A DNA stretch of 54,993 nt from a virus (lineage: Duplodnaviria; Caudoviricetes). Location: positions 1-54,993 of IMG/VR virus record IMGVR_UViG_3300045977_000377. The stretch is one strand, 5' to 3'. The notes under the pieces are model-generated. The model saw nothing but the letters and a program-made list of their open reading frames with translations, made no database searches and was not told the DNA's origin. Each line of letters opens with the position of its first letter. Position 1 is the stretch's first letter. This document shows, one piece after another, positions 1-54,993 of the stretch. The translations under genes and the position numbers were made by a program.

Positions 1-121
1 TGTCACGTCACCGATGCGGCCGAACACCGAGGTCACCTTCGCGTTGAGCGTGACATCGCCCGTCAGCGCGCCGCCGCCCGTCATGCCCGCGCCCGGCAGG
101 ACTTGCCGGGATGGCAACACG
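1..121. repeat. terminal overlap with 54873-54993 (120/121 identical)
   Basis: direct comparison; single mismatch at 117 (a) vs 54989 (c). Confidence 0.95.
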
Positions 122-1788
122 CCCGCCGTGTTCATTGTCGTTCCGTCGGGGAAGCCGATCCCGCTGACGGTGGACCGGATCAGACCGGATGCGGTGATGG
201 CGCCGACGCCGGTCAGGTTGTACCCGTCGGCGTCGATATCGGAGAGCCACGGGGTCTGTGGATCGCCCGCCGCGCCGGTCCCCCACTTGACGCCGTAGGG
301 TTGCGCCGAGTCCGAGAGCAGGACTTGGCCGTCGGTCCCGACCGGCAATCGCGAGAGGGCGCCCGAGGGCAGCGTGTCGCTGCGGACGATCAGGTCGCCC
401 TTGGTGGTGGTGGGATCGATTGGCCCGCCCGCGCCGCCCGCCGCCGCGATGGCGACATCCACGCGATTCGCGCCCGCTTGATCGTTCACGCTCACCGTCA
501 CGCCCGAGCCGCCGATGAAGTTGATCTCGCGCCGCGTGCCGATCAACGTCCCGGCCCCGGAGACGCGCGTCCGCTGAACGCTCGAATCATCGACAACGGC
601 GAGCGTGCGGTTGGCCGAGAGGTCGCCGCCGCCGGTCAGGCCGGTTCCGCTGGAGATCGTGCGCGTGGCCGGGACGCCGCCCGCGCCGGTCACGTCGGCA
701 GTGGTCAGCACAACCGCGCCCGTGCGGCCGAAGACCGACTGCACCGCTGCGTTGAGCGTGACATCGGCGGATAACTCGCCCGTTCCGCTTTGGTTCAGCC
801 CGCTTCCAGCAATGACTCGGCGTGTCGAGGGGACGCCGCCCGCGCCCGCGATGTCGCCGCTGGTGAGAACCACGTCTCCGGTCCTGCCGAACACCGAGAT
901 CACGTTGGCATTTAGTGTCCGGTCAGCCGTGAGCGCGCCGCCGCCGGTCATGCCCGCGCCCGCGAATATATTGACGCTCGCGAGCGCGAAGGCGGGCGCT
1001 GTGGGCGAGACCTTCGACCAGTTGAGCGAAGTGATCCAGATCGGGTCCGCATAAGAGACTGCGGTCGACACGGCATTGGTCACCTGCGCGGCCGTGTAGT
1101 CGCCGGTCGAGGCGGCGATGGCGCCGGTCCTGCCGAACACCGAAGAGACCGCGCCCGTGTTCGGCGCCCATTTCACGCCGGTCGCCTGCGCCGCATCCGC
1201 GACCAGGACGTAGTTGTCCACGCCGACGGGGAGCCGCGTCAGGACCAGAGAAGCGTTCTTGACGAGAAGGTCGCCCTTCGATGTGGTGGGATCGGTGAGC
1301 ATCCCGGCGATGACCACGTTGGAGAGCGTCTGGCCGTTGCCGTTGACCGGGCCGGTCCAGAGTTGCGGTCCCAGTGAGACAACGCCGGTCTGCCGGTTGA
1401 TGGAGAACGGCGGATCGATGCCCGCGACGGCGAGCAGGGCGCCCGCGTCGGAGTAGCGGCGGATGACGTAGTTGCTGCCCGCGTTGCCGCCGCTCTCCGT
1501 CGAGCCGTCCTTCCCTGCCGCCCACCGTCGAACGGGCGCGGGCGGCGTCTGCGTCGAGTAGAGGGTGAAGCCGGTGTTCGCTCCTTCCGCGCCGGTCGCG
1601 GTGATCTGGACCGGGCTCGCGTAGAACTCAAACGAGCCCGATCCCTGGAGGAGCACGTTCGACAGAACTTGGCCGCCGCCGTTGACCGGCCCCTTCCACT
1701 CGCGGATATCATGCCCGAGGAAGTTGAGCATGTCCGCGTTGAGGTAATCGTCCTGTGTGATGTCGATCCTGCTCAACCAGTCCGACAT
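1..1788 (-). CDS. tail fibre protein, N-terminal part (runs off left end; continues at 54872 if circular, ~1333 aa total)
   Basis: ATG at 1788 with AGGAGGGG RBS; reads MSDWLSRIDITQDDYLNADMLNF...; repeated V(T/S)SVFGRTG and DPTTxKGDLxVR...GVKW modules; in frame with the 52659..54992 ORF across the terminal overlap. Confidence 0.8.
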   Translation of the reverse strand, partial: MSDWLSRIDITQDDYLNADMLNFLGHDIREWKGPVNGGGQVLSNVLLQGSGSFEFYASPVQITATGAEGANTGFTLYSTQTPPAPVRRWAAGKDGSTESGGNAGSNYVIRRYSDAGALLAVAGIDPPFSINRQTGVVSLGPQLWTGPVNGNGQTLSNVVIAGMLTDPTTSKGDLLVKNASLVLTRLPVGVDNYVLVADAAQATGVKWAPNTGAVSSVFGRTGAIAASTGDYTAAQVTNAVSTAVSYADPIWITSLNWSKVSPTAPAFALASVNIFAGAGMTGGGALTADRTLNANVISVFGRTGDVVLTSGDIAGAGGVPSTRRVIAGSGLNQSGTGELSADVTLNAAVQSVFGRTGAVVLTTADVTGAGGVPATRTISSGTGLTGGGDLSANRTLAVVDDSSVQRTRVSGAGTLIGTRREINFIGGSGVTVSVNDQAGANRVDVAIAAAGGAGGPIDPTTTKGDLIVRSDTLPSGALSRLPVGTDGQVLLSDSAQPYGVKWGTGAAGDPQTPWLSDIDADGYNLTGVGAITASGLIRSTVSGIGFPDGTTMNTAGVLPSRQVLPGAGMTGGGALTGDVTLNAKVTSVFGRIGDVT

Positions 1789-1797
1789 GATCCCCTC

Positions 1798-2127
1798 CTA
1801 GTTCTGATCCGCCGCGTGACCGTTGGGCGCGGGCGACTGCGCGTCACCGCCGGGCGCGGGCGGCGGCATCGTTCTCAGTTCGCCGGGAACCTCGACGTAC
1901 AGGTTGTTGCCGTCGATCCGCGCCGCGTTGAACTGGTCGACGCCGACGCGCTGAATGACGGCGCGGACCAGCTTGCGTTGCTCCTCCTCGATCTGCGGCA
2001 TGCGCTTGTTGATGGCCTTCTTCTGCAGGCCGATGCTGCCGAGTTGAGCGAGCAGGGTTTTCTGCTCCTCCTCCAACTGCTTCGCCTGCATCTGTTCATC
2101 CGGTTGTAGTGAAAACGCTCTTTGCAT
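1798..2127 (-). CDS. small coiled-coil tail-associated protein / fibre chaperone
   Basis: 109 aa, Q/E/K-rich helix, AAGGAG RBS, between tail-tip and fibre genes. Confidence 0.6.
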   Translation of the reverse strand: MQRAFSLQPDEQMQAKQLEEEQKTLLAQLGSIGLQKKAINKRMPQIEEEQRKLVRAVIQRVGVDQFNAARIDGNNLYVEVPGELRTMPPPAPGGDAQSPAPNGHAADQN

Positions 2128-2139
2128 GGTTGCTCCTTT

Positions 2140-5100
2140 TCACAAAATTTCAACGACTAATCCGCCCCTGACTCTGGCCCGTTTGCCGTCGTTGGTCAGC
2201 AGATAGGTATCTGTCGTATTGCCTGGACCCCCGGCGGGCGCGGTTCCCGGCACGTTGATGCCGTACTCGTACACCGATCCGGTCCAGATGCCGAGTGACA
2301 GGCCGCCGATGCCGTCACTGGGGCATGACACCCCTTTGCCGACGAACGCGCCCGCCGCATTGATCACCACGTTTGTGCCCGCCTTGAACGATCCGGCCCC
2401 GAGTTCTCCGGCGAAAGTGGTCGCGCCGCTGATCGACAGTGACGCGCCCGCGATGGAGCCGGGAGTATTGATGCTCGGCCCGACGAACACGCCCGCCGAG
2501 TTGATCACATCCTTGTAGAACGGAGGCGTGAATTGCTTCACCGCAAAGGCCGTATCGGTGATGATCCTCGCGCCGTTGATCTGGCCGGTGCTGATCTGCG
2601 GGCCGATGTAGTGTCCAGCCGTATCGAGCGCCGCCGTCGACCCGACATTGAAGCTGCCGCCGGTAATCGCGCCCGACGCCTTCACGGTGCTCACATCCAC
2701 CGAGCCGCTGGTGTGCGCGCCCTTCAGCACGCGCGCCTCGATCACGCCGTTCGGATTCGCGCCCGTGCAGGTGATGTTCCCAGAGACGGTGGCGTTGCCG
2801 GTGACGGTCAGTGTTCCCGCCTGCACCGTTCCCGTGGTTGTGACGTTGCTGGAGCCGAGGCTGAACGCGCCGCCGCCGGTCAGGCTGAATCCGGCCGTGC
2901 TGATGGCTTTCGCCGTCAGCGTCTCCGTCACGTCGCAGTAGCCCCGGCAGTACACGTTGCCGCGCTGATCGACGTAGAAGTTTGTCTGAGCGGACTCGTT
3001 CATCATCCGGAAGAAAGCCGCCGACGCCGTGCCCGTCGGTGACTGCCCCGGCTTGAGCGAGCTTCCCGGCTGACCGGGAAGAGGCACGTCCGACGCGGAG
3101 CCGCCGGTCAAAAGCACCGTGCCGTTCGCGTTGGGCGCGTAGAGCGACAGTTCGCCCCACCACGTGGAGGCAGTATCCGGGTTGCCGTTCTGGTCGCCGT
3201 TCCATGAAACGAGCGCCGCCTTGCGTTGGCTCGACGGCCCGTAGAGAATCAGCCCGCGCGTGATCAGCATCGAGCCGTGCGTGGTGGGCGTCCCACTGAT
3301 CGACCGCTGGATTTTGATGCCGGGAAACTTCCATGCGCTTGGCGCGGCATTGTCCACCATGAAAGCGTCGTAGCCGAACTCCAGGTGGACGGCTTCGTTG
3401 TTCGGGTAGGAGCCGGATGGATTGTAGTTCTGGAGATAGTCGATGGTGAACTTGTTGATGTTCCGGATGTTCACCAGATCGGAGCCAAGAGTGGGGTTCG
3501 TTGCGTCCCGCCGCGCGAGGATTCGCCAGTCGCTCAGATTGGAGCCGCCCACCGCGAACTCGTTGAACCACGCGCCCGCGATGTCGGCCGGGTCGCCGTT
3601 GGGCACGAGCGTCGAGCCGTCGGTGTTCCGCGCGATACGCGCGCCGATGCGGCCGACCTCCTGGCCGGTGTTCCGCCGGATGGAGATGTAGGGCGCGTAG
3701 GGTTGGCCCTGGAAATACTCGAAGCCGCCGATGATCACCACGCCTGCGTTCGTCGCATAGAGCGGAGCGTTCACCGGGCTCCCGCCGCCGATGTACAACT
3801 CCGAGAACCAGCCGCCGAACACTGTATGCGCCGTCGGGTTGTCGGGCGTCTGCGTCCCCAAGTTCTCGCCCATCCAGGCGCGGAGAGTGTTGCTGGAGTT
3901 GTAGACCGCCACCTGCCCGTTCTGGAATCCGCCGAACTGCTTGTTCGCGTTCGCGACCCCATCCGAGCCCGTGCCCGGCGCAGGCCCGCCGCCGACGCGG
4001 AGGATGGAGCCGACGTAGATCTTCTTGGCGAGGAACCGCTCCGCGCTGAACTTCTCCCCCTCGGGCCAGTCAAACTCGCTCTCATCGAACCAGTCCTTCG
4101 GCAGGCGCGTCACCTTGATGTCGCCGGGGATCGGCGTGAACGGGTGGGTGAAGCGCGGCGTCGTACCGGGCAGGATCGTGTTCCGCTTGCCGTCCATCGA
4201 GCGGCTGACGAAATAGAAGTCCCACGTTCTCGCCTCGGGCGCAGGCTCCCAGTCGGTGGTGAAGCTCGTCGCGCCCTTCGGCGCGTCCCACCAAGTGGCG
4301 TTCACGGTGTCGCCCGAGGCCACGCGCGCGATGCTCATGCCGCCGAACGTATTGTCGGCCGGGTTCGACCACCCGGTGATCTTGTGGCGCATCATCTGCA
4401 CGCCGTCGTTGCTGAGTATCTGCTCCGTCTCGACCGTGCCCGCCGTCCCGAGTCCGGTGTGCTCCTGGCCCGTGCCGCCGAGCGCGGGAGGACCGACCAC
4501 CCACGTGGCCGTCGGCACGCGGGACGCCTCGGGCTTGCCCGTCCATGGATACCCGGCCGGGTCTGCGGTGGGCTTGCCATCGAAGTTGTAGGCGATGGCG
4601 GCGAACGTCCACGTCTCCGAGATCGAGGGAAGCTCGTTGATCTGAAGAGTCGCCCCTTTCGTCGGCGCCGGGAAGCTCCCGAACAGACGCGGCGGATCGA
4701 CGCCGACGCGATAGATCGACACCCCCGAGTAGCGCGTGCTGCTCGGGATCGTCCATGACGCATCGGCCAGCGCATAGAGCGTGCCGTCGATCATCGTGGC
4801 ATGACGCTTGTTGGCGAGCGCGAAGCCGGTCACATCCGGCGTCGAGCCCTGGCCCGCCGGAGGGTAGACCACCTGCACCGTCTGGACCGGCGTCACGTCC
4901 TTGACGATCTGGTTCAGGTTGCCCTCGATGTCCTTCGAGACGAACCAGCATTTGAGCGTCTGCGTCTCCGCGATGGGGATGTCCGTCGAGTGCCACTCCT
5001 CCGGCTTGTTTACGTCGAGGTACGGCCCCTGATCCCGAGTCCCGTCGGGGAACTCGTAGACGATCTGCACGCCCGCGAATTTCTTCAGCCCCGGCGGCAG

Positions 5101-5757
5101 CGGGATCGTCTCGTAAGCCATCCCTTCATACGTCGGAGAGAAGTCGAAGTCGAGCCGGAACGTCGGCCCGTTGGGGTCTTCAAAATTCTCGACCGGCGTC
5201 ACCAGCGGATCTTCCACCGTCCAGGTGTTCTCCATCCCGCTGACGAGAATGTTGCGCGCGGCGCCGACGCCGACGCGGATGCTCGGAGTCGGAGCAGGCA
5301 GATTGGCTCGCGTGAACTTCGCCACCCGAGTCCGGTTGAACGAGAGCAGGTAGACGCGGATCGGCCGCCAGACCGGCTTGCCGGGAATCAGCAGAATCGC
5401 GGGCGACTCGAAACTGTCGGTCTTGGGAATCGGCTTCCACGCGCCCGAGACCACGCTCGTCGGCGTCCCGCTCGCGCCTTGCTGGCCGAAGGTGACGGTG
5501 CCGTTCAGCGGCGCGGTGGCCTTCTCGCTCACGTCCGGATCTTCGAGATAGACCTTGCATCCGGTGAAGTTCTCCGGGGTCGCGGCGGCGTCCTTCTCCC
5601 AGTACACCGCCACCTCGATCTGCCCGTCCTCCTTCTCCTCGATGGACGTGTCGAGGATCGTGACCGGCGGCGGCTCCTGGCCCGCGCCGCCGCCCGATCC
5701 GCCGCTCGGGCCGGTGCGCTCGTAGATCCAGGTGCCGAGTTTGGTGGCAGTCGGCAT
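2140..5757 (-). CDS. large tail-tip / host-specificity protein
   Basis: likely start MPTATKLG at 5757, just after the upstream stop; repeated beta-rich modules (W...P...F.G..I), Gly/Thr-rich C-terminus. Confidence 0.7.
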   Translation of the reverse strand: MPTATKLGTWIYERTGPSGGSGGGAGQEPPPVTILDTSIEEKEDGQIEVAVYWEKDAAATPENFTGCKVYLEDPDVSEKATAPLNGTVTFGQQGASGTPTSVVSGAWKPIPKTDSFESPAILLIPGKPVWRPIRVYLLSFNRTRVAKFTRANLPAPTPSIRVGVGAARNILVSGMENTWTVEDPLVTPVENFEDPNGPTFRLDFDFSPTYEGMAYETIPLPPGLKKFAGVQIVYEFPDGTRDQGPYLDVNKPEEWHSTDIPIAETQTLKCWFVSKDIEGNLNQIVKDVTPVQTVQVVYPPAGQGSTPDVTGFALANKRHATMIDGTLYALADASWTIPSSTRYSGVSIYRVGVDPPRLFGSFPAPTKGATLQINELPSISETWTFAAIAYNFDGKPTADPAGYPWTGKPEASRVPTATWVVGPPALGGTGQEHTGLGTAGTVETEQILSNDGVQMMRHKITGWSNPADNTFGGMSIARVASGDTVNATWWDAPKGATSFTTDWEPAPEARTWDFYFVSRSMDGKRNTILPGTTPRFTHPFTPIPGDIKVTRLPKDWFDESEFDWPEGEKFSAERFLAKKIYVGSILRVGGGPAPGTGSDGVANANKQFGGFQNGQVAVYNSSNTLRAWMGENLGTQTPDNPTAHTVFGGWFSELYIGGGSPVNAPLYATNAGVVIIGGFEYFQGQPYAPYISIRRNTGQEVGRIGARIARNTDGSTLVPNGDPADIAGAWFNEFAVGGSNLSDWRILARRDATNPTLGSDLVNIRNINKFTIDYLQNYNPSGSYPNNEAVHLEFGYDAFMVDNAAPSAWKFPGIKIQRSISGTPTTHGSMLITRGLILYGPSSQRKAALVSWNGDQNGNPDTASTWWGELSLYAPNANGTVLLTGGSASDVPLPGQPGSSLKPGQSPTGTASAAFFRMMNESAQTNFYVDQRGNVYCRGYCDVTETLTAKAISTAGFSLTGGGAFSLGSSNVTTTGTVQAGTLTVTGNATVSGNITCTGANPNGVIEARVLKGAHTSGSVDVSTVKASGAITGGSFNVGSTAALDTAGHYIGPQISTGQINGARIITDTAFAVKQFTPPFYKDVINSAGVFVGPSINTPGSIAGASLSISGATTFAGELGAGSFKAGTNVVINAAGAFVGKGVSCPSDGIGGLSLGIWTGSVYEYGINVPGTAPAGGPGNTTDTYLLTNDGKRARVRGGLVVEIL

Positions 5758-5759
5758 AG

Positions 5760-8700
5760 CTATCCTGCGGTGACTCTCAATGCTTGCGTAGGCTCTACGG
5801 TGACCGTGGCATTGCCGTCGAAGAGAAGCTCGCCCGGCGCGCAATGCACGATGAGGTTGTTGGGTCCATTATCGTTCACCAGATACAAGCCGCGACCGGC
5901 ATAGGCCGCGATGGGCATCAACTGCACCTCGATGTCGTTCTCGCTCGTGTCGGCGCGCACCGTGTGATCGGTGGCGAACACGTCCCACGGCCCCGGCCCG
6001 TCGGCGGGCGGCGGCCCCGGCTTGGGTCCGATCTCGCGCACCGTCGGCGGCTGGCCGTACAGGAAGATCTCGCGATACACCGCATGCTCCTCGTGCGAGA
6101 TGCGGCCCTTGTCATCGACCAGGAAGCCGCCCACGAGCGCGACCAGATTCGCGAGGTTGTCCGACTTCACGCGAAGCTCGAAGATGTCGCCCGGCTGCGG
6201 GACGATCAGTTCGCTCGTGACCGAGGCGTAATCCCAATCGTGCGCCTCGATGATCACAATGGAGGTCGCGTCGGGTTTCACCGCGAAAGGCGGCGTGACG
6301 GTGACGCGCGTCTCGGTGTTCGCGGTGATGGCGCGAAGCTGCCCGGCGCCCGTCCCGCGCAGGATGCGGACGAGCCGCCCCTTCTCCTCATCCGGCCGGA
6401 GCCCGGCGGTGTCGGGGAATTGGTTGCGCGAGACCGAGTTGTTCCACATCGGATCTTCGACCCAGTCCCAATCGCTTGAGACGCCGATGGAGCGCATCAC
6501 CAGCACATCGCCCTCTTCGACCGAATCGGCCGCGATGATGGCGCCGCCGCCGTCGCGCCGCCTGCAGTTCGGGCTCACCGTGAACGTGCCGGTCGCGGAG
6601 TCGAATGCCGTGACGGTAAAGTTCCAGAGCGGCGCGCTGCCGTCCGACAGATCCGCGAGCGCGCTCACGATGCGGCCGACCCAGTTGTCGGTGGAGCCCA
6701 CGTAGTCGGCGCAGCGGATCTGATTGTCGGCCGGAACCTCGGTCACGAGCACGCCCGCGATGCCCGAGTGCCAGACATGCTTCGCGCTGATCCGCACGCG
6801 CCGGGCGGCCGCCTCGGGAAGCTGCCGCGTCATCGGCGCGAGGAAGCCGGTGTAGGCGTAGTTGAGCGGCATCGCCTCGCCCGTGTGCTCCTCCTGCAGC
6901 GCGAGCCGCCGCCGGTCGGTTCCGACGTAGAGATCCCATCCCGTCCAGGCGCCCGAGGTCGCCGGGATCATGTCGATCACGATCTTCTGATCGACTAGCC
7001 CCGAGGGTATCCAGAGCGCGAAGAGGTTCGACGGCATCGCCGCTTGCCCGCTCGCGTTCTTCTGCGTGACGGCGACGTAGACCGTCACCGGCCCGGTGAC
7101 GTGCCCGCCTGCGGCCGTCGAGACGTTAGTGATGCGCGGCTGCGCGAGCGCGGCGAAGCGGTTCACCACCTCCTCGCCCGCGACCCAGATGGCCGGGCTC
7201 CAGATGCCCTCGCGCGTGACCGAGTAATCCTGCCAGAGATCGAAGGTCCGCTCGCGCCAGTCCGGATAGAGCGGATCGCCCGCGAACGGCGCGACAAGGT
7301 TCGGCATCCACGCGAGACCGGCGGCCGGTTGCAGCGTCTCGGGCGGGCCGGTAATCGCGGGCACGTCGGCCGGGCTCGGGCCGAAGGCCGGGTTGTACAT
7401 CGAGTCGGTGGTGCAGGCGGCGGTGATGTCGATGGAGAAGTCCGGATTGAGAGCCCACGATTGCACGCGGCCCTCGCCGCGCGCGTCCGGTAGCCGCTCG
7501 TGATCGAGCGAGATCACATCGCCCACCATGGTCCGCAGCGCGAGCAGGGTAGTGCGGAAGCGCAGGTTGCGCGCCTTCTTGTACTCGTCCATGTTGGCGC
7601 CGCCAAGCTCCTCGCGCAGGCGCGTGGTGATGATCCTGGCGCACTGCGACTTGGTGGGGACGCCGACGAAGTTCATGTTCGACTGCAGGTACTGCGGCAT
7701 GCCGACCGCATCGCCCAACCACTTCGCGTGGTCGATGTCATAGAGAGTCACGCTGTTTAATGCGTAGTCGAACTCCTCGTCTCCGAACTCGCCCACGAGC
7801 CAGTTGAAGCGCGGCGCGAGCGGCGCGGCCTGCAGGCTCTTCAGCAGAATGTTCCAGCGTGTGAAAGCGTTGCCCGTCTTGACGGTCGAGTCCGCGCGGA
7901 CGCCGATCCAGAGCTTGCCCGCGACGAACGTGTAGTAGCCGCAGCAACAGTTCAGGATCTCGGTCAGCCAGTCCTTCAAGGGCTTCCGCTCCTTGAGCAC
8001 GCCGCGAAACGTGAAGCGCTTCTCCTCGACGCCGGGCACGATCATACTGTCGACCTCTTCGTCGCAGTACCCGGCGGCCGCGATGGCGGCAGGGATGTGG
8101 ACGAACTGCTCCATGATCGACGCCGGGATGAGGGCCGCCCGCGCCTCATCGATGCGGAGCCCGATGGCGCGCAGGTAGACGTTCACCGCCACCCAGACGG
8201 GATTCGAGAGCGCGGGCTTCCAGATTCGCGCGCCGGGCGCCGTCCAGATCCAGCCGCCGATTCCCTTCTCGACCGTGACCGTCATCGTCCGGTCGACCAC
8301 GGTGACCAACTGCAGTCCGATCTCGTCGGTCCTGCGGATCTCCGCGAAGGCGAGCCCGGCCGCGTAGCTCGCGCCGAAGGGCGGGATGTCGAAGGGCTTC
8401 TGGTCGATGGCGAAGAAGTCCATCGTGGCCGCCGGATCGCTGCCCAGGATGCCGCGCCATCCGCCTCCGTTCAGGGGATCGTGCGGCGGCTGGTTGTCGA
8501 GCTTGTGCTGGATGAGGTTCTTCGAGTAGCCGCCGATTGGCCCTTCGCTCACGATGCCCAAGGCGGCGTAGAACTCGCCGTCGTTCTCCTCGCGACCGGC
8601 CGCCACATCGCACGTCACCTTCATCGCCTTGTCGGTGTAGACCTCCTGCACCGGCCGCTGGTAGGCCGTGTCGTTGGTGATCGAGACGCTCGAAAGCAGG

Positions 8701-9788
8701 GACCGGCCGTAGCCGATGACGCCGGTCGCGATGTCCTTCGGGTAAAACATGATCGGCTGCGCCTCGACGCCGCCGAAGGATTTGGGGACGCCTCGCTGGA
8801 CGCAGGACGTGAAGTCCTTCGGGCAATCGGTATGCGAGGACGTGGATGGGCAATGCGGGCCTTTGTAGACCTTCCAGCACGTGCGCGAGACCATGCGCCA
8901 CGGGTAACCGAGGGTAAGCTCGAAGAGCCCGTCAGAGGCCGGGAGAACGAACGCGCCGTCGCTCGTCAGCGTCCACGGCCGCGCGTAGCCGCTCCATAGA
9001 TCGATCAAATACCCGGTGTTCACATGGAATAAAGAGAACAGAATCTCGGCGCGGAAGAGGTTGACCGAGTTGCCGTACTGGGTGAACACATCGTCCGCGT
9101 TGCCGAACGTGAACTCCGCGCTATCGCTCGCCTCGTTGACGGTCTGCCCGATGCCGTTCCACTGCGTCAGGCGCGGCAGGAACACCTGCGGCCGCGCCGG
9201 GTTCGACGGGCCGTCCCACTGCGCGGTGATCGAGCACCGCTGGTTGGAGAGCCAGAGGATGTCCTCGACGCCGCGCGGATAAATCATCACCAGCGGAATG
9301 AACTGCTGCACCTGCGCTTCGAGCGCCGCCGTCAACGCGGAGTCGGGGAAGCGCTCGACGCGCGCGGCGACGGTGTAGGGCGGCGTGACGCTCGGGACTT
9401 CGAGGAGCGTCAGCCCGGCGTTGGATGCGAGCAGGGCCTGCAGGTGGTCGAACTGCAGGTTGGGGTTCTCGTAGCGCGCCGTCACGCTCTCGACGCCGCC
9501 CGGCGTGCGGATGGCCGCCGAGAACTGCGCGTACTGTCCGAAGGCTTGCTGCCAGTGGCTCTTGAGCGCGTTGTAGTCGTTGCAGGCGAGATGGTCGCGG
9601 TGGAAGCGGAACCGGCGCACGCCCGAGCCGACGAGGTAGCGTTGCTCGGTCATGAGCCCCGGCGCGTCGAAGACATGGGTCGCCACCTGCGTCTCGAAGT
9701 CGACGCCGCTGCCGTAATCGCCGGTCAGCGGGAACGCGCCGATCACGGGCGCGGGCGGAATCGGGATCGAGCCGAGCGAGTCGCTCAC
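5760..9788 (-). CDS. tail hub / central tail-tip protein (gpL/gpJ-like fusion)
   Basis: 1342 aa; Cys cluster C-WKVYKGPH-C...C-PKDFTS-C resembles the gpL-type Fe-S motif; two genes downstream of tape measure. Confidence 0.7.
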   Translation of the reverse strand: MSDSLGSIPIPPAPVIGAFPLTGDYGSGVDFETQVATHVFDAPGLMTEQRYLVGSGVRRFRFHRDHLACNDYNALKSHWQQAFGQYAQFSAAIRTPGGVESVTARYENPNLQFDHLQALLASNAGLTLLEVPSVTPPYTVAARVERFPDSALTAALEAQVQQFIPLVMIYPRGVEDILWLSNQRCSITAQWDGPSNPARPQVFLPRLTQWNGIGQTVNEASDSAEFTFGNADDVFTQYGNSVNLFRAEILFSLFHVNTGYLIDLWSGYARPWTLTSDGAFVLPASDGLFELTLGYPWRMVSRTCWKVYKGPHCPSTSSHTDCPKDFTSCVQRGVPKSFGGVEAQPIMFYPKDIATGVIGYGRSLLSSVSITNDTAYQRPVQEVYTDKAMKVTCDVAAGREENDGEFYAALGIVSEGPIGGYSKNLIQHKLDNQPPHDPLNGGGWRGILGSDPAATMDFFAIDQKPFDIPPFGASYAAGLAFAEIRRTDEIGLQLVTVVDRTMTVTVEKGIGGWIWTAPGARIWKPALSNPVWVAVNVYLRAIGLRIDEARAALIPASIMEQFVHIPAAIAAAGYCDEEVDSMIVPGVEEKRFTFRGVLKERKPLKDWLTEILNCCCGYYTFVAGKLWIGVRADSTVKTGNAFTRWNILLKSLQAAPLAPRFNWLVGEFGDEEFDYALNSVTLYDIDHAKWLGDAVGMPQYLQSNMNFVGVPTKSQCARIITTRLREELGGANMDEYKKARNLRFRTTLLALRTMVGDVISLDHERLPDARGEGRVQSWALNPDFSIDITAACTTDSMYNPAFGPSPADVPAITGPPETLQPAAGLAWMPNLVAPFAGDPLYPDWRERTFDLWQDYSVTREGIWSPAIWVAGEEVVNRFAALAQPRITNVSTAAGGHVTGPVTVYVAVTQKNASGQAAMPSNLFALWIPSGLVDQKIVIDMIPATSGAWTGWDLYVGTDRRRLALQEEHTGEAMPLNYAYTGFLAPMTRQLPEAAARRVRISAKHVWHSGIAGVLVTEVPADNQIRCADYVGSTDNWVGRIVSALADLSDGSAPLWNFTVTAFDSATGTFTVSPNCRRRDGGGAIIAADSVEEGDVLVMRSIGVSSDWDWVEDPMWNNSVSRNQFPDTAGLRPDEEKGRLVRILRGTGAGQLRAITANTETRVTVTPPFAVKPDATSIVIIEAHDWDYASVTSELIVPQPGDIFELRVKSDNLANLVALVGGFLVDDKGRISHEEHAVYREIFLYGQPPTVREIGPKPGPPPADGPGPWDVFATDHTVRADTSENDIEVQLMPIAAYAGRGLYLVNDNGPNNLIVHCAPGELLFDGNATVTVEPTQALRVTAG

Positions 9789-10180
9789 CAGACCTCCCGC
9801 ATGCCGAGCGAGACCTCGCTCCGGCCGAGTTGATGCTGGTCGCTCCAGTGGCCGTCCCAGACCACGGTGTACCGGCCGAACGGCGACGAGCCGGTGGGAT
9901 CGGGCGTGAAGGGCGGCTGCGTCTCGCGCGGCAGATAGAAGTAGAACGGCTGTACGAGATGCGCCTTAAAGAACGTGTACAGGGATGTGTACTGCGGCCC
10001 GGTGACGCGCCGCGTGATGCGGAAGAAATGGCGCGGCGTGTCCTGCAGCTTCATCCGGTCGCTGGAGCCGTCCGGATACACGTTGACGAAGCTCTCGATG
10101 CGTAGCTCCTCCTGCAGGCCCGCGTAGAAGCCTGCCGGGATCACGTCGACCGGGTTCGCCGGTTGAATGTTGCCGGGCAT
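9785..10180 (-). CDS. distal tail / gpM-like minor tail protein
   Basis: 131 aa, first minus-strand gene after tape measure; FFKAH...PFYFY motif. Confidence 0.6.
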   Translation of the reverse strand: MPGNIQPANPVDVIPAGFYAGLQEELRIESFVNVYPDGSSDRMKLQDTPRHFFRITRRVTGPQYTSLYTFFKAHLVQPFYFYLPRETQPPFTPDPTGSSPFGRYTVVWDGHWSDQHQLGRSEVSLGMREVW

Positions 10181-10231
10181 AATATGCGCGCTCTATAAAG
10201 TGCAATTCAGAACGTCGGGTAAAATGGTTTT

Positions 10232-10348
10232 ATGTCTAACGAACCAACAACGGACCAGAGGCTGACGGCCGCGAGCCGGTCCCTCGCCAAAAGCGCCGCC
10301 ATCCTCTTCGTAATCGCCATCGTGCTGTACCTGTACGCGAACTCGTAA
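10232..10348 (+). CDS. 38-aa single-TM peptide (moron-like)
   Basis: MSNEPTTDQRLTAASRSLAKSAAILFVIAIVLYLYANS; TAAAAT -10 at 10220-10225, 6 nt before ATG. Confidence 0.5.
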   Translation: MSNEPTTDQRLTAASRSLAKSAAILFVIAIVLYLYANS

Positions 10349-10352
10349 GCCC

Positions 10353-13300
10353 TCACGCCAGCACCGTGCCCGGCTCCAGCAGAGCGCTCGTCTGCGCCTG
10401 CCTGCCTGCTCCCGATCTCGCCGCCAAGGTGTTCGACGCGCTCACCGCGCCGGGGCTGGAGCCGAGCACCTGCACCACCTGCCCGGCGAACAAGCTCGAC
10501 GCCTGCTGCGGATTCAACTGCAGGAAGAGCGGCCCTCCCTGATTGCCCGCGAACGCGGCCATCTGCGTGGTGGTGGTCCCGACGTACGGGTTCGACACCA
10601 GACGCCCGCCCGAGTACACCGGCTGAAGCTGGAGCCCTCCGGCCGCCGACTGCGCGAACGTCGCGCCGTACATCGGGCGCGGCAGGCCCGCCGTGCTCTG
10701 ACTCTTGGTGAGCGCGTACAGCCGCACCATGTCCTGCACCTCGGTGGAGAACACCGCCATGCGGAGGTCGCCGCCGTAGCGCTCCTTGGCGAGCTTCACG
10801 ATCTGCTCGCGCAGACCTCGATCCGACATGTCGATGCCGTAAGCCTGCTTGAGCAGCTTCCGCACCTTCTCGTCGTCGGTGTCATGGAACAGGCGCGCGA
10901 TGCCGACTCCCGCGCCGATTCCCGCGCCGATTAACAGACCGGCGGCCGCGCCGACCAACGCGCCGATTGGCCCTCCCATCGCGCCGATCATGAAGCCGAT
11001 GCCCGCCCCGGCGAGCGCGCCGCCGCCGATGTTCATCGCGAGTCCGGAGACGCCGCCGCGCTTCCAGCCTGCGGCGAGCAACCCGAGCCCGCCGCCCGTG
11101 GCCGCGCCCGCTCCGGCCAGCAATCCCGTCGCCCCGAAGGTTTGGGCGATTCCCCACCCGGCCGCCGCGCCGCCCAGGATGCCCATCGCGCCCGCGCGGA
11201 CGCCGCGCCGGTTGAGGCTCGACAGGAACATCGGCGCGCCGACCATCGAGGCGAGGCTCGCCATCCCTTTGCTGCCCATGACGGAGGCCAGCTTCTCGCG
11301 CGGCGTGGCGACCTCCCAGATCACCGACTCGCCGGTCGCGGTCTTGACCAGCCCGCCGATGCCGAAGGACGCGCGCAGATCTTTCAGGCCCTGCGCGAAG
11401 CCGCCGAAGCCTCGGCCGCCGCCACCGGCCGTCCCGGTTTGCCGCGCCGAGCCTGCGTCCGCGCTGCCGGTCCCGGCCATCTCGACGGCCGCGCGCCGGT
11501 CCCAGTCTGCCATCGCGGCGTCGGAGACGATCCTGGTCAGATCCCGGCCGACCACCTCGCCCATCTCCCGGTTGCGCGTCTGGACGCTAAAGTTGAGGTT
11601 TGATTGGGCGTTCTCAATACTGGTGATCTCCGGAGGCGAGCCCGCGCCGGGGAAGTACGGCGCCTTCCAGATGCCGCGCGGGAAGCCCACCTGGAAGCCG
11701 CCGAAGGCCGTGGTCAACTGCGCGGCGAGCGAGTTGGTGACCACGTTCCGGAGGACGCCCATCATGGTCCTGGTGATGAAGCTGCCGATGCTCGACCAGA
11801 CGCTCTTCGACTTGTCGAGCACGGCGTCCCACATGCCCTCCATGAAGCCCTTGATATTCGAGAAGAGTTGCTCCTGGTTCTGCAGGATGGCCTGATCGGT
11901 TTCCTGCCAACCCTTCAGCCGCGCCATCTGGTACTGCGTGTCGGCGTCGAGCCGGATGCGGTCGAACTGCTTCTGGTTGTACTCCTGAATTTCGAGGAAG
12001 CTCTTGCTCTGCTCGCCATAGAGCCGCTTGTAGAATGCGGTGTCCTCTTCAAGCGCAAGAAATTGCTCGTTGCGCTTGCCGATGATCTGATCCTCTTCCA
12101 TCTCGGTCACGCGCCGGATCACGTCCAGCCGCCCCGAGAGCGAGGTCTGCCGCTGCGCCTGCAGACGCGCGATACCCAGCGTGGCCGCCCGGTCGATCAC
12201 CGCGATGCGGTCCTGTAGCTCCTGCTCCATGCGTTGCCTGCGTTGGTCGAGGATCAGCGCGTTGGTCTCCTTCTCCTGATCGAGCGTCAGCTTCTGGATC
12301 TCATCGTTAAGCTGCACCGCGAGCGCCATGATCCGGCCGCCAAAGATCTCCTTCGCCGCAATCGTGTCTTCGTCAATCTGCTTCTGACTCGCTCCGGCCG
12401 CGCGCCCGGCGCGCACGATACCGGCGACTTCGAGTTGCATCTGTGTGTCGAGTTCCACCTGCTTGGCGATGATGTCGGCCTTGGCTTGCTGCTGCGTGGC
12501 GGCCGCGCGAACGGCCAGCACTCGTCTGCGGCCCGCGAAGGTCTCGTCCGGAATCACTTCGGCTTCCGCAACGGCAATCTGGCGGCGCGTGCGGTGGATC
12601 TCTTCGTAAGTGCGCCGGATGTCGCGCCGCGCTTCCTCGCGTTGCTTCTTCAACTCCGCGCCCACGTCGCTCCACAGAGCCCTCGCGTAATTGGCGGCGG
12701 CGGTCTGCACGTCCTTCTGGTTCTGCGCGGCTTCGATGTCGTTCTTCCTGGCCTCGTCGCTGGTCTCTTTCGAGAGCGCTTTGCGGTAGTCCGCGACTCC
12801 CTTCGCCATCTCCCCGAGCTTGCGGAAGTGGCCCGCGTAATCGTCCGTCAGCGCGCCGATGTTTTCCTTGCCCGCTTTCAGGTTGCGGGCGCGGGCCTCA
12901 TCGAGCGCCCGCTCGCTCTCTTCGAGTTGGCTCCTGATCGCTTCCGGGTTGGGCCTCATCGCCAGAGCCCGCCGCCGCGCGATTTCATCCGGCGTGACCG
13001 GCGTCACTACGGCCGCAGCGGCCGCCTTCTCCCGATCAGACATTTTGTTGTGCGCGTACCAGATCCATACCGCCGACGCGATGGCGCCGATCAGCGTGAC
13101 CCAGCCGACCGGCCCCATGCCGAGCAACGTGCCCGCGCCGATTGCCATGCCGCCCGCTCCGGCCGCGCCGAGCCCGAGCGTGGTGACTCCGGCGCCCGCT
13201 CCTGCGCCCGCCGCAGCGGCCGCGCCCGCCCCTGCCGCCGCCCTCGCTCCGGCCGCCGCCGCCGCCGCCGACACGGCCGCTTCAGCCGCAATCTTCGCGG

Positions 13301-14675
13301 CTTCATCCGCCGCCTTTCGCACGGCAATCTTCTCGGTCACCTCCTTGGCCGCTTCCCGCGCCGCCGCCCGCGCCGCCGTGCGTCTCGCGATGGTCTCGGC
13401 CGTGGCCTCCCCGATAGCCGACGCGGCTACCTCGGCCGCGACTTCCGAAGCCGCTTTAGCCGCCGCCTCCCGCGCGAGCTTGGACGCCGCCTGCTTCACC
13501 GCCACCTGCGCCGCCGCGTCGGCCGCCGCAGACGCCGCCGCCGTCGCCGCCGCCTTGGACGCCGCCTCGGTCGCGATGGCCTGCGCGCCAGCGGCCGCGC
13601 CCGCGAGCCCGAGCCCCTGGACGCCCGCGCCTGCGATGAGCTTGCCCGCCACGCCTCCGAGTTGCGAGCCCTTCAGCCACGTCACGGCCGCGCCGAATCC
13701 TTTGAAGCCGAGACCCAGGACGTTGAACACCTGCCCGAGCATCATGGCGGTCCCGGCGAACACGCCGACGGCGACGGCGACATCCTTGATCGGCCCCGGC
13801 AGCATGCCGAGCACCTTCACCAACTCCGTCGCGAGCTTCAGCATCTGCGTCATCATGTCGATGGAGTGGATGAATGCCGGGCCGAGATCGTCCTCGATCT
13901 GACCGGCCAGCTTCTTCGACGCGGAGCCGAGGCGATTCTGCGCCGCGCTGACCGTGTGCAGCGCTTCGCGCGCGGCGGCGCCCTCGTGCCCGGCCACGCC
14001 GACGGCGATGGCGAGCCGCATGAACTGCTGCGGATCGAGTTGCTTGATCTCGGACTTCATCGAGATCAGTTGTTTATTGAACGCCTCGGCCACCTTGGCC
14101 GGGAACGCGATGTTCGACGCGGCCGCGAGCCCCTGGATGCCCTTGGCCGAGGGCGCGAACATGGTGCCGATATTCCGCAGCACGTCGGCCATCGCCTTCG
14201 CGCCCTTCACCCCCTCTTCCGAGAAAGCGGTCGCCATGTCGAGGATGCGCTCGACCTCCTTGGTCAACTCCTCGGCAGGCACGCCCGCCGCGCGAAGCTC
14301 CATCGCCATCTTCCGCACTTCGCCGCCGGTCGAGCCGGTCCTGGCCGCCAACTCGCTGAACTTCTTCGCGTAGTCGGAGAGCCCGATCTCCGCAAGCTGC
14401 CGCTTCGCCCGGTTGACCTCCTCGCCCATCGCGACCATTTCCTTGGTGGTCTTCCAGATGCCGAGCGCGGCGACGGCGCGGCCCAGGCGCGCCATCTCGT
14501 CGGAGGCTTGCTCGACGGTGACGTTGACGCTCTTGATGCCTTTGACTGCCTGTTTGGTCGCCTTCTCGGACGTGGTCCCGATCTTGTCGATGTTCTTGTT
14601 GAGCGTGTCGATGTTCTTCTCCGCGTCTGCGGAGTCGAACTGGACATGCAGATAAATGCGATTGGCGGCGGCCAT
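10353..14675 (-). CDS. tape measure protein
   Basis: 1440 aa, Ala/Gly-rich, coiled-coil and hydrophobic segments, follows the tail chaperones. Confidence 0.9.
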   Translation of the reverse strand: MAAANRIYLHVQFDSADAEKNIDTLNKNIDKIGTTSEKATKQAVKGIKSVNVTVEQASDEMARLGRAVAALGIWKTTKEMVAMGEEVNRAKRQLAEIGLSDYAKKFSELAARTGSTGGEVRKMAMELRAAGVPAEELTKEVERILDMATAFSEEGVKGAKAMADVLRNIGTMFAPSAKGIQGLAAASNIAFPAKVAEAFNKQLISMKSEIKQLDPQQFMRLAIAVGVAGHEGAAAREALHTVSAAQNRLGSASKKLAGQIEDDLGPAFIHSIDMMTQMLKLATELVKVLGMLPGPIKDVAVAVGVFAGTAMMLGQVFNVLGLGFKGFGAAVTWLKGSQLGGVAGKLIAGAGVQGLGLAGAAAGAQAIATEAASKAAATAAASAAADAAAQVAVKQAASKLAREAAAKAASEVAAEVAASAIGEATAETIARRTAARAAAREAAKEVTEKIAVRKAADEAAKIAAEAAVSAAAAAAGARAAAGAGAAAAAGAGAGAGVTTLGLGAAGAGGMAIGAGTLLGMGPVGWVTLIGAIASAVWIWYAHNKMSDREKAAAAAVVTPVTPDEIARRRALAMRPNPEAIRSQLEESERALDEARARNLKAGKENIGALTDDYAGHFRKLGEMAKGVADYRKALSKETSDEARKNDIEAAQNQKDVQTAAANYARALWSDVGAELKKQREEARRDIRRTYEEIHRTRRQIAVAEAEVIPDETFAGRRRVLAVRAAATQQQAKADIIAKQVELDTQMQLEVAGIVRAGRAAGASQKQIDEDTIAAKEIFGGRIMALAVQLNDEIQKLTLDQEKETNALILDQRRQRMEQELQDRIAVIDRAATLGIARLQAQRQTSLSGRLDVIRRVTEMEEDQIIGKRNEQFLALEEDTAFYKRLYGEQSKSFLEIQEYNQKQFDRIRLDADTQYQMARLKGWQETDQAILQNQEQLFSNIKGFMEGMWDAVLDKSKSVWSSIGSFITRTMMGVLRNVVTNSLAAQLTTAFGGFQVGFPRGIWKAPYFPGAGSPPEITSIENAQSNLNFSVQTRNREMGEVVGRDLTRIVSDAAMADWDRRAAVEMAGTGSADAGSARQTGTAGGGGRGFGGFAQGLKDLRASFGIGGLVKTATGESVIWEVATPREKLASVMGSKGMASLASMVGAPMFLSSLNRRGVRAGAMGILGGAAAGWGIAQTFGATGLLAGAGAATGGGLGLLAAGWKRGGVSGLAMNIGGGALAGAGIGFMIGAMGGPIGALVGAAAGLLIGAGIGAGVGIARLFHDTDDEKVRKLLKQAYGIDMSDRGLREQIVKLAKERYGGDLRMAVFSTEVQDMVRLYALTKSQSTAGLPRPMYGATFAQSAAGGLQLQPVYSGGRLVSNPYVGTTTTQMAAFAGNQGGPLFLQLNPQQASSLFAGQVVQVLGSSPGAVSASNTLAARSGAGRQAQTSALLEPGTVLA

Positions 14676-14678
14676 CGG

Positions 14679-15044
14679 TCAGTCTCGCTTTTGGCCTTTG
14701 CGGATCTCTTCGGCCTGGAACTTGTCGCGCTCTTCAGTCAACTGCCGGAGGAGCAGAAACACCGGGTAGGGAATCTCGTCCAGGCGCACCGTGATTCCCG
14801 CCTGCAGGGAGAAGTCGAGGTCGATTGTCGATTGAATGATCAGCCCGCCCGGCGACCCCAAATATTCGAGGAGCGCTTGCTGCGGGCAACCCTCGCACGG
14901 CAGCGCGGAAGGCCCGGCGCCGGGCTCCAGGTTCAGCACTTCGGGACAGTTCGCGGGCGAGGGACAGAGAGCGCTCTGTCGCATCAGGCGATTGAAGACG
15001 AATCGAGGCGAAGGTTGCTCCGGCCAATCCCCGCCGATTAAAAA
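14679..15044 (-). CDS. tail assembly chaperone GT, -1 frameshift extension
   Basis: -1 frame at slippery A AAT TTT is open and continuous with the 14679..14984 ORF. Confidence 0.7.
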   Translation of the reverse strand, partial: FLIGGDWPEQPSPRFVFNRLMRQSALCPSPANCPEVLNLEPGAGPSALPCEGCPQQALLEYLGSPGGLIIQSTIDLDFSLQAGITVRLDEIPYPVFLLLRQLTEERDKFQAEEIRKGQKRD

Positions 15045-15652
15045 TTTGCGTCATCGGACCTCGGCCCGAGCGCCCGGTCGATGTGCTCGATCACCGCCCG
15101 GATGGCGGCGTCCTTGTGCAGCGCGGGAATGCCGTTGGCGTAATCCTCGCTGCGGCCGCCGCATTGATCGTAGAGCCGCGCGCCCGCGTCGGCCGTGGTG
15201 CGAAGCTCCTGCTGGTTGAAGGGCAGATCGATCAGCCGGAAGGCCGACCGGCGGAAGGAGAGCACCTGATCGGCCGTCGGGATCTTCATGTGATGGATCG
15301 CGCGGCCGGTCATGACGCTCATCTCGACCGCCGCCTCGCCGCCGTCGATGGACACGTCGTACACGTCCGCGACCGAGAGCGCTTCGAGCACCTTCGACGC
15401 CTCGGCGGGCGTCATGTCGGGCGCGCCGTTGAGCGCGATGGTCTTGTAGAGTTTCACGTCCGCTTCGCCGGGCTCGGGCGGGACGGTCTCGCTCATGCCC
15501 CGGCCGAGCCTGCGGATGATGATCTTGCGCGAGCGCGAGCGCGCCGACCACTCCTCGTCCGTCGGGTAGCGGAGCAGCACTTCCTGCTCCGCGCCGCCGG
15601 TCGACGCCAGTCGCGCCGGAATCGCGATTTCTGCTTTCGAGTCGAATTTCAC
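15038..15652 (-). CDS. tail assembly chaperone G
   Basis: 204 aa between tail tube and tape measure, ends GCA AAT TTT TAA. Confidence 0.75.
   Translation of the reverse strand: MKFDSKAEIAIPARLASTGGAEQEVLLRYPTDEEWSARSRSRKIIIRRLGRGMSETVPPEPGEADVKLYKTIALNGAPDMTPAEASKVLEALSVADVYDVSIDGGEAAVEMSVMTGRAIHHMKIPTADQVLSFRRSAFRLIDLPFNQQELRTTADAGARLYDQCGGRSEDYANGIPALHKDAAIRAVIEHIDRALGPRSDDANF
15041..15047 (-). other. programmed -1 frameshift slippery site A AAT TTT
   Basis: X XXY YYZ heptamer in the correct codon phase just before the stop. Confidence 0.75.
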
Positions 15653-15668
15653 GGTTGGCCTCTTCTGT

Positions 15669-15821
15669 CTAACCTCGACCGCTGACGATCCACGCCAGCG
15701 TCAGTAATGCGAGCCCGGCGGCCGTCCAGTTGATGGACCGACCGGCGGGCCACTGCGCGTTGACCGTGCCGATGAGGAACATCAGCAAGGCCAGGAGAAC
15801 GAAGATCAATGTGAGCGGCAT
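15669..15821 (-). CDS. 50-aa two-TM membrane protein (holin-like)
   Basis: MPLTLIFVLLALLMFLIGTVNAQWPAGRSINWTAAGLALLTLAWIVSGRG; GGGAGG RBS. Confidence 0.55.
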   Translation of the reverse strand: MPLTLIFVLLALLMFLIGTVNAQWPAGRSINWTAAGLALLTLAWIVSGRG

Positions 15822-15854
15822 GGCCGCCTCCCTTCCCTTTTCACTCGTCGCGCG

Positions 15855-16982
15855 TCAGAGCCCGAGGATGCCGTCCTTCTCGGTGGTCGCGCTCATCGTG
15901 ATGTAGTCGCCCGTAGGCGGCTTGAGCCCGGTCACCGTGCAGTCGACGGTGACGATGCCGTCGGCCTCGCCGTTCACCACCGCGCTGAAGACCGCGCGCG
16001 GATAGCTGATCGAGAAGCCGTGCTTGGCCGGTCCCGCGCCGATCTGCGCGCCCTCGACGGAGACCGTGGCTGGCCCCTCGGTCTGCGGTTGCGCCATCAG
16101 CGCGGCGTATTCGGGCGAGCCCTTGAGCGCTCGCGCGACGAAGCGCAGCGAGGACTCGCGCATGCCGTACTCCATGCGTCCGCGAATCGCGTAGCCGTTC
16201 TGCGTGCCCGAGCCGGGATAGAGGCCCGAGGGCAGGCGCACGTTGTTGTTCCAGCGGAATTCGAGCGAGATGAAGCTCGCCGTCAGCACGTAGTCCTGGC
16301 CGACGATATTGATCGACGCGGACGCCGCGTTGAGGAAGTGCTCGGTCTCGACCGTCGGCCACGGGGTGTAGCCCGAGGGGTTCTCCGCTTTGCCCGTGCC
16401 GACGCAGTTGACCGAGACGCGGCAGTTGGCGCGGCCCGGCCCGCTCTCCATGGTGAGCGTCCAGTCGTTCACCACGAGCCCGATGAGAGCCCGGTCGACC
16501 ACCGATTCGGGCGGCGTGCGGATCTGCTCGGCGTAAGTAAACGGCGGCAGGTTGATGCAGTTCACCACCGGATCGGACGGCACGGCCGCGTAGGTGAAGC
16601 CCGAGCCCGCCGAGCCGCTCTTGGTCGCCTTGCCCGTCGAGAACGAAAACAGCCACGCCATGAACTCCGAGGAGCAGTACTTCTCGATGGTGACGGCCGT
16701 GTCGATGCTCGTCGGGAAGGTGGCGGTCGGGAACTCGTCGCCTTTGCCGATGTCGTTGGCGTCGGTCTCGTTGACCGGCGTGACGGTGGCGAGCGCCGGG
16801 TTCGTCTTGGTGAGACTCCAGATCTCGGCCAGCGTGTTCTTCGTCGGCAGATCGGCCTGCGGCTTGAACCCGAACGCGATTTTCGTCTCGCGCACGTTGG
16901 CCGGGCAGTTCGCTACCACGAGCAATTCCGGCCCGCCGGGCTGCTGCGGTTCGACGGGAGCTAGGGGCGGTTTAGTAGCCAT
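15855..16982 (-). CDS. major tail tube protein
   Basis: 375 aa, Thr/Gly/beta-rich, between tail terminator and chaperones. Confidence 0.75.
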   Translation of the reverse strand: MATKPPLAPVEPQQPGGPELLVVANCPANVRETKIAFGFKPQADLPTKNTLAEIWSLTKTNPALATVTPVNETDANDIGKGDEFPTATFPTSIDTAVTIEKYCSSEFMAWLFSFSTGKATKSGSAGSGFTYAAVPSDPVVNCINLPPFTYAEQIRTPPESVVDRALIGLVVNDWTLTMESGPGRANCRVSVNCVGTGKAENPSGYTPWPTVETEHFLNAASASINIVGQDYVLTASFISLEFRWNNNVRLPSGLYPGSGTQNGYAIRGRMEYGMRESSLRFVARALKGSPEYAALMAQPQTEGPATVSVEGAQIGAGPAKHGFSISYPRAVFSAVVNGEADGIVTVDCTVTGLKPPTGDYITMSATTEKDGILGL

Positions 16983-17446
16983 TATGGATCTCCTGACTCT
17001 TGCGTTTCGGTTTCGATCACAAACAGATCGATCTGCTCCGGGTCCGTCTCGCGCTTCACGTTCGCGATGACGGTGCGGATCACGCCCGGCATGATGGGGC
17101 AGTAGTGCCAGCGTTGCGTGTCGCCGGGATCGGGCACGCCGTTCACGATCAGCCGCGCGAGCGTGTAGGGCGACTGCCCGCGTTGCGCCCGCAGGTAGAG
17201 GCTCGCGTAATGCGTGGTCTGCACGATGCCGCCGTCCCCGGCTTCGAGCGGCGCCTCGTTCCAGACCACCATCACCGAGCCCGGCCGCTGGCTGTACTTG
17301 GCGGCCTCGACCCTATTCGCGAGCGGCTGGAGATCGATGTACCCGAAGATCGACGCGGGCTCCGGCGGATCGAGCGCCGCGACCAGCGGCGGGATGCGCC
17401 GCAGCACGTCGACCATCGCGTTGGTGAATTCGATCAGATCGATCAT
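16982..17446 (-). CDS. tail terminator / neck protein
   Basis: start MIDLIEFTN overlaps the upstream stop (ATGA); gene order. Confidence 0.55.
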   Translation of the reverse strand: MIDLIEFTNAMVDVLRRIPPLVAALDPPEPASIFGYIDLQPLANRVEAAKYSQRPGSVMVVWNEAPLEAGDGGIVQTTHYASLYLRAQRGQSPYTLARLIVNGVPDPGDTQRWHYCPIMPGVIRTVIANVKRETDPEQIDLFVIETETQESGDP

Positions 17447-17895
17447 CGCGTCTGTCCGCTGAGTGGAATCCAGGCCGACTTCAGATACTGGCCGTATTCC
17501 TTCTTCGCGTCCTTGAACAGGGCCGACTGCTCCGGCCCCGAGAAGCCGATCATGTGCTCGTACTTGTCCTGGCCGCGCGCGTGCTCGCGGCCGATGCGGG
17601 ACGTGTTCTCGGCGCGGATCTCCTTGCCGATGGCCTTCCGCAGGAGGAAGTTTTCGATCATCACGCCCGAGAGATGGTTGTCGCGATACTGCGTTCCGCC
17701 GCCGCGAATCCGTTTCTTGATGAACACGTACTTCTTCGAGAGCGGCTTGGCTTCGTTGCCGGATGCGTTCTTGTGCGCGGCCCAGCGGGCCTTCTGGCGC
17801 GCGACCATCTCCTTGCCGATGCGCGTCATCTGGCCGTTGTCGAGCTTCGGCTTCTTGATGTGGCCGCTGCGCTTCACCTTGATCTTGACCGGCAT
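17443..17895 (-). CDS. basic tail-completion / virion morphogenesis protein
   Basis: 150 aa Lys/Arg-rich; KPLSKKY motif; gene order. Confidence 0.55.
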   Translation of the reverse strand: MPVKIKVKRSGHIKKPKLDNGQMTRIGKEMVARQKARWAAHKNASGNEAKPLSKKYVFIKKRIRGGGTQYRDNHLSGVMIENFLLRKAIGKEIRAENTSRIGREHARGQDKYEHMIGFSGPEQSALFKDAKKEYGQYLKSAWIPLSGQTR

Positions 17896-18392
17896 CAGGA
17901 CGCCTCCGAGTTGGCTTGCAGCACCACTCTCGAAACGCCGTAGGGCAGCGCGTCGACGCGCACCACGTCGTACTCGATCCCTCCGGCCGCGACCACGTCT
18001 CCGAGCGCGGGCGGGCGCGGGAGATCGTCATGCTTGATGTGCGCGTGCGAGTAGCGGCCGGGCGAGAGTTCCTCGCCCTCGACGCCTTCGATCCAGAGGA
18101 TCGAGATGGGGAAAACCTGCGTGTCGTCCCCGTCGATCCAGTAGTCCACGATGCGCTCGAATTCGCCCATCAGCGCGGACCAGAGCATCGGCACATGCGC
18201 TCCGGCGAAGCGGCTGACGAACGTCCCGCCGGAGTCGGACAAGGACTCGGCCAACGCCGGGTCTCCCGCCGCGCGAATTCCGGCCAGTATTGGCGACAGA
18301 CCGGAAATCGCGCTGACACGGGGATTCGCCGCGCGTCCCGCCTGACGCTTCGACAAAGCCGAGAAAGGCCCGACGAACGGGTTGCTCCGCAT
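17895..18392 (-). CDS. head-tail joining protein (gpFII-like); start uncertain
   Basis: C-terminal P.LGDVV...G.EYDVVRV motif; GGGAGG RBS before the ATG at 18392; first ~55 codons overlap a structured RNA region. Confidence 0.6.
   Translation of the reverse strand: MRSNPFVGPFSALSKRQAGRAANPRVSAISGLSPILAGIRAAGDPALAESLSDSGGTFVSRFAGAHVPMLWSALMGEFERIVDYWIDGDDTQVFPISILWIEGVEGEELSPGRYSHAHIKHDDLPRPPALGDVVAAGGIEYDVVRVDALPYGVSRVVLQANSEAS
18263..18313 (-). promoter_or_regulatory. hairpin downstream of the capsid gene (loop GUCGCCAA) followed by GGCGGGAG
   Basis: 14/15-bp stem 18271-18285/18299-18313; loop and tail complementary to the 19437-19500 element. Confidence 0.6.
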
Positions 18393-18405
18393 GGCCCGGC
18401 CTCCC

Positions 18406-19422
18406 TTAGATGACCTTGGCCTTGAGACTCGCGTTGGGCCGGTAGGGGACCACCAGCGGCGCCGACTGCAGCATGATGAAGCGCACCGAGGGATCGGGCT
18501 CCGTCCACGATTTGACGTAGAACGGCATCGCCTGCAGGCCCGCCTCCTCGTCGCGAATCGCGCCGAACGCGCGCACGCCGTCGAGTTGCTGCGATGCCAT
18601 GATCACCGAATCCGCCGGGATGATCGGCTTCTCCGTCGAGTCGGCCGGGTCGACGTACCACGAGGAGTAGACGATGATGTTGAAGCCGTCGATGTTGCCG
18701 ACGCTCATCCCGCCCTCGGTCGATCCCGCCGCGTTGAGCGAGAGCGATGTGTCGGTCCCGCGCCGGATGTCGAGCCGGGCCTTCACGTCGTCATGGTTGC
18801 GGAACACCTTCCATACCGCGACCGGCATGATCACGTCCGTCATGTAGATGCCGGTCGATTGCAGTCCGGTCTGCGCCCACTCCTGCAGATCGTCCAGCGG
18901 ATGCGAGCCCGCCGCGCTCCAGAGCGTCGAAGCGGTGATGGTGTTTCCCGCCGCGCGGCCGAAGTCCACGATGGCCTGCGGATACTTCTCTCCGACGATG
19001 GTGACCTTGCCGGTCGCGAGGATCTCGCCCGCCATGGTTTCGAGCCTGCGGTTGAGCATCGACTTCTGGTCTTCCATCGAAGCCGCGATGAGCGCGCGGA
19101 GCCGGTCGCCGGGGCTCATCGTGCCGCCGATGCTCTCGCCCGCCGACCGCTTGAACGGCCGGTGCATGTCGAAGACGCGCTTGTCTTTCACGTAGGCCGG
19201 TTTGAAGACTCCCGTCCGGTAACCGGGCGACTCCACGATCTGCCCCTCCACCAGGAAGCTGACGAAGGGCGCGATGCGCCGCGTGCCGTCGACCACGTCG
19301 AAATGGATCTCCTCGCCGGTCTCGATTTGCACCGTCGGGAAATAGCGGTCCAGCAGAAACTGCGTCTGACCTTTCAGGTCCGCGATGACCCGATTGAGCG
19401 TGCTCGTGCTCCAGAGGTCCAT
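18406..19422 (-). CDS. major capsid protein (lambda gpE family)
   Basis: 338 aa; FLLDRYFP, IAPFVS, FKPAYVKDK, C-terminal QSAPL motifs typical of Phage_cap_E. Confidence 0.93.
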   Translation of the reverse strand: MDLWSTSTLNRVIADLKGQTQFLLDRYFPTVQIETGEEIHFDVVDGTRRIAPFVSFLVEGQIVESPGYRTGVFKPAYVKDKRVFDMHRPFKRSAGESIGGTMSPGDRLRALIAASMEDQKSMLNRRLETMAGEILATGKVTIVGEKYPQAIVDFGRAAGNTITASTLWSAAGSHPLDDLQEWAQTGLQSTGIYMTDVIMPVAVWKVFRNHDDVKARLDIRRGTDTSLSLNAAGSTEGGMSVGNIDGFNIIVYSSWYVDPADSTEKPIIPADSVIMASQQLDGVRAFGAIRDEEAGLQAMPFYVKSWTEPDPSVRFIMLQSAPLVVPYRPNASLKAKVI

Positions 19423-19426
19423 CGGA

Positions 19427-19500
19427 CTCTCCTACTGGCGGGAGTTAGAGGTTGCGGTTTGCCGTCTGACGGGGCCGTCGCCAAACGCCCGTCAGACGGC
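19427..19500 (-). promoter_or_regulatory. capsid 5' leader: 13-bp hairpin (loop UUGGCGAC), anti-SD CUCCCGCC, SD AGGAGAG
   Basis: perfect inverted repeat 19461-19473/19488-19500; CUCC can pair with the GGAG of the SD. Confidence 0.65.
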
Positions 19501-19514
19501 GGATTCTGCGGCTG

Positions 19515-20213
19515 CTACTTGCGGTTCGCGTGCGGCGGCTCGGGCGGCTTCGCGACCACCTGCTTGGCGGGCGGCTTCTCTCCGCTCTTCTCCTGCTCCT
19601 CCGCGAACTCCTCGGCCGCGATGGCGAGGGCGCTCGTCGCGAGATCCGGATTGTCGACCTTCTCGTCGGGCGTCAGGTAGGCGAACGGAGAGTCGGACGG
19701 AGGCTGCTTCTCCTCGTCTTCCTCCCCGGCTTCCTTCTCGCTTTCCTTGGCGGCCGCGCGGGCCTTCTTCAAATTCTTCATGGCCTCGGCCGCCTCCTCG
19801 GTGGTGGGGACCGACTTGACGAGCGAGCCGTCCGCGATGATCACGCTCTCGATGTAGATGCCCACATCGCGCAGCGCTTCGGTGCAGTCGGCGTGAACGA
19901 GCGCGCCCGGCCACTGGATGGCGTCGGCCTTCATGCGGCCGGTGAGGTAGACGCCCGCCTGCACGGTAGCGGTGGTGGCGTCCACGTCATCGACCAGGAC
20001 GCAGTTGCAATCGGCGGCGGCCGCCGGGACGGTGATGACTCCGGTGGCGGGAACGATTTTCAGAATCGCGCCGCGCTTCAGGATGCCGATGCCCGACGCG
20101 ACCGTGCCCTTGCGCGAGGTCACATCGTGGCCGTCCGCGAGAAGCGCGGAGAGAAACGTCGGCGTCGAAAACCCGAAGCTGGCTTTGCTGATCGGATCGT
20201 AAGTAGCGGGCAT
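19515..20213 (-). CDS. head decoration protein (gpD-like) with acidic C-terminal extension
   Basis: LKRGAIL...VLVDDVDAT...VYLTG motifs; between protease and capsid genes. Confidence 0.75.
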   Translation of the reverse strand: MPATYDPISKASFGFSTPTFLSALLADGHDVTSRKGTVASGIGILKRGAILKIVPATGVITVPAAAADCNCVLVDDVDATTATVQAGVYLTGRMKADAIQWPGALVHADCTEALRDVGIYIESVIIADGSLVKSVPTTEEAAEAMKNLKKARAAAKESEKEAGEEDEEKQPPSDSPFAYLTPDEKVDNPDLATSALAIAAEEFAEEQEKSGEKPPAKQVVAKPPEPPHANRK

Positions 20214-20236
20214 GAAGTCTCCTTCCTGGTCACTGG

Positions 20237-21532
20237 TTACGCCGCGTTGTGGCGACGGTCCTTCGGGACGAACGCGAGAATGCGCTGCGCCTCGCTCGCC
20301 TCGGGGTCTTCCTCGGGGCCGCGCGTGCCGACCGCCGGGTTCTGGATGCCCGCCATGCGCGCGGCCAACGGGTCGGCCGGTGGCTTCGCGTCTGGCGTCG
20401 GCGCCGCCGCGAGAATCTTCTTCGCGGCCTCGGGCGTCATGTCGGTTTCGAGCGCGAGCGCGCGGGCGAGCCCTTCGCGCCCTTTGGCCTCGGGCGCGTC
20501 GAGGATGGCCGCGATGCGTTGCCGCTCGGCCTGCACGCGGGCGCCGTCGACGGCGGGCGCGAGAGCGACAGGCGCCGGTTGCGGTTGCGGTTCAGGTGGA
20601 GCCGCCGGGGCCGGAGCCGCCGGAGGCGTCGGATTCGGATTGTCTGCCATGGGTCTAACCTCCTGACTAACTGCGATGGACACGGCGCGCGGCGCGGACT
20701 CAGCCGCTAGGCGCGCCACCAGCGGCTCGAAGCTCCCGATCTCGTCGGCCATGCCCGCCGCGACGGCGTCGGCCGCAATCATCACCGAGCCCTGCCCGAA
20801 GCGGGACTCAACGGTTTCTGTTGAGACGCCGCGCAACGCGGCGACCCGGCCGATGAAGATCTCCGCGAGCGCGTCGACCACTTTCAAGATCTGCGCGCGG
20901 CCGTCGTCGGTCGCCGGATCGGTTCGCTTGAGCGGGCTCTTCGAGGACACGATCTCGTACTGCTTGACTCCCTGCCGCTCCTGCGCCGCGCGGTTGTCGC
21001 GCAGCGAAGCCACCACGCCGATGGAGCCCAACAGGGCCGACTCGACGGCCACGATGCGCGGCGCGGCGGCCGCAATCCAGTAGCCCGCCGACGCGGCCAT
21101 GTGGTCGACGTATGCGGTCACCGGCTTGATCTTCGAGCCCGCGCGGATCTGGTCCGCGAACTCCTGCACGCCGTCGATCTGGCCGCCGGGCGAGTCGACA
21201 TCGAGCAGGACGTGCTTCACCTGCGGATTGTCGAGCGCGGTCTGGAAGTCGCGCGCCAGCGTCTGGATCGAGGACGCGCCCGAGAGTTCCGTCATGAGGT
21301 TCGCGTAGCGGAAGAGCGGGCCGGTGACGCCGAGGATCGCCACGCCGTTGCGGATCTCGACCGAGTTGCCCGCGTTTTCGAGCGGGCGGCCGAGCTTCGC
21401 CGCGACGGCGTCGAGGTCGACCTTCCCGGCTTCGTCCACGCGCGCGATGATCTCGTTCAGCCAGTCCGACGTGACCACCCATGGATGGTTGTGGATCTGC
21501 GCCAGCACGCGGAGGAGTTGAGAGCGAGGCAT
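20237..21532 (-). CDS. S49 capsid maturation protease with C-terminal scaffold (gpC/Nu3-like)
   Basis: DVDSPGG, MAASAGYWIA, GSIGV motifs; Pro/Ala linker then AERQRIAAIL. Confidence 0.92.
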   Translation of the reverse strand: MPRSQLLRVLAQIHNHPWVVTSDWLNEIIARVDEAGKVDLDAVAAKLGRPLENAGNSVEIRNGVAILGVTGPLFRYANLMTELSGASSIQTLARDFQTALDNPQVKHVLLDVDSPGGQIDGVQEFADQIRAGSKIKPVTAYVDHMAASAGYWIAAAAPRIVAVESALLGSIGVVASLRDNRAAQERQGVKQYEIVSSKSPLKRTDPATDDGRAQILKVVDALAEIFIGRVAALRGVSTETVESRFGQGSVMIAADAVAAGMADEIGSFEPLVARLAAESAPRAVSIAVSQEVRPMADNPNPTPPAAPAPAAPPEPQPQPAPVALAPAVDGARVQAERQRIAAILDAPEAKGREGLARALALETDMTPEAAKKILAAAPTPDAKPPADPLAARMAGIQNPAVGTRGPEEDPEASEAQRILAFVPKDRRHNAA

Positions 21533-23316
21533 TACGCCGCCTTCCTCGCCTTCTCGTCGGGCGCGTCTTCCTCTTCGCCGTCGCCTTCCTCGCCGTCCTC
21601 TTCGCCGCCTTCTTCCTCGGCGTCATCGTCCGCGTCCGGATCGTCGGGCGGCTCGGGCTTTGCTCCCTGCGGCGGCATGGCGGCCGCGAGCCCCAACTGC
21701 CGGGCGCGCTCCAACTCCAGAGCGCGTTGTTCCTGCACCTCGTTCCAGTCGAGCCCCTGCTCGGCGCATTCGAGTTCAAGCGTTGAGATCATGGTCCCCA
21801 ACCTTATCTGCGCGGCTTGCGCTTCCTTCACCGGATCGATCCAGCCGCGCCCCGGCCCGATCCACTTACTCCGCAGATAGAACGGCATCAACTCGTAGAA
21901 GTTGGGCGCGTCGATCATGCCCGCGCTGACGGCCTCTTCAAACCAGAGCTTGTAAACGGCCGAGCACCAGTAGATCGAGAGCCACGTCCTGCGGCCGATG
22001 AAGAACCTCCACGCCTCCAGCAACGCGGCTCGCGCGCTAGAGTAATTCGTCTTCGAGAAATCCTTGAGCACTAACTCATACGGCAGGCCGATGGCCGCGC
22101 CGATCTGCCGGATCACCGCTTCGACGAAGTTGGAGAACTGCGGCGCCGGGCGCGCCGGAACGAACGGCGTCAACTCGTCGCCGGGGTAGAGCGGCACGAG
22201 GCTTCCGCCTTCCATCTGCGGCCGGTACTCGCCCTTCTCCGAGAGGTATTTGTTGGGGTCGCCGCCCACCATCTCCGCGATGGCGACCGGGTCCATCGGC
22301 GTGGTGATCACGCCCGCCACGAGCGAGTTCACGATGCTCGACTGAAGCTCCGTCCGCTGGTAGCTGTCGAGCATGCGGAACTGCTCGATGACCGGCGAGA
22401 GAAGCGGCTTGCCGCGCGTCTGGTCGACCCGGTCCTGCGTGTAGAGATGCAGCACGCGCTTCCGGCCCCAGTCGGTTTCGGCCGGAATGCGGTCCCATTC
22501 GAGCAGCCCGATGGAGCCGAGCGTGGCGTAGCCGCCGCCCAGGAAGGCGTACAGTTCAAGCGGCGTGCCCTCAAGCTGCCGCTGCACGTGGTACGCGAGC
22601 GGGCGGCCATACACGTCCATCTCGACGCCGCCGCGCAGACGCGCGCTCGTCGGCTCGCCCTCGGGATTGGAGAGTCGATCCGTCTCGACCAACTGCAGGC
22701 AGGTGCGGAACGGCGTGTCGACGCGCTCCAGCCAGAGCGGCAGCGCGAGCGCTTCGCCGTTCGCCATCCAGGCGCGGAACACCAACTGCGTCATGGACGC
22801 GAAGTTCATCTTCCCGGCGGCGTCACATGCGGTGGTGTTCGCCCACGTCTGCCAGAGGCTCTCGACCTGTCGCGACCACTCCTCGGCCCACTTGATGTCG
22901 CGGCCGAGCGCGCGGTAATCCGGCTGCGCCGCGAGCCGCAGGCCGATGCCGACCGTATTGTCCTGCAGCGTCTGGAACGCGCCCGAGGCGATGCCCGAGT
23001 TGCGGTCGAGATCCCTGCTCCGCGCGACCAGCAGATCGTAGGACTGCAGTAGCTCCAGGTCCGCAGGCGCCCGCTCCGGTTGCCAGTTGCTGAGTTGCTT
23101 CCGGATGCGGCTCGCGCCCGCGTAGGGCGAGTCCTTGTACGGCGTGCAGCACTGGCCGCCGAAGCGCATCCCGGCCGCTGGTGGCGTCGGCGCAGGATGC
23201 GTCCAGCGGCTCCAGAGCCGCGCCAGCAATCCATGGTTCGGCGCCACGGTGGGTGTCGCTGGCGCGGCCACCGGCGCCGGAATGGAACGGCGCCGATCTT
23301 GAACGGGCGCCGTCAT
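21532..23316 (-). CDS. portal protein (lambda family)
   Basis: RSRDLDRN, QTRGKP, NYSSARAALLE, GWIDPVKEA; start MTAPVQ overlaps the gpW stop. Confidence 0.93.
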   Translation of the reverse strand: MTAPVQDRRRSIPAPVAAPATPTVAPNHGLLARLWSRWTHPAPTPPAAGMRFGGQCCTPYKDSPYAGASRIRKQLSNWQPERAPADLELLQSYDLLVARSRDLDRNSGIASGAFQTLQDNTVGIGLRLAAQPDYRALGRDIKWAEEWSRQVESLWQTWANTTACDAAGKMNFASMTQLVFRAWMANGEALALPLWLERVDTPFRTCLQLVETDRLSNPEGEPTSARLRGGVEMDVYGRPLAYHVQRQLEGTPLELYAFLGGGYATLGSIGLLEWDRIPAETDWGRKRVLHLYTQDRVDQTRGKPLLSPVIEQFRMLDSYQRTELQSSIVNSLVAGVITTPMDPVAIAEMVGGDPNKYLSEKGEYRPQMEGGSLVPLYPGDELTPFVPARPAPQFSNFVEAVIRQIGAAIGLPYELVLKDFSKTNYSSARAALLEAWRFFIGRRTWLSIYWCSAVYKLWFEEAVSAGMIDAPNFYELMPFYLRSKWIGPGRGWIDPVKEAQAAQIRLGTMISTLELECAEQGLDWNEVQEQRALELERARQLGLAAAMPPQGAKPEPPDDPDADDDAEEEGGEEDGEEGDGEEEDAPDEKARKAA

Positions 23317-23564
23317 GGGCACGCCTCGATGGAGAGAGGGCGCCGCCGCCGGAAGGCGTAAGCGGCTTCGGGATGCACGAGCGCCTCCAGTTGATCGATC
23401 AGCATCCGCAGATCCGCGACGTTGACTTCCGGGTAGACCACCCGGCCGAGTTGCGGCGTTTCGATGGCGATGGGCGATTGCCCGAGCGTGACTTCGACCA
23501 GCCGCCGCCGGGCTTTCGCCAGCATCTGTTCGAGGATCGGGTCGACTCCGTTGCCGTTCGCCAT
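23313..23564 (-). CDS. gpW-like head-to-tail joining protein
   Basis: 83 aa between terminase and portal; V.Y...DL...I..LE...RRRP pattern. Confidence 0.7.
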   Translation of the reverse strand: MANGNGVDPILEQMLAKARRRLVEVTLGQSPIAIETPQLGRVVYPEVNVADLRMLIDQLEALVHPEAAYAFRRRRPLSIEACP

Positions 23565-23567
23565 TGC

Positions 23568-25487
23568 TCACTCCAGCCAATCGGTGCGCGGGCCGCTCGA
23601 CCGGAACTGCGGGACCGGCGTGCGCGCGGCTGACGGCGCGCCCGTCGACGGGACGGCGGCCGTGGTTCGCACGTTGGGGTCGCTCAGAACGGCTTCGGTT
23701 TCGTCCCACCGCTCCGGCTTCCACGATTCCAGGCGCAGGCTCGCCGCCGCCGCTCGCGCGTAGATGCGGCAGTCGAGCGCTTCATTGCGGTCGCGGATCT
23801 TCTCCCACGAGGAGACGCGGCGGCCGCCGACGGCGCGTGTGATCAACTGCTCGGCCGTCAACTGCTCGAAGTAGTTCTTGTTGTATTCGGGGAAGTGGCA
23901 GTAACCGGCGGGCCACTCCTCGCCGCGCGTCAGATCCGGCGCGGGCTGACGGAGCCATCGGTAAAGCTCTTCCTTCGCGATGTTCACGTTGAGCGGCCAG
24001 AGCCTGATCCCGAACTTGACGCGCGAGCCGGTGGGGCCGACCTCGATCAGCTTCGCCGCGCCGAGCACCGAGGGCACGGTGGTCTGGCCTTTCACCGCCA
24101 TCACGCGCTGCCGCGATTGCTTGCGAATCCAGTCGTACACGGCCATCGTGTTGAAGCCCGAGTCGACGGCGATGCGGCGGATTCGCACGGTCTGTCCGTA
24201 CTCGGTCGCAAAGTCCTCTTCGAGCATCTCGGAGAGGTTCTGCCAAACGTGCGGCTGATGCGTCTCGCCCTCGAAGACGCGATAGTCAATCGACCAGGAC
24301 TCCTTGTTGCGGCCCCATGCGACCACCTCGACTTCGAGGCGCCGGGGATGCACGTCGACGCCTGCGGTGAGCACCAGCCCGCCGCGCGGGACCACGCCGA
24401 TCTGGTAGGTCTCCCGCCGCTCGAAGAGCCGCTCGGCGTCCGGAACCTCCGAGGCGTCGGCATACGGCAGGCCGAGCACGGTGTTCTGGAACACCTGCAC
24501 CTTCTCCGGATCGTTTCCCGCTTTCTCGCGACGTTCGGCAACTTGTCCCCAACTCAGCCAACCCACGGGAGAGTACAAGCTCGGCAGATGGTAGCCGTGG
24601 ACAATCTCGTTCACTGAACGGGGTCTCCACTGGCCGCGCGCGAGCATCCACTCCTTCTCGTGGTTGGAGATCGGTTGCGCGCACGCCTCGCAGTAATACT
24701 TCGCGAGACGCGGCTGCCCCGTCGGCCATCGCAGGTTCGCCATCTGCAGCACGAGCATCTCGCCGCAACGCGGACAGGGAACCCAGAACTGCCGCTGGTC
24801 GCTCTGCTCGTAGAAGCGCTCGATGCGCGACCGGCCGCTCACAACCGGCGTCGATGTGATCAGGATCTTCCGGCGCGGGAAGTTGGTGGTGCGCGCCATC
24901 GCCAGATCGCACGGGTCGCCCTCGCCCTCGATGTCGCCGGGGTAGGCGTCGACCTCATCGAGGAACAGATAGCGCGCCGCCATCGACCGCAGGCCGGTCG
25001 CGGAGTTCGCGCCGGTCATCACCAGGATGCCGCCGTCGAATTCCTTCGCCAGGACCGTGTTCCCCGAGTCGCGCGAGCGCGCTTCCTTCACCAACGCCGA
25101 CAGGACCGGCGAGTCCTCGATCAGCGGCTGGATGCGCTGCTTCGAGTTGCGCTTCGCCATCTCGACCGACGGCATCACGCTAAGGAACGGCCCCGGCGCG
25201 CGGTGGATCGAGTAGCCGATCCAGTTGTTGCCGGTCTCGGTCTTTCCCACCTGCGCGCCCGCCATGATGACCACCACCTCGACTCGCGAAGAGGGGGACA
25301 AATCATCCATCGGAGCGCGCAGGTACGGAACTCGCGAAGTGCGCCACGGGCCGGGCTCGGGCGAGGAGCGCTCCGTCAGCACCCGAAACTCATCGGCCCA
25401 GTCGGAGATCAGTTCACGCGGATCGGGACGCGCGCCGTCGTAGGCGCCGGAGCGGTAGACCTCGGCGGGCGTGAACGGCGCCATCAT
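23568..25487 (-). CDS. terL: terminase large subunit (lambda gpA family)
   Basis: AQVGKTE Walker A, FLDEVDAY Walker B, STP coupling motif, CPRC/CEAC Zn motif, RNEALDC. Confidence 0.95.
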   Translation of the reverse strand: MMAPFTPAEVYRSGAYDGARPDPRELISDWADEFRVLTERSSPEPGPWRTSRVPYLRAPMDDLSPSSRVEVVVIMAGAQVGKTETGNNWIGYSIHRAPGPFLSVMPSVEMAKRNSKQRIQPLIEDSPVLSALVKEARSRDSGNTVLAKEFDGGILVMTGANSATGLRSMAARYLFLDEVDAYPGDIEGEGDPCDLAMARTTNFPRRKILITSTPVVSGRSRIERFYEQSDQRQFWVPCPRCGEMLVLQMANLRWPTGQPRLAKYYCEACAQPISNHEKEWMLARGQWRPRSVNEIVHGYHLPSLYSPVGWLSWGQVAERREKAGNDPEKVQVFQNTVLGLPYADASEVPDAERLFERRETYQIGVVPRGGLVLTAGVDVHPRRLEVEVVAWGRNKESWSIDYRVFEGETHQPHVWQNLSEMLEEDFATEYGQTVRIRRIAVDSGFNTMAVYDWIRKQSRQRVMAVKGQTTVPSVLGAAKLIEVGPTGSRVKFGIRLWPLNVNIAKEELYRWLRQPAPDLTRGEEWPAGYCHFPEYNKNYFEQLTAEQLITRAVGGRRVSSWEKIRDRNEALDCRIYARAAAASLRLESWKPERWDETEAVLSDPNVRTTAAVPSTGAPSAARTPVPQFRSSGPRTDWLE

Positions 25488-25993
25488 CCGAGCTTGCCCT
25501 CCGAGAAGGTCTGGAAGATCCGCGTGAGTTCGTCTTCGAGGATCTGCCGCGCGTTGCCCTCGTCGGTCTCGGCCGCTAACTGAGCGGCGAGGCGCGGCGG
25601 CAGGTTGAGGCAGGCGTCACGCAAGACGCGGAATAGCCGGTAGGCTTCCTGCTTCACGTCGCCCGCTTTCACCAACTCGCCCCGGCGCGCTTCGAGTTCA
25701 AGCTGGCGCCGCTGCGCCTCGTACACCTCGCGCAACGCGCGGGCCTGCATGAAGGTCATGCCCGGCACGGGTTCCGTCGGCAGTGGCTCACCCGGCGAGC
25801 CACCCCTCGGTTGCGAGACCAGCTTCGGCCCCGGCCGCGCGTTCGCCTCCTCGGTGTTCTCGACCCATGCCTTGTCGGCCGCGTCGGAGTCGATCCGGTT
25901 GTCTTCGGTCAGCGGAATGCGGCCGCGCCGGATGGCATACTGCACAGCCTGCAGGTGGCATCCCCGGTGCTCTGCGTACTCGGTTACTCCCAT
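25484..25993 (-). CDS. terS: terminase small subunit (Nu1-like)
   Basis: N-terminal HTH (EYAEHRGC...AVQYAIRRGRI), GELV motif, LP.RLA. Confidence 0.85.
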   Translation of the reverse strand: MGVTEYAEHRGCHLQAVQYAIRRGRIPLTEDNRIDSDAADKAWVENTEEANARPGPKLVSQPRGGSPGEPLPTEPVPGMTFMQARALREVYEAQRRQLELEARRGELVKAGDVKQEAYRLFRVLRDACLNLPPRLAAQLAAETDEGNARQILEDELTRIFQTFSEGKLG

Positions 25994-26230
25994 CAGCACA
26001 AATCAACCCTTGCGGTCAAGTGCGACCTGCGGTACTATCGGCCAAACTGTCGGGTTTCTACGTGTGATGTACTGGGGCCGCTCGGGGTTGGGCGGCCCTC
26101 CGCATTTCTGCGGACGCGGAAGCTTACGAATAGCAGAGAATCCCCTTACAAGTCAAGAGGTTGCCCTGTGGAAAAGACGCCACTTGCGATGTGGCGGCAT
26201 TGCCACCTATGCCGAGTAGTCACTCTGCTA

Positions 26231-26552
26231 AATAGCTGATTCTAGGGCACTTGATCGAGCGAGAGCCTGGTTTCGCGTCCGTAAGTAGCTGATTCTAAAC
26301 GAGTTCCGAACCGCGGAGCCCGCGGGATGCCCAAGCCGCTGAAACTAAGTGATTTAGCTCGTATCGCTAGCGGTTTTGTGCGGGCGGCGAAGCCCCCGAC
26401 CGACCCCCCGGCGGAAGTACCTTAGAATCAACGGCGTACTGATTCCAAAGGACTTAGCTAAAGCCTTTGCAATCAGCGGTTTACCAAACCATTGATTCGG
26501 AAGGGGATAGCTCGCGCTGATTCTAAAGGACTTGAACTCGTTTAGAATCAAC
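26231..26552. repeat. left array of ~19-bp motif (Y)AAGTCCTTTAGAATCARC in both orientations
   Basis: six closely packed copies in 26414-26552 plus three near 26235, 26288 and 26338. Confidence 0.85.
26366..26422 (-). other. candidate cos site (cosQ-like AGGTACT, cosN-like 12-mer 26384-26395)
   Basis: layout parallels lambda GGGTCCT...CG GGGCGGCGACCT CGC...CGCTA; ~390 bp upstream of terS. Confidence 0.55.
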
Positions 26553-26571
26553 GGCGCGCTCGTGTCACCAT

Positions 26572-27200
26572 CGGCAGGTGGCAGGCAGGGCCGACGGCCG
26601 ACGGGCGCGCCCGAGGGCCGAAAATCGACTATTGACGGCCGTCGGCCGATGCGACTATGCGCCATCACATTATGTTTAGAATCAATCACTTACAACGAAA
26701 TGTGGAAAACGGCCGTTTTTCGAGTACTAGTGGCACGGCGCGGGATTCCCCTATGAGACACATAGTACTAGTCATCTCGTTGATAATGAATGGTTTATTG
26801 ATTTTCGCCGTTTGCCTGTGGAAAACCACGGGGAATCAACGGGATACAGGGCCGACGGCCGACGGGCGCCGACACTGGAGAGGGCAGGCGCGCCCGAGGG
26901 CAGGCAGGGCCGACGGCGCGCGACAGGTGGCAGGGCAGGCAGGCAGGCGCCCGGTTAGACGGCCGACGGCGCGCGATAGGACGGCCGACGGCGCGCCCGG
27001 TAGACAGGTGGCAGGCAGGGCAGGCGCGCCCATCGGACGCGCGCCCGAGGGCAGGCAGGCGGCGCCCGTGGCAGGTGGCAGGGCCGACGGTCGACAGGCA
27101 GGCAGGCGGCCGCCTGCAGGGCAGGCAGGCGCGCCCGAGGGCAAGTGTAGAGACCGACGGCCGACGGCGCCCCCGGCGCCCGAGGGCAGGCAGGGCCGAC
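26572..27200 (+). repeat. polar simple-sequence repeats (GGCAGG, GGCCGAC, GGCGCGCCCGAGG)
   Basis: low-vocabulary G-rich tracts at 26572-26620 and 26848-27200; also 27540-27675 and 29411-29501. Confidence 0.85.
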
Positions 27201-27633
27201 GGTCGATTGGATACTTATTCACGTTTATGCATATCTATACATTTTTGGATGTCGGCGCCTCGGGAATCTTGAATCCCTATAGAGATGAGGGCGATTGGTT
27301 TTCCACAGTGTATCTGTTGATTCATTCGCCTCACTTTCGCTTTTTTTAGCCCTCGGAAGGGCTTCCATTGCGTAACGGTGCGCTCACACGCCGTCGGTCG
27401 ATTCTAGGGCCGTTTCCGCCTCGGGAAACCCTATGTTCGTTTGTGGGAAAGTCAACGACTTACACTGTGGATAAAACTGTGGATTTTTCGGGCTGTTTTC
27501 GGAGTATTCACCCGGTATACATGCGGCCGTCGGCGCCGACACTGGGGAGAGGGCAGGCGGCCGCCTGCAGGGCAGGCGTAGAGGGCAGGGCAGGCAGGCA
27601 GGCAGGCAGGCAGGGCGCCGACGGCGCGCCCAT

Positions 27634-27669
27634 AAACAGAACGGGCGCCCGTGTTACCGGGCGCCCGTG
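27634..27669 (-). terminator. putative intrinsic terminator of the island operon
   Basis: ACGGGCGCCCG-gtaaca-CGGGCGCCCGT followed by TCTGTTT. Confidence 0.5.
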
Positions 27670-27691
27670 GCAGGTGGTCTGTTAGATCGAT

Positions 27692-27871
27692 CTATCGGCC
27701 GTTGAAACGAGCGGATAGGGTAATGCTGACGATATCGTCAGCGCGGGCGCCGTACATCTCACGCGCGACATCGGGCGCCCGTAGCACGGCGTCTGCTAAT
27801 CGGAAGTCGCGAAAGAACAACGTCTGACTCCGCCCGCTGCCGAATTCAACGTCAAAAGCGAATAGGTTCAT
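27692..27871 (-). CDS. hypothetical protein (59 aa)
   Basis: MNLFAFDVEFGSGRSQ...; purine-rich RBS. Confidence 0.5.
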   Translation of the reverse strand: MNLFAFDVEFGSGRSQTLFFRDFRLADAVLRAPDVAREMYGARADDIVSITLSARFNGR

Positions 27872-27891
27872 AGTTTCCCTTTTCCCCTGCC

Positions 27892-28098
27892 CTACTCGGG
27901 CAGGCGTTCGATTCCCTGCCTCTCCCGATGGTAGGTATGATTCCCGTCAAAGTCCGAGTGTAGGTATGTCACCTGCCCGAAGTATCCCCGCGCCCATTCT
28001 GTAGCTTCCGAGCAACTGTCCGAGTGAATCACCACATCGAAAGTGTAGGCGTCGGTCTGATTCTCAAATCGCACAATAAACGGCCGTTCTGATCTCAT
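27892..28098 (-). CDS. hypothetical protein
   Basis: 68 aa, TAATG coupling to the upstream gene. Confidence 0.55.
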   Translation of the reverse strand: MRSERPFIVRFENQTDAYTFDVVIHSDSCSEATEWARGYFGQVTYLHSDFDGNHTYHRERQGIERLPE

Positions 28099-28322
28099 TA
28101 GCGCACCACCTGTGATGCCAATTCTCCGATGGTTCCCTTAGCGAAAGCTTCCCATCGGCGCCCGCGTTGAATGTAGGTGTACAACATGACCGTACCGTCG
28201 GACGCGATGTAGGACGCATTCTGATCAATCCGAAACACGGCGCCGGGAAAGTGTCTCAAGCGAAACGTCTCGGGGAATTCCGCTATCGCGGATTCCAGGG
28301 TCTTTTTTTGCTCGTTTGTCAT
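28098..28322 (-). CDS. hypothetical protein
   Basis: 74 aa, GGAG RBS. Confidence 0.6.
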   Translation of the reverse strand: MTNEQKKTLESAIAEFPETFRLRHFPGAVFRIDQNASYIASDGTVMLYTYIQRGRRWEAFAKGTIGELASQVVR

Positions 28323-28337
28323 GTCGTTTTCTCCGTT

Positions 28338-28475
28338 CTAGTTGGTTCTCAGATACTGCCATACGGCGCGCCAAACGGCGCGCCATTGAATCGGCCGACG
28401 GCCGTCTACCCTGCAGGTGTGCTCACTCCGAAGCAAACCGGCGCCGCACGCCTCACAACCCCGTGTGATCTCCAT
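28338..28475 (-). CDS. small Cys-containing hypothetical protein
   Basis: MEITRGCEACG...; TAATG coupled to the upstream gene. Confidence 0.35.
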   Translation of the reverse strand: MEITRGCEACGAGLLRSEHTCRVDGRRPIQWRAVWRAVWQYLRTN

Positions 28476-29344
28476 TAGGCGGCCGCCTTGATAGTCGAGA
28501 TCAGCGAATCGACCGACACAAACGACTTGGCTCCGGCGCCGTGAACGATGATTGCTATCGACTTCCGACCGTCGGCCGAACCATGGGCGCCATCGCACAA
28601 CCTGCAGGCAGAGCACACAGACTTGTGATTGCCCTCGGGAGTAGCGGGACAGATGATTTCACCGGGGAGTAGCGCTTGATCGGCCGTACGGCATCTGAAC
28701 GCGCGCCACCCCATACGGCGCGCCTCCGCATACTCCGCAGGGGTGTCGACAGATGCCATCACATACGGCCGATACTTCTGATACTCGGGCTGTTTCCACT
28801 GATGGGTATACCCTGTCCACCCACTGGAGACGGCCGTTATCGCCTGCAGGATGTCGACGGGAATCAGGACAGGTTCGCCGTACGCGCCCCACCTGATTTT
28901 CTTTCCCTCGAAAACGGCCCTGTATCCGTCGGCCGTCAGATGTTCATAGCGCCCGCGTTTATAGGCTTTCCATACTCCCGTCGGTGCTTTCCCCACTTGG
29001 ACATAGCAGGTGCGCTTGGACCGTTTAGACTTCAGAGTGATCAGACCGCCCCGGTGCTTGCAATCGAAACAAACGATATCGTCAAGACCGAGTTTCACCG
29101 CCTGTATCGGGCTGATGTCGCGCGGGAGAATCCATACCTGCAGCATCGGCCCTGTTTTCGGATTCTTAGACCGCAGCGTCACAATGACCACGATGTTTGC
29201 GTTCTCGAAGAGCACGTATCCAATCGTCGGCGGCCGTTTGACGGCGCGCCGTTTGGCGCATCGCGCCCGAGTATTGGAAGAACGGCGCGCCCGTTTGGCG
29301 GCCGCCTGTCGTTTGATCTGAGTTACTGCCTTGTGGTTTGTCAT
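28475..29344 (-). CDS. Cys-rich putative Fe-S protein (DUF7227-like phage family, from memory)
   Basis: SKNPKTGPMLQ, C-x2-C...CYV, RWGAYGEP, WTGYTHQW, MASVD, CPA...C-x2-C-x2-C, IIVHG. Confidence 0.7.
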   Translation of the reverse strand: MTNHKAVTQIKRQAAAKRARRSSNTRARCAKRRAVKRPPTIGYVLFENANIVVIVTLRSKNPKTGPMLQVWILPRDISPIQAVKLGLDDIVCFDCKHRGGLITLKSKRSKRTCYVQVGKAPTGVWKAYKRGRYEHLTADGYRAVFEGKKIRWGAYGEPVLIPVDILQAITAVSSGWTGYTHQWKQPEYQKYRPYVMASVDTPAEYAEARRMGWRAFRCRTADQALLPGEIICPATPEGNHKSVCSACRLCDGAHGSADGRKSIAIIVHGAGAKSFVSVDSLISTIKAAA

Positions 29345-29502
29345 AAGCCATAGGGTAACCGTGCGATTGACGGCCCTGCCTGTCACACTAGTAATAGGCG
29401 CCCGTGCCATGACGGCCGACGGCCGACGGCCGACGGGCGCCCGAGGGCGCCCCTGCAGGGCCGAAAACCGCGCGTTCGATGGCAGGCAGGGCAGGCAGGG
29501 GG

Positions 29503-29613
29503 TAACCCCTTTAGAATCAGCGCCGCGTTGATAGCAAAGGGCTTACCAAGTCCTTTAGAATCAACGCCGTGTAACCCCTTTGGAATCAGCGCCGACTGAT
29601 TCCAGGGGGGTTG
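29503..29613. repeat. right array of the same 19-bp motif (5 copies)
   Basis: copies at 29503(+), 29527(-), 29547(+), 29572(+), 29596(-). Confidence 0.85.
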
Positions 29614-29687
29614 CGCGGAGGGCATAGTGGGACCGTCCGGAGGGTGATCCTATTATTTTTCGACCTGGGAAAATTTCCAACTTTTTG

Positions 29688-29711
29688 ATTTCGGTTTTGG
29701 AAAACCGAAAT
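29688..29711. repeat. 11-bp perfect inverted repeat in an AT-rich tract
   Basis: ATTTCGGTTTT-GG-AAAACCGAAAT. Confidence 0.8.
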
Positions 29712-29757
29712 AGGTTTTATCTAAGTTAGAAAACCTGCCACTTACTCGGCCTCTGGC

Positions 29758-29985
29758 TTAGTAGCTCCTGGCCGGAGGCGGCTCCACCGGAACTTCCTTC
29801 TCGATCCGATAGAGGGCGACGTCGCGGCGCGTGTCGGTGGTCTCGTACACCAGCGTCAACTCGATCACCGGGCTCTTCGGGCAGGCGCGCGTTCTGAGCA
29901 CCACGGTGCGCTGCGGCGATTCGCCCGGCGCGACGGCGAAGGCGAACTGGACCGTCTGGCCCTTCCGGATGTACTCCCCGATCAC
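29758..29985 (-). CDS. hypothetical protein
   Basis: 75 aa, GTG start with GGAG RBS. Confidence 0.45.
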   Translation of the reverse strand: MIGEYIRKGQTVQFAFAVAPGESPQRTVVLRTRACPKSPVIELTLVYETTDTRRDVALYRIEKEVPVEPPPARSY

Positions 29986-30264
29986 AGAGAACTCCAGCCA
30001 GGATGCCCGGCGCGAGCGCCAGGATCGGCCAGGACGGCCCCGAGGCGGCCGGGAGGAGGTGAGGAGGCGGGCCGGAAAACCGCGCCTCCCCGAGCCCGAT
30101 CCGGCAGCGGCAGGCGACCGGCGCGGGAGATCGACGCCTCAAGGGCAAACAGGCAAACCCGAGATGACGTCGAAGCCTGCATTCTTGACCAATCCGAAAT
30201 CCGAAGGAGTTGGGTCGATGATACCGGCCAGCGAGGGCTCGCTGCAACGAGCGCTTCAGCACCA

Positions 30265-30292
30265 ATAAAAAAGCCCTCCCCGAAGGGAGGGC
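30265..30292 (-). terminator. intrinsic terminator
   Basis: GCCCTCCC-TTCG-GGGAGGGC followed by a T run. Confidence 0.85.
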
Positions 30293-30317
30293 CAAGAACC
30301 AACATGCCATTACCGCG

Positions 30318-30644
30318 CTACGAGTCTACCAGTTCCGCGAGATGCTGCGGGCCGTCGCGCCGGGCGGGCGTCAGCGTCACCATGTACGCGGCGCGCCGCA
30401 GGGCCTCGTGGATCTCGACGCCGCCGTACTCGGTGAACGTCTGCTGCCCGCCGCCGTGCTCCGGCGCGAACTCCTTGGTGACCTCGACCAGCCACGATTC
30501 GCTGACCAGCGTCAGCTTCACTTCGATGATGCGGTTTGCGCCCTTCTTCTTTCCTATCTCGCCGCACTGAACAAAATGAATACAGAACGTCTCGTGGCTG
30601 CACTCGCAGTCCTGGCCGCATCTTGGACAACGATGCGGCGTCAT
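30318..30644 (-). CDS. hypothetical Cys-rich protein
   Basis: 108 aa, ATGA coupling. Confidence 0.5.
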   Translation of the reverse strand: MTPHRCPRCGQDCECSHETFCIHFVQCGEIGKKKGANRIIEVKLTLVSESWLVEVTKEFAPEHGGGQQTFTEYGGVEIHEALRRAAYMVTLTPARRDGPQHLAELVDS

Positions 30645-30883
30645 GCGGTCGCCTCCGGCCGGTTGTCGACCACCAGCCCGCGCTCGGGGCCGTGTCCCTT
30701 GCGCCCGAGCACGAGCGAGTAGCGGCCGTCACCGGCCGATCCGGCCGTCGAGCAGGAGCAGCCCTTCTGGCCGCACAGAGCGCGTCTCACGCGCTTGTAG
30801 GTGGCGAGAGACACCGTCTGCCCCACCTGGACGGCGCGCACCGTGGCGCGCGTCCCGTGAAATTTGTTCGTCAGTTCGATCAT
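30641..30883 (-). CDS. hypothetical protein
   Basis: 80 aa; LTNKFHGT...RRALCG..GC.C. Confidence 0.55.
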   Translation of the reverse strand: MIELTNKFHGTRATVRAVQVGQTVSLATYKRVRRALCGQKGCSCSTAGSAGDGRYSLVLGRKGHGPERGLVVDNRPEATA

Positions 30884-31110
30884 GCGTCTTGTTCCTCGGA
30901 GACTACGTTGTTCTCGAATACCTCGGGCAGCATGCCGCCCTTGCGGTCCAAGAGATCCCGCACCTTCTCGCGCATCGTGCCGTAGGGCTTGTCGTCGCGC
31001 TCGGTCCAGTCCTGATAGTCGCCCTCGCCCCAGTGCGCGGCGCTCGCGATAGCGGCCATGCGGTTGATCAGGTCAAGCTCGTGCCGGGTGAATTGAATCC
31101 GCTTCGCCAT
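30880..31110 (-). CDS. hypothetical protein
   Basis: 76 aa, coupled operon. Confidence 0.55.
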   Translation of the reverse strand: MAKRIQFTRHELDLINRMAAIASAAHWGEGDYQDWTERDDKPYGTMREKVRDLLDRKGGMLPEVFENNVVSEEQDA

Positions 31111-31287
31111 CTACTGCTCCTCCCGGTTGAAGGCGTGATACTCCTCCTCGATCAATTCGAGGTCGGCCATCACCAGCCCATCGATGAACGCGGCGATGTC
31201 GCCGCGCGTGGCCTTCTTCCAGCCGTGGCGATACATGATGGCGGCCTTCATGTCATCGCTGATGTCGAACGTGACCTGGACCTTCAT
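31111..31287 (-). CDS. hypothetical protein (possible RHH)
   Basis: MKVQVTFDISDDMKAAI..., AAGGAG RBS. Confidence 0.5.
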   Translation of the reverse strand: MKVQVTFDISDDMKAAIMYRHGWKKATRGDIAAFIDGLVMADLELIEEEYHAFNREEQ

Positions 31288-31502
31288 GCGTTCTCCTTGG
31301 CCCGCTTCGCCATGCACTTCTGGCAGCGGCAGTTGTTGACCTTCGAGTTGTGCTTCGCCCAGTAGACGCCGCCCGTGTAGCTCTTGCGCTTCGAGCCGCG
31401 ACGGCGCGCGACCTCCGAGTGCAGGACGGCATCGGGGATGGTGGACATGTCGAAGCCCGGCGCGTACTCCATGGCGCCGGGCAGCTTGAAGGTGGCGGGC
31501 AT
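31284..31502 (-). CDS. small basic Zn-binding hypothetical protein
   Basis: MPATFKLPG...H...CRCQKC. Confidence 0.5.
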   Translation of the reverse strand: MPATFKLPGAMEYAPGFDMSTIPDAVLHSEVARRRGSKRKSYTGGVYWAKHNSKVNNCRCQKCMAKRAKENA

Positions 31503-31816
31503 CAGCGGCCCTCCTGGTTGATGTTCAAGCCGATCTTGCGCCACTCCTCGCAGACCGAGCAGGAGCAGCCCGAGCCCTTGAGGTTCCAATCGCGACCGGC
31601 GGCGAAGTCGGCCTTCGCGTGGCGACCGACGATTTCCTTCTCCTCGGCCGTCGAATACTCGCGGCTGACGTAGACCTTGCGGTCGACCGGGCGCGGAACC
31701 AGCCCTCTCGGCGCCCGCGTGATGGCGGCGCACAGATCGTGCGCCACCGCTGCGGTCTCGCCGTCGGTCAGCACGTTCGGCGTGTCGATGAAGTAGCTCA
31801 CTTTGTACCGGGGCAT
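31502..31816 (-). CDS. hypothetical protein
   Basis: MPRYKVSY..., CSCSVC, GGAGGG RBS. Confidence 0.5.
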   Translation of the reverse strand: MPRYKVSYFIDTPNVLTDGETAAVAHDLCAAITRAPRGLVPRPVDRKVYVSREYSTAEEKEIVGRHAKADFAAGRDWNLKGSGCSCSVCEEWRKIGLNINQEGR

Positions 31817-32037
31817 CAGCGTGCCCTCCTTCCCGTCGGCCCGAGCCCGCGCGCTGCGCGATGCCGGGCGACCCATTCGTAGTGCGCCATGGCGGCCGTC
31901 GGCGGCGAGGCCAGGACGCGGCCGCTCTCGACCACGATGGTCTTCTGGACCTCGTAGGGCGCGGCGACGAACGAGAACGGCTTGCGGCCGTTCTCCTCGT
32001 AGAGCTTCATCGCGGCGTCGTAGGTGATGGGCGTCAT
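31816..32037 (-). CDS. hypothetical protein
   Basis: MTPITYDAA..., TGATG coupling. Confidence 0.5.
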   Translation of the reverse strand: MTPITYDAAMKLYEENGRKPFSFVAAPYEVQKTIVVESGRVLASPPTAAMAHYEWVARHRAARGLGPTGRRAR

Positions 32038-32309
32038 CAGCGGCGGCTCCTCTCTGCCATCGCGTCGGAGCAGTGCTCCATCACTCGCTCGTATTCGGCC
32101 ATGAGGGCCTGGACGCGCTGCAGCCGGTCGAAGTGCTCGTCCTGCGCCCGCTCCATCGCGCCTGCGGCTTGCGGATAGTAGTCGCGCCCGTTGGGAGCAG
32201 CCTGCTGCATTTGGCGCATGGCCTCTTGCAGCGCGTTGTAGGCGGCTTCGGCTTGATCGTAGAGCGATTGGGCCGGTGTGCCGTTCAGGTGAACCGTCGG
32301 TAGGGTCAT
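32037..32309 (-). CDS. helical hypothetical protein, probably leaderless
   Basis: MTLPTVHLNGT...PNGRDYYPQ; TACACT -10 8 nt upstream. Confidence 0.6.
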   Translation of the reverse strand: MTLPTVHLNGTPAQSLYDQAEAAYNALQEAMRQMQQAAPNGRDYYPQAAGAMERAQDEHFDRLQRVQALMAEYERVMEHCSDAMAERSRR

Positions 32310-32317
32310 ACAGAACC

Positions 32318-32348
32318 AGTGTACCAGATGCAGGCATCTGCCAGATGC
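32318..32348 (-). promoter_or_regulatory. promoter -10 with palindromic operator CAGATGC-N2-GCATCTG
   Basis: same operator at 32662-32677. Confidence 0.65.
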
Positions 32349-32360
32349 GCGCATCAGAAA

Positions 32361-32388
32361 TAAAAAAGCCCGCCGGTTAGGGCGGGCT
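32361..32388 (-). terminator. intrinsic terminator
   Basis: AGCCCGCC-ctaacc-GGCGGGCT followed by a T run. Confidence 0.8.
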
Positions 32389-32443
32389 CGGGGCGGGCTC
32401 GGCGGCGCGCCGGTTTAGACCGGCTTCGTTGAAGCGGTCCTCA

Positions 32444-32647
32444 TCATATGCGGTCTGTCCTCTCGTCCATCGCTTGTGATTTGGTCTCATACGGCCCCGC
32501 AACGCGCTCGCGCCCCGCGAGGTCGATCTCCCGCACCGGAATCTGTTTGCCGCGCGGCCCGAGAACGAGATACCAGTCTCGCGTGCCCGCGAGGTTGCCG
32601 ACCGACCGTCGGAGCGGCCGCCGATTCGAGAATCTGCATGTCTTCAT
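32444..32647 (-). CDS. hypothetical protein, probably leaderless
   Basis: MKTCRFSN...AGPYETKSQA; TATAGT -10 7 nt upstream. Confidence 0.5.
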   Translation of the reverse strand: MKTCRFSNRRPLRRSVGNLAGTRDWYLVLGPRGKQIPVREIDLAGRERVAGPYETKSQAMDERTDRI

Positions 32648-32654
32648 GTCAACC

Positions 32655-32695
32655 ACTATAGCAGATGCAGGCATCTGCCAGCAACATGCATCTGC
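32655..32695 (-). promoter_or_regulatory. promoter -10 with palindromic operator (second copy)
   Basis: GCAGATGC-AG-GCATCTGC abutting TATAGT. Confidence 0.65.
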
Positions 32696-32697
32696 CA

Positions 32698-33243
32698 TCA
32701 GCGGATCGTCCGGATCAGCGCGGCGACAATCGGCCGCCGCCGGGAATCGTCGCGCCAATCCGGCGCGCGGCGGTAGCTCTCGTCTTCGATGCGCCGGTAT
32801 TCGATGATGGTCTCGCCGCCGTTCACTTTCCCCTGCCACATCTCCTGGCCCGCGTATGGCCCGAAGATGCCGGGGCCGGTGAGGATGTTCCTGTGCGGCC
32901 GCTCGGCCTGCCCGATGGAGAAGTCCCCGAACAACTCGTCGGTCGACGCGATGAGATGCCCGGCCCACTTGGCGTCCCGCGCTTTGCCGTAGCCGACGCC
33001 GACGGCCCACGAGCCGTCGCTGAAGTCGCCGTCGAACGGATCGGCCGAGCCGAGCTTCTCCTCGTACCTCCGGTTATAGACAACGGCGCGCACGGTGAGC
33101 GGCTGGACCTCGACGCCGAAGTACTCGCCCACATCGATGGCGACACGGGTCGCGATGATGCAGAGGTCGCGCCGACCGTAGAGCCGCTCCAGTCCCGGCG
33201 CGAGCAGCATCGAGAGCGCGCGGAAGAGTTCCTCGCCGGTCAT
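32698..33243 (-). CDS. hypothetical protein, possible transglutaminase/papain-like fold
   Basis: CIIATR...YFGVE...GHLI...DFS (Cys-His-Asp order). Confidence 0.5.
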   Translation of the reverse strand: MTGEELFRALSMLLAPGLERLYGRRDLCIIATRVAIDVGEYFGVEVQPLTVRAVVYNRRYEEKLGSADPFDGDFSDGSWAVGVGYGKARDAKWAGHLIASTDELFGDFSIGQAERPHRNILTGPGIFGPYAGQEMWQGKVNGGETIIEYRRIEDESYRRAPDWRDDSRRRPIVAALIRTIR

Positions 33244-33494
33244 CAATCGCCCAAGTCCACTTCCGATTCCTCGCACGGCTCGTATGCATCCGGCGCCACG
33301 ATGATCGGCGGCATCCCGGCGGCGATGCGGCGTTGGTTGAGCACGGCCATGCAGAGATCGCAGATCGGCTCACGGTCGCCTTCTGGATCGGCCTTGCCGT
33401 GCTTCATGCGGATGCTGGGAACCTTGTTCGGGTTGTAGCTAAAGATGAGTCGCCCGCATGTAGCGCAAGGCGAAGTCAGGCCGATATATCCCAT
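33243..33494 (-). CDS. Zn-finger protein
   Basis: CATC...FSYNP...REPICDLC. Confidence 0.55.
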   Translation of the reverse strand: MGYIGLTSPCATCGRLIFSYNPNKVPSIRMKHGKADPEGDREPICDLCMAVLNQRRIAAGMPPIIVAPDAYEPCEESEVDLGD

Positions 33495-33500
33495 CGTCGT

Positions 33501-33941
33501 TCACCCTTTCCGCCGCGCCTTCCGCTCACGCGCCGCCGCCACCTTCTCGACGGCGCGAATCGCCCGCCGCCCCGGAGCTTCGATCTCGCGGAGCCCGTGC
33601 GCGGCCGCCTCCGCGCCGCTCTTGAAGAGCGCGACGGTTCGCTTCGGAATCTTGAGAACCCGGTCGCACATCGCCGCGAAGCGGAGCGCGAGAAGCTCGT
33701 GCCCGCGCGGATTCCGGTCATGGCACTGCGCCCATCCGGTGCAGACGAAGTCCGTCGAGGTATGGCAGTAGAAGATCGACGGAGGCTGCTCGCCGGTCGG
33801 CTTGTCGTACTCGGTCAGCTTCTCGTACTCGTGCGCCATCCAGACGCCGGAGGGAACGTCGCGGCGGTACGGGCACGTCTCGCAGGGCTCGGTGCGGCAT
33901 TGTAGTTTGCTCACGGCTTCCTCTTCTTTCACGTTCGACAT
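33501..33941 (-). CDS. DUF6283-like Cys-rich protein
   Basis: PCETCPYRRDVPSGVW...EYEKL..YD...FYCH...CTGW. Confidence 0.7.
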   Translation of the reverse strand: MSNVKEEEAVSKLQCRTEPCETCPYRRDVPSGVWMAHEYEKLTEYDKPTGEQPPSIFYCHTSTDFVCTGWAQCHDRNPRGHELLALRFAAMCDRVLKIPKRTVALFKSGAEAAAHGLREIEAPGRRAIRAVEKVAAARERKARRKG

Positions 33942-34404
33942 TCACAACTCCGTTACCTCCAGGCCCGGCCCGAGCTTGTTCAGCCAGTTGGTCAGATTGG
34001 TGATCGGTTGGCCGAGAAACTTCTCCACGATGGGCGCGCACTCCACGATGGTCAGATCCTCATCCACGCCGACCCCCACCGTCATCTTCGGGTGACTGAT
34101 CCATAGTCGATGTAGCATCATTCAGCACGATACCCAAAACACCATCACCACCATCAGGAGCACGATCACTCTCGGGACCAGGAGATCGTTCGCCCGCTGC
34201 ATTCACTCCCGCTCCGCGTAGAGCCAGTCGACGCCGTCGGGAAACGAGTAGATCCAGACGTTCGTTTTTGGATTGCGGGCCGTGTTCCGCCGATGGTCCT
34301 CCTGCGTGTAGCCGTGCTCCTCCATCGCGTGCTCCTGCATCGCGATGAGCCCGCCGCCTTGGTGGCCGCAGATCATACAGGTCAGCTTATAAATCGCCAT
34401 ACGC

Positions 34405-34680
34405 TTATTGTTTTTTCCTGGTGAAGTCGACGGACTCGCGGGCCTCGCGTTCGGCGCCGGGCAATCTTTCGATGAGCAGGATCTCGTCCCGCGCGACTCC
34501 GAGCGCGCATACGTTGCAAACGATTTCCGCCTTCGGATATTTGCGGAGGATCTTCTGCCCCGAGGGATAAATGCCGACGCGCTCGCCGCAGCGGGCGCAG
34601 ACATGCGAGAAGTCGGCCTGCGGATGAACGCGCGTCATGAGATCGACGCGCATGACGAACAGTAACGGCGACTCGGACAT
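34405..34680 (-). CDS. Zn-finger protein
   Basis: CARCG...IYPSG...IVCNVC. Confidence 0.55.
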   Translation of the reverse strand: MSESPLLFVMRVDLMTRVHPQADFSHVCARCGERVGIYPSGQKILRKYPKAEIVCNVCALGVARDEILLIERLPGAEREARESVDFTRKKQ

Positions 34681-34688
34681 AGCTCGCC

Positions 34689-35612
34689 TTACACCTTCAC
34701 CTTGATCTCGCGCGCCGGAGCTTTGGTCCCCTTGGTTCCGCGAATCACCGACGGCGTCCAGACCAACTGGTGGTATTTGCCGAAGAGCCCGCGCCCTTCG
34801 CGATAGTCGCGGAAGTGCCCTCGGCAGATGTGAAGGGCCTTCGCGATGCCGACCTCGTTAGATCGCCCCTCCTGCCGCAGGATCTGCTTCAGCGGCTCGA
34901 TCACGAGCGTCTTGTAGGCGCAGGGCTCGACGCCGTGCCGCGCCTTGTATTTCTTCACCAGCGGCGCGGGCACGCGATTGTCGTCCAGCCGCACGTTCTT
35001 GCAGTGCAGGAAGCTGACGGCCAGGAAGCCGACGTTGAACCACGTCATCAGCTTCTGCATCATGTCCTGGTAGTGGCCGCCCGTGAACGATTGCATCCAC
35101 GGCCGGTCGACCAGCCTGCCCTCCGCGTCGACGGCAAAGAAGCACGGGCCGTGGCTCCCGTCGGCGGTGACGCCGAAGGGCCTGCAGTAGTCGATGAACA
35201 GTTCGCACCAGTAGATCCACTTCACGTTGTCGGGCACGCCTTCGCCCTTGAACTCGTTGCGCTCCATGGCGGCGAAGTACATGCCGCAGCGGCCGTTGGG
35301 CACGGGCTGAGTGGAGTCGCCCGCCTCCTTCGAGTGGATGATCTTGGGCAGGCGATGCTCGCACCAGAACTGCTTGTAGGGCGGCGCGAGGTTCGGGAAG
35401 TGGACGGAGAGATCCCAGTATTCCTGGTCGCTCGCCGTGTAGTAATAGTCGGACACGTTGTCGATCAGGAGCACCGGCAGATCGGGATTCTGCAGCGCTT
35501 GGTTGACGCGGAGCGTATGCTCCAGCCAGTGCTTCTCGTGTTGAGGCGCAATCCACATCGGCATCTGGACGCGGGCGCCGGGCGCGCGGAGATCATCGAT
35601 AAATCGGGGCAT
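34689..35612 (-). CDS. conserved phage protein with HxCRGH motif (paralogue 1)
   Basis: aligns by eye with 47832..48680. Confidence 0.7.
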   Translation of the reverse strand: MPRFIDDLRAPGARVQMPMWIAPQHEKHWLEHTLRVNQALQNPDLPVLLIDNVSDYYYTASDQEYWDLSVHFPNLAPPYKQFWCEHRLPKIIHSKEAGDSTQPVPNGRCGMYFAAMERNEFKGEGVPDNVKWIYWCELFIDYCRPFGVTADGSHGPCFFAVDAEGRLVDRPWMQSFTGGHYQDMMQKLMTWFNVGFLAVSFLHCKNVRLDDNRVPAPLVKKYKARHGVEPCAYKTLVIEPLKQILRQEGRSNEVGIAKALHICRGHFRDYREGRGLFGKYHQLVWTPSVIRGTKGTKAPAREIKVKV

Positions 35613-35990
35613 AGGGTTTCAGTTGGCGGCGACTTTGCAGCGCGGGCAGAACACGCGGCCGTTGAGCGCTCGGTGCAGATAGCCGACGGCGTGCGCGATG
35701 TGGCCGCAGTCGAGCATAATGACCGACTGCGGAGGATCGACGGACAACACGTTGACGTAAACGATTTCGCGATGGAACGGAGTGAAAGGCGGATTGAACC
35801 GAACGGTCATGCGGCCGAACCAGCCTCGGATTTCTTCTTCCGACATGGCGAGCCTCATTCGGTGGAGGCGAGTCCAGAGGGCCGTACCCAAGGAAGCGCG
35901 TGCCTCGCTTCCCCGGCGCAAAGGACTCGCCATAAAACGGAGAGACCAACGTCACCTCCCCCGAGATACCGCTGGCCTCTCCCATGAAGT

Positions 35991-36308
35991 TCACGCCGCG
36001 CCCCGGCGAGCGGACACAACGTGAACGGACTTGCGGTCATACGCATCGGGATCGAAGAATCGCGTCAGCGGCCGCGACGGATCTTTCCTGGCGATGCTGG
36101 TGTTCTGGAACTCGTTCCAGGCGTCGATGCCCTTCTGGGTGATGCGGAAGCCGCGCGCCGGAATGAACTCGATCCACTGCTGAATGAGCATCGACCGGAA
36201 CGGCCGCTGGTCGAACGCCTGCGCCTCCTCGATCCGCATGTGGTGGCGCGAGCCCATGTCCATGAAGGTTTGCAGCATGGGGAACTGGCGATTGGAGAGA
36301 CGGGTCAT
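35991..36308 (-). CDS. winged-helix-like hypothetical protein
   Basis: MTRLSNRQ...FRITQKGIDA. Confidence 0.5.
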   Translation of the reverse strand: MTRLSNRQFPMLQTFMDMGSRHHMRIEEAQAFDQRPFRSMLIQQWIEFIPARGFRITQKGIDAWNEFQNTSIARKDPSRPLTRFFDPDAYDRKSVHVVSARRGAA

Positions 36309-36499
36309 TGGAACTTCACCTCCAACTCGGAGTCGCGAGCGATGGCGTCGACATGGGGGTTGAAGCGCTCGCTGACGATCTTGATGCCGTCCTCCGTCGG
36401 GTGAATGACGCCGAGGACGCCGTGCTTCGGGTGGCAGATCTCGACCGGGCGCTCGTCCGCGATGCCCGGCTGGTATGCGGAGAACATGAGGCGCGTCAT
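36305..36499 (-). CDS. hypothetical protein (tandem paralogue A)
   Basis: EICHPKHGVLGVIHPTEDGIKIVS. Confidence 0.55.
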   Translation of the reverse strand: MTRLMFSAYQPGIADERPVEICHPKHGVLGVIHPTEDGIKIVSERFNPHVDAIARDSELEVKFQ

Positions 36500-36705
36500 A
36501 CGATGAACACCTCCAGCGCAGGCGGCTCGGTCGGATTGAGAGCGACGAGATTCTGGTCGAAGGCGTCGAGGTATTTCGAGACGATCCGGACGCCTCGCTC
36601 GGTCGGGTAGATCGCGCCAATCAGGCCGTGAACCGGATGGTGGATCTCGATCATCAACCCACGCTCCGGCTGGACGTTGTGGATCTTCGGCCAGAGGTGC
36701 GTCAT
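36496..36705 (-). CDS. hypothetical protein (tandem paralogue B)
   Basis: EIHHPVHGLIGAIYPTERGVRIVS. Confidence 0.55.
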   Translation of the reverse strand: MTHLWPKIHNVQPERGLMIEIHHPVHGLIGAIYPTERGVRIVSKYLDAFDQNLVALNPTEPPALEVFIV

Positions 36706-36974
36706 ACGGTCTCCCTCATCATCCGGATGCGCGCCGGGGTGACGGCGTGCTCGTCGCAGTACGCGCAGCACTCGCCGTCGTTGACCGGCCACGCGCGATT
36801 CGGGTACTCGGGGAACGGCTCGCCGCAGATCGAGCAGATCTTCGGCTCCAGCTTGACGCGCTCGGCGCCCGTGATCGCCCAGTGCCCATGCGTTGTCCGG
36901 ACCACTACCACGCCGCTCAGATCCGGCCGGGCGCCCAACTCGCGGCGGGCCGCCGCTTCGGTTCGGAAGATCAT
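36702..36974 (-). CDS. Zn-finger protein
   Basis: CSICG...N.AWPV.DGECC..CD...V.PARI. Confidence 0.55.
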   Translation of the reverse strand: MIFRTEAAARRELGARPDLSGVVVVRTTHGHWAITGAERVKLEPKICSICGEPFPEYPNRAWPVNDGECCAYCDEHAVTPARIRMMRETV

Positions 36975-37402
36975 GCCACGGCCCTCCCGTTGACGGGTTG
37001 CGGCTCCATCTTCACGGTCGGCCTGCTTGCCCCTTCTTTCCGCTGCGCGCGGCTGATGCGTTGGGCGTCCTTCATCTTTTTGATTTTGAGCGCGCGTTGC
37101 TTCGGCGTAAGCCCGGCCCAGTACCGCTTCATGCTCTGTGATCCGCGCCTCCGCTCTTCCGGCGTCTGGTTGCCGGTTTTCTTTTTGCCGCTCGCGCCCA
37201 CCGGCTTCCCGTTCAACTTGGTCGCGAACTTTTCGAGAGACGCTGCTCTCTCGGCCGCCTCCTTGGGCGGCCTGCCCATGCGCGGCCGGTCGAGCATCGT
37301 CTGCACCTCGGCCAGCTTCTGCGCGAGATCCTCGGCATAGCCGAGGATCTCCCGCGATAGCCCGTCGTTTTGTTTCATTGCCCTGTTTTCCTCCATCGCC
37401 AC
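36971..37402 (-). CDS. basic nucleic-acid-binding hypothetical protein
   Basis: RMGRPPK AT-hook-like; TPEERRR..QSMKRYWA. Confidence 0.5.
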   Translation of the reverse strand: MAMEENRAMKQNDGLSREILGYAEDLAQKLAEVQTMLDRPRMGRPPKEAAERAASLEKFATKLNGKPVGASGKKKTGNQTPEERRRGSQSMKRYWAGLTPKQRALKIKKMKDAQRISRAQRKEGASRPTVKMEPQPVNGRAVA

Positions 37403-37738
37403 TTTCCGGTGTTAGCGATTACCACATGGAGATGCTATCAGCTTTAACACCTACAAACCCAAACGAGTGTGTTCTCGTTCACCACGGCATCTATGCATCA
37501 TCCCTCGATTGTCGGGCCTTGTCCTCTCGATGCTTTCGGATGGCTTCGTCCACATCGGCCTGCGTGAACACCTTGGGCGCCGGGCCGGGAAGCTCGGCGC
37601 GATGCTGCGGCGGCGTCATGATGTCTTCGAGTAGCCGCTCGAAGCGGCCGCCGCGCCAACCCTCGGGCATGCGCGTCTTCTGCGCCAGCCGCCGCATCAA
37701 CGAATCGATGTCGTTGCCCTGATCGTCGGGTTCCATCG

Positions 37739-38122
37739 CTAACCTCCAGCGCGGCACTTGCAGGGCCGCGACACGTTCGCTTCGTAGGGTTGCATGTTGC
37801 CGATTTTGACCATCTTGGTGAACGACTCCCAGCCGCTTCCATTGCAGACCTGGCAGTCCGGATTGCCCAGCGACCGCATGGTCGGACGCCGCATCCGCTC
37901 CGCGACCTGGATCAGGTCCATCGGTTTCGGGCAGACGGTGTGCGTGTCGATGACATCACCGATCAGCCGCTGCAAAAACTTCGCGTCGGTGTCGGAGATC
38001 CGGCGCAAGGTCTGCCTCAGTTCCTTCTGCGCCATCGGCAGGGCTGGATACTTGTCGAGGCAACTCAGCCGCTCGATCTGGTCGTCGTAGAACTTGTCAG
38101 GCAGTAGCTTTGAGCCGCTCAC
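37739..38122 (-). CDS. replication-associated protein (possible helicase loader partner)
   Basis: immediately downstream of the initiator; C-x2-C-NGSGW...PCKC. Confidence 0.5.
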   Translation of the reverse strand: MSGSKLLPDKFYDDQIERLSCLDKYPALPMAQKELRQTLRRISDTDAKFLQRLIGDVIDTHTVCPKPMDLIQVAERMRRPTMRSLGNPDCQVCNGSGWESFTKMVKIGNMQPYEANVSRPCKCRAGG

Positions 38123-39014
38123 GCCAGACCTCCGGATCTTGCCCTTCCGCTCTCAGTTGGTCCCAGTCCTCGATCTCCGCGAGAACCATCCAGTGCCGCT
38201 CATCGACCGCCCGCATCTCGCGCCGGTGACGGTCCACGTAGGTTTCCCGCTCGACGCCTTTCCGGCCTGCGGGCGGATACTCCCACTCGCCGGAATGTAG
38301 CCACCTCCACAACTGCGGGATGAAGCGGTCGCGCGGGAGAGAGGCCCAGTGCTCCCGCCAGGACCCGTGGTTCCGGCGGATGGTCTTGGCGGTCGCCTCG
38401 ACGTCCGATGCAGCCAGAACCGTCCTGGCTTCGGCTACGGCCCTCCCAGGATTACCCGGCTCCGGATGGTCGGGCATCAGGTCCGCGACCAGCTCGCGGG
38501 CAGTCTGCTCCACCGCAGGGGCGGCGTTCGCGTTCGCGTTCGCGTTCGCGTTGGATGCGAAAGCATCCCCAGCCGCCGCCGCCGCCCGCGACTTCTCCGA
38601 CGCCACTACTGGTGGGAGTTTGGCGTCGGCGGCGGCGGCACGATGGTTCCCTTCCTCTAGTTCAAAGACATCTGGTTCTGTCGGGTAGTTTTGAACGCCC
38701 CCTACCGTCATAGTTGAACGGGGAGGGCGTTCACCCACCTCCCCGTCTGACACCGCAAAATTAAAGCGATAGGAATTGGAAGACCCCAGGTTGGGAGTGC
38801 TGATGACTATTCCAGTCACCCGCAGTTCCCGCACCCACCGACGAAGCGTCTCTCCCGGCACACCCAGCCGCCGCGCGGCGGTGCTCAAGGCCGGATTGCA
38901 CTGCCCGGTTCTCCGATTGCGGAACGAGAGAAGGCCGAGGAGCCCTTTGATCGCTCCTGGTGAAAGACCGCACCCCAAAATCTCCAAAGGCACACAGACG
39001 AATTGACCTTTCAT
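38097..39014 (-). CDS. HTH replication initiator
   Basis: TGQCNPALSTAARRLGV..ETLRRWVREL...G.V N-terminal wHTH; FIPQLWRWL..G.W C-terminal motif. Confidence 0.75.
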   Translation of the reverse strand: MKGQFVCVPLEILGCGLSPGAIKGLLGLLSFRNRRTGQCNPALSTAARRLGVPGETLRRWVRELRVTGIVISTPNLGSSNSYRFNFAVSDGEVGERPPRSTMTVGGVQNYPTEPDVFELEEGNHRAAAADAKLPPVVASEKSRAAAAAGDAFASNANANANANAAPAVEQTARELVADLMPDHPEPGNPGRAVAEARTVLAASDVEATAKTIRRNHGSWREHWASLPRDRFIPQLWRWLHSGEWEYPPAGRKGVERETYVDRHRREMRAVDERHWMVLAEIEDWDQLRAEGQDPEVWRERLKATA

Positions 39015-39703
39015 GACCGGCTCCTTGCCCTGCGGCGTTCCCTGCGCTGGCGCCCAATCTCAGTGCATGTGTCACAGAAGTGGCACGTAGGCAAAGCGGC
39101 CAACTCACTGGCCGGGATCGCTTCGACATGGCCGCATGACAGAACCAATCCGGCCAGCGGCATCTGCCTCTTGGAATTGTTCTTGGCCGTTCGGAACCCG
39201 GCGAAACGGATTGCGCGGATCGCCCGCTCAACTGAATCGCCGGTCGCGCCGGGATCAGGAACTGGATCGTATCTGTGCGGTAGCTTGTATTCCCCTATCG
39301 CCGCCAGAAACTCAGCGAACTCGTCTCCCGTTGACCGCTGATGGAGTCTCAGCCGTCGTTCTCGATCCGCTCTCGAATGACATCTCTTGCAAAGCCAGCG
39401 GATTTTCAGCGGCGCCGCGTAATCGTCATGATGGGCCTCGATTGGTGGGTTAGAACTTCCCCGTGGCCGCTCTGGCCTTGCTCCGCATTCAGAACATTCA
39501 TCGGGCCGGATGAGCAATCCCGCGCGAATCGCGGCTATTACTATGGCGCGGGCGTTTGCCTTTCCCTGTGCTGCCTGGAAAGGGTCAAGAAGGTATGGCG
39601 ACGAACATTGATACAGTCTGTAAGGACCGTTGGAGACGTTCCGCGCTTTCACGTAGGGAACTGGGGTCAGGACAAAAGGTATGATTTCTGTAGTAGCAGA
39701 CAC
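39011..39703 (-). CDS. HNH-family endonuclease
   Basis: CSECG...IEAHHDDY..PL.IRWLCKRCH; lower GC than flanks. Confidence 0.65.
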   Translation of the reverse strand: MSATTEIIPFVLTPVPYVKARNVSNGPYRLYQCSSPYLLDPFQAAQGKANARAIVIAAIRAGLLIRPDECSECGARPERPRGSSNPPIEAHHDDYAAPLKIRWLCKRCHSRADRERRLRLHQRSTGDEFAEFLAAIGEYKLPHRYDPVPDPGATGDSVERAIRAIRFAGFRTAKNNSKRQMPLAGLVLSCGHVEAIPASELAALPTCHFCDTCTEIGRQRRERRRARSRS

Positions 39704-39806
39704 CGGATCTTCTCCTCAAAAAACTCAGAACTTCTTGGCGGGAAGAGTCGGGAACTTCGTCGGAGCACACGGCGCGAATCCGGAGGGGACCGCGCCGTTT
39801 GCGTTT

Positions 39807-40211
39807 TCAGGGCGCCCTCGCCCGCGCGGCCAGGATCTGCGCCCACTCCACGAGGGCGCGTTCCTGATGGCCGTCGAGCCACCTCGCGAGAGACTCCACG
39901 CTATCGACCGTGCAGATCGCGAGTCGGTAGCCGAGGTAGATCTCCCGGTGCTTTGCTGCCTGCTCTAGTGAAGCGACCTCGCCAGGACGCTTCACCTCAA
40001 GCAGGAAGCCAGGAAAGATGGCGTGCTCCAGCGCGTAGTCCGGAGTGCCCTTCTCGACGCCGGTAATCCAGCGCCTGCCGTCGAGCGTCTTGTACCGGCC
40101 CGCATGCAGCCGCACCGGCCAGTAGGACCGCAGGCGCAGCAGATCGAGACATCCCTTCTCGACATCGTTCTCGACCAGCTTCACGCGCGGCGATGTGAGG
40201 CGGAAGGTCAC
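39807..40211 (-). CDS. VRR-NUC domain nuclease
   Basis: E.DVE...KGTPD...LLEVKRPG....EQ. Confidence 0.75.
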   Translation of the reverse strand: MTFRLTSPRVKLVENDVEKGCLDLLRLRSYWPVRLHAGRYKTLDGRRWITGVEKGTPDYALEHAIFPGFLLEVKRPGEVASLEQAAKHREIYLGYRLAICTVDSVESLARWLDGHQERALVEWAQILAARARAP

Positions 40212-41179
40212 TGGAGAGCCTCCAGCAACGGGAAGGTCGGCGCGGGCTTCAGGTAGATGGGCTGATACTTCGCGCCCGCCCAATCCTTCCACGGGATGCG
40301 CTTGTCGTAAGCGCCGAGCACCCACCGCTGATAGCCCATCAACTCGGGCGTCCGCACGTAGGGCATCGGGAACGGCCGCGCGCCGAACTCGCGCAACCGC
40401 TGGCGCCGGTAGTCGCGGTCTTGATGCGTCTCGCCGGGCCAATATCCGACGAGCATATAGACCAGCAGATGGTTCGGCCGCACGCCGTGCCGCACCAGAG
40501 CTTCGAGCCCGGCGAAGAGCCGCGCCTCGTCCTTGCGGTTGTCCCATGCGGTGTACAACCGGCGGCGGAAGAAGTGGGAGTCGTAGTAGCGGACGCTCGC
40601 GGCGGCGGCGGCGGTCTCGTCGTTGAGGAAGCGCGCGTTGATGCCCTGCGTGAAGTTGACCTTGAAGCGGCCGCTGATCATCTCGTCGACGCGGGCGCGC
40701 CAGTCCGGTTGGCCGAAGAAGTCGTTGTCGAGGAGAGTGATGTTTCGCGGCCACGGGTCGCCGCGCCAGATGCGGTAGATCGTCCGGTCCTCGGTGACCG
40801 GGCCTTCCTTCTCGGGGACCACGCAGAACGGGCAGCGGAGCCTGCAGCCGCGCTGCGTGAAGCCGATGGAGTGCGGGAAGTCCGGATAGATGGAGTAGTC
40901 CTGCTCGGCGGTCTCGATGCCGTGACGCTCCAGCGTGGTCTCCATGTCAACGCCGGTCCCGCCGATGATTGCCTCGGGGAACTCGCGCCGCACGCGCTCG
41001 ACGGCCGGTCGCGTCTTCAGGAAGATGGCGCTCGCGTAGACCTTGTCCCACTCCTGGTCCCAGAGCTTGCGCTCGCCGCCGCGCCGCAGCGTCACCTCGT
41101 CGCCGCGATGGTGGGCGGCGATTCGCATTAGCGCGACGTTGGGCAGCTTGCCGTCGAGTTGGAGCAGGAGCACGCGCAT
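40208..41179 (-). CDS. radical SAM protein
   Basis: start MRVLLLQLDGKLPNVALM; TQRGCRLRCPFC (CX3CX2C); LLDNDFF; VYMLVGY. Confidence 0.85.
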   Translation of the reverse strand: MRVLLLQLDGKLPNVALMRIAAHHRGDEVTLRRGGERKLWDQEWDKVYASAIFLKTRPAVERVRREFPEAIIGGTGVDMETTLERHGIETAEQDYSIYPDFPHSIGFTQRGCRLRCPFCVVPEKEGPVTEDRTIYRIWRGDPWPRNITLLDNDFFGQPDWRARVDEMISGRFKVNFTQGINARFLNDETAAAAASVRYYDSHFFRRRLYTAWDNRKDEARLFAGLEALVRHGVRPNHLLVYMLVGYWPGETHQDRDYRRQRLREFGARPFPMPYVRTPELMGYQRWVLGAYDKRIPWKDWAGAKYQPIYLKPAPTFPLLEALQ

Positions 41180-41503
41180 CAGCCGCCGTTCCTCACTTCG
41201 CCCTCGCGCAGGATCGGGACGCCATGGTCGGCGCAGAATGCCGCCACCTTGACCCACTCCTCGGCGCGGAAGTCTCCGATGCCGACGGTGTGCCACTCTC
41301 CGGCGCGCCGCGCGTTCAGGCGAACGTGGACCGACCCGTCCTCGCGTTCGCGGACGATCAGCCGGGCCTGGATCATGGCCGCCGCCTCCGGAAGCCGAGC
41401 ACGCGCCGCAGGACCACAACGGCGACGAACCCGATGCACACCCAGAGAACCCACATCGCGGCCTGGAGGAAGACCGAGACATCGCGCAGGTCTTCGCCCG
41501 GCA

Positions 41504-42730
41504 TCACGCCACCTGCTTGCCGTCCACCCAGATGTGATGGCAGTTGGGGCCGAGGTATGTGTTGCCGCTCTGCGCGAGCGAGATATTGTTGCAGTCGGTC
41601 TCCAGGTAGAGGACGTTGCTGCCGCCCTCGAATGTGGTGCTCTCGAAGACCGAGTTGGTCGCGTAGCGCAGGCCGCCGAGCGACCGGCAGTTCGCCACCT
41701 TGTTTCCCTTGAAGCGGATGTTCCTGGCCGGGGTCGAGCAGTAGAGCGCGCCGAAGGTTGTGCCCGTCGGGCCGCAGTCGCGGAACTCGTTATTCTCGAT
41801 GCCGATCAGCGGGAGGTCCGTCATGTTTTCGAGCATCAAGCCCGCGCCGTTCTGCGAGCGCTTGGCGACGTTGTTCTCAAACCAGACCTCCGCGATGTCG
41901 CGGCGGCGCGACACCATCACCCGGTACACGAGCTTGTAGCAAGTGCCCTGCGCCGGGTTCTCGGCCACGTTGTCGCGGACGATCAGGCCGTTGCCTTCGG
42001 CCGCGATGCAGGTGTGCCCGGTGTCCTTGACGTGGTTGCCCTCGACCAGACAGTCGGCGCGCGTCGGGAGCCAGATGCCGCGCACGCCTTGCCCGCCGAC
42101 GATCCCGCCCGTGCGCTCGACGCGATTGCGGAGCACGCGCAGGCCGACCGTCGCCTGACAATGAATCGCCGCGCACGGCGGGCCGCTCGGGTTGACGGCC
42201 ACATCGTGCAGGTAGCAGTCGCTGATCTCGTGCTCCGCGCCTTGGTTGAAGAAGAGCGGTTGGCGTTGCTGGTTCGCCATGTCGAACTCCAGAGCGCGAA
42301 GCGCGCATCCGTTGGCGTCCTGCACGTTGAGCAGAGATCCGTAGTGCCCGTTCCAGTTGCCTTGCTGGCTGATCGGCGTCAGCCCGCTCCGCACGCTCGC
42401 GTCTCCGCGCACCTGCTTCGCATAGCCCGAGAGCCAGAGGCTCCCGCCGATGCGGAACATGCCCTTGAGGATCAGAACCTCGCCATCCGCGAGCGCGTTC
42501 AGTTCGCTCTGCAGCAGTCCGGTGTCGTCGCCTCCGGTGGGCACGATCACTTTGCCGTCGAGCGGCGGCTCGGGGGGAATGGGCTCCGGCGGGACCGGCA
42601 GGCCCTCGCCGCTGATGGTCACCGAGAACTTGTCGCCGTCGCGCGTCAGCGTTCCGGTGAGCGGGATCGTGGTCGCCTCGCGCGGCGTCGGCGTGTAGGC
42701 ATTCCAATTCTGCTCTCGTGTAGGGCTCAT
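41504..42730 (-). CDS. right-handed parallel beta-helix protein
   Basis: GDDTGLLQ pectate-lyase-like cap; repeated (V/I).(G/D/N)N.V rungs. Confidence 0.65.
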   Translation of the reverse strand: MSPTREQNWNAYTPTPREATTIPLTGTLTRDGDKFSVTISGEGLPVPPEPIPPEPPLDGKVIVPTGGDDTGLLQSELNALADGEVLILKGMFRIGGSLWLSGYAKQVRGDASVRSGLTPISQQGNWNGHYGSLLNVQDANGCALRALEFDMANQQRQPLFFNQGAEHEISDCYLHDVAVNPSGPPCAAIHCQATVGLRVLRNRVERTGGIVGGQGVRGIWLPTRADCLVEGNHVKDTGHTCIAAEGNGLIVRDNVAENPAQGTCYKLVYRVMVSRRRDIAEVWFENNVAKRSQNGAGLMLENMTDLPLIGIENNEFRDCGPTGTTFGALYCSTPARNIRFKGNKVANCRSLGGLRYATNSVFESTTFEGGSNVLYLETDCNNISLAQSGNTYLGPNCHHIWVDGKQVA

Positions 42731-43051
42731 GCTCTGGCTTTCTCTCCATTGCGCTCTCGACTTCGCGGCGGCAGTCGAGGCAGATTCCGTTGAGGGTTTC
42801 GAGTTGCGGATCGATGACGCCGCGCCTGTCGTTGCGAAGCACATCGAGACCGCAGAAGGTTTTCTCCGCGCCGAAGGTGCGGACGTGCCGCTTGCTCTTC
42901 TGCGTGACCGTGACCAGCGGCTCGCGGTTTTGGATCAGCCGCCGCAGCGCGTCGACTTGCTGGCGCATGATGGCCGCCATCGACGCGCGCTGCACGCATG
43001 ACGGGCAGAGCACCAGCGGATCGGGAATGGGCATCGCGCAGTGAGGGCAGA

Positions 43052-43234
43052 TCATGCGATGGCCGCCTCTCCTCGGTTATAGGCTTCGCGCGAGCGATAC
43101 CAGCCGCGCCGGTCGACCTCGGGCTCGACGTAGTAGGCGCCGCACCGGCACGTCGCCGCGAGCGACATCAGAGCCACGTGCACGCGGCACTCGCAGAGCG
43201 GACAGATGACCGTAGTCCAAACGGGATGGCTCAT
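43052..43234 (-). CDS. small Zn-ribbon protein
   Basis: CPLC...CRCG. Confidence 0.45.
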   Translation of the reverse strand: MSHPVWTTVICPLCECRVHVALMSLAATCRCGAYYVEPEVDRRGWYRSREAYNRGEAAIA

Positions 43235-43246
43235 TCACCACCCCCC

Positions 43247-43289
43247 TAAAAACGCGAAGGCCGCCGGTCCCTTGTGGGGAGCGGCGGCC
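43247..43289 (-). terminator. possible terminator after the integrase
   Basis: GGCCGCCG...CGGCGGCC followed by TTCGCGTTTT. Confidence 0.45.
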
Positions 43290-43314
43290 AGTGTCAGCCG
43301 GTTGAGGGGTGGCC

Positions 43315-45108
43315 TCATGCGGCCACCCTTACCTTTGTTTTCAGGAGGATGTAATTGTCAACATGGTGTTCCTCACGCTGACAATTAGCGCCTTTCAGCG
43401 GAATCCGGAGGGTGATCTCGGCTTCGTCGCATGCCCAGACAACCCCATGAATCCAGGCGACCAGGATGCGCCGCCGGTCGGCGGGCTTGTCGGTGGTCAT
43501 GCCGAGCTTCACGTCGCCCCGGATCGAAGCGGTATCGACCACGATGGACTGGTTGTCCTTCTCCATCGCGGCGAGCCGCTTGCGAAGCAGGTTGATCTGG
43601 CCGGTCAGTTCCGCCACCTGCTCAGAGTACACCCGTTGCATGTCGGCGTCTTCGGAGAACTCCAACTCCTTGCGGACGGCGAGCGCCCGCTGGCTGATCA
43701 GCTTGGGCTCTAACGCACGCATCCGGTCCAGTTCGCTCTGGTCGATGTCGGCCACGAGCGCAGTCTTATACTCGTCCACGAGCGCGTCGAGCTTGCCGGT
43801 CAGCGCTTCCTTCCAGCCCTCCCAGACGGCCGTGTCGAGCACGTCGGTCAGGATGCTGCGCCGCTTCATGGTCCCCTCGGGGTTCGACGCCGCGCGGTGG
43901 TTCGGCCGCGAGTTCGGGCTCAACGGCTTCACCCAGAAGTGAGGGCAGAGGGACTCGCCGGTCAGCCGGTCGCGGTTGGTGCAACCGTAGTAGGTCTTGT
44001 CGCCGCTGACCTTGGGCGCGACGGCGAAGCCGCACTTGCACTTCACCAGACGCTTCAGCAGAGCCTCGTTCTTCACCGCCGGTTTGCCGACGTTCAGCTT
44101 CTCCTCGGAGTTGCGCTCGACGGCTGCGACGATGGCGAGATGCCGCTCCATCGACATGATCGGGCCGCCGGGCAAATGCTGCTCTTGCCACTGCGACTTC
44201 GGCCGCGCCTTGTGGACGGTCTTGGTGCGATGGCGTTCGATCTCCGGCTTGCGTTGCTTCTTCGGTTCGACGCACTCGGTCTTGCCGTAGTGCCAGACGC
44301 CGGTCGCGTAGCAGGGGTCGAGCACGATCTTCTTCAGCGTGTCGACGTTCCACTGCTTGGCGACTCCCTTGGTGAAGCCGAGGGCCTTCGAGCGCGGCGG
44401 GATTCCGCGCGCCATCAGTTCCCGGCACACGCCGCGCAGGCTCATGCCGCCGAGGATCAGGTCGCCCATCCAGAGCACCGTCTTCTGGTCCTCCGCGACG
44501 GGCTCGTGCGAGTTGGCGGGCTTGGGCGGGATCGGCATCCCCGCCTGCATCAGCCGGAAGTTCAGTTCGGAAGCGGTGACGAACCTCCAGCCCATGGGCG
44601 AGCGGCCTCCGTGCGCCAAGCCTTTGCTGATCTTCTGCGCGACACCGTCCATCGACTTGGCGCGGATCTGATCCTTCTGCCACTCGCTCATCATCATGAG
44701 CAGGTACATCTGGTTCTTGTACCAGCCGTCATCCTGATACGGCCCGAGCCGCCCCAGGATCACCGTGGCGCCCGCTTCGCGGAACTGGCGGATGGTGGTG
44801 AGCCCGCCCTCGACGTTGCGCGCGAACCGATCCACCTCGGTCCAGCCGACGCAGTTGATCTTGCCTTCGCGCACCCACCGCAGGGCCTTCTTGATCGAGG
44901 GCCGGTTGAAGTCGGCGCCCGAGTAGCCCTCGTCATCGATGCGGAACTCCTCGGGGAAGATCACGCCGTGCTGGCGCCCGATCTCATCGAACTTGTGGTC
45001 CTGCGCGTCGGCCGAGTAGTTGCCGACCTGCAACTCAAGACTGACTCTGGTGATCTTCGCGCCGATCAGCATCGGCTTCACCATCGGGATGACTCTTGCG
45101 GCGGCCAC
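43315..45108 (-). CDS. int: large serine recombinase (integrase)
   Basis: TRVS catalytic Ser, DEGYSG...RP, DRFARN, recombinase domain, LVKCKCG/YYGC Zn ribbon, coiled coil. Confidence 0.9.
   Translation of the reverse strand: MAAARVIPMVKPMLIGAKITRVSLELQVGNYSADAQDHKFDEIGRQHGVIFPEEFRIDDEGYSGADFNRPSIKKALRWVREGKINCVGWTEVDRFARNVEGGLTTIRQFREAGATVILGRLGPYQDDGWYKNQMYLLMMMSEWQKDQIRAKSMDGVAQKISKGLAHGGRSPMGWRFVTASELNFRLMQAGMPIPPKPANSHEPVAEDQKTVLWMGDLILGGMSLRGVCRELMARGIPPRSKALGFTKGVAKQWNVDTLKKIVLDPCYATGVWHYGKTECVEPKKQRKPEIERHRTKTVHKARPKSQWQEQHLPGGPIMSMERHLAIVAAVERNSEEKLNVGKPAVKNEALLKRLVKCKCGFAVAPKVSGDKTYYGCTNRDRLTGESLCPHFWVKPLSPNSRPNHRAASNPEGTMKRRSILTDVLDTAVWEGWKEALTGKLDALVDEYKTALVADIDQSELDRMRALEPKLISQRALAVRKELEFSEDADMQRVYSEQVAELTGQINLLRKRLAAMEKDNQSIVVDTASIRGDVKLGMTTDKPADRRRILVAWIHGVVWACDEAEITLRIPLKGANCQREEHHVDNYILLKTKVRVAA
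43346..43393. other. candidate attP inside the integrase 3' end
   Basis: TAATTGTCA-N18-TGACAATTA inverted repeat (12/15 extended), central TT at 43369-43370. Confidence 0.55.
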
Positions 45109-45482
45109 TAGCTCTTTCCTCCCTCATTCGTTTTCCGATTTCGCGGAGCACTCGTAATCCGCTTACGATCTTCTCGGCCGCGTCCGGATCGTCCGGTCCC
45201 GGCTTCACCGTGACCTTGAGCTTTCGCCTCACGGGCGAGCCTCGCGAGTTGCGTGATGCGCGCCCGTTGAGCGAACCTCGCGAGTTGCGCGATGCGCGCC
45301 TGCAGAACCTTGGTCGCCTCGGCGGCGAGCATCGCCCGCGCCTCGGTCACGTCCGTCTGGCCGGTCGACTCCTGGCGCAGTTTGCCGTTCGCGTCGGTCC
45401 AGATCATCCAGAGCACGTTGCCGCGCTTCTGAAGGGAACCGGCCCCTCTGGGCCATCCCTTCGGGTTGTATGTTTCGGTCAT
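45108..45482 (-). CDS. stand-alone integrase-arm-type DNA-binding protein
   Basis: RGAGSLQKRGNVLWMIW..NGKLRQESTG.TD..EA; TAAAGT -10 just upstream. Confidence 0.55.
   Translation of the reverse strand: MTETYNPKGWPRGAGSLQKRGNVLWMIWTDANGKLRQESTGQTDVTEARAMLAAEATKVLQARIAQLARFAQRARITQLARLAREAKAQGHGEAGTGRSGRGREDRKRITSAPRNRKTNEGGKS
45235..45300. repeat. 36-bp-period tandem duplication
   Basis: 45235-45264 vs 45271-45300, 28/30 identical. Confidence 0.85.
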
Positions 45483-45523
45483 GTAGGTACTTTAACATGA
45501 TTTCCCTACAGTGGGGGGCGCGC

Positions 45524-45775
45524 CTACTTCGCCGCCGCCTCGACTTCGAGCCGCTGGTTGATATCGTCGGTCACCCGTTGCTGGTAGCGCGCGACGGCTT
45601 CGAGAACCGCGATGGCCGTCTCGCGCTTCATGAACATCTGCAGGTTGACCTCGCTCGGGACGCGAGGGTAAGCCTCGGCCGCGAGCGCGAGCACCTGCCC
45701 GACCGCTTTGATGGCGTTGTCCCATCCCTGCTCGTACTGCGTCTTGCGCTTCGGCGCGCTTGCGATGATCGGCAT
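45524..45775 (-). CDS. hypothetical protein
   Basis: 83 aa, AAGGAG RBS. Confidence 0.55.
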   Translation of the reverse strand: MPIIASAPKRKTQYEQGWDNAIKAVGQVLALAAEAYPRVPSEVNLQMFMKRETAIAVLEAVARYQQRVTDDINQRLEVEAAAK

Positions 45776-45801
45776 CTACGTCTCCTTCCTTCTGATCGGC
45801 G

Positions 45802-46188
45802 TCACTGCGTCCGCTCGCTTTGCGGCGGGACTTCAAGAAAAACCTGGAGCATCTCCAGCCGCGTCTGAATCGCGGAGAGGTTATTGAGGAACGTCGGGTT
45901 GTGCTCGTGCTTGAGCATCCAGCAGAGAACATCCTCGTTGTTCAGGACCATCTGCCGGTGGCTCTCCTCATCGACCACCAACTCGAAGAGTTCCTGATCG
46001 AGGATCAGGCAGTGCAGCAGATCGTGCGCCTGCCAGATCTCGTCCACCGAGCGGATCGAGCGGGCCGTCGCGCGCAGCGCTTTGATCTCCTGCTCGATCT
46101 GGCGCAGCGCGACCTCCTCGCCCGGCCAGACCGTCGCCGGGAACAGACGCTGCCACATGCTGGCGATATCGACCGGCATCCTCTTCAT
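45802..46188 (-). CDS. hypothetical protein
   Basis: MKRMPVD...AHDLL...LCWML.H.HNPTF. Confidence 0.55.
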   Translation of the reverse strand: MKRMPVDIASMWQRLFPATVWPGEEVALRQIEQEIKALRATARSIRSVDEIWQAHDLLHCLILDQELFELVVDEESHRQMVLNNEDVLCWMLKHEHNPTFLNNLSAIQTRLEMLQVFLEVPPQSERTQ

Positions 46189-46835
46189 CCCGGCGGCAGC
46201 AGATGATCGATCTCCCGCCGCGCTTTCTCCAATGCCTCCATGCCGCCGCGCTCCAGCCGCGCCAACTCTTCGAGCGCGGGCATGCCGGTGCGGAGCGACT
46301 CCTCGATCTCGGCGCGAGTCGCGAGCCTGCCTTCCGCGTACCACTCGACGGCGACCGGCGGGCCGATCTCGACCAGCGACTTCCCCTGTGGGTCGCGGAA
46401 CAGGCGATAGCTATGTGTGATCCAGACCGCGCAGCATCCGGGGTTCCGCTGGATCGGGCATCCGGCGACGTTCTCCATGGCCTCTCGCGTCAGATCGTCC
46501 TCGCGCCGCTTCGCCTGCGGCCGCGAGAGGAACGGGCAGAACTGCGCGCTCCACCGCGCGCACTCCGCGTGCGACGGCGGCTCGCTGGTGGTCCGGTTGA
46601 CGGCGCACATCGGGCCGATGGCGAACGCGAGATAGCTGCCGAGCCGGTCGCCGCACACCCAGCACCGACGGGAATTGACGCAACGCGCCCAGTGCTCCCA
46701 TGACGCAACGCGGAAGTCGCGCTTCCCGTCGATGGTCGCGACAAACGCCGGAACCGGATAGCCGCGCTCATCGATAGGCAGATCCTGCATGCGGATCGGG
46801 AGATCGCGCAGTTCAGGCCGCAGCCGGGTTCCCAT
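46185..46835 (-). CDS. conserved Cys/His phage protein
   Basis: RGYPVPAFV, CWVCG, GPMC..NRTTSEPPSH.EC, CPFL. Confidence 0.65.
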   Translation of the reverse strand: MGTRLRPELRDLPIRMQDLPIDERGYPVPAFVATIDGKRDFRVASWEHWARCVNSRRCWVCGDRLGSYLAFAIGPMCAVNRTTSEPPSHAECARWSAQFCPFLSRPQAKRREDDLTREAMENVAGCPIQRNPGCCAVWITHSYRLFRDPQGKSLVEIGPPVAVEWYAEGRLATRAEIEESLRTGMPALEELARLERGGMEALEKARREIDHLLPPG

Positions 46836-47316
46836 TTGCCTCCTTTGTTTCCAGCGGCGCGAAGCTCACGGCTTCGAGCGGCGCGAAGTAGAATTCCTGC
46901 TCGATGGTTTGGTATCGAGAGTCCTTGCGGCGCTCGATCCACCAGCGAGTTCGGCTCGATCCCAGAACAAAAGCCGCATGTGTGCCCGCGCGATTCAGGA
47001 TCACGTAAGCGTAGGGCTTCGGCTTCGCCCGGTCGAATGAGTTACGCGAGCACACGATGAAGCCGTCGGGAAAGGGCCAGTCGGCGCGGCAGGTAAACTC
47101 CAGCGAGCGTTGCTTGACCTCGACGCGCATCAGAATACTGAGATCGCCTTCGTCCACGTATTCGAGCCAGTCGGAATCAGTCGGAGCATATTCCATCGGC
47201 GGCACGCCGACCGTGTATCCGCGCGCGTTCAGCCACATCGCGACTCTCCAACGCGCCGCCTCGCTGACTTCGAGATTGACCAGAACCTGCTCGTGATCTT
47301 CCTCGGCCTTATTCAT
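46813..47316 (-). CDS. PD-(D/E)XK-like nuclease
   Basis: DEGDL....RVEVKQR. Confidence 0.55.
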   Translation of the reverse strand: MNKAEEDHEQVLVNLEVSEAARWRVAMWLNARGYTVGVPPMEYAPTDSDWLEYVDEGDLSILMRVEVKQRSLEFTCRADWPFPDGFIVCSRNSFDRAKPKPYAYVILNRAGTHAAFVLGSSRTRWWIERRKDSRYQTIEQEFYFAPLEAVSFAPLETKEANGNPAAA

Positions 47317-47488
47317 CGTCGTTCCTCCTCCGCGCCGCACGCGCGGCATCGAGTGATCACTGCCTGCCGCCGCTCCGCGCCGCCGTCAGGCGCGACCACG
47401 CCGGTCGCGTAGTCGGTCACGTAGTCGTACAGATCCGTCGAGCCGCACACGTAGCAGCCATCGTCGAGCGTCAGATCGACCACGAGGA

Positions 47489-47839
47489 TCATCCCTCGAA
47501 CCCAAGGTTCTCCTGCTTCTCCAGCCACGTCAGCGGCTCCATCCGGAGCACGTCGTTGGTGTCCATGCGGAGGATCTTCGCGAAGTCGGCGCCCTTCTCC
47601 ACAATCCGGACCACCTCGACCTCGACCGTCTTGTGGCGCGTGTGAACGATGTCGGCCAACTCCGCGATGCGCTTGGAGGCGGCATTCATCCGGCCCGCGA
47701 TTTCCGAGACCGCTGTCTTGCGCTCGGCCCTCGCCGCTTCCAGTTCCTTCTCGGCGGCCGCTAGCTCCGCGCTGAACTTCGCGAACTCCTCGTCGGTGAT
47801 CTTGTCGCGCACCGTCTCGTACTTGCGCTCGTCACTCAT
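47489..47839 (-). CDS. coiled-coil hypothetical protein ending QENLGF
   Basis: 116 aa, ATGA coupling. Confidence 0.55.
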   Translation of the reverse strand: MSDERKYETVRDKITDEEFAKFSAELAAAEKELEAARAERKTAVSEIAGRMNAASKRIAELADIVHTRHKTVEVEVVRIVEKGADFAKILRMDTNDVLRMEPLTWLEKQENLGFEG

Positions 47840-48680
47840 GGGGCTCTTCCTCCTCCGGCGGCTGAACTTTGTAATCGGACACGATGACGCCCTTCTTCTC
47901 GGTCCCGCGCGCGTGCGACGGAATCCAGAAGTTGCCGTACTGCCCTCGGCCGAAGAGCCCCTTGCCGGTGGGCGGATAGTATGCGAAGTGCCCTCGGCAA
48001 AGATGCAGCGCTCGCTCCAGGCCGACCGACTCGATCTTGCCTTCCGACCGGAGAATGCTCTTCAGCCCTTCGATCTCCAGCGTCTGGTAGCGCAGCATGG
48101 GCGGCTTGCCGCGCTCCAGGTTGCGCTTGACGAGCTTCGGCGGCGGGGCGTGCTCGACGCGCGGCACGCTCTTGCAGTGCATGAACATGATGCCGAGCAG
48201 GATCGGCGTCATCGTCTGGTTGGCGAAGTTTGACATGAACTCGCGCGTCATTCCCGGCATCGGCATCGGATGCAGCGAGACGGTCGAATCGGCCAACTCG
48301 CCTTGCTCGTTGAGCGGCAGCGTCTGAACGCAGTAACAGCGGGCCGCTCCGTCGGCATGCCCGCCGGAGACCATCACCATTTCGAGAGCCCACTCCGGCC
48401 GCCGGAGTTCTGTGCAGAGCGCGCCGATGGTCATCCGCTCGCGCTCGGCCGGATCGGGCGGGATGAGATACTCCATCCAAAATTGCGGGAACGGCGGCGC
48501 CACCAGCCCGAGCCGATGGTATCCGCCGGGGTTGAAGTGCGCCCGCTCTGCGGAATACGCTGCGACGTTATCGATCACGATGACCGGCGCCCTGGACACG
48601 GCCCGCCGGAAGGCTTCGACCCTATGCGGCAGCAAATTCAAAATAGCCGCCGTCTGCACCTCTTCCGCCAAACGCCGCAT
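47832..48680 (-). CDS. conserved phage protein with HxCRGH motif (paralogue 2)
   Basis: aligns by eye with 34689..35612. Confidence 0.7.
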   Translation of the reverse strand: MRRLAEEVQTAAILNLLPHRVEAFRRAVSRAPVIVIDNVAAYSAERAHFNPGGYHRLGLVAPPFPQFWMEYLIPPDPAERERMTIGALCTELRRPEWALEMVMVSGGHADGAARCYCVQTLPLNEQGELADSTVSLHPMPMPGMTREFMSNFANQTMTPILLGIMFMHCKSVPRVEHAPPPKLVKRNLERGKPPMLRYQTLEIEGLKSILRSEGKIESVGLERALHLCRGHFAYYPPTGKGLFGRGQYGNFWIPSHARGTEKKGVIVSDYKVQPPEEEEPHE

Positions 48681-48964
48681 CTACTCCCCCTCTCCCGGCT
48701 CGCGCGCCGCCGGTTGCGCCTGCGGCTTCCCGCGCTTGAAAGCGTCCCGATCCGGACAGTTCGCCCAGTGGGGCTCGCCGGTCGCCTCGAAGGGCGAGCG
48801 CTTCCCGTTGGTGTACTCGACCCAGATGACCGGCGCGCGGCAGTGGCGGCCGCTGCAGAATCCGCGATTGCCGACGCGCGCGAGCAGGAACGTCATCCAC
48901 TCGCGAACCCTCGCGAGCCTCGCCTCGCAGTCGACCCAATCGTTGTATGCCGCGTCTCCGTCCA

Positions 48965-49243
48965 TCATTGCTCTGTCTTCCCGATGTCGATAAACGGCTC
49001 GCGCGTCCATTCCTCAGTAAACGGCGGGACCGATAAAAACTTGCCTGGACCGTCATTCGGGTTCAGGCAGATATTGCAGATCAACTCGTCGCCCGAGATA
49101 TCGCCTACAACTTGCAGCGCGCCTGGATGGATGGACAAGTGCTGCCCGCAGCGGCCGCATTGCCGCGTGTAGTCCGTCCTCGGATGCGCTCGGGGCGCGT
49201 CCGTCGCGCGCATTGCGACCATCAATCGCCCGCTCACCGGCAC
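48965..49243 (-). CDS. Zn-finger protein
   Basis: CGRCG...IHPG...LICNIC; similar to 34405..34680. Confidence 0.5.
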   Translation of the reverse strand: MPVSGRLMVAMRATDAPRAHPRTDYTRQCGRCGQHLSIHPGALQVVGDISGDELICNICLNPNDGPGKFLSVPPFTEEWTREPFIDIGKTEQ

Positions 49244-49887
49244 ACCAGATGCGTGTTCAGCCGCATGTCCGCGCCGTCGACATCGACGCCGCTCTCGATG
49301 GCTTTACGGATGGTGGAGATCGAGGGCTCGGCTTTCACGCGCACCGAGGCGGCCGCGCCCGCCACATCGTCGGAGCCGCTCCGCTCGACCAACTGCACGA
49401 TGGCCTCCCACAACCAGAGCGGCAGCTTCACCTCGGCATTCTGATACTCGGACGGAATCAGATCCGGATCGAGGATGTCGACCGCTTTCGTCTCGCGCAG
49501 AAAGAGCGTGCTCTCGGGCGTCTTGATCCGCTTGAGACCGTTGGCCCGCATCACGCGCACGGTGTAGTCGCGAAGCCCGCGCAAGGCCCGCTCGACGGCC
49601 TGCTCCTTGACCTTCAGCCGGTCGCGCCGCTGGTGCAACGCGCCGCGCTCGATGTCGAGCCGGTCGAGCACCGCCGCGAGCGCGTCGGACTTCGCGGCGA
49701 GTTCGGATCGGATGCGGTCCAGGTGGACCTCGACCTCCGCGATGTCGCGCGTGATCTCGTCGCGCTCCTCATCCGGCGGCCCGGCGGCCATGCGCTCTTC
49801 GAGCATCGCGCGCGTCTCTTCATACGTGGTGAGATCGTCCGCGATGACGTAGAACGTGCGGTCATTGACGGTGACTTCCATCGTCAT
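49234..49887 (-). CDS. siphovirus Gp157-family protein
   Basis: coiled coil, IPSEY, IRKAIESG.DVDGA; next to the recombinase. Confidence 0.75.
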   Translation of the reverse strand: MTMEVTVNDRTFYVIADDLTTYEETRAMLEERMAAGPPDEERDEITRDIAEVEVHLDRIRSELAAKSDALAAVLDRLDIERGALHQRRDRLKVKEQAVERALRGLRDYTVRVMRANGLKRIKTPESTLFLRETKAVDILDPDLIPSEYQNAEVKLPLWLWEAIVQLVERSGSDDVAGAAASVRVKAEPSISTIRKAIESGVDVDGADMRLNTHLVCR

Positions 49888-50858
49888 TCGGGTTGCGCCT
49901 CCTGCGCCTCGGCCTGCTCCCGCGCCTGCTCCTCCTCGCGCTCCTGCAGGGCTCGCTGATGAGCGTGCCACGCCGCAGTGAACGCGCGCTTCGCCTTCGA
50001 GACCATGCGCGCCTCGCCCGGCCCGAGCCCGTGCTCCATGAGGATCTGGTCGAGCGCGTCCTCGGGCAGCGCCTTCTTCCACTCCTCGCGCAACTCCGCG
50101 AACGTCGGGTCGATCACCTTGGGGTCGCGCGAGAAGTTGCCGAGGATCTGATCGAGCACACTCTCGGGGCTCAACGGTTGCGGCGTCTGGTCGATGGGCT
50201 CGCCGGGCTCGACGGCGGCGGCCGGTCGCGGGCTCCACATCGGCGGCCGCCCGCGCGTCGGCGGCTCGTTGTCCGCTTGCCCCATCTCCTCGTCGGTATA
50301 CATCCCGCTCAAGTCTTCGGGGAAAGCCTTGCGGAGAGCCCCGCTCTCGCAGCATTTACACAATTGGTTGGCGGGCATCTTCTGCCACATGGAGTTGGGG
50401 TGGCCGTCTCGGGTCTTCTGCACGTACTCCGAATACAACGCGACGGCGACTATCGGCTCGCGAAAGCCCGCGCGATAGACCGCGATTTTGGCGGCAGCGG
50501 GCGGCTTCGAGTCCAGCCAAACATCTTTCCACTTGCCGTCGGGGCCGCACCACAGCGGCGGCATCTGCCCCTCGTATTTGCCGGTGCGCGCGGCTATGGT
50601 CCGGAAGCCGTCGATCCCGGTCTGAAACGTCATGACGTTCCGCTTCAGGTCGCTGTCCCACCGCTTGATCATGTAGATCTGGCGGCCGAACGGATCGAGG
50701 TTCTTGCGATTGCAGACCTCGATGAAGAGCCGCAGTTCCTCGTCGGTAGCGCCCCGGCAGATGGTGTCCTTGAGCAGTTCCACCTGCTCGCGCGTGATCA
50801 CCGGCCCCGGCGCGGCGGGCTGATGGACGAGCGCTCCGCTCTGGACCTCCGGCGTCAC
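49884..50858 (-). CDS. bet: phage recombination protein Bet (RecT/Redbeta family)
   Basis: LDPFGRQIY, GIDGFRTIA.RTG.Y.G, W.KMP...L.KC.E..ALRKAFP, Y.DEEM. Confidence 0.88.
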   Translation of the reverse strand: MTPEVQSGALVHQPAAPGPVITREQVELLKDTICRGATDEELRLFIEVCNRKNLDPFGRQIYMIKRWDSDLKRNVMTFQTGIDGFRTIAARTGKYEGQMPPLWCGPDGKWKDVWLDSKPPAAAKIAVYRAGFREPIVAVALYSEYVQKTRDGHPNSMWQKMPANQLCKCCESGALRKAFPEDLSGMYTDEEMGQADNEPPTRGRPPMWSPRPAAAVEPGEPIDQTPQPLSPESVLDQILGNFSRDPKVIDPTFAELREEWKKALPEDALDQILMEHGLGPGEARMVSKAKRAFTAAWHAHQRALQEREEEQAREQAEAQEAQPE

Positions 50859-51109
50859 CGGCTCTTGCCTCTGGTTTTGCGCGGCTTCTCGGCCTTCGCC
50901 TTCGCGCCGTTCAACGCGCCCTCGGGCACGGCCTCCAAATGTTTGAGCGCGAGGTCCACGATGATCTGCCCCTCGGAGATCCGAGAGACGGTGGATTGCT
51001 GTTTGAGCACGCGCGCGTACTGAATGCGTTGCTTGGCCTCGCGCGTCACCACAGTATTGATGCGCGCAAATTTATCCGACTCCCTGCGCTTGTCTGTTGC
51101 AGCCGCCAC
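50855..51109 (-). CDS. ribbon-helix-helix DNA-binding protein (Cro/Arc-equivalent)
   Basis: GTG start with AAGGAG RBS; RINTVVTREAKQRI...SEGQIIVDLA. Confidence 0.5.
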   Translation of the reverse strand: MAAATDKRRESDKFARINTVVTREAKQRIQYARVLKQQSTVSRISEGQIIVDLALKHLEAVPEGALNGAKAKAEKPRKTRGKSR

Positions 51110-51220
51110 TAGACGCTCCTTCTCAGGGACACACTGGTCCCGCTGGTCTAAGAGTTTGGCTTTCGGGGCTTTCCGACGCGCCTGAAGAATTGCCGCTGCG
51201 CGCCCCTTTGTAACGAGATA

Positions 51221-51250
51221 AAGATAGACCCGGCGGCAGGCGCCTGTCAA
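51221..51250 (-). promoter_or_regulatory. leftward early sigma70 promoter
   Basis: TTGACA-N18-TATCTT; IHF-like TAAGTTCTTGAAT immediately upstream. Confidence 0.55.
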
Positions 51251-51680
51251 GCAGGTAAGTTCTTGAATCACTATAAGTTGCCACCGCGCAGTAGTAGCGT
51301 CCGGTGGTAATTATGTGGCAAACAGGTGGCGGGATATCCCATGTGGCGAGGAGTCAGAAGGATAAGAGCGCGGTTGGTTCGGACAACCCCCATGCCGCCA
51401 TGTGGAAAACTTTTTTTAAAGAGCGCGGGCTGGAACCGGAGTAAGTAATCTGTCTGATTCGGAGCGCCACCGCTACGTGCATATCACAACGCAATAGCGG
51501 CCTGCTACACCACGGCATGCATACAGTGAAGCTGCCAACATTCCGAATGTGCCTGAACGCGCTGTCACGGCTTGCATAAACCCGGCACTTGTGCGGTGGC
51601 AATTTCGCCACCACGGGGAGTAGACTGCAATCACCAAGCAGAAGCGGCTTCGGTTTGAGAAAAACACGGGGGGTAGCCCA

Positions 51681-51941
51681 ATGAAGCGAAAGCCGCCGCC
51701 GGAGCGTGATGCGCTCCTGCGCGCGTTCACAAAGTGCCTGCGTGATCTGAGAAGGAGGCATCACATCGCGCAGGAAGCGCTGGCCGCGCAGGCCGGGATC
51801 GACCGGGCGTATATGGGCGGCCTGGAGCGCGGGAAGCACATGCCGTCGCTGGAGACGCTCTATAAGATCGCTTACGGCCTCGCCATCAGCTATCCCGACT
51901 TCGCGGTCGAGTTCGACCGCTGGCTCAGGCGCCTCGACTAG
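51681..51941 (+). CDS. XRE-family HTH repressor
   Basis: LRRRHHIAQEALAAQAGIDRAYMGGLERGKHMPSLETL; divergent from the early operon. Confidence 0.85.
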   Translation: MKRKPPPERDALLRAFTKCLRDLRRRHHIAQEALAAQAGIDRAYMGGLERGKHMPSLETLYKIAYGLAISYPDFAVEFDRWLRRLD

Positions 51942-52350
51942 GCCCGTTCGCGGGCATGCCGCGCTCGACGCGCCATTGCTCGACTTGCTGGAGCGTGATC
52001 TCCGACATGGCGAGGTTGGGCATCGCCGCCTGCACCGCTGCGTTGATCTGCGTCTCGACGGCGTCGGCTCGATCCGATTCGAGGAACGGCGCGAGATGGT
52101 CCGCGAGATGATCGGTCACGTCCGAAGTCTGCAAAGTGTGCGCCGCGATTTTGGCGGCGAAGTGATCCGGCGTCTGCGGAATTCGCTCGGCCATCAGGCG
52201 GCGGCGAATCCACTCGTTGTCCGGATTCGGCGGGACCGGCTGAGTCAACTGCCCGGCCGACCACGCCATGATCCCGCCGTAGAGCCGGTCGCGGACCACC
52301 GGACTTCTGGCATATTCCGCCATGGCGGCATATCGATTGGCAAGCGGCAT
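51925..52350 (-). CDS. hypothetical late protein (possible fibre assembly)
   Basis: 141 aa, GAGGAGG RBS; loosely similar to the upstream ORF. Confidence 0.5.
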   Translation of the reverse strand: MPLANRYAAMAEYARSPVVRDRLYGGIMAWSAGQLTQPVPPNPDNEWIRRRLMAERIPQTPDHFAAKIAAHTLQTSDVTDHLADHLAPFLESDRADAVETQINAAVQAAMPNLAMSEITLQQVEQWRVERGMPANGPSRGA

Positions 52351-52360
52351 GGGTTCCTCC

Positions 52361-52648
52361 TCAGACGATCTTGTTCACCACCGATTCGACGGCGGTTTGC
52401 AACGCGGCATCATCGATGGCCGCGCCCGCCGACTGGACGTTGGCGTCCATCACCACGGGCGGATGAAGCTCCGTCGCAACCTGCTCCGGTTGCTGGAACG
52501 TGCGCCGCGCCCAGTTCTCGCGACTGTTGTGCCCCTGGACGCTGTTCGCTTCGTTGAAAATGTAGTCGGCGTATTTCAGCGCCGCGACCTTGATCCGGCC
52601 CCGGAACGCGAAGTCGTTCATCAGAGCAGAGCTTTCCTCATACGTCAT
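52361..52648 (-). CDS. putative tail fibre chaperone
   Basis: MTYEESSALM..F.GRIKVA...DDAALQTAV; AAGGAG RBS directly after the fibre stop. Confidence 0.55.
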   Translation of the reverse strand: MTYEESSALMNDFAFRGRIKVAALKYADYIFNEANSVQGHNSRENWARRTFQQPEQVATELHPPVVMDANVQSAGAAIDDAALQTAVESVVNKIV

Positions 52649-52658
52649 GCTGTTCTCC

Positions 52659-54993
52659 TTATGTCCACTCAATCCAAGTACTGAAGCCACTGACATTCGC
52701 TTTGTAGTAGTAGTTCGGCAGTACGATGAAGATCACGCTCAGACTAATCGCTCCGCTGGTCCCGTTCGTCCCATTGACAAAAACAACCGTTGTCGGAGGA
52801 TTAAAGCTATCTGCATAGGCAGTGAAATATCCTGCGGTCAGACTGCCAATCGTGATGCTCACCATCATCGTTTTACCGGATGTGTTCTGATAAACCGTTC
52901 CCGATGCGCGTGAGCCCGTTACGTTGCTCTGCGCGGTAAAGCCGCCGCTAATGCCGGTCAGCCCCGCGCCATCTCCGATGAAGCTGGTAGCGCGGCAGGT
53001 GCCGTTGACGTCGAGGGGATAACCAGGACTCGCCGTCCCGATGCCCACGTTCCCGGTGGAGAGTATCGCAAGCCGAATCACCCCGCCAGTGTCCATCGCC
53101 AACCCGTGAGCCCCGCTTGCCACCAATTCATAAGACGCGCCGGAATCATAGATACTTAACCCGTTGCCCGTTCCGGTGAATCTTGCGATGTAGCCGGTCG
53201 CGCCGGTTGACACGTCGAGGCGAAGCGCTGGCGTGGTTCCGATTCCCACGTTGCCGCTGCTCAACATCGTCATGGCAATCGGCCCATTATTCACCATGAA
53301 ATACAGTGGATCGGCTGTAACCATGCGAATCATTCCGCCCGTGAATACCGTGCCGCTGATATTAATGTTGTTGGCGTAACCTACCAACAATCCGTAGCCG
53401 CCCGCCTTCCCCGCGCTATACCATGTGTCTTCTCCGCTGTTCGCCGTGATCTGCACGCGGGATCTGGTTGTGGTCAATTCAGCAGTCGCTCCGACCAGGA
53501 CATTGCCGTCTGCGGTGATTCGCATCCGCTCTATTGGCGTCGTGCCCATAACAGCGTCATTCGCATGCGTGGCGAACACCAACTGCCCGCCATACGCGCC
53601 GTAATAGAGTTGCCCGATATGCGCCGCCGTCCAGTTGTCAGAGTCGCGCACCCATGCAATACGATTGACGTTAGAGCCGTGATCGCTCGCATCGAGCGCA
53701 ATCAGAGTCCTGCCGCCGCCACTGACAAATCCGCCGACATGGAGCAGTGCGCGCGGATTCGCCGTCCCGATTCCCACGTTGCCGCCCACCGGGTTCAGCA
53801 ATAGCGGGAAACTGAATCCGCCATTGGTGACATGCGACACCTGGAGCCACATGCCCCATGGCGATGCATTGAGGCCCCCGACTTGCAGCGTCTGACCGTT
53901 GCCGTTGGGATGCGCGTGAAACGTGGCAAGTGGAGCCGTGGCGGAAAGAGACGGCGCCGACGCTGCTGCGGTCACCCATAAACGGGAGTCGGCTGTAAAT
54001 GTGCCTATGACGACATTGCCGTTATAGAACGTGATCGCGTTGTAATCCGTCCCACCGGCGCGATGCACAAAGCGGTGATAGAACCCATTGGCATCCCATA
54101 TGGTTTGCAGTTTCAGAGCATAAGACGAATTGCCGATTGACCACCATTGATGCTGGTAGGTTCCCTGTGACGGAGTAGCGATGTAACAATCTAATTGAGC
54201 TTGTGGATTTGTGGTGGCAATCCCCACGCTGCCCGCGTTGGTGATCCGCATCCGCTCCGTTAGTGCGCCCGATGTAACGCCGTTGCCGATAAGCAACGAT
54301 CCTGAGTTCATCCACGCCGCCGCCATATCGGCCCCGTCCTGCATCCCGATGCCGCCGCCGAAACTGCCAGCGACTTTAACGCCGATGCCCAACATGCCTA
54401 CGGCGCTCGTAGGAATCCAGCCGCTACCGCTGGCGTTAACCGTCACACGAGACGTTGCGGATGCCGTTCCCACGCCGATATTGCCCACGCTGTGGAGGTT
54501 GTAGCCCGCCGCGTCGATGTTCTGCGTCCAAGGCGTCTGCCCTGCGCTGGCCGTCCACTTCACGCCGAGAGCTTGCGCGGAATCCGCCACCAGGACGTAG
54601 CCGTTGGTCCCCACCGGGAGCCGCGACACCACGCTGGCCGATTGCCGCACGATCAGGTCGCCCTTGGTAGTGGTCGGGTCCACCATGCCGCCGACGCCGG
54701 TCACGTCGCCTTGCGTCAGCACTACCGCGCCCGTGCGCCCGAAGACGCTGGTCACGTTGGCCGCGACGGTCACGTCGCCCGTGAGGGCGCCGCCGCCGCT
54801 CATACCAGCCCCGGCGATGACTTGCCGGGTGGCCGGGACGCCGCCGCCAGCGGAGATGTCGGCCGCCGTCAGTGTCACGTCACCGATGCGGCCGAACACC
54901 GAGGTCACCTTCGCGTTGAGCGTGACATCGCCCGTCAGCGCGCCGCCGCCCGTCATGCCCGCGCCCGGCAGGACTTGCCGGGATGGCACCACG
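52659..54993 (-). CDS. tail fibre protein, C-terminal part
   Basis: VTSVFGR repeats, GNVGIGT/ERMRIT repeats, terminal YQNTSGK...VLPN.YY domain. Confidence 0.85.
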   Translation of the reverse strand, partial: VVPSRQVLPGAGMTGGGALTGDVTLNAKVTSVFGRIGDVTLTAADISAGGGVPATRQVIAGAGMSGGGALTGDVTVAANVTSVFGRTGAVVLTQGDVTGVGGMVDPTTTKGDLIVRQSASVVSRLPVGTNGYVLVADSAQALGVKWTASAGQTPWTQNIDAAGYNLHSVGNIGVGTASATSRVTVNASGSGWIPTSAVGMLGIGVKVAGSFGGGIGMQDGADMAAAWMNSGSLLIGNGVTSGALTERMRITNAGSVGIATTNPQAQLDCYIATPSQGTYQHQWWSIGNSSYALKLQTIWDANGFYHRFVHRAGGTDYNAITFYNGNVVIGTFTADSRLWVTAAASAPSLSATAPLATFHAHPNGNGQTLQVGGLNASPWGMWLQVSHVTNGGFSFPLLLNPVGGNVGIGTANPRALLHVGGFVSGGGRTLIALDASDHGSNVNRIAWVRDSDNWTAAHIGQLYYGAYGGQLVFATHANDAVMGTTPIERMRITADGNVLVGATAELTTTRSRVQITANSGEDTWYSAGKAGGYGLLVGYANNINISGTVFTGGMIRMVTADPLYFMVNNGPIAMTMLSSGNVGIGTTPALRLDVSTGATGYIARFTGTGNGLSIYDSGASYELVASGAHGLAMDTGGVIRLAILSTGNVGIGTASPGYPLDVNGTCRATSFIGDGAGLTGISGGFTAQSNVTGSRASGTVYQNTSGKTMMVSITIGSLTAGYFTAYADSFNPPTTVVFVNGTNGTSGAISLSVIFIVLPNYYYKANVSGFSTWIEWT

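What the first reader, a model, noticed from the sequence alone, without database searches (positions are those of the whole stretch)
18263..19500. Capsid gene flanked by complementary RNA elements: candidate long-range kissing-loop translation switch
Seen, on the mRNA (minus strand): the capsid leader has a perfect 13-bp hairpin (19461-19500) with UUGGCGAC in its loop. CUCCCGCC (19437-19444) follows 16 nt later, just before the SD AGGAGAG, and CUCC can fold onto GGAG and hide the SD. About 90 nt past the stop is a 14/15-bp hairpin (18271-18313) whose loop holds GUCGCCAA, the exact complement of the upstream loop (extendable to 10 bp with one GU). It is followed immediately by GGCGGGAG (18263-18270), the exact complement of the anti-SD segment. 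That gives two separate 8-bp complementarities ~1.2 kb apart, in matching structural order. Inference: the loop-loop kiss nucleates pairing, then the 3' tail captures the anti-SD and opens the RBS. This would close the capsid cistron into a loop, boosting or gating capsid translation only once the full cistron is transcribed. It resembles plasmid antisense kissing and plant-virus 3' CITE-5' UTR pairing; I know of no described equivalent in a tailed phage.
Basis: partly seen in the sequence, partly recalled or inferred. Interest (0 to 1): 0.85.

Follow-up and report, generated by a model that had tools for sequence, protein, structure and literature searches.

The report
RNA bridge across phage capsid gene
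In a group of uncultured soil phages, the RNA just before and just after the major capsid gene carries matching sequences that change together, so the two ends of this gene's message probably pair, an arrangement not described for tailed phages.

Summary
On this one sequence it is not beyond chance. Each 8-mer occurs at the expected frequency in the window, and the 5' loop against the whole 3' flank gives p=0.116.

Comparative data change the picture. I compared 64 distinct relatives plus the window; capsids are 50-88% identical.
- A hairpin sits a median 14 nt after the upstream stop codon.
- Its loop is complementary to the loop of a hairpin 3' of the capsid gene.
- The loop sequences differ between clades yet stay complementary, in 12 classes. 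Class-level permutation gives median p 0.0005; Fisher over 12 representatives gives 2e-11.
- A second pairing, next to the capsid Shine-Dalgarno, also covaries (19 of 20,000).
- G·U greatly outnumbers A·C, which indicates sense-strand RNA.

Three results weigh against parts of the reading:
- Inside one clade the long-range pairs are conserved rather than covarying.
- In this window the 3' hairpin lies inside an open reading frame.

No Rfam family, cultured-phage counterpart or paper was found. The function is inferred, not shown.

The parts
19515..19517 (-). Stop codon (TAG) of the upstream gpD-like head decoration gene (ORF 19515-20213). HP1 begins 14 nt after it.
   Evidence: PF02924, E 4.7e-06, below the curated cut-off; phrog_49 head decoration, 4.8e-12. 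The stop-to-HP1 gap has a median of 14 nt, IQR 11-16, in 61 of 62 loci. For the window, L001, L004 and L011 the script caught a stop in another frame; the window's value of 14 is read directly.
19461..19500 (-). HP1: leader hairpin with a perfect 13-bp stem and a 14-nt loop.
   Evidence: MFE -40.9 kcal/mol for the 101-nt leader, z -2.72. A homologous hairpin with compensatory stem changes is present in relatives. In clade 2 its stem is 96.1% paired, with 6 of 11 pairs changed on both sides.
19475..19484 (-). L1: loop segment UUGGCGACGG, which pairs with L2.
   Evidence: -17.3 kcal/mol. Class-level covariation with L2.
19437..19444 (-). A1: CUCCCGCC, a single-stranded segment 3 nt upstream of the SD, which pairs with A2.
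   Evidence: -18.7 kcal/mol. Compensatory changes are seen in L001 (CACCCGCC with GGCGGGUG) and L012 (GCCCGCC with GGCGGGC).
19427..19433 (-). Shine-Dalgarno AGGAGAG of the capsid gene.
   Evidence: Unpaired probability is 0.27 free and 0.26 with A1 blocked.
18406..19422 (-). Major capsid protein gene (338 aa, lambda gpE family), enclosed by the two pairings.
   Evidence: PF03864, E 1.1e-70, full-length match.
18333..18348 (-). Small hairpin GCGUC-AGGCGG-GACGC that presents a first GGCGGGA copy (18342-18336). This is an alternative partner for A1.
   Evidence: A1 with this copy, -15.7 kcal/mol. In L012 and L007 the best A1 complement (11 and 8 bp) is to this copy.
18271..18313 (-). HP2: 3' hairpin, 14 pairs with one U·U mismatch.
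   Evidence: MFE -38.6 kcal/mol for the 76-nt stretch, z -2.71. It is conserved with compensatory changes in L001, L004, L007, L012 and L035.
18290..18299 (-). L2: loop segment CUGUCGCCAA, complementary to L1.
   Evidence: In L007 the same nucleotides are kept but read in another frame, through compensating 1-nt indels.
18263..18270 (-). A2: GGCGGGAG, directly 3' of HP2 and complementary to A1. It can also pair locally with AAUCCCCG at the base of HP2, and it lies 8 nt before an in-frame TTG (18254).
17895..18392 (-). Downstream ORF (165 aa as listed, no family hit). Its conserved core starts near residue 59. The N-terminal stretch that overlaps HP2 may or may not be translated.
   Evidence: A core homologue is found in 56 loci; in most of them the gene starts after the RNA module.

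Best explanation
The capsid cistron of this phage group is bracketed by a conserved, two-part long-range RNA-RNA interaction within the late mRNA.

Anatomy:
- HP1 sits about 14 nt behind the stop codon of the decoration gene and about 43 nt before the capsid start. It presents a loop (L1) that pairs with the loop (L2) of a hairpin 3' of the capsid gene. This is a kissing-loop contact of 6-10 bp.
- A single-stranded segment (A1), 1-7 nt upstream of the capsid SD, pairs with a second 3' segment (A2). In the largest clade A2 is the loop of a second 3' hairpin.
- Together the two contacts tie the start and the end of the capsid cistron into a closed loop.

What is shown and what is inferred:
- Shown: the anatomy, its conservation, its covariation between clades, and the strand.
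- Inferred: that the pairing forms in vivo and what it does.

My committed reading is a cis-acting post-transcriptional device that sets capsid output apart from the neighbouring late genes, and that it works together with ribosomes. The reason is positional. Both hairpins sit at short, fixed distances behind stop codons, and A1 abuts the ribosome binding site.

Rough odds within that reading:
- about 35%: coupling termination to re-initiation, or sensing ribosome traffic;
- about 35%: protection from, or guidance of, ribonucleases;
- the rest: other.
For: 1. 65 distinct flank pairs were examined: the window plus 64 of 80 viral loci, after dropping 8 loci with an incomplete flank and 8 duplicates.
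2. Loop against loop, the longest Watson-Crick run exceeds letter-shuffled L1 at p<=0.05 in 34 of 65 loci and at p<=0.01 in 19 of 65.
3. L1 falls into 12 sequence classes, each matched in its own 3' flank. Examples are UGGCGAC/GUCGCCA, GGCGAUG/CAUCGCC, CUGGCAC/GUGCCAG, CUCUGGUAC/GUACCAGAG, CUGGAC/GUCCAG, UAUGGGCGA/UCGCCCAUA, GGGCGAC/GUCGCCC, UUGGGGAA/UUCCCCAA and GAACGGCG/CGCCGUU.
4. Mean loop-loop run is 6.25 for cognate pairs against 4.51 for different-class pairs. Class-level permutation gives median p 0.0005, and p<=0.001 in 85% of 200 random choices of representatives. Fisher over 12 representatives, two failures included, gives 2.2e-11.
5. A1:A2 covaries too. An extension test anchored on CCAGU/ACUGG gives cognate 2.44 against a permuted mean of 1.82, with 19 of 20,000 permutations reaching it. 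Duplexes reach 11 bp. In the window clade the pairs are CUCCCGCC/GGCGGGAG, CACCCGCC/GGCGGGUG and GCCCGCC/GGCGGGC.
6. Strand: G·U against A·C is 119:22 in the local stems and 15:3 in L1:L2.
7. On the clade-2 alignment, 88.0% of cells pair, against 35-51% when partners are slid.
8. Fixed geometry: upstream stop to HP1 has a median of 14 nt (IQR 11-16), and HP1 to ATG a median of 43 nt. The best L1 complement starts within 22 nt of the capsid stop in 29 of 65 loci.
9. In L071, L084 and L046 a small ORF is inserted after the capsid gene, and the 3' module follows that ORF's stop instead.
10. The stems of HP1 and HP2 are unrelated, so the two hairpins are not inverted copies of one element.
Against: 1. 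Within clade 2, the long-range helices taken alone do not exceed column shuffles: 83.1% paired against a shuffled mean of 83.0%, reached by 244 of 500 shuffles; covariation score reached by 69 of 500. There they are two conserved complementary motifs with one clearly compensatory position (C-G 14, U-A 4, U-G 4).
2. The within-class flank tests are modest: 130 of 20,000 for the GGCGA class, and 1,460 of 20,000 for the CUGG class.
3. Against the whole 3' flank, only 20 of 65 loci reach p<=0.05, and the window itself has p=0.116.
4. Classes follow clades, so the number of independent events is about a dozen, not 65.
5. A1:A2 is clear only in clade 2 and the window clade. In several GGCGAC-type subclades I found no convincing second pairing.
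6. Where HP2 begins 3-8 nt after the stop, a terminating ribosome should melt it, so the kiss cannot persist during active translation. In the window clade an open frame runs through HP2.
7. There is no experimental evidence. The RNA contigs were uninformative.
8. Four cultured relatives showed no counterpart.
Confidence: 0.62

Rival explanations
1. CUCCCGCC (A1) is an anti-SD that hides the capsid SD. The loop-loop kiss nucleates pairing, and the 3' GGCGGGAG then captures A1 and opens the ribosome binding site. Capsid translation would be licensed only after the full cistron is transcribed.
For: - In the isolated window leader the MFE pairs CUCCC with GGAGAG.
- A1 has two mutually exclusive partners, and the long-range one is stronger (-18.7 kcal/mol).
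- 45 of 61 loci have a predicted SD unpaired probability below 0.5, so some masking is common.
- Both long-range pairings are supported comparatively.
Against: - Blocking A1 does not raise SD accessibility. The mean goes from 0.35 to 0.36, the window from 0.27 to 0.26, and only 6 of 61 loci gain more than 0.2.
- With the start of the ORF included, the window SD pairs with downstream sequence instead.
- In clade 2, A1 is CCCAGU plus variable bases, which is not complementary to GGAGG.
- In L012 the long-range duplex (CCCGCCGAAGG) would cover part of the purine-rich SD region, which would repress rather than activate.
- These are thermodynamic models only.
Confidence: 0.12
2. Processing or stability scaffold. 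The coaxial stack of HP1 stem, loop-loop helix and HP2 stem forms a quasi-continuous helix. This helix either guides a double-strand-specific ribonuclease to excise the capsid cistron or shields both ends from RNases, giving a long-lived capsid mRNA. Translation is not directly affected.
For: - The stems of 11-15 bp and 5-13 bp plus a 6-10 bp kiss would stack to about 25-35 bp.
- There is precedent. In icaR, 5'-3' UTR pairing creates an RNase III substrate (PMC3868564, abstract read). In hbs, a 14-bp 5'/3' UTR interaction modulates RNase Y cleavage (PMC5737220, abstract read).
- The major capsid protein is needed in far more copies than the products of the flanking genes (established knowledge of lambda-type heads).
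Against: - No RNA ends could be mapped. The four RNA runs are contigs and patchy, and contigs run across HP1.
- The tight spacing to stop codons and to the SD has no obvious role in a pure RNase model.
- The hosts are uncultured and their RNases unknown.
Confidence: 0.2
3. A DNA-level feature. The two motifs are inverted copies of a protein-binding or recombination site that flank the capsid gene. They change together because both must fit the same protein.
For: - Inverted short repeats that co-vary between clades are also expected for paired protein-binding sites.
- Within clade 2 the motifs are conserved rather than covarying.
Against: - G·U is tolerated far more than A·C: 15:3 in L1:L2 and 119:22 in the surrounding stems. 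That asymmetry is expected only for RNA of the sense strand.
- The motifs always sit in loops of hairpins whose stems covary.
- Two unrelated motif pairs (L1:L2 and A1:A2) would need two proteins.
- About a dozen quite different sequences fill the same role.
- Inverting a capsid gene within a late operon has no evident use.
Confidence: 0.04
4. Chance complementarity between GC-rich hairpins that have separate local roles, such as stabilisers or pause sites.
For: - In the single window the 8-mers occur at chance frequency.
- The L1 against whole-flank test gives p=0.116.
- Shuffled GC-rich flanks give runs of 5.5 nt on average.
Against: - Class-level permutation gives median p 0.0005, and Fisher gives 2.2e-11.
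- The complement falls in a 3' hairpin loop at a conserved place.
- The second pairing covaries independently.
- The module keeps its partner even when an ORF is inserted.
Confidence: 0.04

Closest known systems
5'-3' UTR base pairing within one bacterial mRNA: icaR of Staphylococcus aureus (PMC3868564) and hbs of Bacillus subtilis (PMC5737220). I read the abstract of each.
   Same: A sequence after the stop codon pairs with the leader of the same cistron and acts post-transcriptionally. The pairing is short (a UCCCCUG motif in icaR, 14 bp in hbs).
   Different: - In icaR the 3' motif pairs with the SD itself and represses. Here the 5' partners are a hairpin loop and a segment upstream of the SD.
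- The contact here has two parts and is presented on hairpin loops.
- It sits inside a polycistronic phage late operon, and comparative support spans many clades.
- No experiment exists for it.
Kissing-loop complexes of antisense control (ColE1 RNA I/RNA II, R1 CopA/CopT) and the HIV-1 dimerisation site. These are recalled from general knowledge; kissing dimers are reviewed in PMC7357161, seen only in a search listing.
   Same: Two stable hairpins present complementary loops of about 6-10 nt.
   Different: Those contacts form between two molecules, or between transcripts of opposite strands of one locus. Here both loops lie on one transcript about 1.2 kb apart, accompanied by a second pairing of a loop (or tail) with a single strand.
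Long-distance interactions in ssRNA phages (MS2 and Qbeta: coat-replicase coupling). Recalled; related papers were seen only in the listing.
   Same: Long-range pairing within a phage message links translation of one region to the state of a distant ribosome binding site.
   Different: Those are RNA genomes, and the partner lies inside a coding region that ribosomes open. Here the phage has dsDNA, the partners are non-coding hairpin loops, and they bracket a whole cistron.
Plant-virus 3' cap-independent translation elements that kiss a 5' UTR hairpin. Recalled; long-range interactions in plus-strand RNA viruses are reviewed in PMC2648310, seen only in a listing.
   Same: A 5' hairpin loop pairs with a 3' hairpin loop over more than 1 kb, closing the message.
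   Different: The plant elements deliver eukaryotic initiation factors. Bacteria have no equivalent factor route, so the resemblance is one of shape only.
Catalogue of 8,495 candidate structured RNAs from IMG/VR intergenic regions (PMC10690425). I read passages of the main text; supplements are closed.
   Same: It draws on the same sequence source, so HP1, HP2 or HP3 may be listed there singly as local hairpins.
   Different: The main text has no occurrence of 'long-range' and one of 'capsid'. Its models are 29-151 nt local structures, so a 1.2-kb pairing could not be found by that method. I could not check the supplementary tables.

Membership tests
Any Rfam 15 family | Match to a covariance model at or above its gathering score | tested here: not met
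   window 17800-19800, E up to 10: six weak matches of 14.9-21.5 bits, all far below their gathering scores of 36-50. None is biologically plausible (snoRNAs, an HCV stem-loop).
Intrinsic (Rho-independent) terminator | GC-rich hairpin followed directly by a U tract | tested here: not met
   The scan of 17800-20300 reports no site at HP1 or HP2. HP1 is followed by AAACCGCAACC and HP2 by GGCGGGAGACC.
Kissing-loop RNA complex | Two stable hairpins whose loops are complementary over about 6 nt or more | tested here: met
   for the window (10 bp with one G·U, -17.3 kcal/mol). In one search, 34 of 65 loci reach p<=0.05 loop against loop.
Kissing-loop RNA complex | Complementarity maintained by compensatory change | tested here: met
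   Met between clades: 12 classes, class-level permutation median p 0.0005. Not met within clade 2, where shuffles reach the observed values in 244 of 500 and 69 of 500.
Kissing-loop RNA complex | Physical loop-loop binding | not testable with these tools
   This needs gel shift, probing or proximity ligation.
icaR-type 5'-3' UTR pairing | A 3' UTR motif pairs with the Shine-Dalgarno region itself | tested here: not met
   A1 ends 1-7 nt upstream of the SD in the window clade and clade 2 (gap column). The 3' partner is purine-rich in the window. Only L012 and L018 have duplexes that reach into the SD.
icaR/hbs-type 5'-3' UTR pairing | The pairing creates or masks a ribonuclease site | not testable with these tools
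   No RNA ends can be obtained from contig-only RNA runs.
Dispersed palindromic repeat (REP-like) or inverted copies of one element | The same hairpin is repeated, so stems are alike and the motif is over-represented | tested here: not met
   The HP1 and HP2 stems are unrelated. Motif counts are at chance: 4 against 2.7 expected, and 7 against 6.0.
Lambda-type head gene module (portal, S49 protease, gpD, gpE) | Pfam families in lambda order | tested here: met
   PF05136, PF01343, PF02924 (below cut-off, but phrog_49 at 4.8e-12) and PF03864, in that order on the minus strand.

The most novel reading that the evidence does not exclude
A ribosome-gated closed loop in a bacterial virus. The capsid cistron's stop codon and its ribosome binding site are held together by two RNA contacts. 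One of them (the HP2 loop) is melted each time a ribosome terminates. The element therefore reads out ribosome traffic, and either hands terminating ribosomes back to the capsid start or meters capsid against decoration-protein synthesis. This would be a prokaryotic, RNA-only counterpart of the eukaryotic closed-loop mRNA.
Probability: 0.2. Interest if true: 0.92.

Novelty: new variant of a known kind. Interest (0 to 1): 0.8.

Why it matters
Tailed phages must make hundreds of capsid subunits per virion but only a few copies of neighbouring gene products, all from one late transcript. How that ratio is set is largely credited to the strength of local ribosome binding sites.

A conserved RNA bridge tying the two ends of the capsid cistron would be a new layer of control in dsDNA phages. 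It would also be a rare bacterial case of an mRNA closed by its own ends, and one with natural sequence variants that already read like a compensatory-mutation series.

It further shows that scans for local intergenic structure miss functional pairings more than 1 kb apart. The element is compact (about 90 nt upstream and about 90-150 nt downstream), so it could be tested, and perhaps reused, as a portable expression module.

Tried and rejected
- Rfam: nothing.
- Terminator scan: neither hairpin qualifies.
- Sigma-54 promoter reading of the CUGGCAC loops: rejected by eye. The GG-N10-GC spacing is not met, and other clades carry unrelated loops.
- Inverted duplicate of one hairpin: rejected, because the stems differ.
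- Cultured relatives: the best is 46.7% identical. I fetched six and examined four with enough intergenic room: Seregon, BZS1, ZRG1 and phiAP1. There was no analogous pair, only ordinary post-capsid hairpins and one 7-nt match in BZS1 that I take as chance. KLER1-1 and Cr-LKS3 have 9-12 nt between gpD and gpE, so there is no room for HP1.
- Genome collection: only 4 loci, all from soil MAGs. Three duplicate or nearly duplicate viral loci.
- RNA evidence: four soil metatranscriptome runs hold pieces identical to the window. They are contigs at low depth, with gaps that prove nothing, and DNA carry-over is not excluded. They give no ends, no strand and no levels.
- SD-unmasking model: no general effect.
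- Automatic choice of the leader hairpin by stacked-pair count misidentified HP1 in many loci. I replaced it with the longest uninterrupted helix.
- In one search the G·U-tolerant best duplex picked spurious sites in some loci (for example L043, L050, L051, L056, L061, L063). Those rows are kept in the counts.
- In one search the stop-finder caught a wrong-frame TGA inside HP1 for the window, L001, L004 and L011.
- Earlier scan notes concern other parts of the window and did not bear on this finding.
- Literature searches found no description of such an element. Supplements of PMC10690425 could not be opened and may list the single hairpins.
Full report
**Setting.** The window's minus strand carries a lambda-type head module:
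- portal (21532-23724, PF05136);
- S49 protease (20237-21532);
- a gpD-like decoration protein (19515-20213; PF02924 just below cut-off, phrog_49 at 4.8e-12);
- the gpE-family major capsid protein (18406-19422; PF03864, 1.1e-70);
- ORFs without family hits.

The nearest cultured phage capsid is only 46.7% identical. Relatives come from soil viral contigs and soil MAGs, and the window's DNA is held by soil metagenome runs.

**The observation.**
- HP1 (19500-19461) has a perfect 13-bp stem and UUGGCGAC in a 14-nt loop.
- CUCCCGCC (19444-19437) lies 16 nt later and 3 nt before AGGAGAG.
- HP2 (18313-18271) lies 92 nt past the stop and carries GUCGCCAA in its loop.
- GGCGGGAG (18270-18263) follows HP2 directly.

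Both hairpins are in the MFE folds, each with z about -2.7. Duplex energies are -17.3 and -18.7 kcal/mol.

Two things were missed. First, an ORF with a strong SD starts 14 nt after the capsid stop and stays open through HP2 and GGCGGGAG, although its third-position GC signal is weak until about 18260. Second, another GGCGGGA copy (18342-18336) sits in the loop of a small hairpin and could also pair with CUCCCGCC (-15.7 kcal/mol).

**Is it more than chance in this sequence alone?** No.
- The two 8-mers occur 4 and 7 times in the window, against 2.7 and 6.0 expected.
- The longest complement between the HP1 apical region and the 167-nt 3' flank is reached by 11.6% of dinucleotide shuffles.
- Only when the comparison is restricted to hairpin loops against hairpin loops does the window reach p=0.001.

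**Relatives.** A scan of viral contigs gave 88 confirmed relatives among 92 candidate stretches. Of these, 80 were kept, with capsids 50-88% identical. 72 of them, plus the window, have both flanks complete, which gives 65 distinct flank pairs.

Reading the flanks shows a hairpin between the decoration gene and the capsid gene in nearly all loci. Stems differ widely and covary. The loop carries a short motif whose reverse complement appears in a hairpin loop 3' of the capsid gene. The motif differs between clades, and the partner differs with it:
- UGGCGAC/GUCGCCA
- CGGCGAC/GUCGCCG
- GUGGCGAC/GUCGCCAC
- GGCGAUG/CAUCGCC
- UAUGGGCGA/UCGCCCAUA
- GGGCGAC/GUCGCCC
- CUGGCAC(G)/(C)GUGCCAG
- CUCUGGUAC/GUACCAGAG
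- CUGGAC/GUCCAG
- UUGGGGAA/UUCCCCAA
- GAACGGCG/CGCCGUU

**Statistics for the loop-loop pairing.**
- Loop against loop, 34 of 65 loci reach p<=0.05, 19 reach p<=0.01 and 3 reach p<=0.001 against letter-shuffled L1. Several failures are MFE misfolds or G·U-containing duplexes.
- With the 61 classifiable loci in 12 classes, the mean longest run is 6.25 for cognate pairs, 6.24 for same-class non-cognate pairs and 4.51 for different-class pairs.
- Class-level permutation with random representatives gives median p 0.0005, the floor of 2,000 permutations. It gives p<=0.001 in 85% of 200 choices and a worst case of 0.069.
- The cruder test against the whole flank is weaker (median p 0.007, maximum 0.26).
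- Fisher's method over 12 representatives, including two that fail, gives 2.2e-11.

**The second pairing.** In the largest clade the segment 1-7 nt upstream of the SD is CCCAGU plus variable bases. The loop of a second 3' hairpin is ACUGGG plus matching bases. Examples are ACACCCAGUAC/GUACUGGGUGU, CCCAGUGCG/CGCACUGGG, CCCAGUGA/UCACUGGG and UCCCCAGUAAC/GUUACUGGGGA.

Anchored on the core, cognate extension is 2.44 against a permuted mean of 1.82, reached by 19 of 20,000 permutations. In the window clade the pair is CUCCCGCC/GGCGGGAG, CACCCGCC/GGCGGGUG in L001, and GCCCGCC/GGCGGGC in L012. L004 is an intermediate with one mismatch. In L012 and L007 the best partner is the first GGCGGGA copy, at 11 and 8 bp. 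In several other subclades I found no convincing second pairing.

**Results against.** A formal count was made on a MAFFT alignment of 26 clade-2 sequences.
- All helices together are 88.0% paired, against 35-51% when partners are slid, and no column shuffle reaches the observed value (0 of 500) on four of five measures.
- The two long-range helices alone are 83.1% paired, against 34.5-50.0% slid. But they are not above column shuffles: 244 of 500 for percentage paired, and 69 of 500 for covariation score.
- Inside that clade they are therefore two conserved complementary motifs with one clearly compensatory position (C-G 14, U-A 4, U-G 4, other 4).
- The within-class flank tests are modest (130 of 20,000 and 1,460 of 20,000).
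- Since classes track clades, the independent evidence amounts to about a dozen events.

**RNA or DNA?** G·U outnumbers A·C by 119:22 in the local stems and by 15:3 in L1:L2. A1:A2 is uninformative on this alignment at 6:8. That asymmetry, the loop placement, the unrelated stems of HP1 and HP2, and the presence of two different motif pairs all favour pairing in the sense-strand RNA over paired DNA sites.

**Geometry.**
- The gap from the upstream stop codon to HP1 has a median of 14 nt (IQR 11-16).
- The gap from HP1 to the capsid start has a median of 43 nt (IQR 37-46). Both are from 61 of 62 loci.
- The best L1 complement begins within 22 nt of the capsid stop in 29 of 65 loci.
- In L071, L084 and L046 a small ORF is inserted after the capsid gene, and the 3' module follows that ORF's stop by 2 nt.
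- In seven or more loci where other genes are inserted further downstream, or where the usual next gene is missing, the module stays next to the capsid stop.
- The conserved core of the next gene is found in 56 loci. In most it starts 77-110 nt after the capsid stop, behind the RNA module. In 13 a start within 15 nt of the stop keeps the frame open.
- In the window clade the nucleotides of the HP2 loop are kept even where L007 reads them in another frame. This points to a constraint at nucleotide level whether or not the stretch is translated.

**Mechanism.** Predicted SD accessibility is 0.35 free and 0.36 with A1 blocked (n=61). The window goes from 0.27 to 0.26, and 6 of 61 loci gain more than 0.2. 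CCCAGU is not an anti-SD.

What the anatomy does suggest is interplay with ribosomes. One hairpin sits at the leading edge of a ribosome terminating on the decoration gene. The other, in about half of the loci, lies within reach of a ribosome terminating on the capsid gene. A1 abuts the SD.

I therefore favour a cis-acting closed loop that sets capsid output, through termination-linked re-initiation or traffic sensing, or through RNase protection or processing. These steps are inferred. RNA contigs from four soil metatranscriptomes hold identical pieces but give no ends or levels.

**Known relatives and novelty.** No Rfam family matches and neither hairpin is a terminator. The nearest concepts are:
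- icaR and hbs 5'-3' UTR pairing (abstracts read);
- long-range anti-SD pairing in Bacillus (abstract read);
- kissing-loop antisense complexes, ssRNA-phage long-distance interactions and plant-virus 3'-5' kissing (recalled).

None is a two-part, loop-presented bracket around a capsid cistron of a dsDNA phage. Six literature searches found no such description. The IMG/VR structured-RNA catalogue may list the single hairpins in supplements that I could not open.

**Verdict.** This is a real, conserved and previously undescribed long-range RNA feature. Its function is open, and the proposed SD-capture mechanism is unlikely to be general.

Noticed in passing
window 19445-19460 (minus strand), and the same place in L009, L011, L012, L013, L014, L024, L025: Directly after HP1 there is a conserved single-stranded motif, AAACCGCAAC. 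Other clades carry GCAUGACC at the same place. I found no complementary partner, so its role is unexplained.
   Followed up: no
L071:3518-3900, also L084 and L046: An ORF of about 120 codons is inserted between the capsid stop and the 3' RNA module. The module follows that ORF's stop codon by 2 nt, so the loop encloses two genes there.
   Followed up: partly
window 19515-20213 (minus strand): The gpD-like decoration protein is 232 aa, about twice the length of lambda gpD. The family match covers only residues 24-125. The C-terminal half is acidic, proline-rich and of low complexity.
   Followed up: no
window 21532-23724 (minus strand): The portal protein is 730 aa, with the lambda-family portal domain at residues 209-579. 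It therefore has an N-terminal extension of about 200 residues and a C-terminal extension of about 150, both without a family match.
   Followed up: no
window 18333-18348 and 18263-18330 (minus strand): In the window clade, AAUCCCCG can pair with either of two GGCGGGA copies, and the leader's CUCCCGCC can pair with either as well. This gives a set of mutually exclusive helices that looks like a switch in its own right.
   Followed up: partly
window 17000-21000: Four soil metatranscriptome runs hold contig pieces identical to this head region. Examples are 17171-18222 and 19352-19838 in run X21. Transcription is not proven, because DNA carry-over is possible.
   Followed up: partly
L018 and L023, 3' flanks: These two loci have an extra gene after the capsid gene and a completely different loop pair (UUGGGGAAG with CUUCCCCAA), 63-122 nt after the stop.
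   Followed up: partly
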